Shown: positions 1 to 64,000 of the stretch, piece after piece
Position numbering within the stretch: position 1 is the stretch's first letter
Layout of the letters: each line of letters begins with the position of its first letter
NCBI GenBank assembly: GCA_964468315.1
Contig: CAYXTA010000002.1
Location: forward strand, 319-64,318
Direction of reading: 5' to 3'
Origin: an uncultured Candidatus Saccharibacteria bacterium
GTDB taxonomy: Bacteria > Patescibacteriota > Minisyncoccia > Phycocordibacterales > UBA9973
DNA: 64,000 nucleotides
Translations under genes and position numbers: made by a program
The notes under the pieces: model-generated
Told to the model about the DNA's origin: nothing
Database searches by the model: none
Seen by the model: only the letters and a program-made list of their open reading frames with translations

Positions 1-272
1 ATAGCTGTCCAACAACTTTGTTCATTATTATGTTTAGCTACATCTGCTAAAGAATGTGTAGTAGGTCCTGATGTTGTGGTTACCATTGTCGAAGTAGTTG
101 TTGTAGTATTTTTAACAGGAACTGTTGTTACAGAATTATTTTTATTTTGATAAGGAATATCGTTATAAGTATTATTTGTTGTTTTTTTATTTCCAGCATT
201 ATTTATAAATAAAAAACCTCCAGCTACGATAACGAGTAAGATTATAAAACCAATTTTTATTTTGTTTGTCAT
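1..272 (-). CDS. Partial CDS running off the window start (start codon 272..270). N-terminal TM anchor, Thr/Asn-rich linker, then the beginning of a cytochrome b5-like heme-binding domain.
   Basis: Manual reverse-strand translation from the ATG at 272..270 gives MTNKIKIGFIILLVIVAGGFLFINN...HSLADVAKHNNEQSCWTA. The hydrophobic N-terminus looks like a TM helix. The 'LADVAKHN...CW' stretch matches the start of cytochrome b5 domains. There is no in-window stop, so it is absent from the ORF track. Confidence 0.35.
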   Translation of the reverse strand, partial: MTNKIKIGFIILLVIVAGGFLFINNAGNKKTTNNTYNDIPYQNKNNSVTTVPVKNTTTTTSTMVTTTSGPTTHSLADVAKHNNEQSCWTA

Positions 273-342
273 AAATACATTATACCATATCAAAAAAATG
301 CCTTAGTAATTTATTACTAAGGCATTTAAATTTTAAATCAAA

Positions 343-1137
343 TCAATCTCCTCCACCTCCACAACTTGAACTACAGCTTGAACTACTACAAGAGCTATGA
401 CCAGAATCAACAGCTACACTATCGTGAGTAGAAACTTCAGAATTAACACTGTGTTCACTTATGTGTGTCTCATGTGAATGATTTTCAAAAGAACCTCCTG
501 CTCCTGCTCCACCAAACTCACCTCCACCATAACCGGCAAACTCAGGATAACTCTGATGCTGATGGGTGTCAAAAAACAGGTACAATGGCGAAGAATTATC
601 TTCCGTATTACTAGCAAATGAATTCTTTTGCTTCTTTTTTGATTGATATTCTGAAGCAGAAGATGTTTCCATTTTAAACTTCTTTGTACCCCATATTTCA
701 TCTGGAGGGTCCATACTGAATTCTGTTTTGTACAGCTCAATGGTTTCCACGTACTGAGCATTAAAGATCCCAGTTTCTTCAGTTACCGGTATAAGCTCCG
801 GATTATGATCCAAATTGTAGCAAATAACATCTTTACAGAAAGTTCTGTAAGCCTTTGTAAAAAGAAGATGTTCGTGCCAAACTTGGTCAATCACTTTGGA
901 TGGTGTCACATGGAAATCACTCGCAACAGCGAGATAAACGAATTTCTTGTATTCCATCACTGCTTTTAATGCAAAACTTTTCTCCCAGTTCAATTTCCGG
1001 GCAATCTTGCTTGCAAATGCTTTCGTAGAAGCATCTACACCACCGAAGGTTTCCGTTATCTTGTCCCATAAATGTTCAGGCGCAAGATCATTAAAATGAT
1101 AGCCTTTAATGGCCATCCATAACTGTTTTTTGTTCAT
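343..1137 (-). CDS. Hypothetical protein with a GRDP-like (DUF1399-type) N-domain and a low-complexity Gly/Ser/Cys-rich C-terminal tail.
   Basis: 264-aa ORF. 'WHEHLLFT' and 'WEKSFAL' resemble the conserved W/H core of glycine-rich-domain proteins. The tail reads GGGEFGGAGAGG...SSCSSSSCSSSCGGGGD. Confidence 0.55.
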   Translation of the reverse strand: MNKKQLWMAIKGYHFNDLAPEHLWDKITETFGGVDASTKAFASKIARKLNWEKSFALKAVMEYKKFVYLAVASDFHVTPSKVIDQVWHEHLLFTKAYRTFCKDVICYNLDHNPELIPVTEETGIFNAQYVETIELYKTEFSMDPPDEIWGTKKFKMETSSASEYQSKKKQKNSFASNTEDNSSPLYLFFDTHQHQSYPEFAGYGGGEFGGAGAGGSFENHSHETHISEHSVNSEVSTHDSVAVDSGHSSCSSSSCSSSCGGGGD

Positions 1138-1285
1138 TTGGTTGTTTTTTAAGTTGTTTAGAACACTATTGCTCTAATTTCTATGTTAGCATTTATATTT
1201 AAGTTTGTCAAACAAAACATTGACAAATTTATTATATATGATAAATTTATAAAAAAAATAAGTATGAACCTCTAAAACTAAATAA

Positions 1286-1990
1286 ATGAAAATATTCTTA
1301 AAAAAACTAATATTAGGCAAACCTAATATTGATGAAAAACCAACAGAAGGAGCTCTCCGAAAAAGAGTTAAAAATATCAAAGCAATTTGGAACAACGAAC
1401 AACATGATGATATTGGTATCGAGAAAATACTAAGACTCTTACTTGCCCTTTCACAATTTATTTTCTTAGGAACATACATAAAACAAATTTTTGGAAGAAA
1501 AGGGATCGCATATCAAGATTTATCAGTAGATGTTTTCGTTATCTTAAAAGTAATTTTTCCAATAATAATCCTAAGTTATGAATTACAATCTAATCTGATA
1601 TTTTTTTGGATACTTATGTGGTTAATGTTAGAAACATTACTTTATGTACCAACACTTATATTTGCTTCTGATATATTTTCAACACCACGTTCTTACAGGA
1701 GGTCTATGTTACTGCTATTTTTCAATTATTTAGAAATAATTTTTGATTTTGGCGTGATCTATTCTTCTGGAAATTATTTAAACAAATCCCCTGATCATTG
1801 GTTTGATTATATTTATTTTAGTTTTATAACTTCTGCAACTATTGGATATGGCGATTACTTTCCTGTATCAACAACAGGAAAAATGCTTGTTAGTTTCCAA
1901 TCAGTAATCTTTTTAATTTTTGTTGTTTTATTTTTAAATTTCTTTTCAAATAAAGTTGAACACAAAGGATACTTCAATAAAATAAAATAA
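1286..1990 (+). CDS. Small two-TM potassium-channel pore-domain protein.
   Basis: 234 aa with multiple hydrophobic helices and the K+ selectivity-filter signature 'TIGYGD' (SATIGYGDYFP) between two helices. Confidence 0.7.
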   Translation: MKIFLKKLILGKPNIDEKPTEGALRKRVKNIKAIWNNEQHDDIGIEKILRLLLALSQFIFLGTYIKQIFGRKGIAYQDLSVDVFVILKVIFPIIILSYELQSNLIFFWILMWLMLETLLYVPTLIFASDIFSTPRSYRRSMLLLFFNYLEIIFDFGVIYSSGNYLNKSPDHWFDYIYFSFITSATIGYGDYFPVSTTGKMLVSFQSVIFLIFVVLFLNFFSNKVEHKGYFNKIK

Positions 1991-2027
1991 AAAAAGAGCC
2001 ACTATAATAGTGGCTCTTTTAATTTTT
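1991..2027. terminator. Bidirectional rho-independent terminator for the K+ channel gene (+) and tRNA-Ala (-).
   Basis: Perfect 10-bp stem agagccacta/tagtggctct with loop taa. An A-run precedes it and a T-run follows it. Confidence 0.6.
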
Positions 2028-2028
2028 G

Positions 2029-2102
2029 TGGACCCTACAGGACTCGAACCTGCCACCTCCTCATTGCAAATGAGGCGCTCTAACCAGATGAGCTAAGGGC
2101 CC
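2029..2102 (-). tRNA. tRNA-Ala (anticodon TGC).
   Basis: The reverse complement folds as a cloverleaf. The acceptor stem is gggccct/agggtcc with a G3:U70 pair (the Ala identity element). The anticodon stem is cctca/tgagg with loop tttgcaa, giving anticodon TGC. The T-loop is ttcgagt. CCA is not encoded. Confidence 0.85.
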
Positions 2103-2170
2103 AAAATTTCTCTAACACAACAATATTACTACATTTTTTGTATATTGCAAACTAATTCTACCTTATATAT

Positions 2171-3088
2171 TTACTCCAAAGCAAGAGCTATAATATGCTC
2201 TATGAATTGAATTGTATCTACCCCTATATCTGATAAATGCTTCTCCAGAAGAGCATTTTGAGTTAATACAGGCAATGTGCTTATGTGTAATGCATAAATA
2301 CCTTTTTTAGGAGAAACTACAAATTCGCTTTGTGAAAAATGACCCAATCCTAGAGTAGAATGCATGTGAGTAGCGAGACTTTCTAATTCCTTTTTTTCTT
2401 CTGCAGAGAAATTACCTGGAAGTGTCGCATACAATTCTTTTCCTCTAAAATTTTTCAAAACAGAAATGTTTGCTTGTTTACCGATAATCATTTCTTCTAC
2501 TATTACACTTATTTTCAAAATCTCTTCCAATTTAAAAACCCTCACGAGCTCTGGTAATGTTTTACAGACATGTATAGCAAGTGAAGAGCCAGAAGTCAGA
2601 GGTTTTATGATCCAAGGAGGAGAAAATTTATTAAATACTTCATGCGCTTTTTTTTGTGCATAATTTTCTATATCACCATCAAAATCTTTTTGATAAGCTG
2701 GAATGATAATATGTCTAGGAGTTTTTATGCCATTTTTTTTTAAATGTTTTTTTAAAATATCTTTATTGAAAACAATTTCAGAAGATAAAGAATTTGAACC
2801 AGTATATGGAATATTGTAACTCTCCAAAATCCTCTGTACTTCGCCATCTTGTCCAAATTCACCATGCAAAGTGTTTATTGCGACATCTATAGATTCTGCT
2901 AATTTTTTAAAATTTACTGGTATTCCATTTAAATGCCAAATACCAGCTTTGTCTACTAAAATATCAAAAGCTTTGTATTTATTATTTAATTTTTCATTAC
3001 GCAAATGTAAAAGAATATTTCCACCACTAGAAAGTGAATTTTCGTATTCATTACTAATACCTCCACGAATTACACCAACTTTTAACAT
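2171..3088 (-). CDS. ddl: D-alanine--D-alanine ligase.
   Basis: 305 aa. The N-terminus 'VIRGGISNEYENSLSSG' matches the Ddl GGxSxEhEVSLxSg motif. An ATP-grasp C-terminal region follows. Confidence 0.8.
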   Translation of the reverse strand: MLKVGVIRGGISNEYENSLSSGGNILLHLRNEKLNNKYKAFDILVDKAGIWHLNGIPVNFKKLAESIDVAINTLHGEFGQDGEVQRILESYNIPYTGSNSLSSEIVFNKDILKKHLKKNGIKTPRHIIIPAYQKDFDGDIENYAQKKAHEVFNKFSPPWIIKPLTSGSSLAIHVCKTLPELVRVFKLEEILKISVIVEEMIIGKQANISVLKNFRGKELYATLPGNFSAEEKKELESLATHMHSTLGLGHFSQSEFVVSPKKGIYALHISTLPVLTQNALLEKHLSDIGVDTIQFIEHIIALALE

Positions 3089-3121
3089 AAATATATTATA
3101 ACACTAAAGAAATAAATATTT

Positions 3122-4315
3122 TTATTTCCACAAATCCCAAATAAATGTAGCGACATTTACTGGTTCACCTTCAAGAGCAAAATAATGTAAATCGATAAAT
3201 GGTAAAGAATTACATTCTATGATTCCCCAATTTTGTGTATCAGGGTCAGCTTTTGGGTCTTCGATAATCAAATCAAAACCAGCCACAGGTACAGAGACTA
3301 TTTCTCCTGCTTTTTTAAAAATTGAATGCATTTTAGGATGTACTTCTGGAATCATTTCTTTTGTATAACCACCATAAAGTCTACCTGTTTTCGCTAAAAG
3401 ATGTACTATTTCATCTTTTGGTACGATACTTTCCAATGTGTAATTCTCTCTCTTTAAGAAATTAATAATTTCTTCAGTAATTAAAATTTCTGAAATACGC
3501 TCTGATCTGTTTTTATTTTTTTCTGCAATTAATTCAGCAATAGTAGAAACACCATTACCTACGATTTGTGGTTGATCAGCACGAAAGAAACCGACTAAAA
3601 CATTGTTCACCACCGTTGCTCTGTATACAGAACCAAAAAGGTGTTCTTGCGCTACCATTGTAGGACTTATTTGTTCTGCCAAATCAAAAGCATACTTCAT
3701 TTCTTCTTTTGTATTTATATTTGTTGTTGTATGTCTTCCACGTGAACCTGATTGTGGTTTTACAATAATTGGCTTCTTTAAAGAATCAAAAGCTTCGTAA
3801 GCTTCTTTAAGATTTGAAATTAGCCTAGTAGCTGGACTTGGCATACCTGCATCTTGTAATTTTTTTGCAAAAATTAATTTATCATCTATCCAATCATAAC
3901 CATCCTGAGGAAGCCAAGGTGGAATAGGTAAACTTTGAAAAATAATATCCTTACCTTTTACATGAGCTTTATAATAATCAATATGTTTTCCAAACAAAAC
4001 AGCTTGTTGCATTTTTATGCCACGACGACGAGCTTCTTCCCATATCAAAGTAGAACGTCCTGTTATTGCTTTTTCCATATCATCACTGTATCTTATTAAA
4101 TGAAAAAAGTTAAATATAGAAAAAGCTATTTTTTCCATATTATCTACCAATTTCTGAGAACCCCTACCTCTAAACAAAAAAGTAAAAATTGGTTTACCAA
4201 TACTTGTGATCATATTGTCTACAACACTAGAAAAATACATCAAATGATGATTTGTCGGTGCTGTACCGCAAGCGCTGCATGTTTTTTTGTCTGTGTTTAC
4301 TGTATGTGTATTCAT
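3122..4315 (-). CDS. ATP-grasp ligase related to the cyanophycin synthetase N-domain, with an N-terminal Cys/His cluster.
   Basis: 397 aa. 'KPQSGSRGRHTT', 'TGRLYGGY', 'VHPKMHS' and 'VAGFDLIIED' line up with the CphA-type ATP-grasp motifs KP..GS.G.GV, NLSTGG, HPe and GLDIAGIDV. The N-terminus carries CSACGT...HH. Confidence 0.55.
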   Translation of the reverse strand: MNTHTVNTDKKTCSACGTAPTNHHLMYFSSVVDNMITSIGKPIFTFLFRGRGSQKLVDNMEKIAFSIFNFFHLIRYSDDMEKAITGRSTLIWEEARRRGIKMQQAVLFGKHIDYYKAHVKGKDIIFQSLPIPPWLPQDGYDWIDDKLIFAKKLQDAGMPSPATRLISNLKEAYEAFDSLKKPIIVKPQSGSRGRHTTTNINTKEEMKYAFDLAEQISPTMVAQEHLFGSVYRATVVNNVLVGFFRADQPQIVGNGVSTIAELIAEKNKNRSERISEILITEEIINFLKRENYTLESIVPKDEIVHLLAKTGRLYGGYTKEMIPEVHPKMHSIFKKAGEIVSVPVAGFDLIIEDPKADPDTQNWGIIECNSLPFIDLHYFALEGEPVNVATFIWDLWK

Positions 4316-4327
4316 AAAAATAAAAAT

Positions 4328-4358
4328 AAAAAGATATCCTTTTTAGGATATCTTTTTA
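4328..4358. terminator. Hairpin terminator downstream of uvrC on the minus strand.
   Basis: Palindrome aaagatatcct-tttt-aggatatcttt flanked by A/T runs. It lies between the uvrC stop (4480) and the ATP-grasp gene. Confidence 0.5.
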
Positions 4359-4479
4359 TTTTACTTAAAATTAGTGTCCTCCTAGTACCATAAAATTAAT
4401 TTATTATTTTAAAATTAATAAATCGACTCATATATATTATAACACTTCCAATTAAAAAGTGTGCAAATCTTACAAAAGC

Positions 4480-5715
4480 TTATAAAATAAAGCTCTTGTT
4501 ACGCTTTTCTTTATGGTATTTAATAGCGAATCTATGAGCTTCGCTATTTGCGAGTAAAATATCTTTCTTTAATTTCGGATCAGCAGAGAGAATCATCTTT
4601 GCTTTATGTTTATCGTCTTTCACTACAGCAGAAACTGGGATTTTCAAATTATATTCTTTAAGAATTTTAAGCGCGACATTTCTCTGTGCTGTACTTCCAT
4701 CGACAACAATCAAATCCGGCATTTGCCATTCTGTGTGTTTAAAACGACGAGTAAGCATTTCAGAAAGTGCACCAGTATCATTTGAGCTAGTATAATTTTT
4801 TATTATAAATTTTCTGTATTCATTTTTCGCCGGCTCACCATCATGAAGTACAACCATTACACCAACCATATTCTTACCACTCATATGCGCAACATCATAC
4901 GCTTCAACCCTAAATACTTCACGAATAGGAACTTTTTCGAGCTGGTCTGGTGACTTCCCCCGAGGACCCGAGAAAAAGTTCCTATTCGTGAAGCTATCTT
5001 CTTTAATCAAAGAAACGTCTTGAATATGTTGTAATGCAAAAATCTGTCTCTTTATCTCCCCTGCTTTTTCGAAAGCATGAGCTTTTGCATACATTTTCAT
5101 TTCTTTCTCAAGATTCTTTAATATTGATTTTTTCTTACCTTCAAAAAGTAATTTTATATTTTTTATATTTTGAAATATTATTTCTTTCTGATCTGGAATT
5201 AGTTTTATTTGACGATAAAATTCATATGAACCTTTAATACGAGATTTTTCATCAAGAAATGGAAATATTTTTCTTATTAAATTAAGTGCTTCTTTCAACT
5301 GTCCGCCATTTGGAAAAGGACCATAGATTTTTGAATAATTTTTTTGTTCTAGATTTCTACCGCGAACGATGATAACTTTCGGCATCTCATCTTTTGTAAT
5401 ACAAACATAATTAAAACTCTTATCATCTTTTTCTTTCGTATTGTAATACGGCTGATGTTTTTTAATTAAATTCGCTTCTAAAATAAGCGCTTCGAGGACG
5501 CTGTCTGCTTCAGTCCATTTGACGGCATCTGCCTTAAAAACCATATCTAAAATGAGTGGTCCACGAGTGTTGATGATATCCTTGCCGAAATAGCTTTTTG
5601 TTCTGTCTTTCAAAGACGTCGCTTTGCCGATATATAAAATATCTTTCCCTTTCAAGAAAAAGTAGACTCCTGGCCGATCTGGAATATTGAATTTTTTGAG
5701 TTCTTGACTTTGCAT
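4480..5715 (-). CDS. uvrC: Excinuclease ABC subunit C, compact form with no C-terminal HhH region evident.
   Basis: 411 aa. The N-terminal GIY-YIG reads 'PGVYFFLKG...YIGKATSLKDRTKSYF'. The C-terminal UvrC endonuclease (RNase H-like) region is present ('VDGSTAQRNVALKIL'). It contains one in-frame GC-rich element (4943..4972). Confidence 0.85.
   Translation of the reverse strand: MQSQELKKFNIPDRPGVYFFLKGKDILYIGKATSLKDRTKSYFGKDIINTRGPLILDMVFKADAVKWTEADSVLEALILEANLIKKHQPYYNTKEKDDKSFNYVCITKDEMPKVIIVRGRNLEQKNYSKIYGPFPNGGQLKEALNLIRKIFPFLDEKSRIKGSYEFYRQIKLIPDQKEIIFQNIKNIKLLFEGKKKSILKNLEKEMKMYAKAHAFEKAGEIKRQIFALQHIQDVSLIKEDSFTNRNFFSGPRGKSPDQLEKVPIREVFRVEAYDVAHMSGKNMVGVMVVLHDGEPAKNEYRKFIIKNYTSSNDTGALSEMLTRRFKHTEWQMPDLIVVDGSTAQRNVALKILKEYNLKIPVSAVVKDDKHKAKMILSADPKLKKDILLANSEAHRFAIKYHKEKRNKSFIL
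4943..4972 (+). repeat. GC-rich repeat element copy 1 (subtype A), in frame inside uvrC.
   Basis: tggtctggtgacttcccccgaggacccgag. It is near-identical to the copies at 12457 and 17154. It encodes ...SGPRGKSPDQ... within UvrC. Confidence 0.6.
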
Positions 5716-5770
5716 AAGTATTATAGTATCATATTTAACAGAATAAACAATTTTTTAAAAAATAAGCAAA

Positions 5771-5950
5771 ATGAAAACATTCAACTGGACAGCTATGTCC
5801 GAACAAATGAAAAATTCTTCTTTAAAGAGCGTAAAAAATGAAGGAGAACTTGAAGCAGAGAACTTTATTGATGCTTCAAAACAAATAATTCAGATTCAGG
5901 AAATCCGTGGTGAAGCAAAGAAAATCACAATTACAATTGAAGAAAAATAG
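5771..5950 (+). CDS. Small hypothetical protein (59 aa) between uvrC and uvrA.
   Basis: ATG at 5771, stop at 5948-5950, reading MKTFNWTAMSEQMKNSS...EIRGEAKKITITIEEK. A hairpin plus T8 terminator follows immediately (5966..5999). It is below the 60-aa cutoff of the ORF track. Confidence 0.3.
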   Translation: MKTFNWTAMSEQMKNSSLKSVKNEGELEAENFIDASKQIIQIQEIRGEAKKITITIEEK

Positions 5951-5965
5951 CCACAGAGAACTAAG

Positions 5966-5999
5966 AGTTAGAAGCAGGGATTAAGGTCCTTGCTTTTTT
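5966..5999 (+). terminator. Rho-independent terminator after the small ORF.
   Basis: aagcaggg-attaa-ggtccttgctt imperfect stem followed by tttttttt. It abuts the uvrA stop on the opposite strand. Confidence 0.45.
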
Positions 6000-8603
6000 T
6001 TATTTCCTCAAAACCTTCTTCAAATACTTTCCTGTATACGATTTCGGAGTATTGGCCACTTCTTCAGGCGTGCCTTTTGCAATGAGTGTACCTCCTTTCA
6101 AACCACCTTCAGGACCAAAGTCTAGTAAGTAATCGGATGATTTTATCAAATCCATATTGTGTTCGATAACGATAACACTGTGCCCTTTTTGTACTAGTTT
6201 CTCCAAGACATTTATTAAATTCACAACATCATCATAATGCAATCCCACAGTCGGCTCATCGAGCAAGTAAACAGTCTTTTCTAAATATGGTCGGAATAAC
6301 TCACTAGAAACTTTAACTCTTTGTGCTTCCCCACCAGAAAGAGTCGTCGCAGATTGACCAAGTTTCACATAACCTAAGCCAACATCGATGAGTGTTTTCA
6401 TACGATCATAGATAGCTGGAATCTCATAGAAGAAAACAACAGCTTCTTCAATGGTCATCTCAAGAACTTCATGAATATTTTTCTTTTTGTATTTTACTTT
6501 TAGAGTTTCTTTATCGAATCTTTTTCCTCCACAAACATCACAAGTGACATACACTGTCGGTAAGAAATGCATTTCGACAGCTATCTCACCATTACCTTCA
6601 CATGCCTCACAGCGACCTCCACCAGAAGTTGATTTAACATTAAAAGAAAAACGATTTGATTTCCATCCTCTGAAACGTGCTTCTTCTGTTTCAGCAAACA
6701 TATCACGAATAAAAGTAAAAGATCCAGTGTACGTGGCAATGTTTGATCTTGGTGTGCGACCTATTGGGGATTGGTCGATAAGCACGACACGTTGCACATA
6801 TTCACTTCCAGTAAAACTTGCGCAATTAAATGTCTGATTACTTCTATATTTTCTCTCAAGTCTTGCTTGAAGATTTTTGTACAAAATTTCATACATAAAA
6901 GAAGATTTACCAGAACCAGAAACTCCTGTGATAGAAACAAGTCTACCGAGTGGAATTTCTGCATTCAAATTTTTTATATTAAAAACTTTTCCGCCAACAA
7001 CTTTTAATTTTCCTTTATCATTGTCTCTTCGTTTATCAGGAATAGCCACTTTCAATTCCCCACGCAAATATCCTATTGTACGAGATTTACTATCATTCTT
7101 TTTTGCAGTTAAAAGATCATCGAGATAATCTGCAACGATAACTTCCCCACCGTGGCGTCCAGCTTTCGGACCAATGTCGACGATATAATCGGAAGAATAG
7201 ATTGTGTCTTCATCATGTTCAACAACAATGATAGTATTTCCTAAATCACGCAAATCAAGAAGTGTTTTTATAAGTCTTTCATTGTCACGCTGATGAAGAC
7301 CTATCGTAGGTTCATCAAGCACATAGAGTGCACCGACGAGTCGTGAGCCAAGCTGTGAAGCAAGTCGTATACGTTGTGCTTCCCCACCAGAGAGCGTATT
7401 TGCACGACGATCGAGTGATAAATATTCAAGGCCGACATTTAAAAGGAATTGCACACGAGCATTTATTTCTTTCATTAATACTCCGGAAATCTCTTGTTCT
7501 TTTTTTGTCATTTTAAGTGTTGTAAAAAATTCTCCCGCATCTTCAGCAGAAAGCGCGATCGCTTCGATAATATTTTTTCTATTTTTTCCTTCGCCAATAA
7601 ATACATTCAATGCTTCAGGTCGAAGACGTAAACCTTTACATGTATCACAAGCATCATCACCGAACATATGTTTTGTTCCGAGACCATGACAACTTTCACA
7701 AGCACCATATGGACTATTCCAAGAGAAAAGCCTTGGCTCTATTTCAGGAAAAGAAAATCCATCTTTCGGACAAGAGAATTTGGCAGAAAGCATTGATTCT
7801 TCTTTGTTTACTACAACACTCACTAAACCATCAGACTCGAGCAATGCTCGCTCTACTGATTCAGAAAGTCGCATTTCAGAATCTTTCGTATCTTTCACAA
7901 AAAATTCATGTGCAGAAAATTCATCGACAAGAACTGCGATGTCGTGTTTTTTTGTCTTTGAAAGATCTATACGCTCACGAAGTTCTTTTATAACTCCATC
8001 GATACGGACTTTTGTATAACCCTTACCAAGAAGATCGTAGAGTAATTGATAATATTCTCCTTTTCTTCCACGCACCATCGGTGCAAAGATTTGTATTTTT
8101 GTATCATCAAACTCTACGCCCATAACTTTCTTTTTCTTTCCTGAAAGACTTTTTATTTTTTCTAATACGAAATAAATTATTTCTTCATTTGAAAGTTTTT
8201 TTATTTCATCTCCACAAGTAAGACAATGTGGTTTACCAATACGCGCATATAAAACACGAAGGTAATCATAAACTTCTGTAATAGTTGCCACAGTTGAACG
8301 AGGATTATTTGAACGGGATTTCTGATCGATAGAAATAGCAGGAGAAAGACCATGGATCTCATCCACATCAGGCTTTGCCATTTGTTTTAAAAATTGTCGT
8401 GCGTATGAAGAAAGTGATTCGACATATCTGCGTTGTCCTTCGGCAAATATAGTATCGAAAGCAAGTGATGATTTACCTGAACCAGAAAGCCCAGTGAAAA
8501 CAATCATCTTCCCTCGAGGCATTTCTACGGTGATGTTCTTCAAGTTATGTGTCCTTGCACCTTTCACTATTATTTTGTCTTGTTTTTCTATATCTTTTTT
8601 CAT
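6000..8603 (-). CDS. uvrA: Excinuclease ABC subunit A.
   Basis: 867 aa with two ABC ATPase modules (GLSGSGKSS / GVSGSGKSS Walker A, two LSGGE signatures) and Zn-finger Cys clusters. Confidence 0.95.
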
Positions 8604-8694
8604 AATAAAACTTTAAACACCCATCCGCTCGCGCTTATGGGTATGTGTATTAATTTGTATAAGTATTATAGCACAAAATTGGGAAATAAGAAAA

Positions 8695-10776
8695 TTATTT
8701 TACAAGCCTATCTTTCAAGATTTTAATCTCATCGCGGAGAATTGCGGCGGTTTCGAAGTCGAGTGCTTTTACCGCTTCAGACATTTGACGCTCTTTAAGT
8801 TTTACGAGTTTACTTGGATTTTTTGCAAAAAGCTTTGCATCGAGATTTAGCTCAGCTGATACGGTTTTATCATGCAAGCTATCGAGCTCTTCAGTAATGT
8901 CATGAATTTTCTTTAAAATAGTTTTTGGAGTAATGCCATTTTTTTTGTTATACGCTATCTGTGTTTCTCTTCTTCTGTTCGTCTCCCCCATAGCACGCTC
9001 CATAGAACCAGTAATACTATCTGCGTACAGAATAACTCTACCAGCAACATTTCTAGCTGCACGGCCGATCGTTTGGATGAGCGACGTCTCACTACGAAGA
9101 AATCCTTCTTTGTCAGCATCAAGAATTCCAATCAAAGATACTTCTGGCAAATCGAGTCCTTCACGAAGTAAGTTAACACCAACTAAAATATCGAACTTTC
9201 CTTTTCGAAATTCAGTAAGGATTTTTATACGCTCGATAGTTTTAATATCACTATGAACATATTCTGATTTTATTTTTTTATCTTTGAGATATGCAGATAA
9301 ATCTTCTGCCATTTTCTTGGTGAGTGTCGTCGCTATTACTCGCCCGCCTTTTTTTATTTCAACTTCGGCTTCTTTGATAAAATCCTGCACTTGGCCAGGA
9401 TAAGGCTGAAAATTCTTTTTCTGAGAAAGTCTGGCCGAGCTATTGCGAGGAGAACCGAGGACTTTTGAAGAAGATGAATTTTCGGCAGAACTTTCAGCCA
9501 AAACAGGTCGCACTTCAAGCAATGGATCAATAAGTCCAGTAGGACGGATTATTTGTTCAACGATTTGTTCACTCTCTTTTCTTTCCACTTCAGAAGGTGT
9601 CGCAGAAACATAAATAACTTGCCCAATTCTTTTTTCAAATTCATCATACTTAAGTGGGCGATTATCTTTCGCACTTGGTAATCGAAAACCGTGTTCGACG
9701 AGTGTATTTTTTCTTGAAGCATCACCTGCATACATACCTCTTACCTGCGGAAGGGTTACGTGTGATTCGTCTATAATAGTTAGGAAATCTTTTCCAAAAT
9801 ATGAAATCAATGTCTCTGGTGCTTCACCAGGTTTTTTACCTGAAAGAATTCTAGAATAATTTTCTATACCAGAACAATAACCAACTTCACGAAGCATCGC
9901 TATGTCATACATTGTTCTTCTCTTAATACGCTCAGCTTCCAAAAGTTTCCCTTCTTTATCAAATTTTTTAAGTTGAATATTCAACTCTTGTTTTATATCT
10001 TTAATAGCTTTTTCTAATTTCTTTTTATTTGTAATGAAATGTTTTGCTGGAAAAATAAAAATACTTTTTTCTTCATCTAAAATTTTTGAACTCACTGGGT
10101 CAATTTTCAAAATCCTTTCCACTTTATCACCAAATTCAACATTATAAACAAAAGTATCAGCAACAGGCATTATCTCAACTTTGCTTCCCATTGCACGAAA
10201 AGTACCCGGAGTGAGGTCTGCATTTGTACGTTCAAAATGCATTTTTATAAGTCTGGTCAATAAATCTGTTCTTGTGACTTTATCTCCTTTTGCAATCTGT
10301 AAATTCTCTTCTTGGTATTCTTCTGGACTTCCTAAACCATAAATACAAGAAACTGAAGCAACGATAATAACATCTTTGCGAGTAAGTAATGCTTGAGTAC
10401 TAGCGTGACGCAAACGATCTATCTCTTTATTTATCTGTGCATCTTTTTCTATAAAAGTATCTGTAGTAGGCATATATGCTTCCGGCTGATAATAGTCGTA
10501 ATATGAAACAAAATAATGCACAGCATTTTCTGGAAAGAATGCGCGGAATTCTTGCGCAAGTTGAGCTGCGAGAGTTTTATTGTGAGCAATTACTAAAGTT
10601 GGTTTATTTATTTTTTGTATAACATTTGCGATGGTGAATGTTTTACCACTTCCTGTCACACCCAAAAGTGTCTGCTTGTGCATACCTTTTTTCAAACCAT
10701 CAAGCAAACTTTTTATTGCCTTTGGTTGGTCACCTGCTGGTTCAAATGGAAGTTTTAAATCAAATGTATTTTTCAT
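8695..10776 (-). CDS. uvrB: Excinuclease ABC subunit B.
   Basis: 693 aa with Walker A 'GVTGSGKTF', helicase motifs, a C-terminal UvrB/UvrC interaction region 'EAVKALDFETAAILRDEI' and the 'PTGLIDPLLEVRPV' motif. It carries a roughly 30-aa insertion right after EVRPV that includes the GC-rich element. Confidence 0.95.
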   Translation of the reverse strand: MKNTFDLKLPFEPAGDQPKAIKSLLDGLKKGMHKQTLLGVTGSGKTFTIANVIQKINKPTLVIAHNKTLAAQLAQEFRAFFPENAVHYFVSYYDYYQPEAYMPTTDTFIEKDAQINKEIDRLRHASTQALLTRKDVIIVASVSCIYGLGSPEEYQEENLQIAKGDKVTRTDLLTRLIKMHFERTNADLTPGTFRAMGSKVEIMPVADTFVYNVEFGDKVERILKIDPVSSKILDEEKSIFIFPAKHFITNKKKLEKAIKDIKQELNIQLKKFDKEGKLLEAERIKRRTMYDIAMLREVGYCSGIENYSRILSGKKPGEAPETLISYFGKDFLTIIDESHVTLPQVRGMYAGDASRKNTLVEHGFRLPSAKDNRPLKYDEFEKRIGQVIYVSATPSEVERKESEQIVEQIIRPTGLIDPLLEVRPVLAESSAENSSSSKVLGSPRNSSARLSQKKNFQPYPGQVQDFIKEAEVEIKKGGRVIATTLTKKMAEDLSAYLKDKKIKSEYVHSDIKTIERIKILTEFRKGKFDILVGVNLLREGLDLPEVSLIGILDADKEGFLRSETSLIQTIGRAARNVAGRVILYADSITGSMERAMGETNRRRETQIAYNKKNGITPKTILKKIHDITEELDSLHDKTVSAELNLDAKLFAKNPSKLVKLKERQMSEAVKALDFETAAILRDEIKILKDRLVK
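9428..9463 (+). repeat. GC-rich repeat element copy 2 (subtype B), in frame inside uvrB.
   Basis: agtctggccgagctattgcgaggagaaccgaggact. It shares gtctggccgagc...gaggagaaccgaRgac with the smc copy. It encodes ...LGSPRNSSARLSQ.... Confidence 0.6.
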
Positions 10777-10867
10777 CGAACATATAGTATAACAAAATTT
10801 AAAACCATTGACAAATAAGGATTTTATATGCTATATTTTGTATAAATAAACCTTAAAAACTTAAGAA

Positions 10868-11443
10868 ATGAAAAAAATAATTCTCTTTATCGTACTTGGG
10901 ATATATTCCATTACGACAAACGCGCAATTAATAAATGCGTATAATCCTACTGACACCGTAAAGCTCAACGAGATGATGTTAAACAACTACAACTCAAATC
11001 TTTATGGGGATGTACAAAAAATCAAATTACCAAACAAAGGGAAAAGGGGTTTTAAAAAAATAAACATATTAAAAATAAAGAAAGATAGTACTGTATTCGA
11101 AACCTTTCTTACTATAGACGAGATTACTCAAGCAAACAGAGAAAGATTGAATCAAGGTTATACTACAATAAAATTTGAAACTACAGCAAAAGCTACTATC
11201 TATGAATTAAAAGAATTGCCTGATTTTTATTATGTTGAAATCAAAGCGAGCACAAATGCCAAAGCCTACAATATTGCTTTTAGTAAAGATAAAGAAAATG
11301 TATATCAAAAAGATTCTTGGAGAAAAGGATTTATACGAAAAGTAGATATTGAAAATAGTAAAACTTTTCCCGGATTATATAACAATTTACTTGGGCTAAA
11401 AGTTAAAACAGAATTATTTAATACATGGCTAATAACAAATTAG
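10868..11443 (+). CDS. Hypothetical secreted protein.
   Basis: 191 aa with an N-terminal signal-peptide-like 'MKKIILFIVLGIYSITTNAQ'. No recognisable domain. Confidence 0.55.
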   Translation: MKKIILFIVLGIYSITTNAQLINAYNPTDTVKLNEMMLNNYNSNLYGDVQKIKLPNKGKRGFKKINILKIKKDSTVFETFLTIDEITQANRERLNQGYTTIKFETTAKATIYELKELPDFYYVEIKASTNAKAYNIAFSKDKENVYQKDSWRKGFIRKVDIENSKTFPGLYNNLLGLKVKTELFNTWLITN

Positions 11444-11449
11444 CAACAA

Positions 11450-11486
11450 AAAAACTTCCACTATATTGTGGAAGTTTTTTATTTTT
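11450..11486. terminator. Bidirectional hairpin terminator.
   Basis: aaacttccac-tatatt-gtggaagttt followed by a T-run. It sits between convergent genes 10868..11443 (+) and 11486..11821 (-). Confidence 0.55.
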
Positions 11487-11821
11487 TACAAATACATTTC
11501 ATCACGAATTTTTGTAAGCTCTGCGATGATTTTATCATCAGTGATTTTTTTAAAGCGCTCAGGAATTATCTTCCCGTCTTTTTCAAAATCTTTATCCATA
11601 AACATGGATACTTTACGAAGATCCCAATGCTTGCCAGCCTGATACACCACTTGGTTGTAGATAGGCCGATACATGACCTTTGCAGATGCTTCCAAGCCAT
11701 CGATTTCAGTATCATGACCTATTCCCATTACTTCGTAGGCGTGATCATTTATCCCCTGTTGAGGGTCATGCTTGTAATGATAATAAAATCCATTTTCGGG
11801 ATAAATTAGTTGTGTTTCCAT
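11486..11821 (-). CDS. DUF1653-like small protein.
   Basis: 111 aa. 'YYHYKHDPQQ...YEVMGIGHDTE...VMYRPIY' resembles the conserved core of DUF1653. Confidence 0.5.
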   Translation of the reverse strand: METQLIYPENGFYYHYKHDPQQGINDHAYEVMGIGHDTEIDGLEASAKVMYRPIYNQVVYQAGKHWDLRKVSMFMDKDFEKDGKIIPERFKKITDDKIIAELTKIRDEMYL

Positions 11822-11855
11822 AGGTTTATATTTTAATGTATTTTTTCCTATTATA

Positions 11856-13133
11856 CTATGCTTTATAATTTTTCAAAAACTCTTCTTTAAATTCAAAAAA
11901 AGTATCATCAAGTATTGTTTGGCGAATTTTAGCAACAAGAGAAACGATGAAATGAAGATTGTGTATTGAAGCAAGTGTACCAGCGAGCATTTCTTTGCCA
12001 TGAAAAAGATGTGCTATATATGCACGAGTATAATTTTTACAACTATAACATTCACAATCATTTTCAACTGGGGAAAAATCTTCTCTATATTTTGCATTCG
12101 TAATAATAATCTTCCCTGTTTTTGTATATAAAGTTCCATTTCTACCAAGTCGTGTAGGTAAGACGCAGTCGAAAAGATCTACACCGTTTTCAATACCCAT
12201 AAAAAGATCTTCCGGTTCACCAATACCGAGCAAGTGCCGTGGCTTTTCTTCCGGCAAAATTTCATTTACCCATTTCACAGCAGTAGACATATCTTCTTTT
12301 GCGAAAGATCCACCAATACCAAAACCATCAAAACTTTTTCCATCTACATTCATTTCAGAAATTATTTTTGCGGATTTTTTTCTTAAATTCTCTTCCCTAC
12401 CACCCTGTACTATTCCAAATAAAGCTTGTTCAAGATGCGAAATTTGTTCAGACGAATGGTCTGGCTGACTTCCCCCGAGGACCTGAGTGTGAGCAAATTT
12501 CGCATCTTCTAATTTTTTATGTTCTTCTAAACATCTTTTCGCCCATGCATGAGTACGATCAAGTGCTTCTTCTTGATATTTCACATCTTCGGCTGGTGAA
12601 GTACATTCATCAAAAGCAAAAATAATATCTGCACCAAGATTGTGTTGGATTTGAATTGATTTCTCTGGAGTAATGTAATGAATAGATCCATCTAAATGTG
12701 ATTTAAAAGAAACTCCATCTTGCCCAATCTTTGCTAGACGAGGTGCATCAGAATCATCAAATCTTTCTGGAATCATAAGTGAAGGATCAGTAATTTTTAA
12801 AACTTTCGACATATCTTTGCCATAAGCAGCACCGAGTGAGAATACTTGAAACCCTCCACTATCAGTCATAGTAGGACCAGACCAATTCATAAATTTTCCT
12901 AAGCCTCCAGCTTTTGCCACAATTTCATCTCCTGGTTGTAAAAATAAATGATAAGTATTTGCAAGTACAACTTGAGCAGAAGCATTTAAAACTTGTTCTG
13001 GGTTTAATGATTTCACAGTTGCTTTTGTTCCTACAGTAACAAAAGCCGGAGTCTGTATATCTCCATGAGGAGTACTTAGAATTCCGACTCTACCCAAACT
13101 ATTTTTTAATTTTTTTTCTATTTTAAAATTCAC
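11856..13133 (-). CDS. tgt: Queuine tRNA-ribosyltransferase.
   Basis: 425 aa. 'LGRVGILSTPHGDIQTPAFVTVGT' and 'ALFGIVQGG' are present, with C-terminal Zn ligands 'CECYSC...H'. It contains an in-frame GC-rich element (12457..12487) just upstream of ALFGIVQGG. Confidence 0.9.
   Translation of the reverse strand: MNFKIEKKLKNSLGRVGILSTPHGDIQTPAFVTVGTKATVKSLNPEQVLNASAQVVLANTYHLFLQPGDEIVAKAGGLGKFMNWSGPTMTDSGGFQVFSLGAAYGKDMSKVLKITDPSLMIPERFDDSDAPRLAKIGQDGVSFKSHLDGSIHYITPEKSIQIQHNLGADIIFAFDECTSPAEDVKYQEEALDRTHAWAKRCLEEHKKLEDAKFAHTQVLGGSQPDHSSEQISHLEQALFGIVQGGREENLRKKSAKIISEMNVDGKSFDGFGIGGSFAKEDMSTAVKWVNEILPEEKPRHLLGIGEPEDLFMGIENGVDLFDCVLPTRLGRNGTLYTKTGKIIITNAKYREDFSPVENDCECYSCKNYTRAYIAHLFHGKEMLAGTLASIHNLHFIVSLVAKIRQTILDDTFFEFKEEFLKNYKA
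12457..12487 (+). repeat. GC-rich repeat element copy 3 (subtype A), in frame inside tgt.
   Basis: tggtctggctgacttcccccgaggacctgag. It encodes ...GGSQPDHSSEQ.... Confidence 0.6.
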
Positions 13134-13136
13134 TTT

Positions 13137-13940
13137 TTATATTTCTATTTGTACAAATTTTAATTCACTAATATTTACAGGGCTCACAAGTAATGCTTTT
13201 TGGAAAGAATCTCTAGGATCAGAAATAATGTCTTCCACAACTCCAAATATATAATTATGTATTCCAGGCAAATCCACTTCTGCACCTTTTGCAATTACAA
13301 AATCTCTTGGCATAGCGAGTTCAAAATTTCCTCCACCACGACCTACAGCTTGTACAAAAGTATCACGTCCAGAAACAACAACTTCGGTTTTTTCTCCAGA
13401 ACCTGAATACAAAACAACTTTTGATGTTTTAGAATATACTTCTGAAATTCTACCAATAGGAATATTACCCAAAGCAAAAACACGAGAACCGACTTTCACA
13501 CCATCACTCTCCCCTAAATCAATAATTAAACTTCCATACAAAGATTGATTTGTTTGTGACAAAATCCCAGCTAAAATAAATTTACTATTTTCATTTTTTC
13601 TTCCTAAAATTTCTTTTAATTTAATATTTTCATTTACCACAGAAGAATAATTTGCTCTGTCAGCTTCACTTTGTAATATTTGATTTTTTAAATTTTCATT
13701 TTCTTTCAATAAAGATTTTTTAGAAACAAAAAAAGATTTTGTTGAATATATACTATTTCCTAGAGAATTACCTAAAACAACAATAGGCCTAAAAACAAAA
13801 TGACTTGCTTTAGAAAGTCCTGTAAAAATTAAATTTCTACTTAAAAACAATAAAGCTACAATTAAAAATATTATTAAATAATTTAAAAACTTTCTTCTTT
13901 TTAATTTTTTATCTAGGAGGTAGCTCATCTTGATTACCAA
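13137..13940 (-). CDS. mreC: Rod-shape-determining protein MreC.
   Basis: 267 aa with an N-terminal TM, a coiled-coil segment, then the Gly-rich beta domains typical of MreC ('DLGESDGVKVGSRV', 'GRGGGNFEL'). It sits immediately downstream of mreB. Confidence 0.75.
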   Translation of the reverse strand: MVIKMSYLLDKKLKRRKFLNYLIIFLIVALLFLSRNLIFTGLSKASHFVFRPIVVLGNSLGNSIYSTKSFFVSKKSLLKENENLKNQILQSEADRANYSSVVNENIKLKEILGRKNENSKFILAGILSQTNQSLYGSLIIDLGESDGVKVGSRVFALGNIPIGRISEVYSKTSKVVLYSGSGEKTEVVVSGRDTFVQAVGRGGGNFELAMPRDFVIAKGAEVDLPGIHNYIFGVVEDIISDPRDSFQKALLVSPVNISELKFVQIEI

Positions 13941-14955
13941 TTAAAACTTCTTTATAAGATTCAATATCGTCCAATATAATACCTGTACCACGAGCTACAG
14001 CTGAAAGTGGATCTTCAACTACATAAACAGGTATCTTTAAAGTATGTTGCAATAAATCATCTAACCCATGAAGTAATGCTCCTCCACCTGAAAGTACAAT
14101 ACCTCCACGCATAATATCAGAAAGGATTTCTGGCGGGGTAGTTTCTAATACATCTTTTACTCCGTCCACAAGCCCTGCCACAGAAAGAGCGATAGCTTCA
14201 CGAATATCAGAATCAGTAACGACTACTTCACGAGGTAATCCAGTCAAAATATCTCTTCCACGAATTGCACTCTCCATGTATTCACCCGATGTAGCTGATC
14301 CTATAGCTATCTTCACACTCTCTGCAGTTTTCTCACCAATTAAAATTTTAAATTCATCACGCATATAAGTAATTATGTCATTATTCAATCTATCTCCTGC
14401 AATTTTCAAATTTCTTGATTTTACAATTCCACCTAAAGATATAACTGCGACATCAGTAGTACCTCCACCAATATCTACAATCATAGAACCAACTGCATCT
14501 TTTACAGGAAGACGAATACCGATAGCTGCAGCCATAGGCTCTTCTACTAGATACACTTCTCTTGCACCTGCAGACTTTGCTGCATCATACACAGCACGAG
14601 TTTCTACGTTTGTAGTTCCAGAAGGAACACCGATAACAACTCTTGGACGCACAAATTTCTTTACCATTTTGTCAGCTTTATTTATGAGATATGAAAGCAT
14701 CTCTTCTGTAACTTCAAAATCGGAAATAACTCCATCCACAAGAGGACGGACAGCTTTTATGTGTCCAGGTGTACGGCCAAGCATTTGTTTAGCTTGTGCT
14801 CCTACGGCAAGAATTTGATTTGTCTTCACGTTTACAGCAACAACAGAAGGCTCATTTATCACAATACCTTGCCCTTTCAAATACACCAGCGTATTTGCTG
14901 TGCCAAGATCGATACCAATATCATTTGAAAATAATTTATAAAATTTTTTAAACAT
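13909..14955 (-). CDS. mreB: Actin-like rod-shape protein MreB.
   Basis: 348 aa. 'IGIDLGTANTLVY' and the phosphate/adenosine motifs are present ('DIGGGTTDVAVIS', 'LSGGGALL'). Confidence 0.9.
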   Translation of the reverse strand: MFKKFYKLFSNDIGIDLGTANTLVYLKGQGIVINEPSVVAVNVKTNQILAVGAQAKQMLGRTPGHIKAVRPLVDGVISDFEVTEEMLSYLINKADKMVKKFVRPRVVIGVPSGTTNVETRAVYDAAKSAGAREVYLVEEPMAAAIGIRLPVKDAVGSMIVDIGGGTTDVAVISLGGIVKSRNLKIAGDRLNNDIITYMRDEFKILIGEKTAESVKIAIGSATSGEYMESAIRGRDILTGLPREVVVTDSDIREAIALSVAGLVDGVKDVLETTPPEILSDIMRGGIVLSGGGALLHGLDDLLQHTLKIPVYVVEDPLSAVARGTGIILDDIESYKEVLIGNQDELPPR

Positions 14956-14960
14956 AATTA

Positions 14961-16235
14961 CTATTCGTTACCTGTCATTTTTAATAATTCCAACAATTCT
15001 GTAAGAGAAACAACTTTTCCTTTTTCCTCTGTTCTTTTTTTAATTTCAATACCACCTTCTTTTAGGCTTCTTTCAGAAACAACAGCTCTATAAGGAATTC
15101 CTAATAAATCAGAATCTGCAAATTTTTCTCCTGCAAGCATTCCACTTCTATCATCAAAGATAACTTCAATACCAGCTTTTACTAAACTTTCATACACATT
15201 ATCAGCTTCTTTCAAGACAGCTTCACTTTCACCTAAAGAAAGTAATTGAATTTTAAAAGGAGCAATACTTTCAGGCCATATAATACCCTTATCGTCTGAA
15301 AGTACTTCTACTACTGTACCCATAAGACGAGTCAGGCCAATACCATAAGAACCCATTATTACTAAATTTTCTTCATTGTTTTCATTTTTGAATTTCAAAT
15401 CAAAAGGAGCTGAGAATTTTGTACCCAATGAAAAAATATTACCGACTTCTATAGATTTCCTTTCAACTAATTTTTCTTTTTCTAAATTTAAATCTTTTAA
15501 AACTTCATCTGTAAATACTTCTTGATTTACAGCAACAGAAGTTTCTTCGTTTATATATATAGTATCTTCTCCAGCAGAAGTAACTGTTTGAAATTCATGA
15601 GAAAATTTTGAAAAAGTTCCACCTGAAGCAAAAGTAATATATGTAAGATGTCCAATTCCAACTTTTTGGAAAATATTTTTATAAGCAATTTTAGCTTTTT
15701 CGTAAAATTCATTATGCTCATTTTCATCTTTAGAAAAAGAATATAATGCTTTCCAATAAAACTCTCTACCTCTTAAAATGCCGGATTTACTTCTAGTTTC
15801 ATTTCTGAAAATATTTTTAAAATCATAAACATATACAGGTAAATCTTTATATGAATTTACATATTGTTTTAAAATATTTGAGTGAGCTTCTTCGTTTGTA
15901 AAAGACAAGCCGACTTCTCCTCCGTTTTTTAATTTTGTTTTAAACCAATTATCTACAATTTCATCATCCCATCTATTAGTTTTTTCCCAAACTTCTTTTG
16001 ATTGCATTACAGAAGTCTTCATCTCAATACCACCGATCATGTCCATTTCATCTCGTACTATTTGTTCTATCTTTTTTAAAACTCTTACACCTAAAGGCAA
16101 AAAACTGTAAACTCCCGCCATTTCTTTATGTATAAAACCACCACGGATCAAAAGTTCAGCGTTTTTTGAAACTTCGTCTGCTGGAGCTTCTTTCCTTGTT
16201 TTAGTAAAAAGTTTTGTTTGTCTCATATATCCCAT
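14961..16235 (-). CDS. proS: Proline--tRNA ligase, short form lacking the INS editing domain.
   Basis: 424 aa. The N-terminus 'MRQTKLFTKTRKEAPADEVSKNAELLIRGGFI' is classic bacterial ProRS, followed by a class II core and an anticodon-binding domain. Confidence 0.85.
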   Translation of the reverse strand: MGYMRQTKLFTKTRKEAPADEVSKNAELLIRGGFIHKEMAGVYSFLPLGVRVLKKIEQIVRDEMDMIGGIEMKTSVMQSKEVWEKTNRWDDEIVDNWFKTKLKNGGEVGLSFTNEEAHSNILKQYVNSYKDLPVYVYDFKNIFRNETRSKSGILRGREFYWKALYSFSKDENEHNEFYEKAKIAYKNIFQKVGIGHLTYITFASGGTFSKFSHEFQTVTSAGEDTIYINEETSVAVNQEVFTDEVLKDLNLEKEKLVERKSIEVGNIFSLGTKFSAPFDLKFKNENNEENLVIMGSYGIGLTRLMGTVVEVLSDDKGIIWPESIAPFKIQLLSLGESEAVLKEADNVYESLVKAGIEVIFDDRSGMLAGEKFADSDLLGIPYRAVVSERSLKEGGIEIKKRTEEKGKVVSLTELLELLKMTGNE

Positions 16236-16275
16236 ACTACCCTAAAAACTTAGGCTTTGCAAAAGCTTATGAAAT

Positions 16276-16304
16276 TTGCAAATAATTAAAATTATTGCTA
16301 TTAT
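16276..16304 (+). promoter_or_regulatory. Candidate sigma70-like promoter for rpsB-tsf.
   Basis: TTGCAA (16276-81), a 17-nt spacer, then TATTAT (16299-304), about 105 nt upstream of the rpsB ATG. The AT-rich background makes this weak evidence. Confidence 0.25.
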
Positions 16305-16410
16305 ATAAACACCTGTCTAGAGATGGGTTTTTAATTTCTAGATGAAAAATAAGCATTAAAAGGCTTGTTTAAGTCGCAAGGTAAGATTATTAATTATAAA
16401 TTATATATAC

Positions 16411-17118
16411 ATGTCAAAAAACGAAACAGTTACAATAGATAAAATGTTCGAAGCAGGAGCCCAATACGGCTACTCAAAAACAAGAAGACATCCTTCAGTT
16501 TCTTCTTATATTTTTACTACAAAAGCTAAAACAGATATCATAGACCTAGAGAAAACAGAAAAAATGCTTGCTGATGCTTGTGCATACGTAAAAGACCTTG
16601 GTGCTCGAAACAAGACTATTCTTTTTGTTGGTACAAAACCTGAAGCTCGTGAAGCTATCAAGATGTCTGCAGAATCTATCAATATGCCATACGTTATCGA
16701 AAGATGGATCGGTGGAGCTATCAGTAATTTTAGTGAAATCAAAAAAAGAATAGCTGAACTTGAAAATTACAAAGTTGAAAACGAAAAAGGTGAACTACAA
16801 AAATACACAAAGAAAGAAAGACTCGTTCTCGCTAAAAAAATGGAAAAATTAGATAAATATTATTCTGGTATGCTTGGTATCAAAAAAATACCAGATGCTA
16901 TGTTTATAATTGATGCTAAAAAAGAAGCTATTGCTGCTACAGAAGCTCGTAAATCAAATCTTCCAGTTATTGCCCTTACAAATACTGACTCAAACATAAA
17001 AGAACTATCTTTTGCTGTCGTTGCAAATGATGCTTCAAGAAACAGTATCAATGTCTTTGTTAAAGCTATAGCTGATGCTTACAAGCAAGGACAAATGTCA
17101 GTTGCTGATAAAAATTAA
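16411..17118 (+). CDS. rpsB: 30S ribosomal protein S2.
   Basis: 235 aa with S2 family sequence throughout and conserved rpsB-tsf synteny. Confidence 0.9.
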   Translation: MSKNETVTIDKMFEAGAQYGYSKTRRHPSVSSYIFTTKAKTDIIDLEKTEKMLADACAYVKDLGARNKTILFVGTKPEAREAIKMSAESINMPYVIERWIGGAISNFSEIKKRIAELENYKVENEKGELQKYTKKERLVLAKKMEKLDKYYSGMLGIKKIPDAMFIIDAKKEAIAATEARKSNLPVIALTNTDSNIKELSFAVVANDASRNSINVFVKAIADAYKQGQMSVADKN

Positions 17119-17126
17119 AAATAACA

Positions 17127-17206
17127 AACTCATTATGGGTTTTGTTTTTTAAGTGGTCTGGTGATTTCCCCCGAGGACCCGAAAAAAATAGAACCCATAA
17201 TGAGTT
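17127..17206. repeat. Intergenic inverted repeat, probably the rpsB-tsf terminator/attenuator, split by a GC-rich element.
   Basis: Perfect 15-bp arms aactcattatgggtt (17127-41) and aacccataatgagtt (17192-206). They extend imperfectly by about 10 nt of T/A-run. The 50-nt spacer contains element copy 4. Confidence 0.6.
17154..17182 (+). repeat. GC-rich repeat element copy 4 (subtype A), intergenic.
   Basis: tggtctggtgatttcccccgaggacccga, centred in the loop of the rpsB-tsf palindrome. Confidence 0.6.
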
Positions 17207-17215
17207 CAAAAAAAT

Positions 17216-17992
17216 ATGTCACAAATAACAACAGAACTTGTAAAAGAATTAAGAGATGCTACTGGTGTCTCTGTTATGCAATGTAGAAAAGCTTTAGAAG
17301 AAGCTGAGGGTGATATGGCAAAAGCTGTAGCTATATTAAAAAAATCTAGTGGAGATATAGCTCTAAAGAAAGCTGGACGTGAAGCAAAAGACGGAGCAAT
17401 AGCTGTTGTACAAAAAGACGATAAAGCAATATTACTTGCACTTAATTGTGAGACTGATTTCGTAGCAAAAAACGAAGATTTCACTAACCTTCTTTCTTCC
17501 CTATCACAAAAAGCAATATCTGAAGGAGTGGAAAAAATGAAAACAGAAGCAAAAGATATGATAGATCCTATCATTCAAAAAACTGGTGAAAACATCCAAC
17601 TCGGTGAAACTTACGAAGTAACAGGAAGTACACTAGGATATTATGTACACAATGGTAAATCAGCAGTTATTGTTTCTCTTGAAGGTGGAACAATGGAACT
17701 TGCTAAAGACATAGCTATGCATGTCGCTGCAATGAAACCAGAATATATCACAGCTGACGAAATCACAGAAGAGATGAAAAATACAATGACAGAAATCTTC
17801 CAAAAAGAAGTTGCAAGTATCGATAAACCAGAAGAAATAAAAAATAAAATGCTTGAAGGAAAAATCTCAACATATTTCAAAGAAAAAACTCTCACAGAAC
17901 AACCTTTCATCAAAAATGGCGATGAAACTATTTCAAGTTTGCTTTCAAAAGCAAATGCAAAAATAAAAGAAGTAAAACGCTATTCAATATAG
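17216..17992 (+). CDS. tsf: Elongation factor Ts.
   Basis: 258 aa. The N-terminal UBA-like region reads 'LVKELRDATGVSVMQCRKALEEAEGDMAKAV', followed by the EF-Ts dimerisation core. Confidence 0.9.
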   Translation: MSQITTELVKELRDATGVSVMQCRKALEEAEGDMAKAVAILKKSSGDIALKKAGREAKDGAIAVVQKDDKAILLALNCETDFVAKNEDFTNLLSSLSQKAISEGVEKMKTEAKDMIDPIIQKTGENIQLGETYEVTGSTLGYYVHNGKSAVIVSLEGGTMELAKDIAMHVAAMKPEYITADEITEEMKNTMTEIFQKEVASIDKPEEIKNKMLEGKISTYFKEKTLTEQPFIKNGDETISSLLSKANAKIKEVKRYSI

Positions 17993-18028
17993 CTTGCTAC
18001 TAAGTAGTAATCATAATAAAATATAAAG

Positions 18029-18430
18029 ATGACTCTTGTTTTAATTTTGTTTTTTATAGCACTCATAGGTCTAGTCATTATGATTATGAAAAGGGTTTTT
18101 CTTATTCGTGCTGGATCAAGGATCATTATTAACGATGATCCTTATCTTCCTCCAGTACACGAAGTGCGTCATATTTTTGTAAAAAATACTAGACAATATA
18201 GTTTGATAATTATAAGTATCATATTAAGAACATCAATAAGAACTTATATTTTATTAAGAAGAAAAGGTAGTGAAATTGCTCATAAAATAATAAATAAATA
18301 TAATAAAAGCACATCAAAATTGGGACCAGAAAAAAGAGAAGTTAATCGTTTTTTGAAAGGTATATCTGAATATAAAAATAAAATTAAGAATTTGAAAGAA
18401 AAAATAATAGAGGAAGAGTTAAATTCTTAG
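18029..18430 (+). CDS. Hypothetical small membrane protein.
   Basis: 133 aa with an N-terminal TM helix and a basic, Lys/Arg-rich remainder. No recognisable domain. Confidence 0.4.
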   Translation: MTLVLILFFIALIGLVIMIMKRVFLIRAGSRIIINDDPYLPPVHEVRHIFVKNTRQYSLIIISIILRTSIRTYILLRRKGSEIAHKIINKYNKSTSKLGPEKREVNRFLKGISEYKNKIKNLKEKIIEEELNS

Positions 18431-18510
18431 GGTTGATTTATACAAAAAAAATGCTAGTATGGAATGTAATACCTCTTTGGCTGTTTTGGTAAACGACAAC
18501 AGAATACAAC

Positions 18511-18583
18511 GCCGCTTTAGCTCAGTTGGTAGAGCAACGCTTTTGTAAAGCGAAGGTCCTCGGTTCAAGTCCGAGAAGCGGCT
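18511..18583 (+). tRNA. tRNA-Thr (anticodon TGT).
   Basis: gccgctttagctcagttggtagagc... The acceptor stem is gccgctt/aagcggc, the D-loop agttggtag, the anticodon stem cgct/agcg with loop tttgtaa (anticodon TGT), the T-arm ctcgg-ttcaagt-ccgag, and discriminator T. Confidence 0.8.
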
Positions 18584-18592
18584 CAAGAAAAG

Positions 18593-18633
18593 TAAAAAAA
18601 ACGTAAACAACTTTGTGTGTTTACGTTTTTTTG
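18593..18633. terminator. Bidirectional terminator after tRNA-Thr and after minus-strand gene 18635..19300.
   Basis: A-run, then acgtaaaca...tgtttacgt, then T7. Confidence 0.6.
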
Positions 18634-18634
18634 T

Positions 18635-19300
18635 TTAAGCTAATTCTATCCTTCTGTAACCCATAAAAGGACTAGTTGCATTTAAATCGACATATTTAGG
18701 AAACATTCTTCCATCTTTGGATAAATACATAACACGAGCTTTTCCTCCTACTACCGTAGAAAGAATTGTCATTTTTTGTTTATCGTATCTGTCTCCTTTT
18801 TCATAACGTCTCATAAAAGCAGTCGCAAGATATTCCCTAGTATCCGTAATAATGGTACCAGTTTCTAATGCATCATTATGACTAAGTCCAATCAAATGCA
18901 CCTCAGGATCGTCAAAATAACCAATTACATAATCACCCTTAGGCCTAACAGGTTTTACAATATCAAGACCATTTATAAGTTTTACAAAAATCTGATTCTC
19001 ACCAAACTTCTTCGCGTAAGCTTTTCGATAATCTTCTTCAGAAATATCATCAAAAATATAAGTTACACGATTAATATTTAAATGATGTTTCGGCATTGGT
19101 AAATCAGGAAATTTTGTAAGACCAAAAATTTTTTTGTAAAAATTTTGAGCTTTTTTTATTTCTTCATACCAATGATAATTTTGACCTGGACTAAAATCAA
19201 CAGGCTTCTGTGTTTTTTCAATTTCTTGTTTTTTGGTAAATTCTGCTCCATATGATCTAGCTTCGTCATCATCGGATAGTCTTATACTTGAATGTATCAT
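18635..19300 (-). CDS. Hypothetical protein, unrecognised.
   Basis: 221-aa ORF with typical local codon usage. No motif I can place. Confidence 0.5.
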   Translation of the reverse strand: MIHSSIRLSDDDEARSYGAEFTKKQEIEKTQKPVDFSPGQNYHWYEEIKKAQNFYKKIFGLTKFPDLPMPKHHLNINRVTYIFDDISEEDYRKAYAKKFGENQIFVKLINGLDIVKPVRPKGDYVIGYFDDPEVHLIGLSHNDALETGTIITDTREYLATAFMRRYEKGDRYDKQKMTILSTVVGGKARVMYLSKDGRMFPKYVDLNATSPFMGYRRIELA

Positions 19301-19388
19301 TGTCTTATTTTTTTGTGAATGAACTTATCAGTTCTTCTGGTTTATACTATAAACATTATATACTTTTTAAGTAAAAAGTCAATAGATA

Positions 19389-20090
19389 TTAGTTATTTTG
19401 TGTTTTAGGTAAAACTTTAGTAGCTTTTACTTTTGGTAGTATTTTTTCTATTTCTTCAATAGTGGAGAACCCTGTTACCTTCTTTTCATTTATGATTAAC
19501 GCTGGAAGTTTTGTATCTTCTATTTTATAAATCTTTATAAGTGCATGAAGTGCAGAAAGATCTAAATTATAATCAAAAGAATATACTCGGAGATCCGGAT
19601 ATTTCTTACGAAGCTCAGTTAAAACAAAACCTTGCTTTGTACATTCAGTACAATTTTCTGCTGTTGTATAAAAATACAAAATAGAAGAACGTTTTTGGCC
19701 ACAACGCTCATTTATTTTCTTCATCAACAAATAATCTTTAATTTCAAGAATAGTATAATATCTTTTTAATTCTGTTGCTGTTTCATTTGTTTTGAAGTTT
19801 GATTCACTGTATTCTATCTTTTGAGCCATATCAGAAAGTTCGTCGGAAAGATTTTCCTGTCCATCGTTTTGACTACAAGAAAGCTCAGAAAGAAGAGTGA
19901 ATTGAGTTTCAGAAGACAAAATATCTGTGGAAAGTTTATCTTGAATATCACGCATTGTTTGTATTTTTTTATTTGTAAAAAAATTACTAAGCCCTCCTGC
20001 TGTAGCAAAAAGTCCTAATGTAATAACAAAAACTACAATATATTTAAACCAATCATTTTTCTTTAAATTTTTTTCTATATTTGTTTCCAT
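19389..20090 (-). CDS. Membrane-anchored thioredoxin-fold protein with a CxxC motif.
   Basis: 233 aa with an N-terminal TM ('WFKYIVVFVITLGLFATAGG'). 'AENCTECTKQG' is a CxxC in a thioredoxin-like context. Confidence 0.45.
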   Translation of the reverse strand: METNIEKNLKKNDWFKYIVVFVITLGLFATAGGLSNFFTNKKIQTMRDIQDKLSTDILSSETQFTLLSELSCSQNDGQENLSDELSDMAQKIEYSESNFKTNETATELKRYYTILEIKDYLLMKKINERCGQKRSSILYFYTTAENCTECTKQGFVLTELRKKYPDLRVYSFDYNLDLSALHALIKIYKIEDTKLPALIINEKKVTGFSTIEEIEKILPKVKATKVLPKTQNN

Positions 20091-20100
20091 ATATTTATAT

Positions 20101-21390
20101 TTATTTATTTTGAACAGGGTTTTCTATTAAATAATCTCTTTCATTTGACCAACTTGCTTCATGTGAAGTTATAGCGTTATATACTGCTTTTAAGAGCCAA
20201 ATTGGGGCTAAAACACTGTATATAACCAAAAAAACTGGAATGTCCCAAGAAGTATACTTTCCCCTGCCATAGATCATTTTTCTACCATTAAGCAATCCAG
20301 CAATAACCAAAATATACAATATTATAGATATAAACACAAAAGCCTTTGTACTTAGAAAGAAAAGATTAAAAGAAAATAAATTACCACCCAAAACATGAAA
20401 ACCAACAGCCTGAGATTCTAAAACTTTTTTTGCTACATACTCATACAACCTTGTGAAAGAAAAAAACAAAAGAAATATCGTACCAGTAATAGAAATAATA
20501 CCTGATGGTAATGTAAAGATTCCGATAGTTCCATATTTAGGACGGAAAAATAATTCTCTATAATCAAAAGCATTTCTTATGAAACCATAAATCCAACGTA
20601 CGCGCTGACGATATAATTTAGGTATACTATTTGGACTTCCTGTATACACATAAGCATCTGGACAATGATCTATCTTCAAACCATTCTTTTGCATTCGAAG
20701 AGCTATTTCTTGATCTTCCGTATGGTGTGCTTTTCTGTAAATACCAATTTTATCAAATACTGTTTTACGAAAAATAGAAAAAGGACCAGGAGTTACGTGT
20801 ATACCTCCTAAAAATGCCAACATTTTTTTATTGTAATGTGCCATATCATATTCTGCACGTTGTGCGTACTGGAGAATATTTTTTGGATTACGAACTACTA
20901 TACTAGGAGCTACAGCCATTGTATCTTCATTTACAAAATAACTCATTATCCTTTTTAAGGATTCAGGGTGAACAGTAGAATCAGCATCAAGACAACCAAC
21001 AAATTCTGTTTGAGTATTTTCTAAGCCCTTGTTTAAAGCATTATGTTTCCCTACTTTTTTTTCTTGAAAAATTCTTATTTGAGAATTTTTTTCTAAATTT
21101 TGTAAAACATTCCAAGTGCCATCTTTGGAAGCGTTATCTACAACAATAATTTCTAACCTATCTTTTGGGTAATCAAGTTCGAGCAACGAATCAATAGTAT
21201 TTAAAACGGTTTTCTCTTCGTTATAGCAAGGTACTATTATGGTAACAGTTGGATACTCATTAAGCGTAATAGCATCTTTTCTGATTATGATTTTTTTTCT
21301 ATTTTCAAAAAAAGTAACAAGTAAAAAAACTTGCACGTAAACGGCCAAAAAACTAACTATGTAAAATAAAATACCAAAAACTGAAGCCAT
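20101..21390 (-). CDS. Processive family-2 glycosyltransferase (PgaC/IcaA/cellulose-synthase-like) with integrated TM helices.
   Basis: 429 aa. GT2 signatures 'IIVPCYNEE', 'VVDNASKDGT' and 'CLDADS', the processive motif Q-R-V-R-W ('YRQRVRWIYG'), and N- and C-terminal TM segments. Confidence 0.8.
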   Translation of the reverse strand: MASVFGILFYIVSFLAVYVQVFLLVTFFENRKKIIIRKDAITLNEYPTVTIIVPCYNEEKTVLNTIDSLLELDYPKDRLEIIVVDNASKDGTWNVLQNLEKNSQIRIFQEKKVGKHNALNKGLENTQTEFVGCLDADSTVHPESLKRIMSYFVNEDTMAVAPSIVVRNPKNILQYAQRAEYDMAHYNKKMLAFLGGIHVTPGPFSIFRKTVFDKIGIYRKAHHTEDQEIALRMQKNGLKIDHCPDAYVYTGSPNSIPKLYRQRVRWIYGFIRNAFDYRELFFRPKYGTIGIFTLPSGIISITGTIFLLFFSFTRLYEYVAKKVLESQAVGFHVLGGNLFSFNLFFLSTKAFVFISIILYILVIAGLLNGRKMIYGRGKYTSWDIPVFLVIYSVLAPIWLLKAVYNAITSHEASWSNERDYLIENPVQNK

Positions 21391-21417
21391 AAAATTATAT
21401 ATATTTTAACAGAAAAT

Positions 21418-21466
21418 AGCCCAAAAAGCAATCAGCCTCGCACGTAAGTGCGAGGCTGATTTTTCT
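21418..21466. terminator. Strong hairpin terminator serving gene 21487..21765 (-); it looks bidirectional.
   Basis: Perfect 13-bp stem atcagcctcgcac/gtgcgaggctgat with loop gtaa. T-runs lie on both sides. It is a conspicuous GC-rich patch in AT-rich DNA. Confidence 0.7.
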
Positions 21467-21486
21467 ATAATTTATTAAAAAACAAA

Positions 21487-21765
21487 TTACATATTTGAAG
21501 ATTCTTTTGGTCCCATTCCACAAGTTGCACATCCTTCCATACATTTCTTGCACTTACAACCAAAGATCATAACAACAGCAGAAACACCTACGAGAACATA
21601 AACAATTGCTTCTATCATTGGCATTGTACCAAAAAGCATATTTACTAAATTCCAACTGTTCATACTATTCATAAGCATACCGACTCCTACCAAGCCCCAA
21701 TTCAATCCACCAACAATAACTAAAATCTTTGCTATCATTGCTGGAACACATTTACAATTTTTCAT
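21487..21765 (-). CDS. DUF378-family small membrane protein with a Cys-rich C-terminal tail.
   Basis: 92 aa. 'GGLNWGLVG' matches the conserved DUF378 motif. The tail reads CKCKKCMEGCATCG, seven Cys in 15 residues. Confidence 0.6.
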   Translation of the reverse strand: MKNCKCVPAMIAKILVIVGGLNWGLVGVGMLMNSMNSWNLVNMLFGTMPMIEAIVYVLVGVSAVVMIFGCKCKKCMEGCATCGMGPKESSNM

Positions 21766-21884
21766 AATTTTTTTATAATTAAATTATTAATAATAAAGGA
21801 CCTTTATAATAACTTTATTATAACATTAGAAGAAGTATGGTACAATAAGAAAAGTGGATTGTTTATTATTTAAATACATAAAAT

Positions 21885-22634
21885 ATGAATATTGAAGAAA
21901 ATACAAAAGAAGAAGTTCAAGAGATAAAAAACACAAAAGAAATAAACCTAAGCACTTCAATAATAATAGCTAGTATTGTTGTAGCTGGTTCTGTGCTTAT
22001 AGGTTTTTCTTGGTTAAAAAACGGATCTTCTCCTAAGGCAAATGAAGCTATAAAAAATGTTCGAAACGATATTAAAGCATTAGAAACAGTTCCACCTATT
22101 TCTACAAGTGATAAAGTTCTAGGAAATCCTAATGCAGAAATTACAATTATAGAATATTCTGATTTTCAATGCCCTTTCTGTGGCAGATTTCATAAAGATG
22201 CAGAAGAAACAATTAAAAATAATTATGTAAATAAAGGTTTAGTTTCTTTCGTATATAGAGACTTCGCTTTTCTTGGAGATGAATCTATAAAATCAGCAGA
22301 AGCTGCAAAATGTGCAGATGATCAAGGAAAATTCTGGGAATATCACGACTATCTTTTCACACACCAAAAAGGTGAAAATCAAGGTAATTTTTCAAATAAA
22401 AATCTAAAATCTTTTGCTAGCGAATTAGGATTAAATACTACGATATTTAATAAATGTCTTGATTCTGATAAATACAAACAAGCAGTGTTAGATGAAACAA
22501 GTGCAGGATCTCAAGCTGGTGTAGAAGGTACGCCTAAAAGCTTTATATTAAAAAATGGTGAAGTTGTAGATACTATAGACGGCGCAGAACCTTCAAATAG
22601 TGTAATAAATAAATTAGATAAAGTATTAAGATAA
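21885..22634 (+). CDS. DsbA-family thiol:disulfide oxidoreductase, membrane anchored.
   Basis: 249 aa with an N-terminal TM. 'YSDFQCPFCGRFH' is a CPFC active site in the canonical DsbA/BdbD context. Confidence 0.8.
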   Translation: MNIEENTKEEVQEIKNTKEINLSTSIIIASIVVAGSVLIGFSWLKNGSSPKANEAIKNVRNDIKALETVPPISTSDKVLGNPNAEITIIEYSDFQCPFCGRFHKDAEETIKNNYVNKGLVSFVYRDFAFLGDESIKSAEAAKCADDQGKFWEYHDYLFTHQKGENQGNFSNKNLKSFASELGLNTTIFNKCLDSDKYKQAVLDETSAGSQAGVEGTPKSFILKNGEVVDTIDGAEPSNSVINKLDKVLR

Positions 22635-22642
22635 AAAAAGAA

Positions 22643-22680
22643 AAATCCCTAACAAATATTTATTTGTTAGGGATTTTTTA
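22643..22680. terminator. Bidirectional terminator between convergent genes.
   Basis: Perfect palindrome tccctaacaaata-ttt-atttgttaggga followed by a T-run. Confidence 0.65.
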
Positions 22681-22691
22681 ATAGATTCGAT

Positions 22692-23042
22692 CTATTCACC
22701 CTCTTTGATTTCTCCTGTTTTTTTAACAAAAATAAGATTTAAGGCTTCAACAAAAGCTGATTGAATAGCATTAGAGAATTCTCTTACCATGTGTAAAGCA
22801 TTACCTTCAATTTCAATAAATTTTTCATCAATTTTTATTTTGATATCCATTAAATATGAAGAAACCTCTAGTCTTATGTAGGAAAATGAATACTCTTCAA
22901 TAAATTTTATTTCATGAGTTAAAAGAGGATTGGCTATTTTGGAATCAAATTTCCATTTACCTAAAATTTTTAGTTGTTTGATTTTTTCAATAGCGGTCTC
23001 TTGATCCACATTATGTTCAAGAATAATTTTGAAACTTTTCAT
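22692..23042 (-). CDS. Hypothetical protein.
   Basis: 116-aa ORF with no recognisable motif. Confidence 0.45.
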   Translation of the reverse strand: MKSFKIILEHNVDQETAIEKIKQLKILGKWKFDSKIANPLLTHEIKFIEEYSFSYIRLEVSSYLMDIKIKIDEKFIEIEGNALHMVREFSNAIQSAFVEALNLIFVKKTGEIKEGE

Positions 23043-23165
23043 TTTTATTAGATTTAATTATTTATACTAATTTATTTATCAAAGTTATTTTGATTTATAA
23101 TATAGTAAAAATAAAAAAAGTCAATAAAATACAAATTTAAAACATTATTTTCAATTTGACAAATT

Positions 23166-24467
23166 TTGTGTATAATCAATAAATATATGGAAAAATGGCG
23201 TAAAAGTATACTTTTTATTGGTGATGGACTTTCTCTTTGTCTGGCTGGATACTTGATGTTAATAAGTCGTTTTGGTTTACCGAAGGCAACAGAACAAATC
23301 CCCCTGCACTTAAAACCATTCATAATTTGGGGTATTTTAGTTTTTCTAATTTTCTATATTTTTAATTTGTACGAAGTAAGTGCGCTAAAACCAACACTCA
23401 ATAACATAAGACAATTTATTTTTGCAATCATTGTAAGTGCAATAACAGGAATAATATTATTTTATATTTTCCCTTTTTCTGTTACACCAAAAACAAATTT
23501 AATCATAACTCAACTATACTTTACTTTTTTCATTTTAATTTGGAGAAGATCTTTCTATCGTCTTTTTTCAAAAAAATTCAAAAACAATATTGCGTTTATA
23601 GGAGAAACACCTGAATCAAAAATACTTATTAAAAACATAACAGATAATCCTCCTATTGGATATGAATACAAAGGTACTTTTGAAAATTTTGAAATGCTGC
23701 AAAAAAGTAATTTTAAAATAAATACGGTTGTATATGCTTCTAGTAATAGTAATATTGATTTATTAGAACTAAGTAGATCAAATTATATTCACTTAGATAT
23801 AAACAAGGCTTTTCAGATTATTCTTTCTAAAATACCAGTTGAACTTATGAATGATGTAATTGCTCTTGATATGCTTGAAGATAGAAAAAATATTCTATCT
23901 AAAACAATAGAAAGGTTTTTAGATATATTTTTTTCTGTATTAGTGTTAATAATAACTCTCCCAATAACAATAGTTACTTCATTTTTAATATACACAGAAG
24001 ATGGTAAAAATATTTTTTACAAACAAAAACGTATCGGGTTAAAAAATAAAGAATTCTCAATAATAAAATTTCGCTCAATGAAAATTGATGCCGAAAAAAA
24101 TGGAGCTGTATGGGCGAGCTCTGAAGATATACGCATAACTCGTATAGGAAAAATAATACGCAAACTTCACATCGATGAAATACCTCAAATGATCAATATT
24201 CTTCGTGGTGATATAACACTCGTAGGGCCAAGACCAGAAAGACCAGAATTCGTAAATATGCTTGAAAAAGAAATTCCATATTATTTTTTAAGACACACAA
24301 TAAAACCCGGATTCACTGGTTGGGCTCAAATAAAATATCGATACGCTCGCACCATAGAAGATTCAAAAGAAAAATTTGAATATGACTTACACTATATAAA
24401 AAACAGAAATTTTTTTCTTGATATGGGAATTATTGTGAGAACAATACAAATAATATTTACTCATTAA
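23166..24467 (+). CDS. Polyprenyl-phosphate hexose-1-phosphate transferase (WbaP/bacterial sugar transferase family), the initiating enzyme.
   Basis: 433 aa. The N-terminus is multi-TM. The C-terminal 'bacterial sugar transferase' domain reads 'KRIGLKNKEFSIIKFRSM...ITLVGPRPERPEF'. The real start may be the ATG at 23187. Confidence 0.85.
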   Translation: MCIINKYMEKWRKSILFIGDGLSLCLAGYLMLISRFGLPKATEQIPLHLKPFIIWGILVFLIFYIFNLYEVSALKPTLNNIRQFIFAIIVSAITGIILFYIFPFSVTPKTNLIITQLYFTFFILIWRRSFYRLFSKKFKNNIAFIGETPESKILIKNITDNPPIGYEYKGTFENFEMLQKSNFKINTVVYASSNSNIDLLELSRSNYIHLDINKAFQIILSKIPVELMNDVIALDMLEDRKNILSKTIERFLDIFFSVLVLIITLPITIVTSFLIYTEDGKNIFYKQKRIGLKNKEFSIIKFRSMKIDAEKNGAVWASSEDIRITRIGKIIRKLHIDEIPQMINILRGDITLVGPRPERPEFVNMLEKEIPYYFLRHTIKPGFTGWAQIKYRYARTIEDSKEKFEYDLHYIKNRNFFLDMGIIVRTIQIIFTH

Positions 24468-24503
24468 ACTGGAAAAAAACCTATAAAATGCTAGTATAGA
24501 ATT

Positions 24504-25331
24504 ATGAGCCACACTCATACTACAGTTATAAAACCTAAGAAATTATTTAGTTTTTCTGACCTAAAAGAAATATGGGAATACAGAGAATTGCTCTATTTTT
24601 TCACATGGAGAGATTTAAAAGTACGTTATAAACAAACAGTTATCGGTGTACTTTGGGCAATATTGCAACCATTTATCACAATGGTAGTATTTACTGTTTT
24701 TTTTGGTGGTTTATTAAAAATTTCTTCTGACGGAGTACCCTACCCTATTTTTGTTTATACCGGTCTTTTGTTTTGGCAATTTTTTTCTTCTGCTCTTACA
24801 GATACGAGTAATGTGCTAATAACAAATCAATCAATAATCACAAAAGTTTATTTCCCAAGACTTTTACTTCCCCTTTCTTCTGTAATGACAAAATTTATTG
24901 ATTTTGCATTTGCTTCGATAATACTAATCGGTATGATGTTCTATTATGGATACACTCCAAACCTTTTAGGATTATTAATCCTCCCCCTTCTTTTAATAAT
25001 CACATTTATGGCTTCAGTCGGTCTTGGCCTTTTTCTCGCTTCAGTAAATGTAAAATACAGAGATGTACGTTATGCTTTACCATTTTTTATACAAATACTT
25101 ATGTTTGTCACACCAGTTATTTATCCAGCAGGAATTGCAGGAAAATATTCTTGGATACTTGCACTCAACCCCATGATGGGTGTCATTCAAAGTGCTCGTG
25201 CTGCATTACTTGGAACAACGGTTCTAAACTGGACATTAGTTAGTATTTCACTTTTTGCTACTTTTATCTTTATGTTATTCGGAATTTACACATTCAAAAA
25301 AACAGAAAGATATTTTGCTGATTTAATTTAA
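24504..25331 (+). CDS. wzm: ABC-2 type polysaccharide export permease (Wzm/TagG-like).
   Basis: 275 aa with six predicted TM helices and an ABC-2 family profile. It sits immediately upstream of the cognate ATPase. Confidence 0.8.
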   Translation: MSHTHTTVIKPKKLFSFSDLKEIWEYRELLYFFTWRDLKVRYKQTVIGVLWAILQPFITMVVFTVFFGGLLKISSDGVPYPIFVYTGLLFWQFFSSALTDTSNVLITNQSIITKVYFPRLLLPLSSVMTKFIDFAFASIILIGMMFYYGYTPNLLGLLILPLLLIITFMASVGLGLFLASVNVKYRDVRYALPFFIQILMFVTPVIYPAGIAGKYSWILALNPMMGVIQSARAALLGTTVLNWTLVSISLFATFIFMLFGIYTFKKTERYFADLI

Positions 25332-25335
25332 ATAT

Positions 25336-26574
25336 ATGGAAAAACCAATAATACAAGTAAAAAATATAGGTAAGAAATACAACATTAATCATCAAAAAAT
25401 TGGTTATGTTACACTACGAGATAAAATAACAAATGTATTTGTGAATCCTTTTTCTTTTTTAATAAATAAAATTAAACAAGTCGCTGGTATAGGAACAAAA
25501 GAAGAATTTTGGGCATTAAAAGATATAAATTTTGAAATAAAAAAAGGTGAAGTTGTAGGTATTGTTGGCCAAAATGGTGCAGGAAAATCTACATTATTAA
25601 AAATACTTTCACAAATCACTCCACCGACGACCGGAGAGATCAAAATCCACGGTACTGTTGGGAGTTTACTTGAAGTTGGAACAGGTTTTCATCCAGAACT
25701 TACAGGAAGAGAAAATATATTTTTAAATGGTGCTATTTTGGGTATAAAGAAAAAAGATATAATAAAGAAATTTGAAAAAATCGTAGAATTTGCAGGTATT
25801 GAGAAATTTCTAGACACTCCAGTAAAATACTACTCTAGTGGAATGTATGTTCGTCTCGCCTTCTCTGTCGCAGCTCATATGGAAACAGATATATTGATTA
25901 TTGATGAAGTACTCGCTGTTGGTGATGCTGAATTTCAAAAAAAATGCCTTGGTAAAATGGAAGATATTACAAAAAACCAAGGACGCACTATTTTATTTGT
26001 TAGTCATAATATGGAGGCAGTTAAAAAAATATGTGAAAAAGTTATTTGGTTAGAAAAAGGATCTGTAAAAGATATTGATAGTACAGAAAAAATAATAAAA
26101 GAATATTTAAATCAAAACAATGATGGTGTGTCTGAAAAATGGATAAATAAAAATAATGTTAAAGAAAATATTTTCTTTAAACCAGAAGTTTTTGAAATAA
26201 TAAGAGAAGATAAAGATATATATATAAAAATAGAAGCAGAAATAAAAGAAATAAATAAAGAGTTAACAATAGGATATGCTTTGTACACAGAAAATATGGA
26301 ACTTTTATACTGGTCATATCAAACAGATGACAATGATATTGAATTAAAAGTTGGTAAAAATATTTTTCAATCAAAACTACCATTAGAAATTTTAAACAAT
26401 GGAAGATATATAATAGAATTAATCGGTGGTATACATGGAAAAGAATGGTTTTTTGAACCAAATAAAGGAAACCCAACATTAATAGTCGAAATAAATAAAG
26501 AATTTAATAATAAACCATTCTGGATTAACCAAAGACCTGGAATATTAGCACCAAAAATATCATGGAAAATATAG
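25336..26574 (+). CDS. wzt: ABC transporter ATP-binding protein (Wzt/TagH-like) with a C-terminal extension of about 170 aa.
   Basis: 412 aa with Walker A 'GQNGAGKST', signature 'YSSGM', and Walker B 'ILIIDE'. The C-terminal extension resembles a Wzt substrate-binding domain. Confidence 0.85.
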   Translation: MEKPIIQVKNIGKKYNINHQKIGYVTLRDKITNVFVNPFSFLINKIKQVAGIGTKEEFWALKDINFEIKKGEVVGIVGQNGAGKSTLLKILSQITPPTTGEIKIHGTVGSLLEVGTGFHPELTGRENIFLNGAILGIKKKDIIKKFEKIVEFAGIEKFLDTPVKYYSSGMYVRLAFSVAAHMETDILIIDEVLAVGDAEFQKKCLGKMEDITKNQGRTILFVSHNMEAVKKICEKVIWLEKGSVKDIDSTEKIIKEYLNQNNDGVSEKWINKNNVKENIFFKPEVFEIIREDKDIYIKIEAEIKEINKELTIGYALYTENMELLYWSYQTDDNDIELKVGKNIFQSKLPLEILNNGRYIIELIGGIHGKEWFFEPNKGNPTLIVEINKEFNNKPFWINQRPGILAPKISWKI

Positions 26575-28031
26575 AAATATATAAAAAGAATATCACTTCC
26601 CAATGGGGAGAGGATGGAATCACAGAAGAAATATTTAAAAGAATCAGTACAAAAGAAAGATTTTGTATAGAATTTGGGGCTTGGGATGGAAAACATTTAA
26701 GTAATGTATGGAACTTATGGCATGAAAATAATTGGTCTGCCCTTTTAATAGAAGGCGATGAGAAAAAATGTAAAGATTTAGAAATATCAGTTTCTAAATT
26801 TCCAAAAGTAAAACCATATTGTGCATTTGTAAAAAAAGAAGGTGAAAATTCTTTAGACAAAATATTAGCGAAAACATTTCCAAATAAAGAAATAGATTTA
26901 CTCTCTATTGATATAGACGGAAATGATTATTACATATTAGAAACTCTCATAGCTAAACCAAGAGTAATCATAATTGAATATAATCCTACAATACCTGTGA
27001 GTTTAGATTTAGTGCAAGGAGAAGATCAATACTTTGGTTCTTCTGCTTTATCTATCAATACTCTTGCTCATCAAAAAGGTTACAAATTAGTATGTATTAC
27101 TGAAACAAATATGTTTTTTGTAAGAGAAGACGAATTTTCAAAATTAGGAATAGATGAGCCTGTACTTGAAAAAATTTTTATTTCAAAACACCTAACATAT
27201 ATAATAACTGGGTATGACGGAACTCCTGTATTAACACAAATACCTACATATAATAATATTCTTAAACTTACAAAACGTGAGATAAATTTCAAAAATGTTA
27301 AACTACCAACAATAAATTTTTCAATATATAAATCAACAAAATCATATATAAAAAATATTACAATTATTTTAGAAAAGATATTGTTAAAAATAAGTCTTTT
27401 TTTTAGAAAAAATAAAAAAGAAGATGAGCAAACAAAAAGAGTTATTCCTTGGTTTAAAATAGATGGAGATAAAACATTAAGAATAAATTATGAGCTTAAT
27501 GGTTCTTCTGTTGTTGTTGATGTTGGTGGATACGAGGGACAGTGGTCAAGTGATATTTTTGCAAAATACCAATGTACTATACATATATTTGAACCAGTAA
27601 AAAGTTTTTTTGAGAAAATAAAAGAAAGATTTACTAAAAACAATAAAATAAATATATATAATTTAGGACTTTCAAATAAAAACAGAGAGATGTCTATCTC
27701 TTTATTAGAAGATAGCTCTTCTTTGTTTAAAGAAGACGCTAAAAATGAACACATACTAGTAACTGATGCTTCAATCTTTTTCAAAGAAAATAATATTGAT
27801 CATATAGATCTAATAAAAATTAATATAGAAGGCGGTGAATATGATTTACTGGAAAATCTAATTGGAACTGGATTTATTTCAAAAATAAAAAATATTCAAG
27901 TACAATTTCACGATTTTGTACCTAACGCAAAAGAAAGAATGTTACAAATTCAAAAAGAATTAGAAGAAACTCACCACATCACTTACCAATATGAATTTGT
28001 TTGGGAAAATTGGGAAATAAATGAAAAATAA
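26562..28031 (+). CDS. Tandem FkbM-family SAM-dependent methyltransferase with two FkbM-like modules.
   Basis: 489 aa. Module 1 has 'CIEFGAWDGKH...IDLLSIDIDGNDYYILE'. Module 2 has 'VVVDVGGYEGQW...IDLIKINIEGGEYDLLE'. Confidence 0.65.
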   Translation: MENIEIYKKNITSQWGEDGITEEIFKRISTKERFCIEFGAWDGKHLSNVWNLWHENNWSALLIEGDEKKCKDLEISVSKFPKVKPYCAFVKKEGENSLDKILAKTFPNKEIDLLSIDIDGNDYYILETLIAKPRVIIIEYNPTIPVSLDLVQGEDQYFGSSALSINTLAHQKGYKLVCITETNMFFVREDEFSKLGIDEPVLEKIFISKHLTYIITGYDGTPVLTQIPTYNNILKLTKREINFKNVKLPTINFSIYKSTKSYIKNITIILEKILLKISLFFRKNKKEDEQTKRVIPWFKIDGDKTLRINYELNGSSVVVDVGGYEGQWSSDIFAKYQCTIHIFEPVKSFFEKIKERFTKNNKINIYNLGLSNKNREMSISLLEDSSSLFKEDAKNEHILVTDASIFFKENNIDHIDLIKINIEGGEYDLLENLIGTGFISKIKNIQVQFHDFVPNAKERMLQIQKELEETHHITYQYEFVWENWEINEK

Positions 28032-28833
28032 TTTAAATATAGAAATTTCAAATATTTCAGTTGTTATACCTAATTGGAATGGAGCAAAAACGCTTGAGAA
28101 TGTTATTAAAAGTTGCATAAATCAAACATTAAAACCTCTTGAGATACTTATTTGTGATGATGGATCAACAGATAATAGTAAAGAAGTTGTAGATCAAATA
28201 AATAATGATTTAGTTAAATGGATTCCACTTCCACACTCTAGAACACCAGCTATTCCTAGAAATAATGGAATAAAAATAAGCAAAGGAGAATGGATTGCTT
28301 TCTGTGATAGTGATGATGAATGGTTGCCGACAAAATTAGAAAAACAAATAAAAAAAGCTTATGAAACAAAATGCAAAGCTATCTGTACTAATGCAATAAG
28401 AAAAATAAATGGTATAAATATAATTGGAAATATGATCAATTATAAAAAAGAAAAAATATCTTTTAATGATTTATTAAATAGCAACAGTGTTGTGTGTAGC
28501 TCATCGATGATTCATAAATCAGTTCTTGAAAAAGTTGGCGGATTTTCAGAAGCAATAGAATACGGCAGTTATGCCGATTTTATATGCTGGCTTAGAATAA
28601 CCACTCAGACTAATTTTGCTTTTATTAATGAACCCTTGGTTATATATGACGACCACCCACAAACAAGTATACGGGCAAATGAAACATCAGCGGAAAGAAT
28701 AAAAATCCTAGCCTTAGATAATTTTATAATATGGTCAAAAAAAATGAATCTCCCCTATTTCAGATATCTTATAAAAAAGAATCTTATAAAAAATAAATTA
28801 TTAAATTTAATCAAAAAAATAATTCATGCTTAA
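28021..28833 (+). CDS. Family-2 glycosyltransferase.
   Basis: 270 aa. 'ISVVIPNWNGAKTL', 'ILICDDGSTDNS' and 'CDSDDEW' are GT-A motifs. Confidence 0.8.
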   Translation: MKNNLNIEISNISVVIPNWNGAKTLENVIKSCINQTLKPLEILICDDGSTDNSKEVVDQINNDLVKWIPLPHSRTPAIPRNNGIKISKGEWIAFCDSDDEWLPTKLEKQIKKAYETKCKAICTNAIRKINGINIIGNMINYKKEKISFNDLLNSNSVVCSSSMIHKSVLEKVGGFSEAIEYGSYADFICWLRITTQTNFAFINEPLVIYDDHPQTSIRANETSAERIKILALDNFIIWSKKMNLPYFRYLIKKNLIKNKLLNLIKKIIHA

Positions 28834-29539
28834 AACAAAATTAAAAAATATAATAAAAAAAATATTCTACAAAAAAAACAAAAATGTCTTAATCAGTAAC
28901 ACTGGAAAAGAATTTGAAGTTAATAATTGGGTATTATCGGAATTTATTATTGATAAAATCATTCCAAGTGTTGGATTTCACCCATTTCCATTAAATGAAC
29001 TAATGCTTATGTCTGGGGCTATTTGTTTTATAAAACCAACTCATTTATTTGAATGGGGTACGCACTTTGGTAAATCTGCAAGGATATTTCATGAAACAGC
29101 TCGTTATTTTAATATCGAAACAGAAATACATTCTATCGATTTACCTGAGAATATAGAACACAATGAGCACCCACACAAAGAAAGAGGTAAATTTGTTAAA
29201 AAATTTAAAAATGTATCTCTACACTTAGGAGATGGATTAGACACTTCCCTTTCTATACTAAAAGGAAAAGAGGGTAAAAAAATAATACCACTTTTTTTTC
29301 TTGATGGTGATCATTCATATGAATCAGTAAAAAGAGAGCTCAATGGGATTTTTGAAAAATACCCTCAGTCAAACATTATAATACACGATACATTTTTTCA
29401 AACAAAAGAAAGCAATTATAATATAGATCCATACGAGGCTGTAAAAGAATTTTTAAAAGATAAAAATGATGTTTTTGTATTAATAGACACAAAGACAGGT
29501 TTACCTGGAATGACATTGCTTTTAAATAAAAAAATATGA
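28826..29539 (+). CDS. Class I SAM-dependent methyltransferase (Methyltransf_24/CmcI-like).
   Basis: 237 aa. 'FEWGTHFGKSARIF' and 'FFLDGDHSYESV' match the Methyltransf_24 pattern. Confidence 0.55.
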   Translation: MLKTKLKNIIKKIFYKKNKNVLISNTGKEFEVNNWVLSEFIIDKIIPSVGFHPFPLNELMLMSGAICFIKPTHLFEWGTHFGKSARIFHETARYFNIETEIHSIDLPENIEHNEHPHKERGKFVKKFKNVSLHLGDGLDTSLSILKGKEGKKIIPLFFLDGDHSYESVKRELNGIFEKYPQSNIIIHDTFFQTKESNYNIDPYEAVKEFLKDKNDVFVLIDTKTGLPGMTLLLNKKI

Positions 29540-31119
29540 AAATAGGAATACTTTATATATGCACTGGTAACTACACTATCTTTTGGAAAGAATTCTATTT
29601 GAGTATGGAGAAAAATTTCATCAACGATTCCGAAAAACATTATTTTGTATTTACTGATGGAGATAAAATAGATTTTGAAAATGAAAATCCAAGAATTCAT
29701 AAAATATATCAGCGTGACTTGGGCTGGCCTGATAATACATTAAAAAGATTCCACGTATTTCTAAAACATGAAAGAAAATTGGCAAATATGGATTATTTGT
29801 TCTTTTTTAATGCTAATTTGCTCGTATTAGAAAAAATTACTCAGGAAGAATTTTTACCTATTAACAATGAGAATCTTGTTGCAGTATTACATCCAGGATT
29901 TTATGACAAAAATAGAAATAAATTCACTTATGAAAATAATAAAAAATCTACTGCATATATATCACCGGAAAAAGGAATACAATATTTTGCAGGAGGATTG
30001 AATGGTGGAAAAACAGCAGAATTCATTAATGCAATGAAAACAATGAAAGAGAATGTATACATTGATACGGAAAACAAGATTATAGCAAAATGGCATGATG
30101 AATCACATTGGAATAAATACTTAATAGACCAAAATGATATAAAAATACTAGGGCCAGAATACCTTTATCCTGAAGGATGGAATTTGCCTTTTAAACAAAA
30201 AATATTAATACGAGATAAAAATAATTATGGTGGACATAATACATTACGAAAAAAACAGGAAACAAAAACTGAAGTATTGATTAAAAAAATAAGGAACTTA
30301 ATGACTAAGATTAGAAAGAATCTTCCGAATTTTGGTAAACTCTTATTTTATAAATACAAAAAAGCATTAATTTTAGATAATGGAGTAGAAATTTTTAATA
30401 CTAATTTACTCATTACAACAATTGCTTTTAATAATCTCGATATACTAAAAATACAGTACCCGCAATTAAAGAAAAATTTAAAAGATGAATTTATATACAT
30501 GATTGCTGATAATTCATCAATATTCTCTTTGTCAGAAGAAATAAAAAACTATTGCATAAATGAAAAAATACCTTATATAAAACTACCGCCAAACCCATAT
30601 AAAAATCCAAGTAAATCACACGGAATTGCTCTCAATTGGGTTTATAAAAATATAATAAAAAAATACGAACCACATTTTTTTGGTTTCTTAGATCACGATA
30701 TATTCCCTTACAAAGAAACATCTGTAATTCCAGATATACAAAATAATGTATTTGGTTTAATACAAGAAAGAGAAAATAAATGGTATCTATGGGCAGGATT
30801 TTGTTTTTATAATTTTAAAAATTTAAAAAATATTACTATGAATTTCATGCCATCAAAAGGCCTCGATACTGGTGGATCAAACTATTACATCTTATATAAA
30901 AATATTAATAAAAATAATTTAAAAAAATTACCTCAAATATATATCGATACTAAAATAGAGAAAAAAGTGTTAGAAATAAATAATTCAAATACAGCTACTA
31001 CTATAGAATGCATAGGTGACTGGATTCACTTAATGAGAATCTCGAATTGGAATGACCAAAAAAATAATAAAACTGATTCTATAGAAAAAATAATTTCTTT
31101 AGCAAAAGAATTGTCATAA
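29536..31119 (+). CDS. GT6-family alpha-1,3-Gal/GalNAc-transferase (bacterial NXN type) fused to a roughly 280-aa C-terminal domain, possibly a second GT-A module.
   Basis: 527 aa. The N-terminal half aligns with ABO/alpha3GalT enzymes: 'HYFVFTDG', 'LHPGFY', 'FTYE', 'YFAGGLNGG', 'WHDESHWNKYL' and 'GPEYLYP'. The DXD position is NAN ('FFFNANLL'), as in metal-independent bacterial GT6. The C-terminal half contains 'IADNSS' and 'GFLDHDIFP' (a DxD-like motif). Confidence 0.75.
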   Translation: MKIGILYICTGNYTIFWKEFYLSMEKNFINDSEKHYFVFTDGDKIDFENENPRIHKIYQRDLGWPDNTLKRFHVFLKHERKLANMDYLFFFNANLLVLEKITQEEFLPINNENLVAVLHPGFYDKNRNKFTYENNKKSTAYISPEKGIQYFAGGLNGGKTAEFINAMKTMKENVYIDTENKIIAKWHDESHWNKYLIDQNDIKILGPEYLYPEGWNLPFKQKILIRDKNNYGGHNTLRKKQETKTEVLIKKIRNLMTKIRKNLPNFGKLLFYKYKKALILDNGVEIFNTNLLITTIAFNNLDILKIQYPQLKKNLKDEFIYMIADNSSIFSLSEEIKNYCINEKIPYIKLPPNPYKNPSKSHGIALNWVYKNIIKKYEPHFFGFLDHDIFPYKETSVIPDIQNNVFGLIQERENKWYLWAGFCFYNFKNLKNITMNFMPSKGLDTGGSNYYILYKNINKNNLKKLPQIYIDTKIEKKVLEINNSNTATTIECIGDWIHLMRISNWNDQKNNKTDSIEKIISLAKELS

Positions 31120-31124
31120 AAAGA

Positions 31125-31955
31125 TTACCAGTATTTTTGATACAGTTTAAACATTTTATTAAAAGAAATACGAAAAGGAAGTTTAACAAAAAAACCATAA
31201 ACAATAATACGAGCTAAGGCACGAAGATATGAAATGAGATAATTTGGATATTTACCTTTAAAATGTTTTATTACTTTAAAAATTTTCTTATATTGTTCTA
31301 TCTTATTTTGTGCACTAATACTTGCATCATGTAATTTAAATCTAACAGAATATGATGATAGGTTTGAAAATTTACCACAAAGTCCAAGACGAAGCCAAAG
31401 ATCATAGTCTTCAACGTGACGTGTATTTACAGACTCATCATAACCACCTATTTTTAATACAACATCTTTTCTAAAAAGAACACTTGAATGTATAAAACAA
31501 TTTTTTCCAAGAATTGTTTTTCTTATTTGAATATCTTTTTCTGGTAAGAAGTATCTGAATAATTCATTATTATTTTCATCAACAATAATCACTCCCGTAC
31601 CAACCAAAACATACTCTTTATTTTTTTCTAAAAACAAAACTTGCTCACTTAATTTATTTTGATCAATCCAAACATCATCGTCATCAATACGAGCTATATA
31701 TTCCCCTTTTGCTTCTCGGAGTCCCTTATTGAGTGTTTTTTGAATACCAAGATTTACTTCATTTTTAATATATTTAATTCTGGTGTCTTGCTTTACAAAA
31801 GTATCAACAATAAAAGCTGTATTGTCCTGTGAGCCATCATCGAGCACCAAAAGCTCCCAATTACTGTATTTCTGGTCTAAAACGCTCTGTATAGCCATTT
31901 CTATACGTTTAGAGCCGTTATATGTTGGTAATATAATTGATACTAATTTATCCAT
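31125..31955 (-). CDS. Family-2 glycosyltransferase.
   Basis: 276 aa. 'VSIILPTYNGSKRI', 'LLVLDDGSQDNT' and 'RIDDDDVW' are GT-A motifs. Confidence 0.8.
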   Translation of the reverse strand: MDKLVSIILPTYNGSKRIEMAIQSVLDQKYSNWELLVLDDGSQDNTAFIVDTFVKQDTRIKYIKNEVNLGIQKTLNKGLREAKGEYIARIDDDDVWIDQNKLSEQVLFLEKNKEYVLVGTGVIIVDENNNELFRYFLPEKDIQIRKTILGKNCFIHSSVLFRKDVVLKIGGYDESVNTRHVEDYDLWLRLGLCGKFSNLSSYSVRFKLHDASISAQNKIEQYKKIFKVIKHFKGKYPNYLISYLRALARIIVYGFFVKLPFRISFNKMFKLYQKYW

Positions 31956-31959
31956 ATTT

Positions 31960-32811
31960 TTATAGTTTTATCCATTCGTTAGGTATTAAATCACTGGTAT
32001 CTATTGATGTATCTGGAAACCAATTTTTAGGTGCGACAACAATTTTGTCTTTATTATCAGAAAGCCATACAGCCCACCAAGAAAATGAACTGTTTGAAAT
32101 AACAAAATTTTTACACTGACTCATTAAGAATAAATGCCCTGTATCTTTTATTCCTAAATATTCATCTCCTACAAACATCACAGGTAAATCAAATTTTAAA
32201 TTATTTTCACACCACTTTATATCATCAGAAAAAACATATATTTTATCTATTTTTTTATTTTTATAAATATAATCAATACCATTTTTATAATAATCATTAT
32301 TCACAACTTCATGATGTTTATTACCAACAAAATCTCCTCTACGTACATGCAAACAGAGTGATTCGTTATTTGAAATTTCTTTAGCAACTTCTTGTATATT
32401 TTGTGGTAAATTATTTTTTAATGTAAAATCTTTACGTATAATATCTTCAAAACCAGAAAAATATTTTGGTGACTGAAAATATCCATCTAAATAAACATCT
32501 TTTCCTAAATCAAAAAATCTTAAATCAAAGTTAAAAGAATTCTCTTTTCCTTTATTTTTCATAAATCTAGAAAAAAAATAATTAAATAAACTGTTTCGAT
32601 ATATAATTGGTATATCTAATTTCCTTGCTATATCTCCTTGTATATTAAAAACATCCAAACTATAAATTCTTTTTGTTACTCCTAATAAATTTAAATCAAA
32701 AAAAGAAGTATCAAATTTTAACTCTGTATTATTTTTTATCGATAAAACTCGTCCCAATGCATATTGAAACATTTGATTACCCATTCCACCTTGTAGTCTG
32801 ACAATAATCAT
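31960..32811 (-). CDS. GT11-family alpha-1,2-fucosyltransferase.
   Basis: 283 aa. The N-terminus 'LQGGMGNQMFQYA' and 'LHVRRGDFV' (the HxRRxD motif) are the GT11 (FutC/WbsJ-type) signatures. Confidence 0.85.
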   Translation of the reverse strand: MIIVRLQGGMGNQMFQYALGRVLSIKNNTELKFDTSFFDLNLLGVTKRIYSLDVFNIQGDIARKLDIPIIYRNSLFNYFFSRFMKNKGKENSFNFDLRFFDLGKDVYLDGYFQSPKYFSGFEDIIRKDFTLKNNLPQNIQEVAKEISNNESLCLHVRRGDFVGNKHHEVVNNDYYKNGIDYIYKNKKIDKIYVFSDDIKWCENNLKFDLPVMFVGDEYLGIKDTGHLFLMSQCKNFVISNSSFSWWAVWLSDNKDKIVVAPKNWFPDTSIDTSDLIPNEWIKL

Positions 32812-32815
32812 AGTT

Positions 32816-33706
32816 TTATTTTTTTAACTCTAAAATACCTTCTTCTAAAGTAATTTTCGGCGACCAATCAAGAAGTTCTTTTACTTTTACAATACTTGCG
32901 CTTGTAGCATATGGCTCAACTCTTTTTTCAATATATACAACTTCCCCACCGATGAGTTCTGCGATTTTATTTATAGAATACGTTTCATTAGTTCCTATAT
33001 TTATTACTTCACCATTACCGACTTTTTCTATTTTCATAGCCATAATATTTGCTTGAGCAACATCAGCAACATTTATAAAACTACGAGTTTGATTACCATC
33101 ACCAGTTATTGTTAGAGGTTTACCTTGTTTATACAAATCTACAAATTTCGCAACAACACAAGGATATGCACCACCGATACTTTGTCTTAAACCGTAAACA
33201 TTAAAATACCGAAGCGATACAGTTTCGACACCATATAAATCTGCCCACAACTTACAATACACTTCACCAATATATTTATGTGCACCATACGGAGAAAGTG
33301 GATTTGAATTCATTGTTTCTATTAAAGGCAAAGTATCTTGATCACCATATACAGCACTTGATGCTGCAAAAATAACTCTCTTAACTCCATTCAAACGTGA
33401 AGCTTCTAAAACATTGAGTAAACCTGTAACATTTACATCGTGTGTTTCTATAGGATTCTCTATTGAATACTGCACTTGTGGCATTGCAGCTTCGTGAAAA
33501 ACATATTTCACATCTTTAAATATTTCTACTAGTTTTCCTTTATCCCTGATATCTACATTATGGAAAATTGCTCGGGAATTAACATTTTCAATTTTCCCAG
33601 CTGATAAATCATCAACAATATGCACTTCATAATCAAGCTCAACTAAAGCATCTACTATATGAGATCCTATGAAACCAGCTCCGCCTGTGACAATAATTTT
33701 TTCCAT
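32816..33706 (-). CDS. NAD-dependent epimerase/dehydratase (UDP-hexose/UDP-HexNAc 4-epimerase-like).
   Basis: 296 aa. Rossmann 'VTGGAGFIGSH', catalytic 'YGAHKYIGE' (YxxxK), short-chain SDR-e architecture. Confidence 0.8.
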   Translation of the reverse strand: MEKIIVTGGAGFIGSHIVDALVELDYEVHIVDDLSAGKIENVNSRAIFHNVDIRDKGKLVEIFKDVKYVFHEAAMPQVQYSIENPIETHDVNVTGLLNVLEASRLNGVKRVIFAASSAVYGDQDTLPLIETMNSNPLSPYGAHKYIGEVYCKLWADLYGVETVSLRYFNVYGLRQSIGGAYPCVVAKFVDLYKQGKPLTITGDGNQTRSFINVADVAQANIMAMKIEKVGNGEVINIGTNETYSINKIAELIGGEVVYIEKRVEPYATSASIVKVKELLDWSPKITLEEGILELKK

Positions 33707-33712
33707 ATATAA

Positions 33713-35725
33713 TTATAATTTAAAACCTGGTATATCTTTCTCTGCTTGTTCAAGTGCTTCTTTGTAAAGTTTTTGATCTCCTTTATTTTTAGCAAAATTA
33801 ATAAAAAATCTATGTGATACTGAAATACTTGGATCTAATGTTATAGCATCTCTATACGCTTTTTCAGCACTACCCAAATCTGTAGTCCATGAATACACTT
33901 GGGCTATTCTCCAATAAACTTCTGGATTACTAGGTGAAATAGTGAGGGTGTGATCTAAAATTTCAAGGATATGTTTACGAGTATTTTCATCATTTGGAGT
34001 ATCAGACAAATATGCTCTGGTGTTGTACAAATCAACAATAGAGATATTCAATCTGTAATCAGTAGGGTTTTCATTTCTGACAATTTCAAGATATTTCAAA
34101 AAATTATCTAAATCTTTTAAGATATACGGTAAGACTTGTTTATTATTTTTTATTGCAACAGCATTTTTAAAAAGTGAACCAAATGTATCGTGTGCTAATC
34201 CACCAATATCCCAAACATCTCCAACAACAGACCCGCCTGCCAGTTCATTGAACGGCTTATTAATTTGTTTACTAAAAACCCTACCGATTGTATCTATTTT
34301 TTTATAAGGTCGATACAAAAAGAATACTAAAGAAATACTACAAAAAATAAGAAGTACACCAACGATAAGGTTTTTAGCATATTGATCAGTTATTTTAAAC
34401 TTGTTATTTTCTATAGAATTATCTTGTAATCCAAAAATAATTCCAACAAAAGAAAATAGCACCATAAAAGATAAAACTGAATCAAAGAAAAATAGATTTT
34501 GAAATACATATCCTACAACTAATCCAAAAAACAATGAGGCTTGCAAGGTGGTCAATATTTCTTTTTCTTTTAATTTATACAAACAAAATAGTATTGAGAG
34601 AATAAAAATAAGATAAAAGATAATTGCTGGATACCCTGCAGAAGCACCGATGTCATAATAAATATTGTGAAATCGATCTGCATATCCTTCATAGTTATAT
34701 TCAGCAAGTAACATCTTTGGGTTAAAATGTGCCTGAAATGCAATTGCCTGATTTTCAGGACCATAGCCAAACCATGGATGTTCATTCATAGACTTCTCTG
34801 CAGTATCCCAAAAAATAAAACGTGTACCAGACGCTACTTGCGTAAATTTCTGATGGAGCTCCGTGTTCGGTGTCACAAGCTGTTTCCAGCCAAACACAAA
34901 AACAATGAGACTAAGAACAATCCCTGTTATACCTAAAAAATGAAATGTCTTTTTCTTTGATAATGCTAAACATCCTAAACCTGTCGCACCTGTGCCAATA
35001 ATAATACCAAGTAATGCTCCACGGGCATTACCGAGCAGACTTCCCCCGGTAAATAAACCGTAAATATTTATAAAAATTGGAGAAAAAATAATCGTAGCTA
35101 AAGCTATACTAATTAATATTTTTGTTTTTTTAGATATATCCTTGAAAGTTAAAAGAAATATACCAAACACAAAAACAAACATCAAGTATGCAGCTGCTAC
35201 TGATGAGTTTCCTGTAAGTCCACCTCCTCCATCAGTAGTTAAAAATTTATATGGTAAATGAAATCCTCCTGAACCAAACCATAAAGATAATGCAAGAATA
35301 AAACCACCAGCAATAAACCATTGTAAAAAATTTTGTATATACTCTTTACCATAGCGATACGTGAGTGAAGCAACAATAAATGTAAATAATAAAGAATGGT
35401 AGAGTGTGAGCAATCCTGTACCACGGGAAAGAGTAGACCAAAATGAAAGATTTGAATCAACAGCCAATATTCCAGCAATTGTCATCCAAATTAAAAAACC
35501 AATAGCTGGTAAAAACCAAAGTAGTGTTTTCTTTGGTAAACGATATGATGGGTCAACTGTTATGGTGTAAATTAAAATACAGACAAGAATATCTACAACA
35601 CCATAAAAAAAGAATGGTTTTGAAGAAAGATGCGGGTATATTCTACTACCGACATAAATAAGCGGTAAAATAAATACAAAAAAATAAGTACCATATTTCA
35701 AAATATTTTTACGAAATAAATCCAT
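33713..35725 (-). CDS. O-antigen ligase/Wzy_C-family polytopic membrane protein with a C-terminal TPR-repeat domain.
   Basis: About 670 aa from the ATG at 35725 (the ORF track extends to a GTG at 35764, which would overlap the upstream terminator). At least 10 TM helices. Wzy_C-like periplasmic loop 'FIFWDTAEKSMNEHPWFGYGP'. C-terminal TPR-like repeats ('AEKAYRDAITLDPS'). Confidence 0.7.
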   Translation of the reverse strand: MDLFRKNILKYGTYFFVFILPLIYVGSRIYPHLSSKPFFFYGVVDILVCILIYTITVDPSYRLPKKTLLWFLPAIGFLIWMTIAGILAVDSNLSFWSTLSRGTGLLTLYHSLLFTFIVASLTYRYGKEYIQNFLQWFIAGGFILALSLWFGSGGFHLPYKFLTTDGGGGLTGNSSVAAAYLMFVFVFGIFLLTFKDISKKTKILISIALATIIFSPIFINIYGLFTGGSLLGNARGALLGIIIGTGATGLGCLALSKKKTFHFLGITGIVLSLIVFVFGWKQLVTPNTELHQKFTQVASGTRFIFWDTAEKSMNEHPWFGYGPENQAIAFQAHFNPKMLLAEYNYEGYADRFHNIYYDIGASAGYPAIIFYLIFILSILFCLYKLKEKEILTTLQASLFFGLVVGYVFQNLFFFDSVLSFMVLFSFVGIIFGLQDNSIENNKFKITDQYAKNLIVGVLLIFCSISLVFFLYRPYKKIDTIGRVFSKQINKPFNELAGGSVVGDVWDIGGLAHDTFGSLFKNAVAIKNNKQVLPYILKDLDNFLKYLEIVRNENPTDYRLNISIVDLYNTRAYLSDTPNDENTRKHILEILDHTLTISPSNPEVYWRIAQVYSWTTDLGSAEKAYRDAITLDPSISVSHRFFINFAKNKGDQKLYKEALEQAEKDIPGFKL

Positions 35726-35754
35726 AAAGGCATTATACCGTAAAAATACAAAAC

Positions 35755-35785
35755 AAAAAAGCACTCATTTCTGAGTGCTTTTTTG
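35755..35785. terminator. Terminator downstream of the surface-protein gene (minus strand).
   Basis: gcactca-tttc-tgagtgc flanked by an A6 and a T6 run. Confidence 0.55.
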
Positions 35786-35829
35786 TGGTTCGCAGTTTTC
35801 CTTCTGTTTAGATGTTTATATCAGTAAGG

Positions 35830-37875
35830 TTAGTTATTGATATATACAGCGTTAGTTCTAAATGCGTCTACAGGTAACAATGTATTAACAGCAGAACCTA
35901 AGCCAAGACCAGCATCAGTAAATGTTTGGATTGTCTTAAGTTGTACACGGTAATAAGTGTTAAGTGTAACAGGACCAGTTAGAGTAACGTTCACAGTAAA
36001 GTGCTTAGCACTTCCTGATGGAAGCATAAAGCCTGTTCCTAGAGCGTTAGCAGTAGCATCATTACTTATGATAGTGTGTGATGCTGTACTTGTCCAGTCA
36101 TTTGAGTAAGAACCTGAAGCTGCGTTTTGGAATACGAATGCAATTGCACCAGAACCTGTTGATGTAACAGCTTCTTGTGTTGATTGACCGATGTATGCAT
36201 CGTTACCGAAAGCAGTGATTGTCAATGGGATACTGTATGAAACTGAAGTTATGTCACCGTTTGAAGCAACAGTTGTTGAAGTAACAACAGAGCCCATAAC
36301 TGTGTTAACACCATTTTCACGTAATGTCATAACATTACCTACAGCTGAACCAAGACGTAATGCTGAATCACTGTCTGTTAATTGATCACCATTTTTGTCT
36401 TGTACTGAGAAGTTTGCAGCAAGTAATACGTCAGCATTAGCTACTGAAGCTACGATTGTTGTACCGTCTGAGTAAGAACCAGATGTCTTTGACTTAAGAT
36501 CAGCAACAACACTGAATTCTACTGTAGAACCAGCAGTTATTGTTTGTGATGATAAGTTAACAAATTTGTAACCAGTTGAAGTTGCACCAGCTGTTGGTGT
36601 AGTTGTTATTGAAGTTGAAATAGTGTAACCATTTGAACCATCAAGTGTATCAACTAAATCAGAACCTCTGTAAAGTTTCAATGTGTTGATAACAGCAGAG
36701 CCGTTAGCACCAACAGTTGTAACTTGAACAGGAACTTTTCTTAGACTCAAGTCAGTATTTGTAGCTTTAACTGTGAATTTAAGTAATGTTTGTCCGTTTG
36801 TTGCAGAAGTGTTTCCAACACCTACGATTGAAGATGATGGATTTGATGTTGATAGACCAACTGTAGCTTTGATACCATTTGAAACAAATTTACCAAACAT
36901 TAATCCTGTTTGTTGTAATCCTGTAGTACTTGGAGAAACAACATCAACATATGTGTCATATGTACCATCTGGTGATGATGCACTTACTCCTCCAGCTGTA
37001 AATGTAACTGTCCAGTTACTATCTGTATCACCTGAATCAAGTGATCCATTAGTATTAACAGAAACATAGAAACGACCAATAGAATCTTTTGCTATTGGAG
37101 CGTTTAATCCAGCGAAGTTGAATGTGTAAATATCACTTGATGTAGCACGATCAGCATCAGCTACTGACATAGTAGCTAATTTTGTAGAACCATTCCATAG
37201 TGAAACACTAGAAATGTATTTTCCAAGATTTGCAGAAGAGTTAGTAAGTGAATTTACAAAAGTAACACGAACGCGGTTAACATTTTGTGAAGACAAACGA
37301 GCTGTTGCACGGAAACCAGCTACAACTTTGTCTGTTTCTGATTCATAAACTGTTGAAACACGGTTTGTTGAATCTAAAGCAATATCAGCTAAGTAGCCGT
37401 TTGTTCCTGATACAACTGAAGTTGAACCTGAACATGAAGCACCAGTTGTTGAACTGAACATAGCACCTGCAGCACAACCAGCAACTGTTGAAGTTGAAGT
37501 TGAACATGGAGCACCAGTTGTTGAGTTAAACATAGCACCTGCAGCACAACCTGAAGTTGTAACTGGTGATGTTGAACCACCTGCTAATTTAGCACGTGAC
37601 ATTGAACCGAATAGACCTGTTGAAGGTAATCCGTTTGCAGCTTGCCATGCTACCACAGCTGCTTTAGTTATAGAACCGAAGTATCCTGTTGCAGGAGATA
37701 CACCGAGTGTATTTTGCAAACAAGTAACTTGACTGTTTCTCATACCTACACTAAGACTCATAGTGATTGAACAATCAGCAGCAGAAACTGATTTTGCTGA
37801 AGCAAAACCACCACCGATAACTAATCCAAGCATCATAACTCCAAGAAGGATTTTTGATTTGAATAATTTACTCAT
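35830..37875 (-). CDS. Secreted Ser/Thr-rich cell-surface protein. It has a signal peptide, an N-terminal peptidoglycan-binding-like domain, two Cys-containing tandem repeats and a long beta-rich S/T-rich region.
   Basis: 681 aa. Signal 'MSKLFKSKILLGVMMLGLVIGGGFASA'. 'CLQNTLGVSPATGYFGSITKAAVVAWQAANGLPSTG' resembles PG_binding_1. The tandem repeat is GCAAGAMF(N/S)STTGA(P/S)CS. The rest is very rich in T/S/G/A/N/V. Confidence 0.75.
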   Translation of the reverse strand: MSKLFKSKILLGVMMLGLVIGGGFASAKSVSAADCSITMSLSVGMRNSQVTCLQNTLGVSPATGYFGSITKAAVVAWQAANGLPSTGLFGSMSRAKLAGGSTSPVTTSGCAAGAMFNSTTGAPCSTSTSTVAGCAAGAMFSSTTGASCSGSTSVVSGTNGYLADIALDSTNRVSTVYESETDKVVAGFRATARLSSQNVNRVRVTFVNSLTNSSANLGKYISSVSLWNGSTKLATMSVADADRATSSDIYTFNFAGLNAPIAKDSIGRFYVSVNTNGSLDSGDTDSNWTVTFTAGGVSASSPDGTYDTYVDVVSPSTTGLQQTGLMFGKFVSNGIKATVGLSTSNPSSSIVGVGNTSATNGQTLLKFTVKATNTDLSLRKVPVQVTTVGANGSAVINTLKLYRGSDLVDTLDGSNGYTISTSITTTPTAGATSTGYKFVNLSSQTITAGSTVEFSVVADLKSKTSGSYSDGTTIVASVANADVLLAANFSVQDKNGDQLTDSDSALRLGSAVGNVMTLRENGVNTVMGSVVTSTTVASNGDITSVSYSIPLTITAFGNDAYIGQSTQEAVTSTGSGAIAFVFQNAASGSYSNDWTSTASHTIISNDATANALGTGFMLPSGSAKHFTVNVTLTGPVTLNTYYRVQLKTIQTFTDAGLGLGSAVNTLLPVDAFRTNAVYINN
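37421..37565. repeat. Tandem direct repeat (2 x ~72 nt) inside the surface-protein gene.
   Basis: ...gaacatgRagcaccagttgttgaRYtRaacatagcacctgcagcacaacc... occurs twice in tandem, encoding the duplicated GCAAGAMFxSTTGAxCS motif. Confidence 0.6.
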
Positions 37876-38473
37876 AAAGTTATTTTTAATTTCTGCGAAG
37901 TAATTTTTTATTTTTTAATATATAAAAATTACTAAACAGGTTCGTGCAATCATTAATTAGTTTCGACAAAACTAAGAACTGCACAATTTTTCTATCACTA
38001 TACTTTTGTCAGCTTTTTAACGAAGACAATAACATAGTGGACAGATATAAACGAAAACATTTCTACCTTGCGATAGACCCGCTTTTAAAGGCGGAGAAAA
38101 CTAAACATTTTTCTTACAGGATTTATTAAATTCTGTAAAAATTACTATTTAATTTTCAATGATCTTTCCTTGTTTCTGTATGAAATTCTTTCGACAAAAT
38201 TTCAAACAAAAACAAATACAGATTGTTAACACAGTTAAGACATATAAAATGCGTGAACTGCATTAACAAGATTATTATAATCCTTACTCTACAAGAGAGC
38301 AAAATTATATGTGGATAACTAAGGTTTTAGGCCTCAAAATCCACTCATACATAATAGCAAATTTTGCTATAAAAAGCAACCGCATACCTACCCTGCCCTA
38401 CAATATATAGAACAGATACATTGAAACAAATCTGGGTGAAAATTAAGTATTTTTTGATAGAGAATCTTTGGGT

Positions 38474-39310
38474 CTATTTAAGAGAATATTTGGACCATCT
38501 CTTCTCACCAATTTTGTTAAGGACATGGTCTTTGACCATTGAGATCAATTCTCTTTGTAGTGTCTTTTCACTGCAAGATTTTAATACAGAATTTTTAACT
38601 TCTTTTATGTCCTTTATGGTTGCTCCTCCAGCTTTTGGATTTGTATCTTTTATATTTTTTATTATTTTAACTATTTCAAATCTTCTCTCTTTCTTTAGCA
38701 TATCGAAACTATCCGAATGTTGTATTGAGAAAGTTTTGTCCGATATAGCTTTCATTAAAGTACTCCCTTTCTGCATCCCAATGTTAGTACTTTTTATATG
38801 TCCTTTATGATGTCCTTTATAAATTAAACTAGTATTTTGGGTAATAATTTCTTTTGTATTATTTATTGGAAACTGATCCTCTTCTACAAAGAAACCTTCT
38901 AAAGAAAATTCATTTTGTTTTGGTGTAAATAGAGCTTTTTTTAGATCTAAAAATTCACGACTTAGAATATTTTTATTCATTATGGAAATCATATTTAGAG
39001 TCAAAGACATGTCCAAAAGTTCTAAAATGATTGCTACTTTTTTTGAAAGGATAAATCTGTTTTCTGTATCAATGTCTGATAAAATTTCTACACCCAATGT
39101 CCTTAATTTATTTCTTATTGGTTCACTTTTATCCATTATGTCCGTTACCATATACATTGCTGTTACAAGCTTATTTGTTTTTGTATAAGAAATTTTAATG
39201 TCCTTTAAGCTATCAAAACTACTCATTTTTTGAGCAGAAATTTGATAATTAGAATTACTAGAATTTGAGGAGTCTTTTATGTTTTTATTTTCTCCAAACA
39301 TAGTGTCCAT
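38474..39310 (-). CDS. Hypothetical protein with a C-terminal winged-helix DNA-binding domain (putative regulator).
   Basis: 278 aa. The C-terminus 'EKTLQRELISMVKDHVLNKIGEKRWSKYSL' matches the wHTH pattern (...L..LV..G.L.R.G.GR...Y.L) seen in Fic/AlbA_2/TrmB-type regulators. The N-terminal 240 aa are unrecognised. Confidence 0.55.
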   Translation of the reverse strand: MDTMFGENKNIKDSSNSSNSNYQISAQKMSSFDSLKDIKISYTKTNKLVTAMYMVTDIMDKSEPIRNKLRTLGVEILSDIDTENRFILSKKVAIILELLDMSLTLNMISIMNKNILSREFLDLKKALFTPKQNEFSLEGFFVEEDQFPINNTKEIITQNTSLIYKGHHKGHIKSTNIGMQKGSTLMKAISDKTFSIQHSDSFDMLKKERRFEIVKIIKNIKDTNPKAGGATIKDIKEVKNSVLKSCSEKTLQRELISMVKDHVLNKIGEKRWSKYSLK

Positions 39311-39346
39311 TATATATAACGGACAGCAAAAAGCAAGGAATTTTTT

Positions 39347-39449
39347 CTCCTCCTTTTTAAGGAGGAGCGCTCTTTAGAGCGAGGTGGTAATTTTATTTAG
39401 TACCACCCCGTCTCAGATTACTGAGCCACCCCTCCTAAATAAGGAGGGG
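39347..39449. promoter_or_regulatory. Cluster of four consecutive stem-loops in the divergent promoter region between the wHTH gene and ftsK.
   Basis: SL1 ctcctcc-tttttaa-ggaggag (39347-67). SL2 cgctc-ttta-gagcg (39368-81). SL3 ggtggta-attttatttag-taccacc (39383-407). SL4 cccctcc-taaataa-ggagggg (39429-49). SL1 and SL4 are near-identical CCTCC/GGAGG palindromes. Confidence 0.4.
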
Positions 39450-39488
39450 AAGAAATACAAATTCAAATATGCTAAAATATATTTATAT

Positions 39489-41681
39489 ATGGCAAAAAAA
39501 GAAATTAAAAAACAAAAAAATTCTACAGAAAAAATAGAATCTTTTGGTAAATTAAAAACTGAAACGAAACACGGAATATGGGCTGTTGTTTTTTTTGTTT
39601 TAGCATTGTTCTTGATTTTATCTTCGTTTGGAATTGCAGGTGTCGCTGGTAAATTTTTCTACAAAATTTTCTCTTACTTACTTGGTGTTGGTTATGGATT
39701 GTTACCGATACTTTTGATGATGCTTGGTTACTCTTTTGTGAAATCTGAAAAACCAGATATCGGAGCAGGAAGAACACTTAGTGCAATTTTATTTTTAATA
39801 TCAGGTCTTGGACTTTTCGACATCGCTTCAAAGAATCATGCAGGAGGAATTATTGGAAAATTTACAGCGTCTCCCCTCATCGGACTTTTTGATATTTATG
39901 CAAGTATTATTTTCCTCGGAGCACTACTCATCATCTCAATACTTATGATGTTCGATGCACGCCCAACATTGCTTCCATATATAGAAAAATTCTTTACAAT
40001 TTTCAAGAAAAAAACTTCAGAACTTGCAATAGATAATGATGAAGAAATCGATGCAGAAATTGGTACAGAAAAAGACCCCGAAGAAGACGAAGAAGTACCC
40101 GAAGAAAAACCTCAAAAAGAAATTAAAAAAGAGAAAATAAAAGATAAGAAAGATGAGGAAGAATTGACTCCAAATCCAGCAGGAAAATATATCTCGCACG
40201 CATACGTTCCTCCACCACTTTCTTTGCTTGAAGAAGACAAAGGAAAACCAAATACAGGAGACATAAAAGCAAATGCAAATATCATAAAACGCACACTTCA
40301 GAATTTCGGTATTGAAGTAGAAATGGATGAAATAACAGTCGGGCCAACGGTCACTCGTTATGCATTAAAACCAGCCGAAGGTGTAAAACTTTCTCGTATT
40401 GTTGGTCTTCAAAGTGACTTGGCTCTCGCTCTCGCAGCTCACCCAATACGTATCGAAGCACCTATCCCTGGTAAGTCACTCGTAGGTATTGAAATACCAA
40501 ACAAAGTAAAATCAACAGTCGGTCTTGCAACACTCCTTAAAGATGAGAAATTCCAAAATTCTGCAAAACCACTTACAGTCGCACTCGGCCGTGGAATATC
40601 TGGTAAAGCTACTTTTGCAAACTTAGCAAAGATGCCTCATGCACTTATCGCTGGTACTACAGGATCTGGAAAGTCAGTTACTATACACTCTGTCATAACA
40701 TCACTCCTATATAGAAACGGTCCAGATGATTTGAAATTCATAATGGTTGACCCAAAACGCGTCGAGTTAACACTTTACAACAAGATACCTCACTTACTCA
40801 CTCCTGTTATTACTGACGCAAAGAAATCAATCCTTGCTCTTAAATGGGCTGCGAAAGAAATGGATAGAAGATACGATATCTTACAAGAAATGTCAGTGCG
40901 AGATATAGGCTCTTATCACGAAAGTTTTGCTGGTAAAACAAGAATAGTTAAAAACGAACAAGGAGAAAAGGTAGAAAAAGAAAATGAGAGAATGCCTTAT
41001 ATCGTAATAATCATCGACGAACTTGCAGATATTATGACTGCTTATCCTCGTGAACTTGAAAGTGCCATAGTCCGTCTTGCTCAAATGTCTCGTGCTGTTG
41101 GAATACATCTTATTCTTTCTACACAACGCCCTGAAGTAAATGTCATTACAGGACTTATTAAAGCAAACATTCCTGCTCGTGTTGCCCTCAAAGTGTCTTC
41201 AGGTATAGATTCTCGTACAATTCTCGACGCAACAGGTGCAGAAAAGCTCCTCGGTGCTGGAGATATGCTTTATTCTTCTGGAGAAGCTCAACCAGAACGT
41301 CTACAAAGTGCCTTTATTTCTGAAGGAGAAGTTAAAAAAGTGGTAAAATATCTAGCAGATAGTTATGCAGATGAAGTAACAGCTGAGATTTCCCTTTCTG
41401 GAGAAAGTATTTCAAGAGATAAAAGTATATTTGAAAGCAATTTAGACGAAGAATCAGGCGAAGAAGATGAAATGTACGAAGAAGCTAGAAGTGTTATAAT
41501 AGAAGCAGGTAAAGCTAGTACTTCATATTTACAAAGAAAGCTTGGACTTGGTTATGCTCGTGCAGCAAGACTCATAGACATGCTTGAAGAACGCGGAGTA
41601 GTAGGACCAGGAAGTGGATCAAAACCAAGAGAAGTATTAGAAAAAGTAAACCGTGATGAAAGTGGTAACAATATAATATAA
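39489..41681 (+). CDS. ftsK: DNA translocase FtsK/SpoIIIE.
   Basis: About 730 aa from the ATG at 39489 (the ORF track's 39384 is a GTG start inside the hairpin region). It has N-terminal TM helices, an acidic/Lys-rich linker, a motor domain with Walker A 'GTTGSGKSV' and Walker B 'IVIIIDELAD', and a C-terminal gamma (KOPS-binding wHTH) domain 'SYLQRKLGLGYARAARLIDMLEERGVV'. Confidence 0.9.
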   Translation: MAKKEIKKQKNSTEKIESFGKLKTETKHGIWAVVFFVLALFLILSSFGIAGVAGKFFYKIFSYLLGVGYGLLPILLMMLGYSFVKSEKPDIGAGRTLSAILFLISGLGLFDIASKNHAGGIIGKFTASPLIGLFDIYASIIFLGALLIISILMMFDARPTLLPYIEKFFTIFKKKTSELAIDNDEEIDAEIGTEKDPEEDEEVPEEKPQKEIKKEKIKDKKDEEELTPNPAGKYISHAYVPPPLSLLEEDKGKPNTGDIKANANIIKRTLQNFGIEVEMDEITVGPTVTRYALKPAEGVKLSRIVGLQSDLALALAAHPIRIEAPIPGKSLVGIEIPNKVKSTVGLATLLKDEKFQNSAKPLTVALGRGISGKATFANLAKMPHALIAGTTGSGKSVTIHSVITSLLYRNGPDDLKFIMVDPKRVELTLYNKIPHLLTPVITDAKKSILALKWAAKEMDRRYDILQEMSVRDIGSYHESFAGKTRIVKNEQGEKVEKENERMPYIVIIIDELADIMTAYPRELESAIVRLAQMSRAVGIHLILSTQRPEVNVITGLIKANIPARVALKVSSGIDSRTILDATGAEKLLGAGDMLYSSGEAQPERLQSAFISEGEVKKVVKYLADSYADEVTAEISLSGESISRDKSIFESNLDEESGEEDEMYEEARSVIIEAGKASTSYLQRKLGLGYARAARLIDMLEERGVVGPGSGSKPREVLEKVNRDESGNNII

Positions 41682-41690
41682 ACATAAAAC

Positions 41691-42035
41691 ATGAACCAAG
41701 ATTATAAAAAAATAATAAAAATTTCTTCAATAACAGTATTATTTTTATTTATTATTTTATATGCTTTTTTTAGATCAAAAGATTTAGTGTTTGGTGTTCA
41801 CATAAAAGATGTAAATCTTGTAGACGGTAAAAAAGTAGAAAATAATATAATCAATGTAAGTGGAAATGCAAAAAATGCAGTAATACTTACTTTAAACGGC
41901 AGAGAAATATCAATAGATCAAAATGGTAATTGGAACGAAACAATAGTCGTATTACCAGGATACAATGTAGTTAAAATTAACGCGAAAGATAAATTTGGGC
42001 ATACAGATGAGAAAAATTATAAGTTAATTTTATAA
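41691..42035 (+). CDS. Hypothetical small membrane-anchored protein.
   Basis: 114 aa with an N-terminal TM and a beta-rich remainder. It is operonic with ftsK and recA. Confidence 0.45.
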
Positions 42036-42040
42036 AAAAT

Positions 42041-43096
42041 ATGATTAAAAAAGCAAAGAAAGCAGGAAATAGTGAGACGATGGATAACAGAGCGTTGAAT
42101 GACACAATCAAGTCTATTCAAACAAAATTCGGTGAAGGTGCAATCATGAAACTCGGTGAGAAACCAAAAGTTGATATCGATGTCATCCCTACTGGCTCAC
42201 TCGGTCTTGATATGGCTCTTGGTATAGGTGGAGTTCCTCGTGGAAGAATAATAGAAATATTTGGACCAGAATCATCAGGTAAAACAACTCTCGCTTTACA
42301 TATCGTAGCAGAAGCTCAAAAGAAAGGTGGTGTTTGTGCTTATATCGATGCAGAACATGCTATGGATCCTGTATATGCAAAAAATCTCGGTGTTAATACT
42401 GATGATCTTTTTATATCTCAACCAGACACAGGCGAACAAGGTCTTGAAATTTGTGAGTCACTCGTACGTTCAGGAAAAATAGATGTAGTTGTTATAGACT
42501 CTGTAGCAGCTCTTACTCCAAAAGATGAAATCGAAGGAGATATGGGCCAAGCACATGTTGGACGACAAGCACGCCTTATGTCTCATGCCCTTCGTAAACT
42601 TACTGCAATAGTCGCAAAATCAAAGACTGTTGTTATATTCATCAACCAAATCCGTATGCAAATAGGTGTAATGTTTGGTAATCCTGAAACAACTCCAGGA
42701 GGAAAAGCATTGAAATTTTATACTTCTGTTCGTTTTGATATCCGTAGAATCGCTCAAATAAAGAAAGGTGAAGAAGTAGTTGGAGGAAGAACACGTGTAA
42801 AAATTGTTAAAAACAAAGTTGCTGCCCCATTCAAACAAACAGAATTCGATATCATATATGGTGAAGGTATTTCACACGAAGGTGAACTTATGGCTCTCGG
42901 TGAGAAACTCGGTATCATAGAAAAATCCGGTGCTTCATACTCTATGAAGGATAAAGAAGGAAATAAAGTTGCTATGGGCCGTGGTTATGATGCAACTCGC
43001 ACATGGCTAAAAGAAAATAGTAAAGTAGCAAAAGAAATCAAAAAAGAAATAGAACACCGTTTTGGTGAGATACAAGTATCGAGCTCTGGAGAATAA
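42041..43096 (+). CDS. recA: Recombinase RecA.
   Basis: 351 aa. '[38 protein letters not shown]' matches the Walker A region. The L1 and L2 loop regions are conserved. Confidence 0.95.
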
Positions 43097-43149
43097 AAAA
43101 AACGCCACACAATTTGTGCGACGTTTTAATAAATAACTTAATTCTTTTT

Positions 43150-43707
43150 TTATCTCTTTTTAGAAGTTAACAAAAAATCCTCATTAATAGAAATATCTTC
43201 ATGATGAAAACAAGTAAAGTGAGCTATCTCATTTTTTAGTAATTTTGGAAAATAACCCAAATCACCTAAATGGAAAGATTTATCAAGCGCTCTTTCTACA
43301 AGTTTTCTCATTTCAGATTGACTGATCTTAGATTTTTTGCCTTTTTTCATTCTATTAAAATAATCTCTAAGTGGAATATGGTTCCTTTTAGGGGTTATTT
43401 TTAATGTTGCATAAAAATAAAAGAGATTTTCATAATGTAACACAAAAGGTTCTTCGTTTTCATCAAAAACAAACTCAGATTGAGACATTTCAGGAATAAA
43501 CAATAATTCTGTACTTCTTTTAATTGAAAATTTTTCAGATTTTTTAGGAATAAAAGTAATTGGGACGATTTCATTATCATATCTTTCCATGTAAAAGCCT
43601 ACTGAGGTAGCTTTTGTTTCAAAAAACAAAGTAAGATAGATAAGTAAAAATGCTGGTGTTCCAGCAATAATAAAAAAGAAAATCTCGGGAAAATTTTGTG
43701 GAATCAT
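43150..43707 (-). CDS. Hypothetical membrane-anchored protein.
   Basis: 185 aa with an N-terminal TM ('IFFFIIAGTPAFLLIYLTLFF'). No recognisable domain. Confidence 0.45.
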   Translation of the reverse strand: MIPQNFPEIFFFIIAGTPAFLLIYLTLFFETKATSVGFYMERYDNEIVPITFIPKKSEKFSIKRSTELLFIPEMSQSEFVFDENEEPFVLHYENLFYFYATLKITPKRNHIPLRDYFNRMKKGKKSKISQSEMRKLVERALDKSFHLGDLGYFPKLLKNEIAHFTCFHHEDISINEDFLLTSKKR

Positions 43708-43859
43708 AAGTTTTTTATTTAATTGTTAATAATACAAATATCCCATATATTATAGCACATCTAATATATAAAAGTCAATAGACTGGACTAGAATAGACTT
43801 TTGAGCTTAATTTTGCTATATTTTAGGTAATATTTTATAAATTTAAAGAATATATACAT

Positions 43860-44441
43860 ATGGCAACACTAGAATACAGTGAAATAAGAGAGAAAAAGAT
43901 AATATTACATGGCGACGAACCTTGCGAAGTCGTAGAATCTCATGTAGCTCGTACACAACAAAGAAAACCTCAAAACCAAGTTAAACTCCGCAGTTTGATT
44001 TCTGGTAAAGTCTTCCCTGCTACATTCCACGTTTCAGACAAAGCAGATGAAGCGGATATAGAAAAAAGAGAAGTTACTTTCTTGTACAAGAACAAAGGAG
44101 AATTTTGGTTCTGCGAAAATGGAAACAAAGCTAATCGTTTCAAGCTCGATGAAAAACTTCTCGATGCAAATACAGGAAAATTCTTAAAAGAAAATGAGAA
44201 TGTCACAGCTTTGGTCTGGGACAATGATGGAGAAGAAGAAACAATTGGATTAAAGCTTCCTATCAAAATGCAATTCAAGGTCAAAGAAGCTCCTCCTGCA
44301 GTACGTGGAGATACTTCAAAAGGCGGTAACAAATACATCGTTCTTGAAAATGGATCATCTGTCACAGCTCCTATGTTTATAAACGAAGGAGATACAGTAA
44401 TAATAAATACAGAAACTGGGGACTACGTAGAAAGAGCATAA
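43860..44441 (+). CDS. efp: Elongation factor P.
   Basis: 193 aa with the EF-P family three-domain pattern ('GGNKYIVLENGSSVTAPMFINEGD', a C-terminal OB domain). Confidence 0.85.
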   Translation: MATLEYSEIREKKIILHGDEPCEVVESHVARTQQRKPQNQVKLRSLISGKVFPATFHVSDKADEADIEKREVTFLYKNKGEFWFCENGNKANRFKLDEKLLDANTGKFLKENENVTALVWDNDGEEETIGLKLPIKMQFKVKEAPPAVRGDTSKGGNKYIVLENGSSVTAPMFINEGDTVIINTETGDYVERA

Positions 44442-44446
44442 AAATA

Positions 44447-44478
44447 AAAAAATCCTTACAAAAGTAAGGATTTTTTTA
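44447..44478. terminator. Bidirectional terminator between efp (+) and rpsR (-).
   Basis: aaatccttac-aaaa-gtaaggattt followed by a T-run, with an A-run upstream. Confidence 0.65.
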
Positions 44479-44493
44479 TTTGAGCTTTAAATA

Positions 44494-44694
44494 TTATTTA
44501 GCTACGAATGGGAGTAGTGCCATAAAACGAGCACGCTTGATAGCAGTAGCTAAATCACGTTGATTCTTTGAAGTCACACCAGTTCTCTTGTGATTCATTA
44601 TCTTTCCGTTTGGATTAAGAAAACGCTTAAGGATATCTACATCCTTATAGTCTATATGCTTTATGTTATTTGATGAAAAGTAATCTTGTCTCAT
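44494..44694 (-). CDS. rpsR: 30S ribosomal protein S18.
   Basis: 66 aa. '[13 protein letters not shown]...GKI...RTGV...[18 protein letters not shown]' is canonical S18. Confidence 0.9.
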
Positions 44695-44722
44695 ATATTT
44701 GTTTATTTTTATAATTTATTAA

Positions 44723-45172
44723 TTAAAATGGAATGTCTTCTGGGTTAATATCTTCTTCTGGGTATTCTATACCGCCCATATCGTCTTCTTTTGGAGCTTC
44801 AGATGAAGGAGCACTTGTAGCTGGAGCATTATTACTTGGTGTACCCTTAGAACCAAATTGTGTACGGTCAGCGATGATTTCAGTACGGTATTTCTTTTCT
44901 CCAGTTCCTTTATCATCCCAAGATCTTGTCTGCATTCTACCTTCTACTAAAATTGAACTTCCTTTTTTCATATATTGAGCAACTGTTTCTGCTTGTCTTC
45001 CGAATACAACTATATTGTGATAATCTGCTGATTCTTGTCTTGCACCATTCTTATCTTTCCAGACACGATTTGTTGCTACTGAGAAACTACAAACTTTTAT
45101 ACCAGATGGTAGAGATTTTAATTCTGGATCACGAGTGAGGTTTCCTATGACGATTGCTTTGTTTAAATACAT
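44723..45172 (-). CDS. ssb: Single-stranded DNA-binding protein.
   Basis: 149 aa. The OB-fold 'MYLNKAIVIGNLTRDPELK' is present, and the acidic C-terminal tail ends in 'DIPF'. Confidence 0.9.
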   Translation of the reverse strand: MYLNKAIVIGNLTRDPELKSLPSGIKVCSFSVATNRVWKDKNGARQESADYHNIVVFGRQAETVAQYMKKGSSILVEGRMQTRSWDDKGTGEKKYRTEIIADRTQFGSKGTPSNNAPATSAPSSEAPKEDDMGGIEYPEEDINPEDIPF

Positions 45173-45190
45173 ATTTTTATATAATTATTA

Positions 45191-45685
45191 TTAAGCTTCA
45201 ACCATAGCATCGATTTCTTTATCGATCTCTTCTTTGTTTATTTCTACAGGTGTTTCGTTTTCTCCTGTTGCATCAGAACCTCTTTTTGCAACAAAAGTAC
45301 TTTTTACGAATTTCTTTGAATAAATAGTATTTTCACGAACTGTCTTTATTATGAGGTGTCTAACTATTTTAGCATCAAGATCAAGTTTCTTTTTAAGTTC
45401 TAAAACTTTATCAGCATCCATAGTAAATTTGAACCAGCCGAAATATGCATTATCAAATTTGTGACGGATGTTTTTGATAACTTTACTGATTGTGTAAGCA
45501 AGTTCGATGTTTTTTGGCATTTCATCTGAAATAAATTCGCCACCGAGACTTGAGATAAGTTCTTTTAAATTGCCGTATTCTGCGGGTACGTCATTTTCAC
45601 TGATTGCTCCGTTTAAAAGGTAAGAAACCTCGTAAACACGGGCATCTGATGAATTATTAAGGGTTTTTTCTTCTTTTATTTCCAT
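45191..45685 (-). CDS. rpsF: 30S ribosomal protein S6, extended.
   Basis: 164 aa. S6-like core 'YEVSYLL...NIELAYTI' plus a C-terminal extension, in conserved rpsF-ssb-rpsR gene order. Confidence 0.7.
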   Translation of the reverse strand: MEIKEEKTLNNSSDARVYEVSYLLNGAISENDVPAEYGNLKELISSLGGEFISDEMPKNIELAYTISKVIKNIRHKFDNAYFGWFKFTMDADKVLELKKKLDLDAKIVRHLIIKTVRENTIYSKKFVKSTFVAKRGSDATGENETPVEINKEEIDKEIDAMVEA

Positions 45686-45740
45686 TCCCCAATAATAGCA
45701 GAAAGCTTTTCAAAAGTAAACCCCTTATTTCGTTACATTT

Positions 45741-46529
45741 TTAGATATTAAAGACTCTTTTTGTATTACTCATCAAAGCGTCTATAAATTCATTTTCAGG
45801 TATATTTTTTATTTCTGAAATTTTTTTAACAATTTCTACTACATAAGAAGGTTCATTTATCTTTCCTCTGTAAGGCACAGGAGCTGCGAAAGGAGCATCT
45901 GTCTCAGCCATAATAGATGTAATAGGTAAAAACTTTATAACTTCATCATAATCATTTGAAAAAGTTATCGGCCCATCGAAAGACATAGTAAAACCTATTT
46001 CCAATGCTCTTTTTGCAATATTTATATCACCAACAAAGAAATGGAAGTTTCCTATTAATTTTTCATTTGTTTTTTTATATTCCTCAAGAATAGTGAGTGT
46101 GTCTTCGTATGCATCCATTGATCCTTTACTTGGTCGAGCATGTATCATAAGTGGCTTCCCTATTTCAAGTGATAGTTCAATATGTTTATTGAAAATTTCT
46201 TTTTGTTTTATTTTTGTTTCTTCTTTTTGGTCACGAAAATAATCTAGTCCACATTCACCGATACAAACAACCTTAGGATTTTCTGCTAATTTTTTATATT
46301 TTTCTATATCAAATTCTTCTTGCGTATTGTCTGTCGGATGAAGCCCTACGCCCGCCCAAATAAAATCGTATTTTTCTGCTATTTCTATGGCTTTTTGTGA
46401 AGTCTCATAATCCACTCCGATAGTGATAGTGCCAACTCCAGCCTCTACCATACGCATAATCACACCATCTCGATCTTCATCAAGCGGTGATAAATTTAAA
46501 TGAGAGTGAATATCTATGTATTTAAGCAT
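45741..46529 (-). CDS. tatD: TatD-family metal-dependent hydrolase/DNase.
   Basis: 262 aa. 'IDIHSHLN', 'ECGLDYF' and 'MIHAR' are the TatD metal-ligand motifs. Confidence 0.85.
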   Translation of the reverse strand: MLKYIDIHSHLNLSPLDEDRDGVIMRMVEAGVGTITIGVDYETSQKAIEIAEKYDFIWAGVGLHPTDNTQEEFDIEKYKKLAENPKVVCIGECGLDYFRDQKEETKIKQKEIFNKHIELSLEIGKPLMIHARPSKGSMDAYEDTLTILEEYKKTNEKLIGNFHFFVGDINIAKRALEIGFTMSFDGPITFSNDYDEVIKFLPITSIMAETDAPFAAPVPYRGKINEPSYVVEIVKKISEIKNIPENEFIDALMSNTKRVFNI

Positions 46530-46530
46530 A

Positions 46531-47988
46531 TTAATCTTTTCTTAAGAAAAGTGGTTCTGTTGGCATCTTTCTTTCACGAATAATAGTTCTAATTTTATCT
46601 GATGTTTCAGGTAAAAATGGTTTTAAAAAGAAAGCTACTTCGTCAAGAAACATAATTAACGTCGTTGCAATTATTTTTTTTGCCTCTTCTGGATTTGTTT
46701 TAAACAAAATAAAAGGTTTTTCTTCATTTATTTTTTTATCAAGAATGCTTATTTTTACCCAAATTTCATCAATAACTTTTTTTAGATTAAAAACATTCAT
46801 ATCTTTTCTATAATATATATCAAATTTTTCTTGCATTCCTTTTTCGGTAAAAAGATCATATTGAACATCATAAGAAATAACCATTTTCATAATACGACTC
46901 GTAAGATTTCCCAATCCATTCGCCAGTTTCGCATTATATGATTCCTTGAAACGTTCCATAGTAAAAGGAGAATCTTCAAATGAAGAAACTTCAGAGAGTA
47001 AAAAGAAACGCAAAGCGTCAGTGCCATATTCTGCGACGATATCTTTTGGATCAACAACATTTCCCAATGTTTTGGACATTTTTACACCACCATCTGCTGT
47101 AATAAATCCGTTTATAATTATCTGATGTGAATTAGGTAAATCAGCAGCCATGAGCATCGCTTGCCACATTGCAGACTGAAAACGCAAATTATCTTTACCA
47201 CAATATTGTGTAGGATTTCCATTACTCCAAAACTTTTCAAATTTTTCTGTATCTTCTGGCCAACCCAATGTAGAAATATAATTTGTAAGTGCATCGAACC
47301 AAACGTACATAACATGATTTTCATCTCCTGGTACTGGTATCCCCCATGGCATCTTTTCTTTCAAACGAGAAATAGAAAAATCTTGAAGTCCCCTACTTAC
47401 AAAAGCTTTTATTTCATTGTAACGAAAATCAGGGACAACAAAATTTGGATTTTCTTCATAAAATTTTAATAATTTTTCTGTAAACGCACTATATTTAAAA
47501 AAGTAATTTTCTTCACTAATTATCACCAAGTCTTTTCCTGGATGATCAGGGCAAAATCCGTCTACGAGCTCAGAATCTGTCTTCTCACTTTCACAACCAA
47601 CACAATATTTTGACTCATAATTCTTTTTGTAAATATATCCATTATTAGAAACTTTTCTCCAAAATTCTTGTGCGGATTTTATATGATGCTCGTCTGTAGT
47701 ACGAACAAAATTAATATCTTCTGAAACACCAAACATATTTAATTGTTTCTTAAAATTTAGAAAACCATTATCCACGAATTCTTGAGGAGTGAGATTATTT
47801 TCTTTTGCTTTTTCGAAAATCTTTAAACCGTGCTCATCTGTACCAGTATTAAAAAACACTTCATATCCTTGAAGCTTTTTATATCGAGCAATAGCATCTG
47901 CTCTAACGAATTCAAGCGCATGACCCATATGAAGTGGTGCATTCACATATGGAAGTGTAGTAGTAATGTAAAAACTATTTTGTTTCAT
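46531..47988 (-). CDS. metG: Methionine--tRNA ligase.
   Basis: 485 aa. HIGH reads 'PYVNAPLHMGHALE' and KMSKS reads 'KMSKTLGN'. Confidence 0.9.
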   Translation of the reverse strand: MKQNSFYITTTLPYVNAPLHMGHALEFVRADAIARYKKLQGYEVFFNTGTDEHGLKIFEKAKENNLTPQEFVDNGFLNFKKQLNMFGVSEDINFVRTTDEHHIKSAQEFWRKVSNNGYIYKKNYESKYCVGCESEKTDSELVDGFCPDHPGKDLVIISEENYFFKYSAFTEKLLKFYEENPNFVVPDFRYNEIKAFVSRGLQDFSISRLKEKMPWGIPVPGDENHVMYVWFDALTNYISTLGWPEDTEKFEKFWSNGNPTQYCGKDNLRFQSAMWQAMLMAADLPNSHQIIINGFITADGGVKMSKTLGNVVDPKDIVAEYGTDALRFFLLSEVSSFEDSPFTMERFKESYNAKLANGLGNLTSRIMKMVISYDVQYDLFTEKGMQEKFDIYYRKDMNVFNLKKVIDEIWVKISILDKKINEEKPFILFKTNPEEAKKIIATTLIMFLDEVAFFLKPFLPETSDKIRTIIRERKMPTEPLFLRKD

Positions 47989-49054
47989 TTTTTTCTCGAG
48001 AGAATACTTTTTCTTTCTCTATATCATTCGTAAATTCCATAATAGCGACAGCGACAGGAACAGCAAGTACTATACCCCAAATTCCTCCAAGTTCATAACC
48101 AACCAAAACTGCGAGAATAACAACAAGCGGAGAAAGACCTGTAACTCTTTTTACAATAAGAGGTGTAAATAAATAAACTTCAAATTGATGAATTATAAGA
48201 TAAGCACCGAGCACCATAAGCATATTTGAAAATCCTCCAGAAAGATAACCGAATGACAAAGCTGGTACCATCGCGACGATCATACCGTAAGGTACAAGTT
48301 CCATAAAACCAGTAAGAATTGCTAGCAATAAAGCATATTGTATTCCTATAAGTGAAAGTACAAGATAAATAAGAACTGCAACAAGCAAACCAAGAAGCAT
48401 CTGCCCTTTTATCCAAAGAGCGATCTTTCTACGAACTCTCTGCCATAAATCAATAGCGTATTCTTCATTTTTCTGAGGAAGAACAATACGCAAGAAACTT
48501 TCAATACCATTTTCTTGGATTGAAAGATAAAAAGAAATTATAATAATCATTCCCACGTTAAAGAATGAACCGAATGCAGCTGAAAGTGTTTGGAAAAGTC
48601 CTCCGGAAAGATTTGTGATAAATGCTTTTGAAGTTGCTAGAAGTGCATCAATTGAGAAATTACTTGATAAAGTATTTACAATATCTTTTGCTCCAGAGAA
48701 AGCTTGATTATTGAAATAATCTAAGAAGTTTATATCAGGGAAATATGAAGAAAGAAATGATGAGAAATTATAAACTTCTGTTATAAGTATCGGAGCAAAA
48801 AGATAAAACATTCCTGCTAGAAATGAAAGCGAAATTGCATAAATTATTACTACTCCTAAAACTCTACCAATACGCAATCTTCCCATTCTGTTTACCGCAG
48901 ATTCTACGAATGAAGCTATAACAATAGCAGTCATTATTATCAAAACTAAATCGCGCAAATACCAAGCCAAAAAAACTCCAAGTCCGAGCAAAATTGCACG
49001 GAACATCGTACCTGTACTTATTGAAATAGTTGTATGTTTATGTAAATCAGACAT
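47975..49054 (-). CDS. AI-2E family (UPF0118/PerM-like) membrane transporter.
   Basis: 359 aa with about 8 TM helices and the family pattern ('LTGFMELVPYGM', 'VPVAVAI'). Confidence 0.7.
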   Translation of the reverse strand: MSDLHKHTTISISTGTMFRAILLGLGVFLAWYLRDLVLIIMTAIVIASFVESAVNRMGRLRIGRVLGVVIIYAISLSFLAGMFYLFAPILITEVYNFSSFLSSYFPDINFLDYFNNQAFSGAKDIVNTLSSNFSIDALLATSKAFITNLSGGLFQTLSAAFGSFFNVGMIIIISFYLSIQENGIESFLRIVLPQKNEEYAIDLWQRVRRKIALWIKGQMLLGLLVAVLIYLVLSLIGIQYALLLAILTGFMELVPYGMIVAMVPALSFGYLSGGFSNMLMVLGAYLIIHQFEVYLFTPLIVKRVTGLSPLVVILAVLVGYELGGIWGIVLAVPVAVAIMEFTNDIEKEKVFSREKNETK

Positions 49055-49078
49055 ACGAATATTATAGCATTAAAAGTA

Positions 49079-50347
49079 TTAAATTTTCAAAAGAGGCATG
49101 AATTCTTCTTTTTTTGAAAATGGACCGATAAGAGCTAGATTGAGTTTATTTTCTTGAAATACAAAACGTGCCATATCACGGACTTGTTTTGTTGTAACTG
49201 CTTTTATTTTCTTTATTTTCTCTTCTGGACTTTCTATTTTTCCAACCATTACTTCCTGTCCTCCATAAAAATTTGCAATATCATCTGTCGCTTCCAAGCC
49301 CATTTTCATTCCAGACATAAACATTTCTTTTACTTTTACTAATTCTTTTTCACTAATAAATTCATCTTTTAATTTCTCACATTCTTTCAAAATAGCTGTG
49401 ATTACTTCTTTGACTCTTTTATTGTCTACACCGGAAGAAATTTGAAATACTCCGTGGTCAGTATATGGGTCGGTGTTTGCACGCACATAATAACAAACAC
49501 CCATTTCTTCACGAAGTTTATGGAAAAGTCTTGAACTCATCCCCGCTCCAAGTACTCCTGCAAGTACAGAAAGTATTGTACTTTTTTTATCAAAAACATT
49601 TAATGAACGAAAACCAAGCACGAAATGTGTTTGGTCTGTCACTTTGTGTTTTATCAAAGCTTGCGGAGCAGATTGCTTTTCAATTGTTTTTATTTTTCCA
49701 TTTTTTTTGTCATTTTTCAAACTTCCAAAAGCTTTCTTTACTTCATTCATCATATCTTTTTCTTTTACTCCTCCTGCAATAATGACAGTCGTTGCTTTTG
49801 GCACGTATTGTTCTTTTTTATATTTTACAAAATCATCACGCTTCATTTTTTTAATATTTTCTATTGGTCCTGCAATACTCCAACCCGCTGGTTGGTCGCC
49901 ATACATAACTTCCATTATCAGATCTTGAACGTGACGCATTGGCTGGTCTTCGTACATATTTATCTCTTCAATGATTACGCCTTTTTCTTTTTGCATTTCT
50001 GCTTCAGGAAAAGTTGAGTTTAAATAAATATCACTTACAACATCAAAAATATTTTTGAAATGTTTTGTATCACTCTTTGCATAATAACCTGTATATTCTT
50101 GGCCAGTAAATGCATTGTATTGCGCGCCCATTGTGTCTAGTTCTGTTGAAATGTCTCTTGAAGTTGGTCTTTTTATTGTTCCCTTAAAACACATATGTTC
50201 CAAAAAGTGTGATAAACCATTTATCTCTTTTGTCTCGTATTTACTACCTGTTTCAACCAACACCAAAGCAGTCACAGTCGGTGACTCTTTCATTGGTACA
50301 GTAATTACCCTTAACCCATTTTTTAAGATTATCTTTTTAGCTTTCAT
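49079..50347 (-). CDS. M16-family zinc peptidase (pitrilysin-like).
   Basis: 422 aa. The inverted zinc motif HxxEH reads 'GLSHFLEHMCFKGT', with a downstream Glu. Confidence 0.8.
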   Translation of the reverse strand: MKAKKIILKNGLRVITVPMKESPTVTALVLVETGSKYETKEINGLSHFLEHMCFKGTIKRPTSRDISTELDTMGAQYNAFTGQEYTGYYAKSDTKHFKNIFDVVSDIYLNSTFPEAEMQKEKGVIIEEINMYEDQPMRHVQDLIMEVMYGDQPAGWSIAGPIENIKKMKRDDFVKYKKEQYVPKATTVIIAGGVKEKDMMNEVKKAFGSLKNDKKNGKIKTIEKQSAPQALIKHKVTDQTHFVLGFRSLNVFDKKSTILSVLAGVLGAGMSSRLFHKLREEMGVCYYVRANTDPYTDHGVFQISSGVDNKRVKEVITAILKECEKLKDEFISEKELVKVKEMFMSGMKMGLEATDDIANFYGGQEVMVGKIESPEEKIKKIKAVTTKQVRDMARFVFQENKLNLALIGPFSKKEEFMPLLKI

Positions 50348-51657
50348 TAATCTAATCTTTCTTTTATAAATTTAGACAAATCACTTACTTTCACTCTCTC
50401 TTGAGTTCCAGTATCACGGTCACGGATAGTTACTGAGTCATCAGTAAGAGTGTCGAAGTCTATGACAATACACCAAGGTGTACCAATTTCATCTTGTCTT
50501 CGGTAACGCTTACCGATATTACCATTGTCATCATAAGCGATTCTTCCAAATTCTGCTTTGAGTGGTGCGAAGACTTTCATTTCTGCATATTCTACAAGTT
50601 CCGGTTTATTTTTCAAAAGTGGAGAAACACAAGCAAGTATCGGTGCCATTTTTGGTTTGAATTTCAAGAATACACGAGTTTCTTCTCCTGAATTATCTTC
50701 TGTATAAGCAGAAAGGAATAAAGCAAGAAATGCACGATCCACACCAAATGAAGGCTCGATAACATGTGGGGTTATTTTCTCACCTGCTTCTTCATCTACG
50801 TATTCAAGTTTGTGATTCGTCAAATCAAAATTACCACGATATGCCAAACCAAAAAGTTCTTTCTTTCCGAAAGGGTAATCAAACTCGAAATCTACAGTTC
50901 TCTTTGAATAATGAGCGAGGTCTTCTGGTGATACTTCAAGTTCATGAACTTTGCTCATATCGATACCAATATCTTCCATCCATTCATTCATTTGATCTTT
51001 GAAATATTCAAAATATTTTTGCCAGTCAGTCTCACGCACAAAATATTCTATCTCCATCTGTTCAAATTCTCGACAACGGAAAATAAAATCACGAGGAGTT
51101 ATTTCATTTCTGAATGCTTTACCTATCTGTGCCATACCAAAAGGAAGTTTCGGGTGGTACGCATCAACAGTATTTTTGAAATTAGAAAATATACCTTGTG
51201 CTGTTTCAGGACGAAGGTATACAGTAGAAGAAGAATCTTCCATCGCACCTATCTGTGTTGAAAACATCATATTGAATTGTTTTGGATCAGAAAGTTTTCC
51301 ATTGCACTCTGGGCAAATTTCTTGAAAGTTTGGATCGAGTTGATCTGCACGAAATCTTCTTTTACATTTACTACATTCAACCATAGGGTCAGCGAAACCA
51401 GCGACGTGGCCAGATGCTTCCCAAACTTTACTATTCATAAGTATCGCTGCACGTATGCCGTACATATCGCGACGTGAAGAAACAAATTTTTTCCACCAAG
51501 AATTTTTTATATTATGGAGAAGTTCCCCACCCAAGTCTCCGTAGTCAAATGTTCCTGCAAGCCCACCATAAATCTCAGAACCTTGAAATATAAAACCACG
51601 TCTCTTGCAGAGACTTACAACTTTTTCCATTAATTCATTTTCTTTTTCTTTTGCCAT
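50347..51657 (-). CDS. glyQS: Glycine--tRNA ligase (class II, alpha2 type).
   Basis: 436 aa. Motif 1/2 region 'FQGSEIYGGLAGTFDYGDLGG', class II motif 3, and a C-terminal anticodon-binding domain. Confidence 0.9.
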   Translation of the reverse strand: MAKEKENELMEKVVSLCKRRGFIFQGSEIYGGLAGTFDYGDLGGELLHNIKNSWWKKFVSSRRDMYGIRAAILMNSKVWEASGHVAGFADPMVECSKCKRRFRADQLDPNFQEICPECNGKLSDPKQFNMMFSTQIGAMEDSSSTVYLRPETAQGIFSNFKNTVDAYHPKLPFGMAQIGKAFRNEITPRDFIFRCREFEQMEIEYFVRETDWQKYFEYFKDQMNEWMEDIGIDMSKVHELEVSPEDLAHYSKRTVDFEFDYPFGKKELFGLAYRGNFDLTNHKLEYVDEEAGEKITPHVIEPSFGVDRAFLALFLSAYTEDNSGEETRVFLKFKPKMAPILACVSPLLKNKPELVEYAEMKVFAPLKAEFGRIAYDDNGNIGKRYRRQDEIGTPWCIVIDFDTLTDDSVTIRDRDTGTQERVKVSDLSKFIKERLD

Positions 51658-51661
51658 ATAT

Positions 51662-53584
51662 TTATTCTACAACTTTATCTGATCCAAACGCAGGTGAAGC
51701 ATCTCCTGTAATAGCAGTATTTAAAGAGGCCTTTGTAACCCTTACACCTACATTAGCAAAATCATCCACTCCGGTCAAAATTGCTTCATTTACCAAAGTT
51801 GGTGAGGAGCCTACTTGAGACAAAGAAGGATTTATAGAAACTTGGAAATAAACTTCTTTTGAAGCACCTGTAATACCTGTACCCTTCGGTATTGTTCCTA
51901 TATTCCAAGTAACTTCTCTTTTAAATGAATCATATTTCAAATCTTCAGACATTGGTGAAGTCGGTCCGACGAATTTCACATAATTTGGTAACGTAGCAAC
52001 AATCTTTGCACCAGAAATATTATTTACTGTATTTGAAAGATTCCAAGAAATAGTATAAGTTGTTTCTTTTTCTGCTGTCGGTGGTATCGGTCCTGAGTTT
52101 GTGATAGGTCCTGAATTATAAAAAACTTTACTAGAAAAAGATGTATCTGATGCAATTTTTATTTTCTTTGATTCTGTGTCTTTTACTGTTTCGATAGCAT
52201 CATTGTCCAATGCTTGTTTTCCTGTAATAGAAATATCTATTTGTATATATGGATCAGCAACAAGTCCTGCTGAAGAGAAAAGTGAAAGTGGTGCAAATGA
52301 AAATCCAACTTGTCCACTCTCCCCTGGGTTAATTTCTGCAAAACTAGAATCAGAATTTTTATCCCAAATAATAGTATCTTCAGCAGAACTATAAAAACCA
52401 TTGGACGCAAAAATTTTCTTTCGATCATAAGCATTACCGGAAATTTTTGCACGGATCTCAACATCATTTACATTTGTTGGTAAATTATTTGCCCATTCTA
52501 TTTGTACGCCAGTATTTGTTTTTGAGTCTGTTGAATATTCTGATTTATATTCTCCATTCACCAAAAGTCTTGCTTGGATAAATGGCTTTTGCACAGCAAT
52601 AGTGTGACCAATAGAATTGAAAATAACTCCTATGACACCTTTGTCACTAGAACTTTGTTCACCAGCAAAGAAATGAAAAGTTTTATCTTCTCCATCTTCA
52701 GCTCCTGTCATATTACCTACAATCGTAATTGTTTTTTCTGCACCAGGAGACATATCGCCAAGATCCCAAACATTATTATTTATAGAAGGGCTTGGGTTTG
52801 CACTCTTAAAGGCAAAACCTATTGGGTAATCAGCTTTTACCAAAAGTCCTGAAGCAGACTTTGTAGCATTTAATGTAGCTTTTATATTGAAAGTGACATC
52901 TTGGTTTGGACTAGTCGTAACTGGTGCAACAACAGAAAGATCAATAGGAGCAGAAGAAACAGTCACAGAATAATCTTTTTCTTTTACGAAAATAGAATTA
53001 GAACCTTCGACTCTGTATTCTAAAGATATTTTGATTGGTTTAATACTACCTTGTTCACCAAACAATGTAACTTTTATATTGTCAGTGCGCACGCCTCCTG
53101 CAGGGATAGTGCCGAGTGAATCACGAAGTCTTTCAACCTCTTGTTTTAAATCAGTAGAAGATCCTTTTGGATATTCAAGAACTAAATCAGCGAGTTCAAG
53201 GGCAGTATTATTTTTATTTGTAATCTCAATCTGAAGTGGTAGTTCTTCCCCACCAGCAGTAAAACTATTTCCTAGTACAGCTATCTCGATATTATTATTT
53301 GAAACAGTATTTCCTCCAAATAAAAAGCTATAAAGAGCGAAAGCTATAGCCAACAAAAAAAACCCTATTGAAAAAATAAAGAATTTCTGGAATAACGAAG
53401 TTTTCATAAAAAATTTCTTTGTCATATTTTCTTCCACCTTATCATCTTCCCAATTTTCTTTTACATCAAAATCTTTCTTGTGAAGAACACCAAAACGTTT
53501 TCTGGTCAATGATTCATAACTCTTACTAAAGAGTCTGCTTTTCATATCTTCAAGGCGATGAAGTTTTTCTTCTTCAGGTTTCAT
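51662..53584 (-). CDS. Hypothetical membrane-anchored large surface protein.
   Basis: 640 aa with a charged cytoplasmic N-terminus, a single TM ('FFIFSIGFFLLAIAFALYSFLF'), then an extracytoplasmic Thr/Ser/Asn-rich beta-type region of about 540 aa. Confidence 0.6.
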   Translation of the reverse strand: MKPEEEKLHRLEDMKSRLFSKSYESLTRKRFGVLHKKDFDVKENWEDDKVEENMTKKFFMKTSLFQKFFIFSIGFFLLAIAFALYSFLFGGNTVSNNNIEIAVLGNSFTAGGEELPLQIEITNKNNTALELADLVLEYPKGSSTDLKQEVERLRDSLGTIPAGGVRTDNIKVTLFGEQGSIKPIKISLEYRVEGSNSIFVKEKDYSVTVSSAPIDLSVVAPVTTSPNQDVTFNIKATLNATKSASGLLVKADYPIGFAFKSANPSPSINNNVWDLGDMSPGAEKTITIVGNMTGAEDGEDKTFHFFAGEQSSSDKGVIGVIFNSIGHTIAVQKPFIQARLLVNGEYKSEYSTDSKTNTGVQIEWANNLPTNVNDVEIRAKISGNAYDRKKIFASNGFYSSAEDTIIWDKNSDSSFAEINPGESGQVGFSFAPLSLFSSAGLVADPYIQIDISITGKQALDNDAIETVKDTESKKIKIASDTSFSSKVFYNSGPITNSGPIPPTAEKETTYTISWNLSNTVNNISGAKIVATLPNYVKFVGPTSPMSEDLKYDSFKREVTWNIGTIPKGTGITGASKEVYFQVSINPSLSQVGSSPTLVNEAILTGVDDFANVGVRVTKASLNTAITGDASPAFGSDKVVE

Positions 53585-53602
53585 AAGTTATATTATAACA
53601 CA

Positions 53603-54190
53603 TTACATCTGTGTCTCATTCAATGCATCGTTAATTTGTTTTAAAATAAAATTTTTATTTGAATTCACCTCTTGTAATACTTCACTTTCCCAAGGTGAAA
53701 GAACGAGATGTCCTAATTTACTTTCACTACTAAAGTATCCAAGATGATATAAAATTCTCAAAACCAAAATCATTTCTGCATTATCTAAATCTTCTTTTTT
53801 TTCTATACTTTTTTCTAAAATAGTAATTCCACCGACAACATCTTCAAAAAGTGGAGTATTTTTTTCTTGCTCTGGTACTAATCTTTTGAGCAACCTACTG
53901 ACATTCGAAAGCATTTTTAATGCATCATGTGTTTTTGTTATTTTTTCAAAGCTATTTGTTTTAGAAGCACTTGTGATACGCCAAAATTCTTTACCTTTAA
54001 CTAAATCAACTTTTACAAAAGCAAAATCAGTAAGTACATAACGTAATTTTGAAGATATTTTTCTTACGCTTTGAGCAGAAGCATTTATAAGTCCTAAATC
54101 TTTCGTAAGAATAGAATAAAATTTATTCGCTTCTCCATAATTATACCCACCCAATATAAAACCTTCTGTATGATAAATATGATGTGCCAT
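53603..54190 (-). CDS. recO: DNA repair protein RecO, short form.
   Basis: 195 aa. The N-terminal OB-fold 'TEGFILGGYNYGEANKFYSILTKDLGLI' is RecO-like. The C-terminal Zn-binding region appears reduced. Confidence 0.55.
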   Translation of the reverse strand: MAHHIYHTEGFILGGYNYGEANKFYSILTKDLGLINASAQSVRKISSKLRYVLTDFAFVKVDLVKGKEFWRITSASKTNSFEKITKTHDALKMLSNVSRLLKRLVPEQEKNTPLFEDVVGGITILEKSIEKKEDLDNAEMILVLRILYHLGYFSSESKLGHLVLSPWESEVLQEVNSNKNFILKQINDALNETQM

Positions 54191-54249
54191 AGTTTTTTAC
54201 TAATGACTAATTATACCAAAAAATCATAGATTTATGCTATATTGTCTAT

Positions 54250-56238
54250 ATGAATTCTAAAAAAGGTATACATCATAATAAGAAAGAAAAAACAGCAGGG
54301 GGTACTATTTCTATAAACTCTAAAGGTACAGGATATGTCACTTTAGGCGAGGTAAAGAAAGATCGTAATAAAAACGAAGATGTAGAGATAGATTTCACTG
54401 ATTTAAATACTGCTTTACATGGAGACGAAGTAGAAATAAGTATCAATCCTAAAAAAATAAAAGGAAGAGTTACAGGAAAAGTTACAAAAATTATTTCTAG
54501 AGCAAAAAATGGTTTTGTTGGTATTCTAGAAAAAGAAAATGATAAGTTTTTCTTAAAACCTGATGATACTAGAATGTATACTGATATTTTGATACCGATA
54601 GAAAATTTAAACAATGCAAAAAATGGAGAAAAGATTTTCGTAGAAATAACTTCTTGGAAAGATTCATCGAAATCCCCTATTGGAAAAGTTTTGAAAGTTA
54701 TGGGTCTTCCTGGAGAAAATAATACAGAAATGTATTCTATCGCAATAGAAAGAGGTTTCGTGGCAGAATTCCCTGATAATGTAGAAAACGAAGCACATGC
54801 AATAAAAACTGCTGGTATTGGGGAGAAAGATTTTAAAGACAGACGTGATTTCAGAAATATTTTAACTTTTACAATAGACCCAGATGATGCAAAAGATTTC
54901 GACGATGCAATATCATTCAGAAAAATAAATCACAAAGATTTTGGTGATGTTTTTGAAATTGGCGTACACATAGCTGATGTTTCTCATTATTTAAAAATAG
55001 GAAGTGAAATAGATAAAGAAGCGCGCAACAGAGGAACTTCTGTGTATCTTGTGGATCGTACAATACCAATGCTTCCTGAAACTCTTTCCAACGACTTGTG
55101 TTCCCTTGTACCAAATCAAGACAGACTTTGTATGTCTGCTGTTTTTTTGATTGATAAAAATGCAAAAGTAAAAGACAAATGGTTCGGAAGAACAATAATT
55201 CATTCTAAATATCGTTTTACTTATGCTACAGCAGAAAAAGCAATTCATGAAAAAAATGAAATACTACACAAAGAACTTTCTACTTTAAATGATTTAGCGA
55301 AAAAGCTTACAAAAGAAAGATTTGCAAATGGAGCAATATCTCTCGAGCAAGAAGAAGTGAAATTTGTCTTAGATAAAAATTCAGTACCAATAAAAGTGAT
55401 TCTCAAGGAGCGTGGTGATTCAAATAAATTAATAGAAGAATTTATGCTTCTTGCAAACAGACAAGTCGCGGAAACTATCTCAACCGACGCAAAAGGTAAA
55501 AAATTAAAAATTCCACAAAGTGGTGTATTCGTCTACAGAATACACGATTTGCCAAATAAAGAAAAAATGGCTGACCTAGCAATACTTTTAAAAAGTCTCG
55601 GTTATAAAGTGAGTTTAAAAAATGGTATCATACCTTCTTTTGAATTAAATGAAATATTAAAAAAATTAGAAGGAAAAAACGAAAAAGAAACAATCCAAAA
55701 ATCTGTAATACGTTCTATGGCAAAAGCTATTTACTCTACAAAAAACATAGGCCATTACGGACTTGCATTTGAATATTATACACACTTCACTTCCCCAATA
55801 CGTAGATATCCAGATGTAATGGTACACAGACTTCTTGAAGATTATGTAAAAAATAAAAAGATAGATCAGAACAAATGGGTAGAATTTGAAAAAATTTCTA
55901 TTAAATCTTCAGAGCAAGAAAAACGTGCAGCTGATGCAGAGCGTGCTTCTATAAAATACAAACAAGTAGAATATATGAGTAAAAGAATTGGTGAAGAATT
56001 TATCGGCATCATAAGTGGAGTAACAAATTGGGGTATTTATGTAGAAGAAATGGAAACAAAATGCGAAGGACTTATACGCGTCAGTGATTTGAATGACGAT
56101 TATTATGTCTTTGATGAAAGAAAAGTAGAACTCGCAGGACAAAAAAATAAAAAGAAATACAAACTCGGAGATAAATTAAAAATAAAAGTTAAAAGTGTAG
56201 ATGCAATCAAAAAAACAATTGATTATGTTTTATTATGA
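54250..56238 (+). CDS. rnr: Ribonuclease R / RNase II family 3'-5' exoribonuclease.
   Basis: 662 aa. N-terminal cold-shock/OB region, RNB catalytic domain ('DPDDAKDFDDAISF', 'VYLVDRTIPMLPE'), and a C-terminal S1 domain. Confidence 0.85.
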   Translation: MNSKKGIHHNKKEKTAGGTISINSKGTGYVTLGEVKKDRNKNEDVEIDFTDLNTALHGDEVEISINPKKIKGRVTGKVTKIISRAKNGFVGILEKENDKFFLKPDDTRMYTDILIPIENLNNAKNGEKIFVEITSWKDSSKSPIGKVLKVMGLPGENNTEMYSIAIERGFVAEFPDNVENEAHAIKTAGIGEKDFKDRRDFRNILTFTIDPDDAKDFDDAISFRKINHKDFGDVFEIGVHIADVSHYLKIGSEIDKEARNRGTSVYLVDRTIPMLPETLSNDLCSLVPNQDRLCMSAVFLIDKNAKVKDKWFGRTIIHSKYRFTYATAEKAIHEKNEILHKELSTLNDLAKKLTKERFANGAISLEQEEVKFVLDKNSVPIKVILKERGDSNKLIEEFMLLANRQVAETISTDAKGKKLKIPQSGVFVYRIHDLPNKEKMADLAILLKSLGYKVSLKNGIIPSFELNEILKKLEGKNEKETIQKSVIRSMAKAIYSTKNIGHYGLAFEYYTHFTSPIRRYPDVMVHRLLEDYVKNKKIDQNKWVEFEKISIKSSEQEKRAADAERASIKYKQVEYMSKRIGEEFIGIISGVTNWGIYVEEMETKCEGLIRVSDLNDDYYVFDERKVELAGQKNKKKYKLGDKLKIKVKSVDAIKKTIDYVLL

Positions 56239-58142
56239 TAAAAAATATTCATCCTAAAATAAAATATATTTTTTGGGTAATATTTTCTATTACTATAGGA
56301 ATTTTTTTTGCTTTTGCTATCACAAAAACTGTTGGTTATGAAAAAATAAAAAACACAAATACTGGCAAAGAAAATATGGAAGCACAAGTAATACAAAGTG
56401 TTTCAGAAAAAAATACAGAAGATCAAAATTTTTATTTTCTTAAAAACCAAGAGAAGAAACCGAATGTAAAAGCTGAAGCTTATTTCGTAGGAGATGTTGA
56501 AAACGGAAAAATGATAATTGAGAAAAATTCAAATAACAAATTCCCTATTGCTTCTGTTTCAAAATTAATGACAGCGACTGTAGCTGAAGAGAATCTAAAC
56601 CAAGATGAAACAACTACAATAACACAAAAAGTTTTAAATACTTATGGACAAAATGGGGATTTTAAATTAAATGAAAAAATAAGATTGGGAGATTTAATTT
56701 ACCCAATGCTTTTAGAATCTAGTAACGATGCAGCAGAAGCTATCGCATCACATAACAACAGAAATTCATTTATAAAAATGATGAATGAGAAAGCTCAAAG
56801 TCTAGGACTCATATCTACTACTTTTGAAGACCCAAGTGGACTTTCCGTAAACAACCAATCCACAGCATTTGAACTTTTCAAACTTACAAAATATATCAAA
56901 GAACACAGAAAAGCTATTTTTGAAAAAACAATAAAACAAAGTTATATAACAAAAAAACACAATTGGTTTAGTACAAATCAATTCGTTAGAGAAAAAGAAT
57001 ATGAAGGTGGAAAAAGTGGTTATACTGACCCTGCAATGCAGACGGCTGTATCTACTTTCTCTATCCCTTTGGGTGAAAATGGAGTAAGACATATTGCTAT
57101 CACAGTGCTTCGTAGTCCTGATAGAAAAAAAGATGTTGAAAATATATTAACTTATCTAAAGAAAAATGTTTATTTTGGAAAAGAATCTGATGCAGACCTC
57201 GCTTGGGTAAAACAAAAAGAAAATACTGTCGAAGAATTGGAACCTGATTTCGTAAATCTCGCTTTCGTCGGAGACATAATGCTTGATCGTGGAGTCAAAA
57301 GTTCTGTGCGTAAAAACTTCGGAGGAGATTATTCAAAGCTTTTTGATAATTTAGATATTCTTAAAAAATCAGATATAGCATTTGCAAACTTAGAAGGCCC
57401 TGCTTCTGATCAGGGAAAAGACTTACGCAATCTGTATTCTTTCAGAATGGATACTTCTACAATACCAGCACTTAAGGGTGCCGGATTTGATGTCCTCTCT
57501 GTTGCTAATAACCATGTCGGTGATTGGGGTCGTACTGCTTATGCAGATACTCTTGAAAGACTTAAAGAAAATGAAATACTATATACTGGAGGAGGTATAA
57601 ATAGTGGCGAAGCAGAAAAACCAACCATTGTAGAAAAATATGGAATGAAAATAGGATACTTGGCATTCTCTGACAAAGGACCAAATGCTATGGCTGTGGA
57701 ATCAAACAAAGCAGGACTTTTACTCGCAAGCAATCCACGCTTTGATGAAATTATAAAAAATGCTTCAAGCCAAGTGGATTATCTTATCGTCTCATTCCAC
57801 TTTGGTGAAGAATATCAAAAAATACATAACGAAAGACAAACTTATCTTGCTCACAAAGCTATCGATGATGGAGCAAAAATAATAATTGGAGCGCACCCAC
57901 ATGTTATGCAAGATTTTGAAGTGTATAAAAATAGTTTCATCGCCTACTCACTCGGCAACTTTGTTTTTGATCAAAGATTTTCTGCAGATACAATGCAAGG
58001 AATGCTTCTTGAAATAAAACTTCATAAAAATGGTCTTATGGAAACAACAAAAAATATTGTTAAACTAAATTCATCTTTCCAGCCTGATCAAATAATCAAA
58101 GGCAAACCTGAAAGAGTAAAATTTCAAGAAACAAAAATATAA
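56235..58142 (+). CDS. Fusion of a D-alanyl-D-alanine carboxypeptidase (peptidase S11) with a CapA/PGA-capsule-synthesis (metallophosphatase-like) domain.
   Basis: 635 aa with an N-terminal TM. S11 motifs SxxK 'ASVSKLMTA', SxN 'LESSNDAA' and KTG-like 'GKSGYT'. The C-terminal half has CapA-family motifs ('FVGDIMLDRG', 'VANNHVGDWG', 'GAHPHVMQ', 'YSLGNFVFDQ'). Confidence 0.75.
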   Translation: MIKNIHPKIKYIFWVIFSITIGIFFAFAITKTVGYEKIKNTNTGKENMEAQVIQSVSEKNTEDQNFYFLKNQEKKPNVKAEAYFVGDVENGKMIIEKNSNNKFPIASVSKLMTATVAEENLNQDETTTITQKVLNTYGQNGDFKLNEKIRLGDLIYPMLLESSNDAAEAIASHNNRNSFIKMMNEKAQSLGLISTTFEDPSGLSVNNQSTAFELFKLTKYIKEHRKAIFEKTIKQSYITKKHNWFSTNQFVREKEYEGGKSGYTDPAMQTAVSTFSIPLGENGVRHIAITVLRSPDRKKDVENILTYLKKNVYFGKESDADLAWVKQKENTVEELEPDFVNLAFVGDIMLDRGVKSSVRKNFGGDYSKLFDNLDILKKSDIAFANLEGPASDQGKDLRNLYSFRMDTSTIPALKGAGFDVLSVANNHVGDWGRTAYADTLERLKENEILYTGGGINSGEAEKPTIVEKYGMKIGYLAFSDKGPNAMAVESNKAGLLLASNPRFDEIIKNASSQVDYLIVSFHFGEEYQKIHNERQTYLAHKAIDDGAKIIIGAHPHVMQDFEVYKNSFIAYSLGNFVFDQRFSADTMQGMLLEIKLHKNGLMETTKNIVKLNSSFQPDQIIKGKPERVKFQETKI

Positions 58143-58233
58143 AAAAATCCCCCTGCATTTTCATACAGAGGGAATTTCAATTCGCACAAAGTCCAAAGGG
58201 TCAAAAGAGACCGAAGTGAACAAAAATAAAGTA

Positions 58234-58914
58234 CTACTTGCGAACACCCGCGAACCACCAGTAGTCACCCCAGTCACCGTCATAACGGCGGACACTCAGG
58301 TCCCGCTCGTCAACATCGCGGCGGAAAACGGCATAACACCACTTTCCATCTCCATCTTTCCATTGAGTTCCGTTAGGATGCTCATCGGCAAAAGCAGGGT
58401 CAGCTTCGTTTACTGCGGCTTGTGAATACGGATCGGCAGGTTTTAATCCACGCAATGCATATTCTTTTTCCAGGTCATCCATACTTATCTGGCGTCCGAT
58501 TTTAAAGAAGATAACTTCTGTTTCTTCGGTTTCGCCTTTGGGTATTGTTTTCAGCACGCTGTCGTCCACATACTGGTTTCTGCCAGTAGCTTTCAGAGCT
58601 TCTTTGGCAGAACGGTTGCGGTTTACTTTTACAACGCGGATAATCATATTCGAGATTGCTTCAACGCGTTTGCGGATTACAGCAAATAGCTCACCTGCAA
58701 GTTCGGGGATGCCCAGAACTTGTTGTATAAGATTGCTGGGAAGCTCGGCTTTGTGCTTCTGCAATTTTGCGTTTAACAACTCTTTTAACTTACCGATTTG
58801 ACCCTCGGTAATGGGTTCTGATGGGGTTATGGTCTTTTCCATAGCGTCATAGATTTGATTTGATTGCGTCCCGCAATAGAGGGCTAGACAGTCGTAGTCA
58901 TAGCTAGGAAACAT
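58234..58914 (-). CDS. Hypothetical protein encoded in a compositionally foreign GC-rich island.
   Basis: 226 aa from the ATG at 58914 (the ORF track starts one codon earlier at a TTG). Local GC is markedly higher than the flanks. The C-terminus is Trp/Asp/Gly-rich ('WKDGDGKWCYAVFRR...YDGDWGDYWWFAG'). No family recognised. Confidence 0.55.
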   Translation of the reverse strand: MFPSYDYDCLALYCGTQSNQIYDAMEKTITPSEPITEGQIGKLKELLNAKLQKHKAELPSNLIQQVLGIPELAGELFAVIRKRVEAISNMIIRVVKVNRNRSAKEALKATGRNQYVDDSVLKTIPKGETEETEVIFFKIGRQISMDDLEKEYALRGLKPADPYSQAAVNEADPAFADEHPNGTQWKDGDGKWCYAVFRRDVDERDLSVRRYDGDWGDYWWFAGVRK

Positions 58915-59042
58915 CAAATGATTTAATGTCTTTTAGCTATGACTACAAGTAGTACTTATTGGGAAAGAACCTTAATTACTAGGATTAAGTATAGCATAGA
59001 TGGTGGTAAAAGTCAATGATAAATACTCTTGTAAATTAAGCC

Positions 59043-61379
59043 TTATTTTGCAATAGCTGCAGCTTCTTCGAATTTCACTGAGAGGAGTTTAGAACCTCCA
59101 TCAGAGCCAACGGTAACGCCGTAGAGGACACCAGCACGAGACATAGTCTCACGATTGTGAGTGACGACGATGAGCTGTGAATGGTGCGAGAGTTTTTCGA
59201 GCATATCTCCATATTTACGAGAATTCGCTTCGTCGAGCGCTGCGTCTGTCTCGTCGAGGACGAGGAATGGCGGAGGGTTCACTTGTGACACAGCAAAAAG
59301 AAGTGCGATAGATGTGAGTGATCTTTCCCCTCCTGAAAGAGCTTGAAGTTCTTTCACTTTTTTATGTGGAAGAGAAACACTGATTTCAATACCATGTTCA
59401 AAGACAATAGCTTCTTCGTCTATTTCTTCTTCATCTTTCTTGCCTCTTTTTTGTTCTGCGACAACAGAAAGAAATGCAGAACCTCCCCCGAACATAAGAG
59501 CAAAGAATTCTTGGAATTCTTTATTGATTTTTGTAACACCAAGTTTAAATTCAGTATCTATCTTTTCTTTAAGATCGAGCATTAGCTTACGAAGTGATTC
59601 TATGCTCATAGAAAGATCTTCCATTTCTTTTGCAAGGAATGCATCTCTATCTCTCACCTCTTCAAATTCTTTTAATACTTCAGTTGTACCTCCAAGTCCA
59701 GCATCTTCGAGTTTTATTTTAATGCGTTCGATTTTTCTACGACGTTCTTCTTGATTTTCTCTTGATTCATCGATATTTTCTATTTGAAAATTCTTATATG
59801 ACAAAATATCTGCACCGAGAAATATTGAACCTTCTCGTATTTGATCTTCAAAGCTAGTCATAAGGCGAGCGTAACTTTCTTCTTTTATAGCAATAGTATT
59901 TAAAGACGAAATGAGTTCTTGTTTTCTAACAGCAAAATCAAATTTGTTTTTTTGTATTTCTTGAAAAGAAAAATTATCTTTTTGTATTTCATTTTTCAAA
60001 TTTTCTAATGCTTGAGCAAACTTCCCTTCTTCATCTTCTATCTTACTCATCTCTGCGAGAATTTCTGTTTGAGTATTTTTCAAATTTTCTAGATTATTTT
60101 GATTCTCAAAAGCATCAGTTATGTGTTCTTGCGAATGGTCTGGCCGAGCGGAGTGAGGAGAACCGAAGACCTGAGCAGGAGCACTAACTGATGCTGTTCT
60201 AATAAAGCGATCCAAGATATCTTTTATCTTTCCTAACATCGGTGCAATGTTTTCTAAAACATCTATGTACATAGCTTCTTCTATATATTCATTTAACTCT
60301 TTATAGAAAGAATCAAAATCTTCTTTTGAAATACTTACTTTGTCGTTTGTATGTTCTTTTACTTGAGTTTCATTATGTACAACTGGTGCGCGATTGCTTT
60401 CCATTTCTATCATAGCTTCTATGCGACCAAGTTTACGTGAAAGTTCACTTTTTATATTTCTTATTTCTGATATTTTCTTTTCAAGATCTCGTATTTCTAT
60501 ATTCTTTAAATTTTCAGTATTTGGTGTTGTATTTTCTATTCCTGATATTTTTCCAGAAATAACTTCAATTTCATTTTGAATACGCTTTTTATCTTCTAAA
60601 AAAGAAGTATTTTGATTTTCTAAATAAAGCGCTTCTCTTTTTAAATATTCACGAGAAAGATCAAGAAGTTCTATCTTTAGTTCTTTTGCTTTTTCTAATT
60701 TCTCTACTTGTTTACGCAAAAAATTAAGATGTGGAGCTATTTCTTTACGAAGAAGTGAAACTTCTTTCATATTGTTTGTAGTACGGTCAAGTTTACGCTC
60801 ACTTTCTTTTATTTTGTATTGATATATCTTGAGTCCGAGTGCATCTTCGATCATTTCTCTTCTGTCTTTCGCTGAAGCATTAAGTATTCTATCTGCTTCT
60901 CCTTGAGAAATAATATGGTGACCAGAAGAACCAATGTTCACAGATGAAAGCAAGGTCATAATATCTTTCAAACGAACTTCTGATCCATTGAGAGAATATT
61001 TATTTAAACCATCAGAAAAAACTTCACGAGAAACAGTAATGTGTTCGTAATTTAAATTTACTTTATCACCATTTTCATTTTCTAATTTAAAAACCTTATC
61101 AGTATTGTTGAAACAAATAGAAACAGAAGCACGAGAAGATTTTGGTAGTGTTTTTGAGCCTTTGAAAATAAGATCAAGCCCTGCTTTCCCACGCATTGAT
61201 TTGATGGATTGTTCACCAAGTACGAAACGTATCGCTTCTACGACATTAGACTTTCCAGATCCATTAGGACCAACAACAGATGTGATAGAACTTTGAAACT
61301 CTAAAGAAGTTTTTTTTGCGAAAGATTTGAAACCATTTATTTCTAAAGATTTAAGTCGCATAGAAATTAATCGAGCCAA
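59043..61379 (-). CDS. smc: Chromosome segregation SMC-family ATPase, short form.
   Basis: 778 aa. N-terminal Walker A 'GPNGSGKSN', long coiled-coil regions, C-terminal signature 'LSGGERSLTSIALLFAV' and Walker B 'FLVLDETDAALD'. It is about 400 aa shorter than canonical SMC. It contains one in-frame GC-rich element (60127..60166). Confidence 0.8.
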   Translation of the reverse strand: MARLISMRLKSLEINGFKSFAKKTSLEFQSSITSVVGPNGSGKSNVVEAIRFVLGEQSIKSMRGKAGLDLIFKGSKTLPKSSRASVSICFNNTDKVFKLENENGDKVNLNYEHITVSREVFSDGLNKYSLNGSEVRLKDIMTLLSSVNIGSSGHHIISQGEADRILNASAKDRREMIEDALGLKIYQYKIKESERKLDRTTNNMKEVSLLRKEIAPHLNFLRKQVEKLEKAKELKIELLDLSREYLKREALYLENQNTSFLEDKKRIQNEIEVISGKISGIENTTPNTENLKNIEIRDLEKKISEIRNIKSELSRKLGRIEAMIEMESNRAPVVHNETQVKEHTNDKVSISKEDFDSFYKELNEYIEEAMYIDVLENIAPMLGKIKDILDRFIRTASVSAPAQVFGSPHSARPDHSQEHITDAFENQNNLENLKNTQTEILAEMSKIEDEEGKFAQALENLKNEIQKDNFSFQEIQKNKFDFAVRKQELISSLNTIAIKEESYARLMTSFEDQIREGSIFLGADILSYKNFQIENIDESRENQEERRRKIERIKIKLEDAGLGGTTEVLKEFEEVRDRDAFLAKEMEDLSMSIESLRKLMLDLKEKIDTEFKLGVTKINKEFQEFFALMFGGGSAFLSVVAEQKRGKKDEEEIDEEAIVFEHGIEISVSLPHKKVKELQALSGGERSLTSIALLFAVSQVNPPPFLVLDETDAALDEANSRKYGDMLEKLSHHSQLIVVTHNRETMSRAGVLYGVTVGSDGGSKLLSVKFEEAAAIAK
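60127..60166 (+). repeat. GC-rich repeat element copy 5 (subtype B), in frame inside smc.
   Basis: tggtctggccgagcggagtgaggagaaccgaagacctgag, encoding ...FGSPHSARPDHSQ.... Confidence 0.6.
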
Positions 61380-62062
61380 TTTTTTACTTTTAAAGCACTT
61401 TGAGCAGCAGATTGTTCAGCTTCTTGTTTAGACTTACCTTTTCCTTCAGCAATCAAATCTCCACCAAATAAAATACCGACAGTAAAATGTTTATCATGAT
61501 CAGGTCCTGATTCGGATAAAACTTTGTATGCAGGAGTAAGACTAAAAAATTCTTGAGATTTTTCTTGTACGAGACTTTTTGCGTCACGCCATAATTTCTT
61601 TGTAACTATTTCTTCTGTATAAGGCAAAAGCGTTTCTGTGATAAATTTCTCTGCAATCTCATAACCAGAGTCCATATACAAAGCTCCAACAAATGCTTCA
61701 TAAGTATTCGCGAGAATGTATTGGCGAGCCTTACCTGTATCTTTTGATTCACCACGTGACAAAAGTAAATATTCATTCATTCCTATTTTAGATGCAATTT
61801 CAGAAATAATAATTGCATTTACGAGTGCACTGCGAAGAGCAGTAAGCTCTCCTTCTGTATATGTATTATATTTTTTATATAAATAATCTGTAACGACAAG
61901 CTCAAGCACTGCATCACCCAAAAACTCTAAGCGTTCATTGTGAGTCATTCCTGTATTTGGATTTTCATTTATATATGAACGATGTATAAATGCTTGCATT
62001 AAAAGATTTTTGTCTTTAAACGATACACCTATTTTTTTTTCGAAAATAGAAAAATCAACCAT
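61367..62062 (-). CDS. rnc: Ribonuclease III.
   Basis: 231 aa. The RNase III signature 'ERLEFLGDAVLEL' is present, with a C-terminal dsRBD. Confidence 0.9.
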   Translation of the reverse strand: MVDFSIFEKKIGVSFKDKNLLMQAFIHRSYINENPNTGMTHNERLEFLGDAVLELVVTDYLYKKYNTYTEGELTALRSALVNAIIISEIASKIGMNEYLLLSRGESKDTGKARQYILANTYEAFVGALYMDSGYEIAEKFITETLLPYTEEIVTKKLWRDAKSLVQEKSQEFFSLTPAYKVLSESGPDHDKHFTVGILFGGDLIAEGKGKSKQEAEQSAAQSALKVKNWLD

Positions 62063-62070
62063 AATTATTT

Positions 62071-62970
62071 TTATTTATTTATAATCTCAACTGCTTTTGT
62101 AATAAGAGGAATTATATCGTTATACATTTTCAAATCTGGAATTTCAGAAAGAGAAAACCATCTTGCTCCATCAAGACCACCTGATTCCGCAAGCATAAGT
62201 TCTTTGTATTCACTTTCAGCCAAGAAATATGTAACCTTTTTTAAAATTCTTCCCTTTTCTGGATGCTTTGCGACATATTCATTTTCACCAAGTTTTGCTT
62301 TTATCTCAACATTTAAATTTATCTCTTCTTTCATTATTCTCTTTGTAGCTTCTTCGTCACTCTCGCCTTCTTCTACACCACCTTTTGAAAGGGTCCAGTA
62401 TCCAAATACATCATGCACAAATGCAAAATATAAATTATTTTCTTTTCTAGCATAAACAATAGCTCCGCCTTTTCTTTCAATTGGAAGTTTTGTAATGTCT
62501 ATCGGTTCATCATCTTTGAATTTCTTTTTACTAACTTCGTCTTTACCAGGCTCACCGATTTCTTTATAAACTGCACCGAGAACTCCGTTAATAAATTTAC
62601 CAGAATTCTCTCCACCGAAAGTTTTTGCGAGTTCTATAGATTCATTTATCGCAACCTTTGGAGGTACTTGTGTACGATCACCAAAAAGAAGCTCATTGAG
62701 CCCTATTCTTAAAATATTTCTATCTACTATTGAGATCTTGTCTATTGGCCACTCAGGAGCAGCTTTTTCTATGATCTCATCTAAAACGTTACGATTTTTT
62801 AAAATTTGTTCTGTAAGATTTAAAACAAAAACATCGTCTTCAAGACCTGGAGCGAATTCACTTAAATTACGAGCAACTGCTTCTTTTATATCAGAAGTTT
62901 TTGCACCGTTAAAATCCCACTCAAAAAGTGTCTGAAGAACTATTGATCTGGAAAGGTGCCTGTTAGCCAT
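62071..62970 (-). CDS. nusB: NusB-family RNA-binding domain fused to a C-terminal NUDIX hydrolase domain.
   Basis: 299 aa. Residues 1-140 are NusB-like ('RSIVLQTLFEWDF', 'DRNILRIGLNELLF'). Residues about 160-299 carry a Nudix box 'GGVEEGESDEEATKRIMKEEINL' (GX5EX7REUXEEXGU). Confidence 0.75.
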   Translation of the reverse strand: MANRHLSRSIVLQTLFEWDFNGAKTSDIKEAVARNLSEFAPGLEDDVFVLNLTEQILKNRNVLDEIIEKAAPEWPIDKISIVDRNILRIGLNELLFGDRTQVPPKVAINESIELAKTFGGENSGKFINGVLGAVYKEIGEPGKDEVSKKKFKDDEPIDITKLPIERKGGAIVYARKENNLYFAFVHDVFGYWTLSKGGVEEGESDEEATKRIMKEEINLNVEIKAKLGENEYVAKHPEKGRILKKVTYFLAESEYKELMLAESGGLDGARWFSLSEIPDLKMYNDIIPLITKAVEIINK

Positions 62971-63014
62971 AAATTAAAATTTAAAAATTAAGGCTCTAGA
63001 ATTTTAGCTAGTGC

Positions 63015-63239
63015 CTATTTGTCTGCTTTCTTTGCTTTTGCTTTCGTGACTTTCTTTTCAGCTTTTTTAACCAAATCTAAAACTTTCTTACCATTATAAA
63101 AACCACAAGTCTTACAAACCATGTGACTTTTCTTAAGTGCTGAACAATTTGTACACTTCACGAAACTCGTTGTTTTAAGAGCGTGATGTGAACGTCTGTT
63201 CGCTGTATGTGATTTTGTATGTCTCATTCGTACTACCAT
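63015..63239 (-). CDS. rpmF: 50S ribosomal protein L32 with a Lys-rich C-terminal extension.
   Basis: 74 aa. 'MRHTKSHTANRRSHHAL' is the L32 N-terminus. A C4 zinc ribbon 'CTNC...CKTCGFYNGKKV' is present. Confidence 0.7.
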   Translation of the reverse strand: MVVRMRHTKSHTANRRSHHALKTTSFVKCTNCSALKKSHMVCKTCGFYNGKKVLDLVKKAEKKVTKAKAKKADK

Positions 63240-63314
63240 AATGAAACCATTCTAGCATTACTCTTAATAAAAAGCAAACTAGCAAAACAAGCCAAATATG
63301 CTATTATTTAACCT

Positions 63315-64000
63315 ATGAACAATACTGAAAAATTACACAATATAAGACATAGTTTGGCACACCTTTTAGCTGCAGCTATTTTAGAAATTTATCCAGATAC
63401 AAAAAACACTATTGGCCCAGCTATCGATGATGGTTTTTATTATGATTTTGAATTCTCCTCCCCTGTTTCTGAAAAAGAATTACCAAAAATAGAGAAAAAA
63501 ATGAAAGAACTTTTAAAAGCTTGGAATAAATTTGAAAGTGAAGAAAAAACTCCAGAACAAGCAAAAGAATATTTCAAAAACAATGAATACAAAATAGAAT
63601 TAATAAACGATATCGTTGAAAAAGGAGAAAAAATAACTTTCTACACTTCTGGTACCTTTACAGATCTTTGTCGTGGAGGACATACAGAAAATCCTGTAAA
63701 AGATATATCTGCTGATGCCTTTACACTCGACCGTGTAGCTGGTGCATACTGGCGTGGAGATGAAAAGAATAAAATGCTTACTCGTATATATGGCCTCGCA
63801 TTTGAAACAAAAGAAGAACTCGAAGCATATTTAAATCAAAGAGAAGAAGCTAGAAAAAGAGATCATAAAAAAATAGGAAAAGAGCTTGGACTCTTTGTTT
63901 TCTCTGAACTTGTAGGTGCAGGGCTCCCCCTTTGGACACCAAAAGGTACAATCATCCGTGAACTTCTTAACGACTATGTTTGGAGTTTAAGAAAACCAAA
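63315..64000 (+). CDS. thrS: Threonine--tRNA ligase, N-terminal part; it runs off the window end and no TGS domain is evident.
   Basis: Starts directly with the second-additional-domain motif 'HSLAHLLAAA', then 'RDHKKIGKELGLF', which is classic ThrRS. Confidence 0.85.
   Translation, partial: MNNTEKLHNIRHSLAHLLAAAILEIYPDTKNTIGPAIDDGFYYDFEFSSPVSEKELPKIEKKMKELLKAWNKFESEEKTPEQAKEYFKNNEYKIELINDIVEKGEKITFYTSGTFTDLCRGGHTENPVKDISADAFTLDRVAGAYWRGDEKNKMLTRIYGLAFETKEELEAYLNQREEARKRDHKKIGKELGLFVFSELVGAGLPLWTPKGTIIRELLNDYVWSLRKP

Follow-up and report, generated by a model that had tools for sequence, protein, structure and literature searches.

What is a Nudix domain doing at the end of a NusB chain? The question is raised by the minus-strand open reading frame (ORF) at 62071..62970. 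NusB is an antitermination factor that joins ribosomal protein S10 in binding BoxA RNA on polymerase engaged in transcription; it is universal in bacteria, and its single-domain form varies very little. A sequence-only reading of this locus had described a NusB joined to a C-terminal Nudix hydrolase with an intact Nudix box, had likened the latter to RppH and NudC and, with the neighboring rnc gene in mind, had suggested a coupled RNA 5'-end processing or decapping activity. The joined architecture is borne out. The ORF is complete, encoding 299 amino acids followed by a stop codon without internal stops, and this one chain contains both the Pfam NusB and the Pfam NUDIX domains. The assignment of activity fares less well, as described below.

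Residues 1-138 (62557..62970, minus strand) are, judging from sequence matches and a predicted structure, a bona fide NusB. The Pfam family PF01029 matches residues 7-136 with E 6.5e-33 (114 bits against a cutoff of 23.1), and the NCBIfam equivalog TIGR01951 (nusB), for which the cutoff is 88.35 bits, scores 120.1 bits, aligning residues 4-137 with positions 2-130 of a 131-position model. A sequence search of the PDB returns NusB entry 1tzt with E 3e-19, and Foldseek places the domain closest to 1tzv and 3r2d_B, with target TM values of 0.85-0.86 and rmsd values of 2.0-3.5. In the AF2 model the domain is all-helical, with seven helices in residues 4-138 and block-mean pLDDT values of 73-95. 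Conserved features include the N-terminal Arg-rich motif (R4, R8), Q13 and the VPPKVAINE-IELAK...KF-NGVLG core. The match to the NusB proteins of T. maritima (1TZT), Aquifex aeolicus (3R2C/3R2D) and E. coli is full-length and the fold is the same; what sets this protein apart from its NusB matches in the PDB, chains of 139-156 residues, is an additional 160 C-terminal residues comprising a linker and the Nudix domain.

The linker, residues 139-163 (62482..62556, minus strand), is rich in Lys and Glu and predicted to be flexible, with pLDDT values below 50 for residues 141-156. It carries a conserved D154-E155-P156-x-D158 motif; in an alignment of 58 diverse representatives, few positions between residues 138 and 299 are as conserved as its E155 and P156. 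The full AF2 model has a pTM of 0.48 and, according to the model summary, a disordered linker, and it gives no indication of a fixed interface between the domains.

The remaining residues, 164-299 (62074..62481, minus strand), are by sequence and modeled structure a Nudix fold that is nearest to Ap4A/Ap6A hydrolases and NUDT2. PF00293 (NUDIX) matches residues 190-286 with E 1.1e-12 (48.5 bits, cutoff 21.1), PDB sequence matches are to the Ap6A hydrolase Ndx1, CT771, the Aquifex Ap4A hydrolase and NUDT2, and BLASTP against human NUDT2 gives E 1e-8. Foldseek returns 3i7u and 1vc8 with a target TM of 0.85, and block-mean pLDDT values over residues 161-299 are mostly 88-94 but drop to 67 and 79 in two blocks. 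A W-x3-KG motif is shared with NUDT2 (3U53), aq_158 (3I7U), T. thermophilus Ndx1 (1VC8) and Chlamydia CT771. The earlier comparison with RppH and NudC holds to the extent that the domain belongs to an Ap4A-hydrolase / NUDT2 / RppH-like group, NUDT2 being reported as the closest to RppH among human Nudix proteins, and both NUDT2 and RppH take 5' phosphates off RNA (PMC8616924). By the curated cutoffs it does not extend to membership in either family. The best NCBIfam Nudix match is indeed an RppH model (NF001936), but with 27.3 bits it falls far short of its cutoff of 118 and is a partial match restricted to residues 176-227; the RppH (PRK00714) models as a set score 14-27 bits, all below their cutoffs of 116-259. 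For the NudC model NF001299 the score is 18.8 bits where 158 are required, and the NudC structures among the Foldseek matches are distant (target TM 0.35-0.38).

The Nudix box is present as the string GGVEEGESDEEATKRIMKEEINL at residues 197-219 (62314..62382, minus strand), but it is degenerate rather than intact. Read as G197-x5-E203-x7-R211-I212-M213-K214-E215-E216-I217-N218-L219, it deviates from the consensus GX5EX7REUXEEXGU in that Ile212 (codon ATA, 62335..62337) replaces the metal-binding catalytic Glu of 'RE' and Asn218 the Gly of 'xGU'. One of three catalytic Glu residues is thus missing on closer alignment, while E203, E215 and E216 are retained. In residue equivalences that derive from sequence alignment and the AF2 model, I212 lies opposite E46 of Ndx1 and E58 of human NUDT2, the residue that is changed in NUDT2 structures 4ick, 4ijx and 1xsa, and this substitution, together with the covalent attachment to NusB, distinguishes the domain from Ap4A/Ap6A hydrolases. 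RppH likewise shares the fold and the Ap(n)A-hydrolase-related group and differs at the same place, where its E53 corresponds to Ile. The E53A variant of RppH is inactive (PMC6061791), as is E58A of NUDT2 (PMC8616924) and as is NUDT9 when given the box RILGEE, in which the E-to-I change is combined with an adjacent F-to-L, a pair of changes that the human TRPM2 domain, itself inactive, also has (PMC6461439). Because I212 sits at the Glu whose mutation inactivates RppH, NUDT2 and NUDT9, we infer a loss of activity here. Some residual catalysis, or catalysis by an alternative base, could persist given E203, E215 and E216; the corresponding E-to-I, F-to-L double mutant of nvTRPM2 keeps ∼1% of kcat, its KM shifting by no more than twofold, and some active Nudix enzymes accept non-canonical boxes, such as AEFGEE in nvTRPM2 (PMC6461439).

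The putative ligand-binding residues present a different picture. K196, Y232, K244 and Y283 align with K42, Y82, K89 and F128 of NUDT2, residues of the type that contacts the P1 phosphate and stacks on adenine in Ap4A hydrolases (PMC4734340), so that a lysine/tyrosine phosphate clamp and a purine-stacking aromatic pair are predicted to be intact in this strain and shared with the Ap4A/Ap6A enzymes.

To place these observations in a family context it is necessary to establish how far the fusion extends. Independent samples yielded 8 contigs that encode the identical 299-residue protein, both Pfam domains are found in all 120 of the 120 best homologs, and two-domain homologs, whose source is Parcubacteria-group MAGs, top every search. 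An uninterrupted fusion is present in 46 GTDB species-representative genomes; it is mainly this GTDB locus scan that provides the taxonomic breadth, as a profile search with the diverse alignment still gave mostly the query's subfamily. The fusion is genuine and common across a large subgroup of the ultra-small Parcubacteria-group bacteria. In databases these two-domain proteins are named simply "NusB". As the sequence-only reading had supposed, no characterized example came to light: a description of a NusB-Nudix fusion was not found in literature searches on NusB with Nudix and on NusB with CPR/Patescibacteria, and NusB goes unmentioned in a large review of the Nudix clan.

Within this family few parts of the Nudix domain are as poorly conserved as the catalytic Glu residues, and the predicted substrate-binding residues are near-invariant. 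All three Glu are kept in only 10 of the 58 representatives (50% clustering), and the Glu of 'RE' in 169 of 289 distinct fusions (58%) and in 23 of the 46 full-length fusion genes from GTDB species-representative genomes. By comparison, K196, Y232, K244 and Y283 are each kept in 269-285 of the 289 (93-99%), and where the 'RE' Glu is missing, which is so in 120 sequences, they are still conserved at 95-99%. On a tree that is a crude UPGMA, built from a sample biased to the query's subfamily, presence or absence of this Glu requires at least 39 changes, as against 3-5 for W192, K196, W271 and Y283. Since the catalytic Glu vary while the substrate-binding residues stay near-invariant, hydrolysis does not appear to be the conserved function. 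Relaxed evolution is not seen in the lineages without the 'RE' Glu: the ratio of Nudix to NusB divergence outside the box is 1.2-1.4 with all three Glu and 1.3-1.5 without the 'RE' Glu, the exception being a small bin of 39 close pairs at 0.76. A canonical box occurs in about half of the family, including its most distant members (L055, L076), and the ancestral fusion was, on this pattern, probably an active enzyme; hydrolysis may be relevant in those lineages where the canonical box survives. Relatives that are ∼5% diverged (box excluded) carry Glu at position 212, which points to a recent E-to-I change in the query's lineage and, for this strain taken alone, could reflect early decay. The coexistence of canonical and eroded sites in close relatives, including pairs that are ∼94% identical, amounts to a natural experiment on catalysis versus binding.

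We turn now to the gene neighborhood, from which the earlier reading had drawn a functional hint. The 5' neighbor of nusB::nudix, in the same apparent operon, is rpmF, encoding ribosomal protein L32 (63015..63239, minus strand, PF01783 E 3.9e-16). Directly downstream, 8 nt beyond the stop codon of the fusion, lies rnc, encoding RNase III with Ribonuclease_3 and dsrm domains (61367..62062, minus strand), the end of which overlaps by 13 nt with an smc-like gene encoding 778 amino acids (59043..61379, minus strand, SMC_N E 2e-59). Among 80 related loci that were retrieved, rpmF is found upstream of nusB in most of those having that flank, rnc follows fused and unfused nusB alike, and the smc-like gene keeps its equivalent position. 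In 28 related genomes from the GTDB locus scan the rpmF-nusB-rnc-smc slot is occupied by a short nusB of 140-192 amino acids, and none of the related loci shows a Nudix gene beside an unfused nusB. The order rpmF-nusB-rnc(-smc) is the ancestral Parcubacteria arrangement, with or without a Nudix domain on nusB, and the adjacency of rnc predates the fusion. The adjacency itself is as had been stated, but because unfused relatives show the identical gene order it is uninformative about the Nudix domain.

The explanation that we favor, to which as a whole we would give about an even chance, starts from this ORF being the organism's own nusB. It occupies the nusB slot, no second NusB or Nudix domain with an E-value better than 0.7 was found by family HMMs in six frames of the 64-kb window (the whole stretch of DNA that was analyzed), and no two of the 80 retrieved loci come from one assembly. 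In the favored explanation nusB would have gained a C-terminal Ap4A-hydrolase / NUDT2 / RppH-like Nudix domain in a large subgroup of Parcubacteria-group bacteria. The NusB part, by homology and conserved gene position, would act as an ordinary NusB, and the Nudix part, hanging from it by a flexible linker of ∼25 residues, would serve mainly as a tethered module that binds a purine nucleoside polyphosphate and, in this strain, has weak catalytic activity or none. In the family at large hydrolysis would be an option rather than a requirement, and here it would proceed slowly if at all. The most plausible ligand would be the 5'-triphosphate or Np4-capped end of a BoxA-bearing nascent transcript, or else a free dinucleoside polyphosphate such as Ap4A.

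A more specific version, that the Nudix domain is a non- or slowly hydrolysing 'reader' on the Nus antitermination complex of either the 5'-PPP or Np4-capped nascent RNA end or the alarmone Ap4A, is a tentative proposal that we consider unlikely as it stands. Were the RNA end read, NusB could hold both BoxA and the transcript 5' end at the polymerase, looping the rRNA leader for co-transcriptional folding and RNase III processing; were Ap4A read, antitermination could respond to dinucleoside polyphosphate levels. Either way the antitermination complex would be physically linked to 5'-end status or to alarmone signaling, through an RppH/NUDT2-like domain added to NusB across a whole radiation of ultra-small uncultivated bacteria, and the transcription machinery would have a bacterial Nudix pseudo-enzyme as one of its regulatory modules.

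There are analogies for parts of such an arrangement. In the NUDT9-H domain of vertebrate TRPM2 (box RILRQE) the 'RE' position reads 'RI', as here; the domain is kept, and is essential, as a ligand-binding domain whose main function needs no catalysis, and, again as here, active canonical and inactive vestigial boxes are mixed over lineages (PMC6461439). The analogy is one of principle only, as NUDT9-H belongs to another Nudix subfamily (that of the ADP-ribose-specific NUDT9), is eukaryotic and has an ion channel as its partner. The Foldseek matches to the present domain also include the Nudix domain of NrtR (3gz8). A second analogy, and for a Nudix domain it is no more than that, is E. coli SuhB. 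This protein, which has the fold of an enzyme, is brought into the complex of Nus factors that acts in rRNA antitermination, and its catalytic activity is dispensable there. Unlike the domain considered here, SuhB has an unrelated fold (inositol monophosphatase) and is a separate polypeptide.

Two other explanations retain some standing, and each seems to us improbable without being negligible. The first, close to what had originally been suggested, is that the domain has RNA 5'-pyrophosphohydrolase or decapping activity of the RppH or NudC kind, being delivered by NusB to nascent RNA and acting with RNase III in 5'-end processing. Its closest kin are Ap4A/Ap6A hydrolases and NUDT2, in a subgroup that contains enzymes acting on PPP-RNA (PMC8616924), the top NCBIfam Nudix match is an RppH model, E203, E215 and E216 are in place, and the box is canonical in roughly half of the family, L055 and L076 included. 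Set against this are Ile212 at the Glu needed by RppH, NUDT2 and NUDT9 (PMC6061791, PMC8616924, PMC6461439), catalytic positions that vary freely in close relatives where binding residues do not, the scores of 27 versus 118 bits (RppH) and 19 versus 158 bits (NudC), and an rnc adjacency that is older than the fusion. What survives of the proposed coupling to RNA 5'-end processing is that the domain group includes enzymes that remove 5' phosphates; I212, the variable Glu and the ancestral synteny count against the rest, and it would not be safe to annotate this Nudix domain as having decapping activity.

The second, to which we assign a similarly small likelihood, is that the fusion is incidental: a housekeeping hydrolase of Ap4A or other nucleotide polyphosphates that is merely co-expressed with NusB, with no coupling to antitermination, and whose site decays where it is redundant. 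The repeated loss of the catalytic site is consistent with this, as is an AF2 model that gives no indication of a fixed domain interface, and streamlining and fusions are common in small genomes, a further case in this window being Peptidase_S11 with PGA_cap. Decay, however, predicts loss of binding residues, stops or deletion, and what is seen is 95-99% retention of the binding residues where the Glu is gone, at a rate that is not raised. The conserved DEPxD motif in the linker and the lack of any Nudix gene beside unfused nusB also argue against it, as does the failure to find an unfused ortholog of the Nudix domain among the candidates checked. Of those candidates, the apparent stand-alone orthologs P0217 and P0344 proved to be the fusion gene itself, broken by one TAA in the reading frame, and most other short Nudix matches lie on contigs of less than 3 kb and are fragment-like. 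Gene callers restart the Nudix ORF of P0217 and P0344 at the TTG codon of Leu162.

Finally, that adjacent nusB and Nudix genes were merged by sequencing or assembly error, or that a stop or frameshift separates them, is scarcely credible and is refuted by the 8 independent contigs, the 120 best homologs and the 46 uninterrupted species-representative loci, while the few database entries with two ORFs (P0217, P0344) share one frame with a single TAA, and their linker is conserved on both sides of that codon.

Rfam models matched only two tRNAs in the window, both distant from the nusB::nudix locus, and a scan for promoters and terminators gave sites that are no more common than in shuffled controls. 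Contigs reaching beyond the end of the window show that the genome also has a distinct Nudix gene, canonical and MutT-like, at a distance of ∼2.5 kb.

The nusB::nudix gene (62071-62970, minus strand) is a single open reading frame of 299 residues that begins with ATG and has no internal stop, in which Pfam places a NusB domain at residues 7-136 (E 6.5e-33) and a NUDIX domain at residues 190-286 (E 1.1e-12). The N-terminal domain belongs to NusB by family score and by fold, scoring 120 bits with TIGR01951, the NCBIfam NusB equivalog (curated cutoff 88), and resembling solved NusB structures by sequence (1tzt, E 3e-19). Sequence matches of the C-terminal half include Ndx1 (an Ap6A hydrolase), CT771, the Aquifex Ap4A hydrolase and human NUDT2. 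An AlphaFold2 model computed from a 55-sequence alignment (mean pLDDT 84) gives seven helices for the N-terminal domain and an alpha/beta C-terminal domain, and Foldseek searches of the PDB return target TM values of 0.85-0.86 to NusB (1tzv and 3r2d) for the former and 0.85 to 3i7u (Aquifex Ap4A hydrolase) and 1vc8 (Ndx1) for the latter. The C-terminal domain has a Nudix fold and the binding residues predicted for Ap4A hydrolases. Its scores with the RppH model (27 bits, curated cutoff 118) and the NudC model (19 bits, curated cutoff 158) are far too low, and it should not be filed as RppH, NudC or an active Nudix hydrolase. The two domains are joined by a linker (residues 139-163, 62482-62556) of which residues 141-156 are predicted to be disordered, with pLDDT below 50. 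In diverse family members D154-E155-P156-x-D158 is among the best conserved stretches of the C-terminal 160 residues; lying inside the segment that AlphaFold2 predicts to be disordered, it hints at a possible short linear docking motif.

The Nudix box, residues 197-219, had been quoted as intact in the sequence-only reading, and this it is not. Set against the consensus GX5EX7REUXEEXGU it runs G197-x5-E203-x7-R211-I212-M213-K214-E215-E216-I217-N218-L219, with Ile212 (codon ATA, 62335-62337) in place of the Glu of 'RE' (RE-Glu), a departure from the motif that defines the superfamily, and Asn218 in place of Gly near the end of the box. In HMMER and BLASTP alignments, on which all residue equivalences here are based, including those of the binding residues, I212 is aligned with Ndx1 E46 and human NUDT2 E58. 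The latter is RE-Glu, as established by the E58A PDB entries 4ick, 4ijx and 1xsa (an NMR construct), where RETQEE of wild type 3u53 becomes RATQEE at that position only. Enzymes of this family are routinely inactivated by removing this residue. The E53A mutant of RppH has no activity on triphosphorylated RNA and fails to complement an rppH deletion (PMC6061791), and NUDT2 with E58A leaves PPP-RNA phosphorylated (PMC8616924). NUDT9 carrying the box RILGEE is inactive, a Nematostella TRPM2 with combined E-to-I and F-to-L changes retains ∼1% of kcat with KM within twofold, and human TRPM2 (box RILRQE) binds ADP-ribose and does not hydrolyze it (PMC6461439). The fusion box, RIMKEE, shares its change at the Glu position with the inactive NUDT9 variant RILGEE. 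From this box we would expect any hydrolysis in this strain to be slow. The earlier comparison with RppH is right as to enzyme subfamily, while catalytic competence is doubtful in view of the missing RE-Glu, one of the catalytic Glu residues whose absence the sequence-only reading had itself named as counting against its proposal.

We scanned 1.84 billion cluster representatives with HMMER, obtaining 155 proteins at E <= 1e-30; 58 of the best 150 matches are at least 270 residues long, and almost all of these have both domains in full, with identities down to ∼32%. In a sequence sample that is biased toward the query's subfamily, all three catalytic Glu (those of REUXEE) are found in 10 of 58 diverse representatives (50% clustering), in 138 of all 289 distinct full-length fusions pooled and in 21 of 46 from GTDB species-representative genomes, with corresponding numbers for RE-Glu of 14, 169 (58%) and 23. 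None of the three is left in 7 of the 58 representatives and just one in 25, and pooled fusions without Glu at the RE position have R, K, I, V or A there. On an average-linkage tree, which is crude and leaves out the box columns, RE-Glu presence or absence changes at least 39 times and W192, K196, W271 and Y283 change 3-5 times each. Ile occupies the RE position in the query's own clade, and Glu is found in relatives ∼5% diverged (box excluded). Canonical boxes in the two most distant fusions, those of loci L055 and L076 (38-43% identity), make it probable that the fusion was a normal enzyme in its ancestral form. Residues K196, Y232, K244 and Y283 are aligned with NUDT2 K42, Y82, K89 and F128, whose roles are in P1-phosphate binding and adenine stacking (PMC4734340); these four predicted binding residues are kept in 269-285 of the 289 fusions and in 95-99% of the 120 that have no RE-Glu. 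With the box excluded, divergence of the Nudix domain is faster than that of NusB by a factor of 1.2-1.4 in lineages with all three Glu and of 1.3-1.5 in those without RE-Glu, where a single small bin (39 close pairs, ratio 0.76) is the exception. Since these ratios are alike, the Nudix domain remains under similar constraint after RE-Glu is lost, as expected if the conserved job were binding and not hydrolysis. Family-wide comparison thus shows an eroded catalytic site together with a retained predicted binding site. We think it improbable that the domain is a functionally uncoupled, decaying housekeeping hydrolase.

The gene is preceded by rpmF (63239-63015, minus strand; 44-nt gap) and followed after 8 nt by rnc (62062-61367, minus), which overlaps an smc-like gene (61379-59043, minus, 778 aa) by 13 nt; thrS (63312-64000, plus) is divergent to rpmF and continues past the end of the window. 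Eighty loci from GTDB species-representative genomes were fetched with the family profile and annotated by HMM. The fusion, whose distribution had been singled out as worth checking, is present in about 52, under the record labels Paceibacterota, Nomurabacteria, Kaiserbacteria, Zambryskibacteria, Niyogibacteria, Ryanbacteria and Komeilibacteria. The other 28 (labels include Yanofskybacteria, Moranbacteria, Azambacteria, Wildermuthbacteria and Staskawiczbacteria) have a short nusB (140-192 aa), and HMM annotation gives no Nudix match in the gene or within ∼4 kb. The two labels checked, Nomurabacteria and Yanofskybacteria, fall in the Parcubacteria group of the NCBI taxonomy. No second NusB or Nudix was found within the 64-kb window, and no assembly supplies two of the 80 nusB loci retrieved. 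Fused and unfused loci share their neighbors, rpmF upstream and rnc, usually then smc, downstream; the fused gene is therefore the positional ortholog of nusB, and rnc was already nearby before the fusion arose, so that its proximity is uninformative as to the role of the Nudix domain. An active hydrolase tethered for RNA 5'-end processing, inferred earlier in part from the adjacency of rnc, loses that argument as well as its RE-Glu, and we regard it as an unlikely description of this protein. Relatives with canonical boxes may hydrolyze their ligands.

We give an even chance to a standard NusB with a tethered Nudix binder of purine nucleoside polyphosphates, hydrolysis being slow or absent here. 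The NusB domain would have its normal role, binding S10 and BoxA in the antitermination complex, and the Nudix domain, flexibly linked to it through ∼25 residues, would bind a ligand for which the subfamily suggests Ap(n)A, ATP or a 5'-PPP or Np4-capped RNA end as candidates. PPP-RNA is accepted by both NUDT2 and RppH (PMC8616924). Because the domain is tethered to a protein riding nascent RNA, we would favor either Ap4A or the 5' end of the transcript that carries BoxA. In function the nearest parallel is the NUDT9-homology domain of TRPM2, in which canonical and vestigial (RI...) boxes likewise alternate between lineages and catalysis is dispensable for function (PMC6461439). Very many copies of the fusion are in public databases, named only 'transcription antitermination factor NusB', and, in agreement with the earlier remark that no characterized example was known, a literature search found no publication describing a NusB-Nudix fusion; it is an uncharacterized, lineage-wide accessory domain on NusB.

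That the fusion is real, as originally claimed, with no stop or frameshift splitting it into two genes, is borne out by an identical protein on 8 contigs from independent samples and by both Pfam domains in 120 of the 120 best database homologs (74-100% identity), so that an assembly or sequencing artefact is rejected as having a negligible probability. Databases also hold short 'Nudix-only' and 'NusB-only' relatives, most of which look like fragments since they are on contigs below 3 kb or have no start codon. Two database proteins, P0344 (on a 56-kb contig) and P0217, are both in an rpmF-nusB-nudix-rnc arrangement. Each comprises two ORFs in one frame with a single TAA between, across which the conserved linker reads through, the 'start' of the Nudix ORF being the TTG codon of Leu162; we therefore reject these two as independent stand-alone genes, and a nonsense mutation or an error of sequencing accounts for the interruption. 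Called in databases as one NusB and one Nudix gene, these interrupted fusions are on contigs L087 (542-1459), where TAA replaces the conserved Tyr135, and L086 (3503-4420), where TAA lies within the linker and a split smc is present too.

Several further features of the region were noted. In contigs longer than the window a separate 172-aa Nudix protein of MutT/MTH1-like appearance follows thrS, ∼2.5 kb beyond the high end of the window (6767-7285 of contig L001), with the fully canonical box GKIKKGETPEQCMERELPEESGV, so that the catalytic motif is complete in at least one Nudix gene of this genome. The thrS product is 584 aa in these contigs and matches tRNA_SAD only weakly; it may be a ThrRS with a reduced N terminus. 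In the smc-like gene both head halves of SMC_N are matched, whereas SMC_hinge gives no match at E <= 0.001; complete relatives at this position are mostly ∼730-830 aa, and the gene may encode a short SMC, poor in hinge, of a kind typical of these genomes. Directly downstream of smc is a strain-variable slot (58143-59042), here holding a 227-aa ORF (58234-58917, minus) with no Pfam or PHROG match. The same slot in L001 (13386-15973), a contig 99.7% identical to the window over rpmF-nusB-rnc-smc, holds an unrelated 214-aa ORF, bAvd and a reverse transcriptase, and looks like a diversity-generating retroelement. Finally, a 635-aa protein (56235-58142, plus) combines a Peptidase_S11 D-Ala-D-Ala carboxypeptidase (residues 71-275) with PGA_cap (residues 342-580), and a relative has VanY instead, again with PGA_cap (contig L005, 4680-6308).
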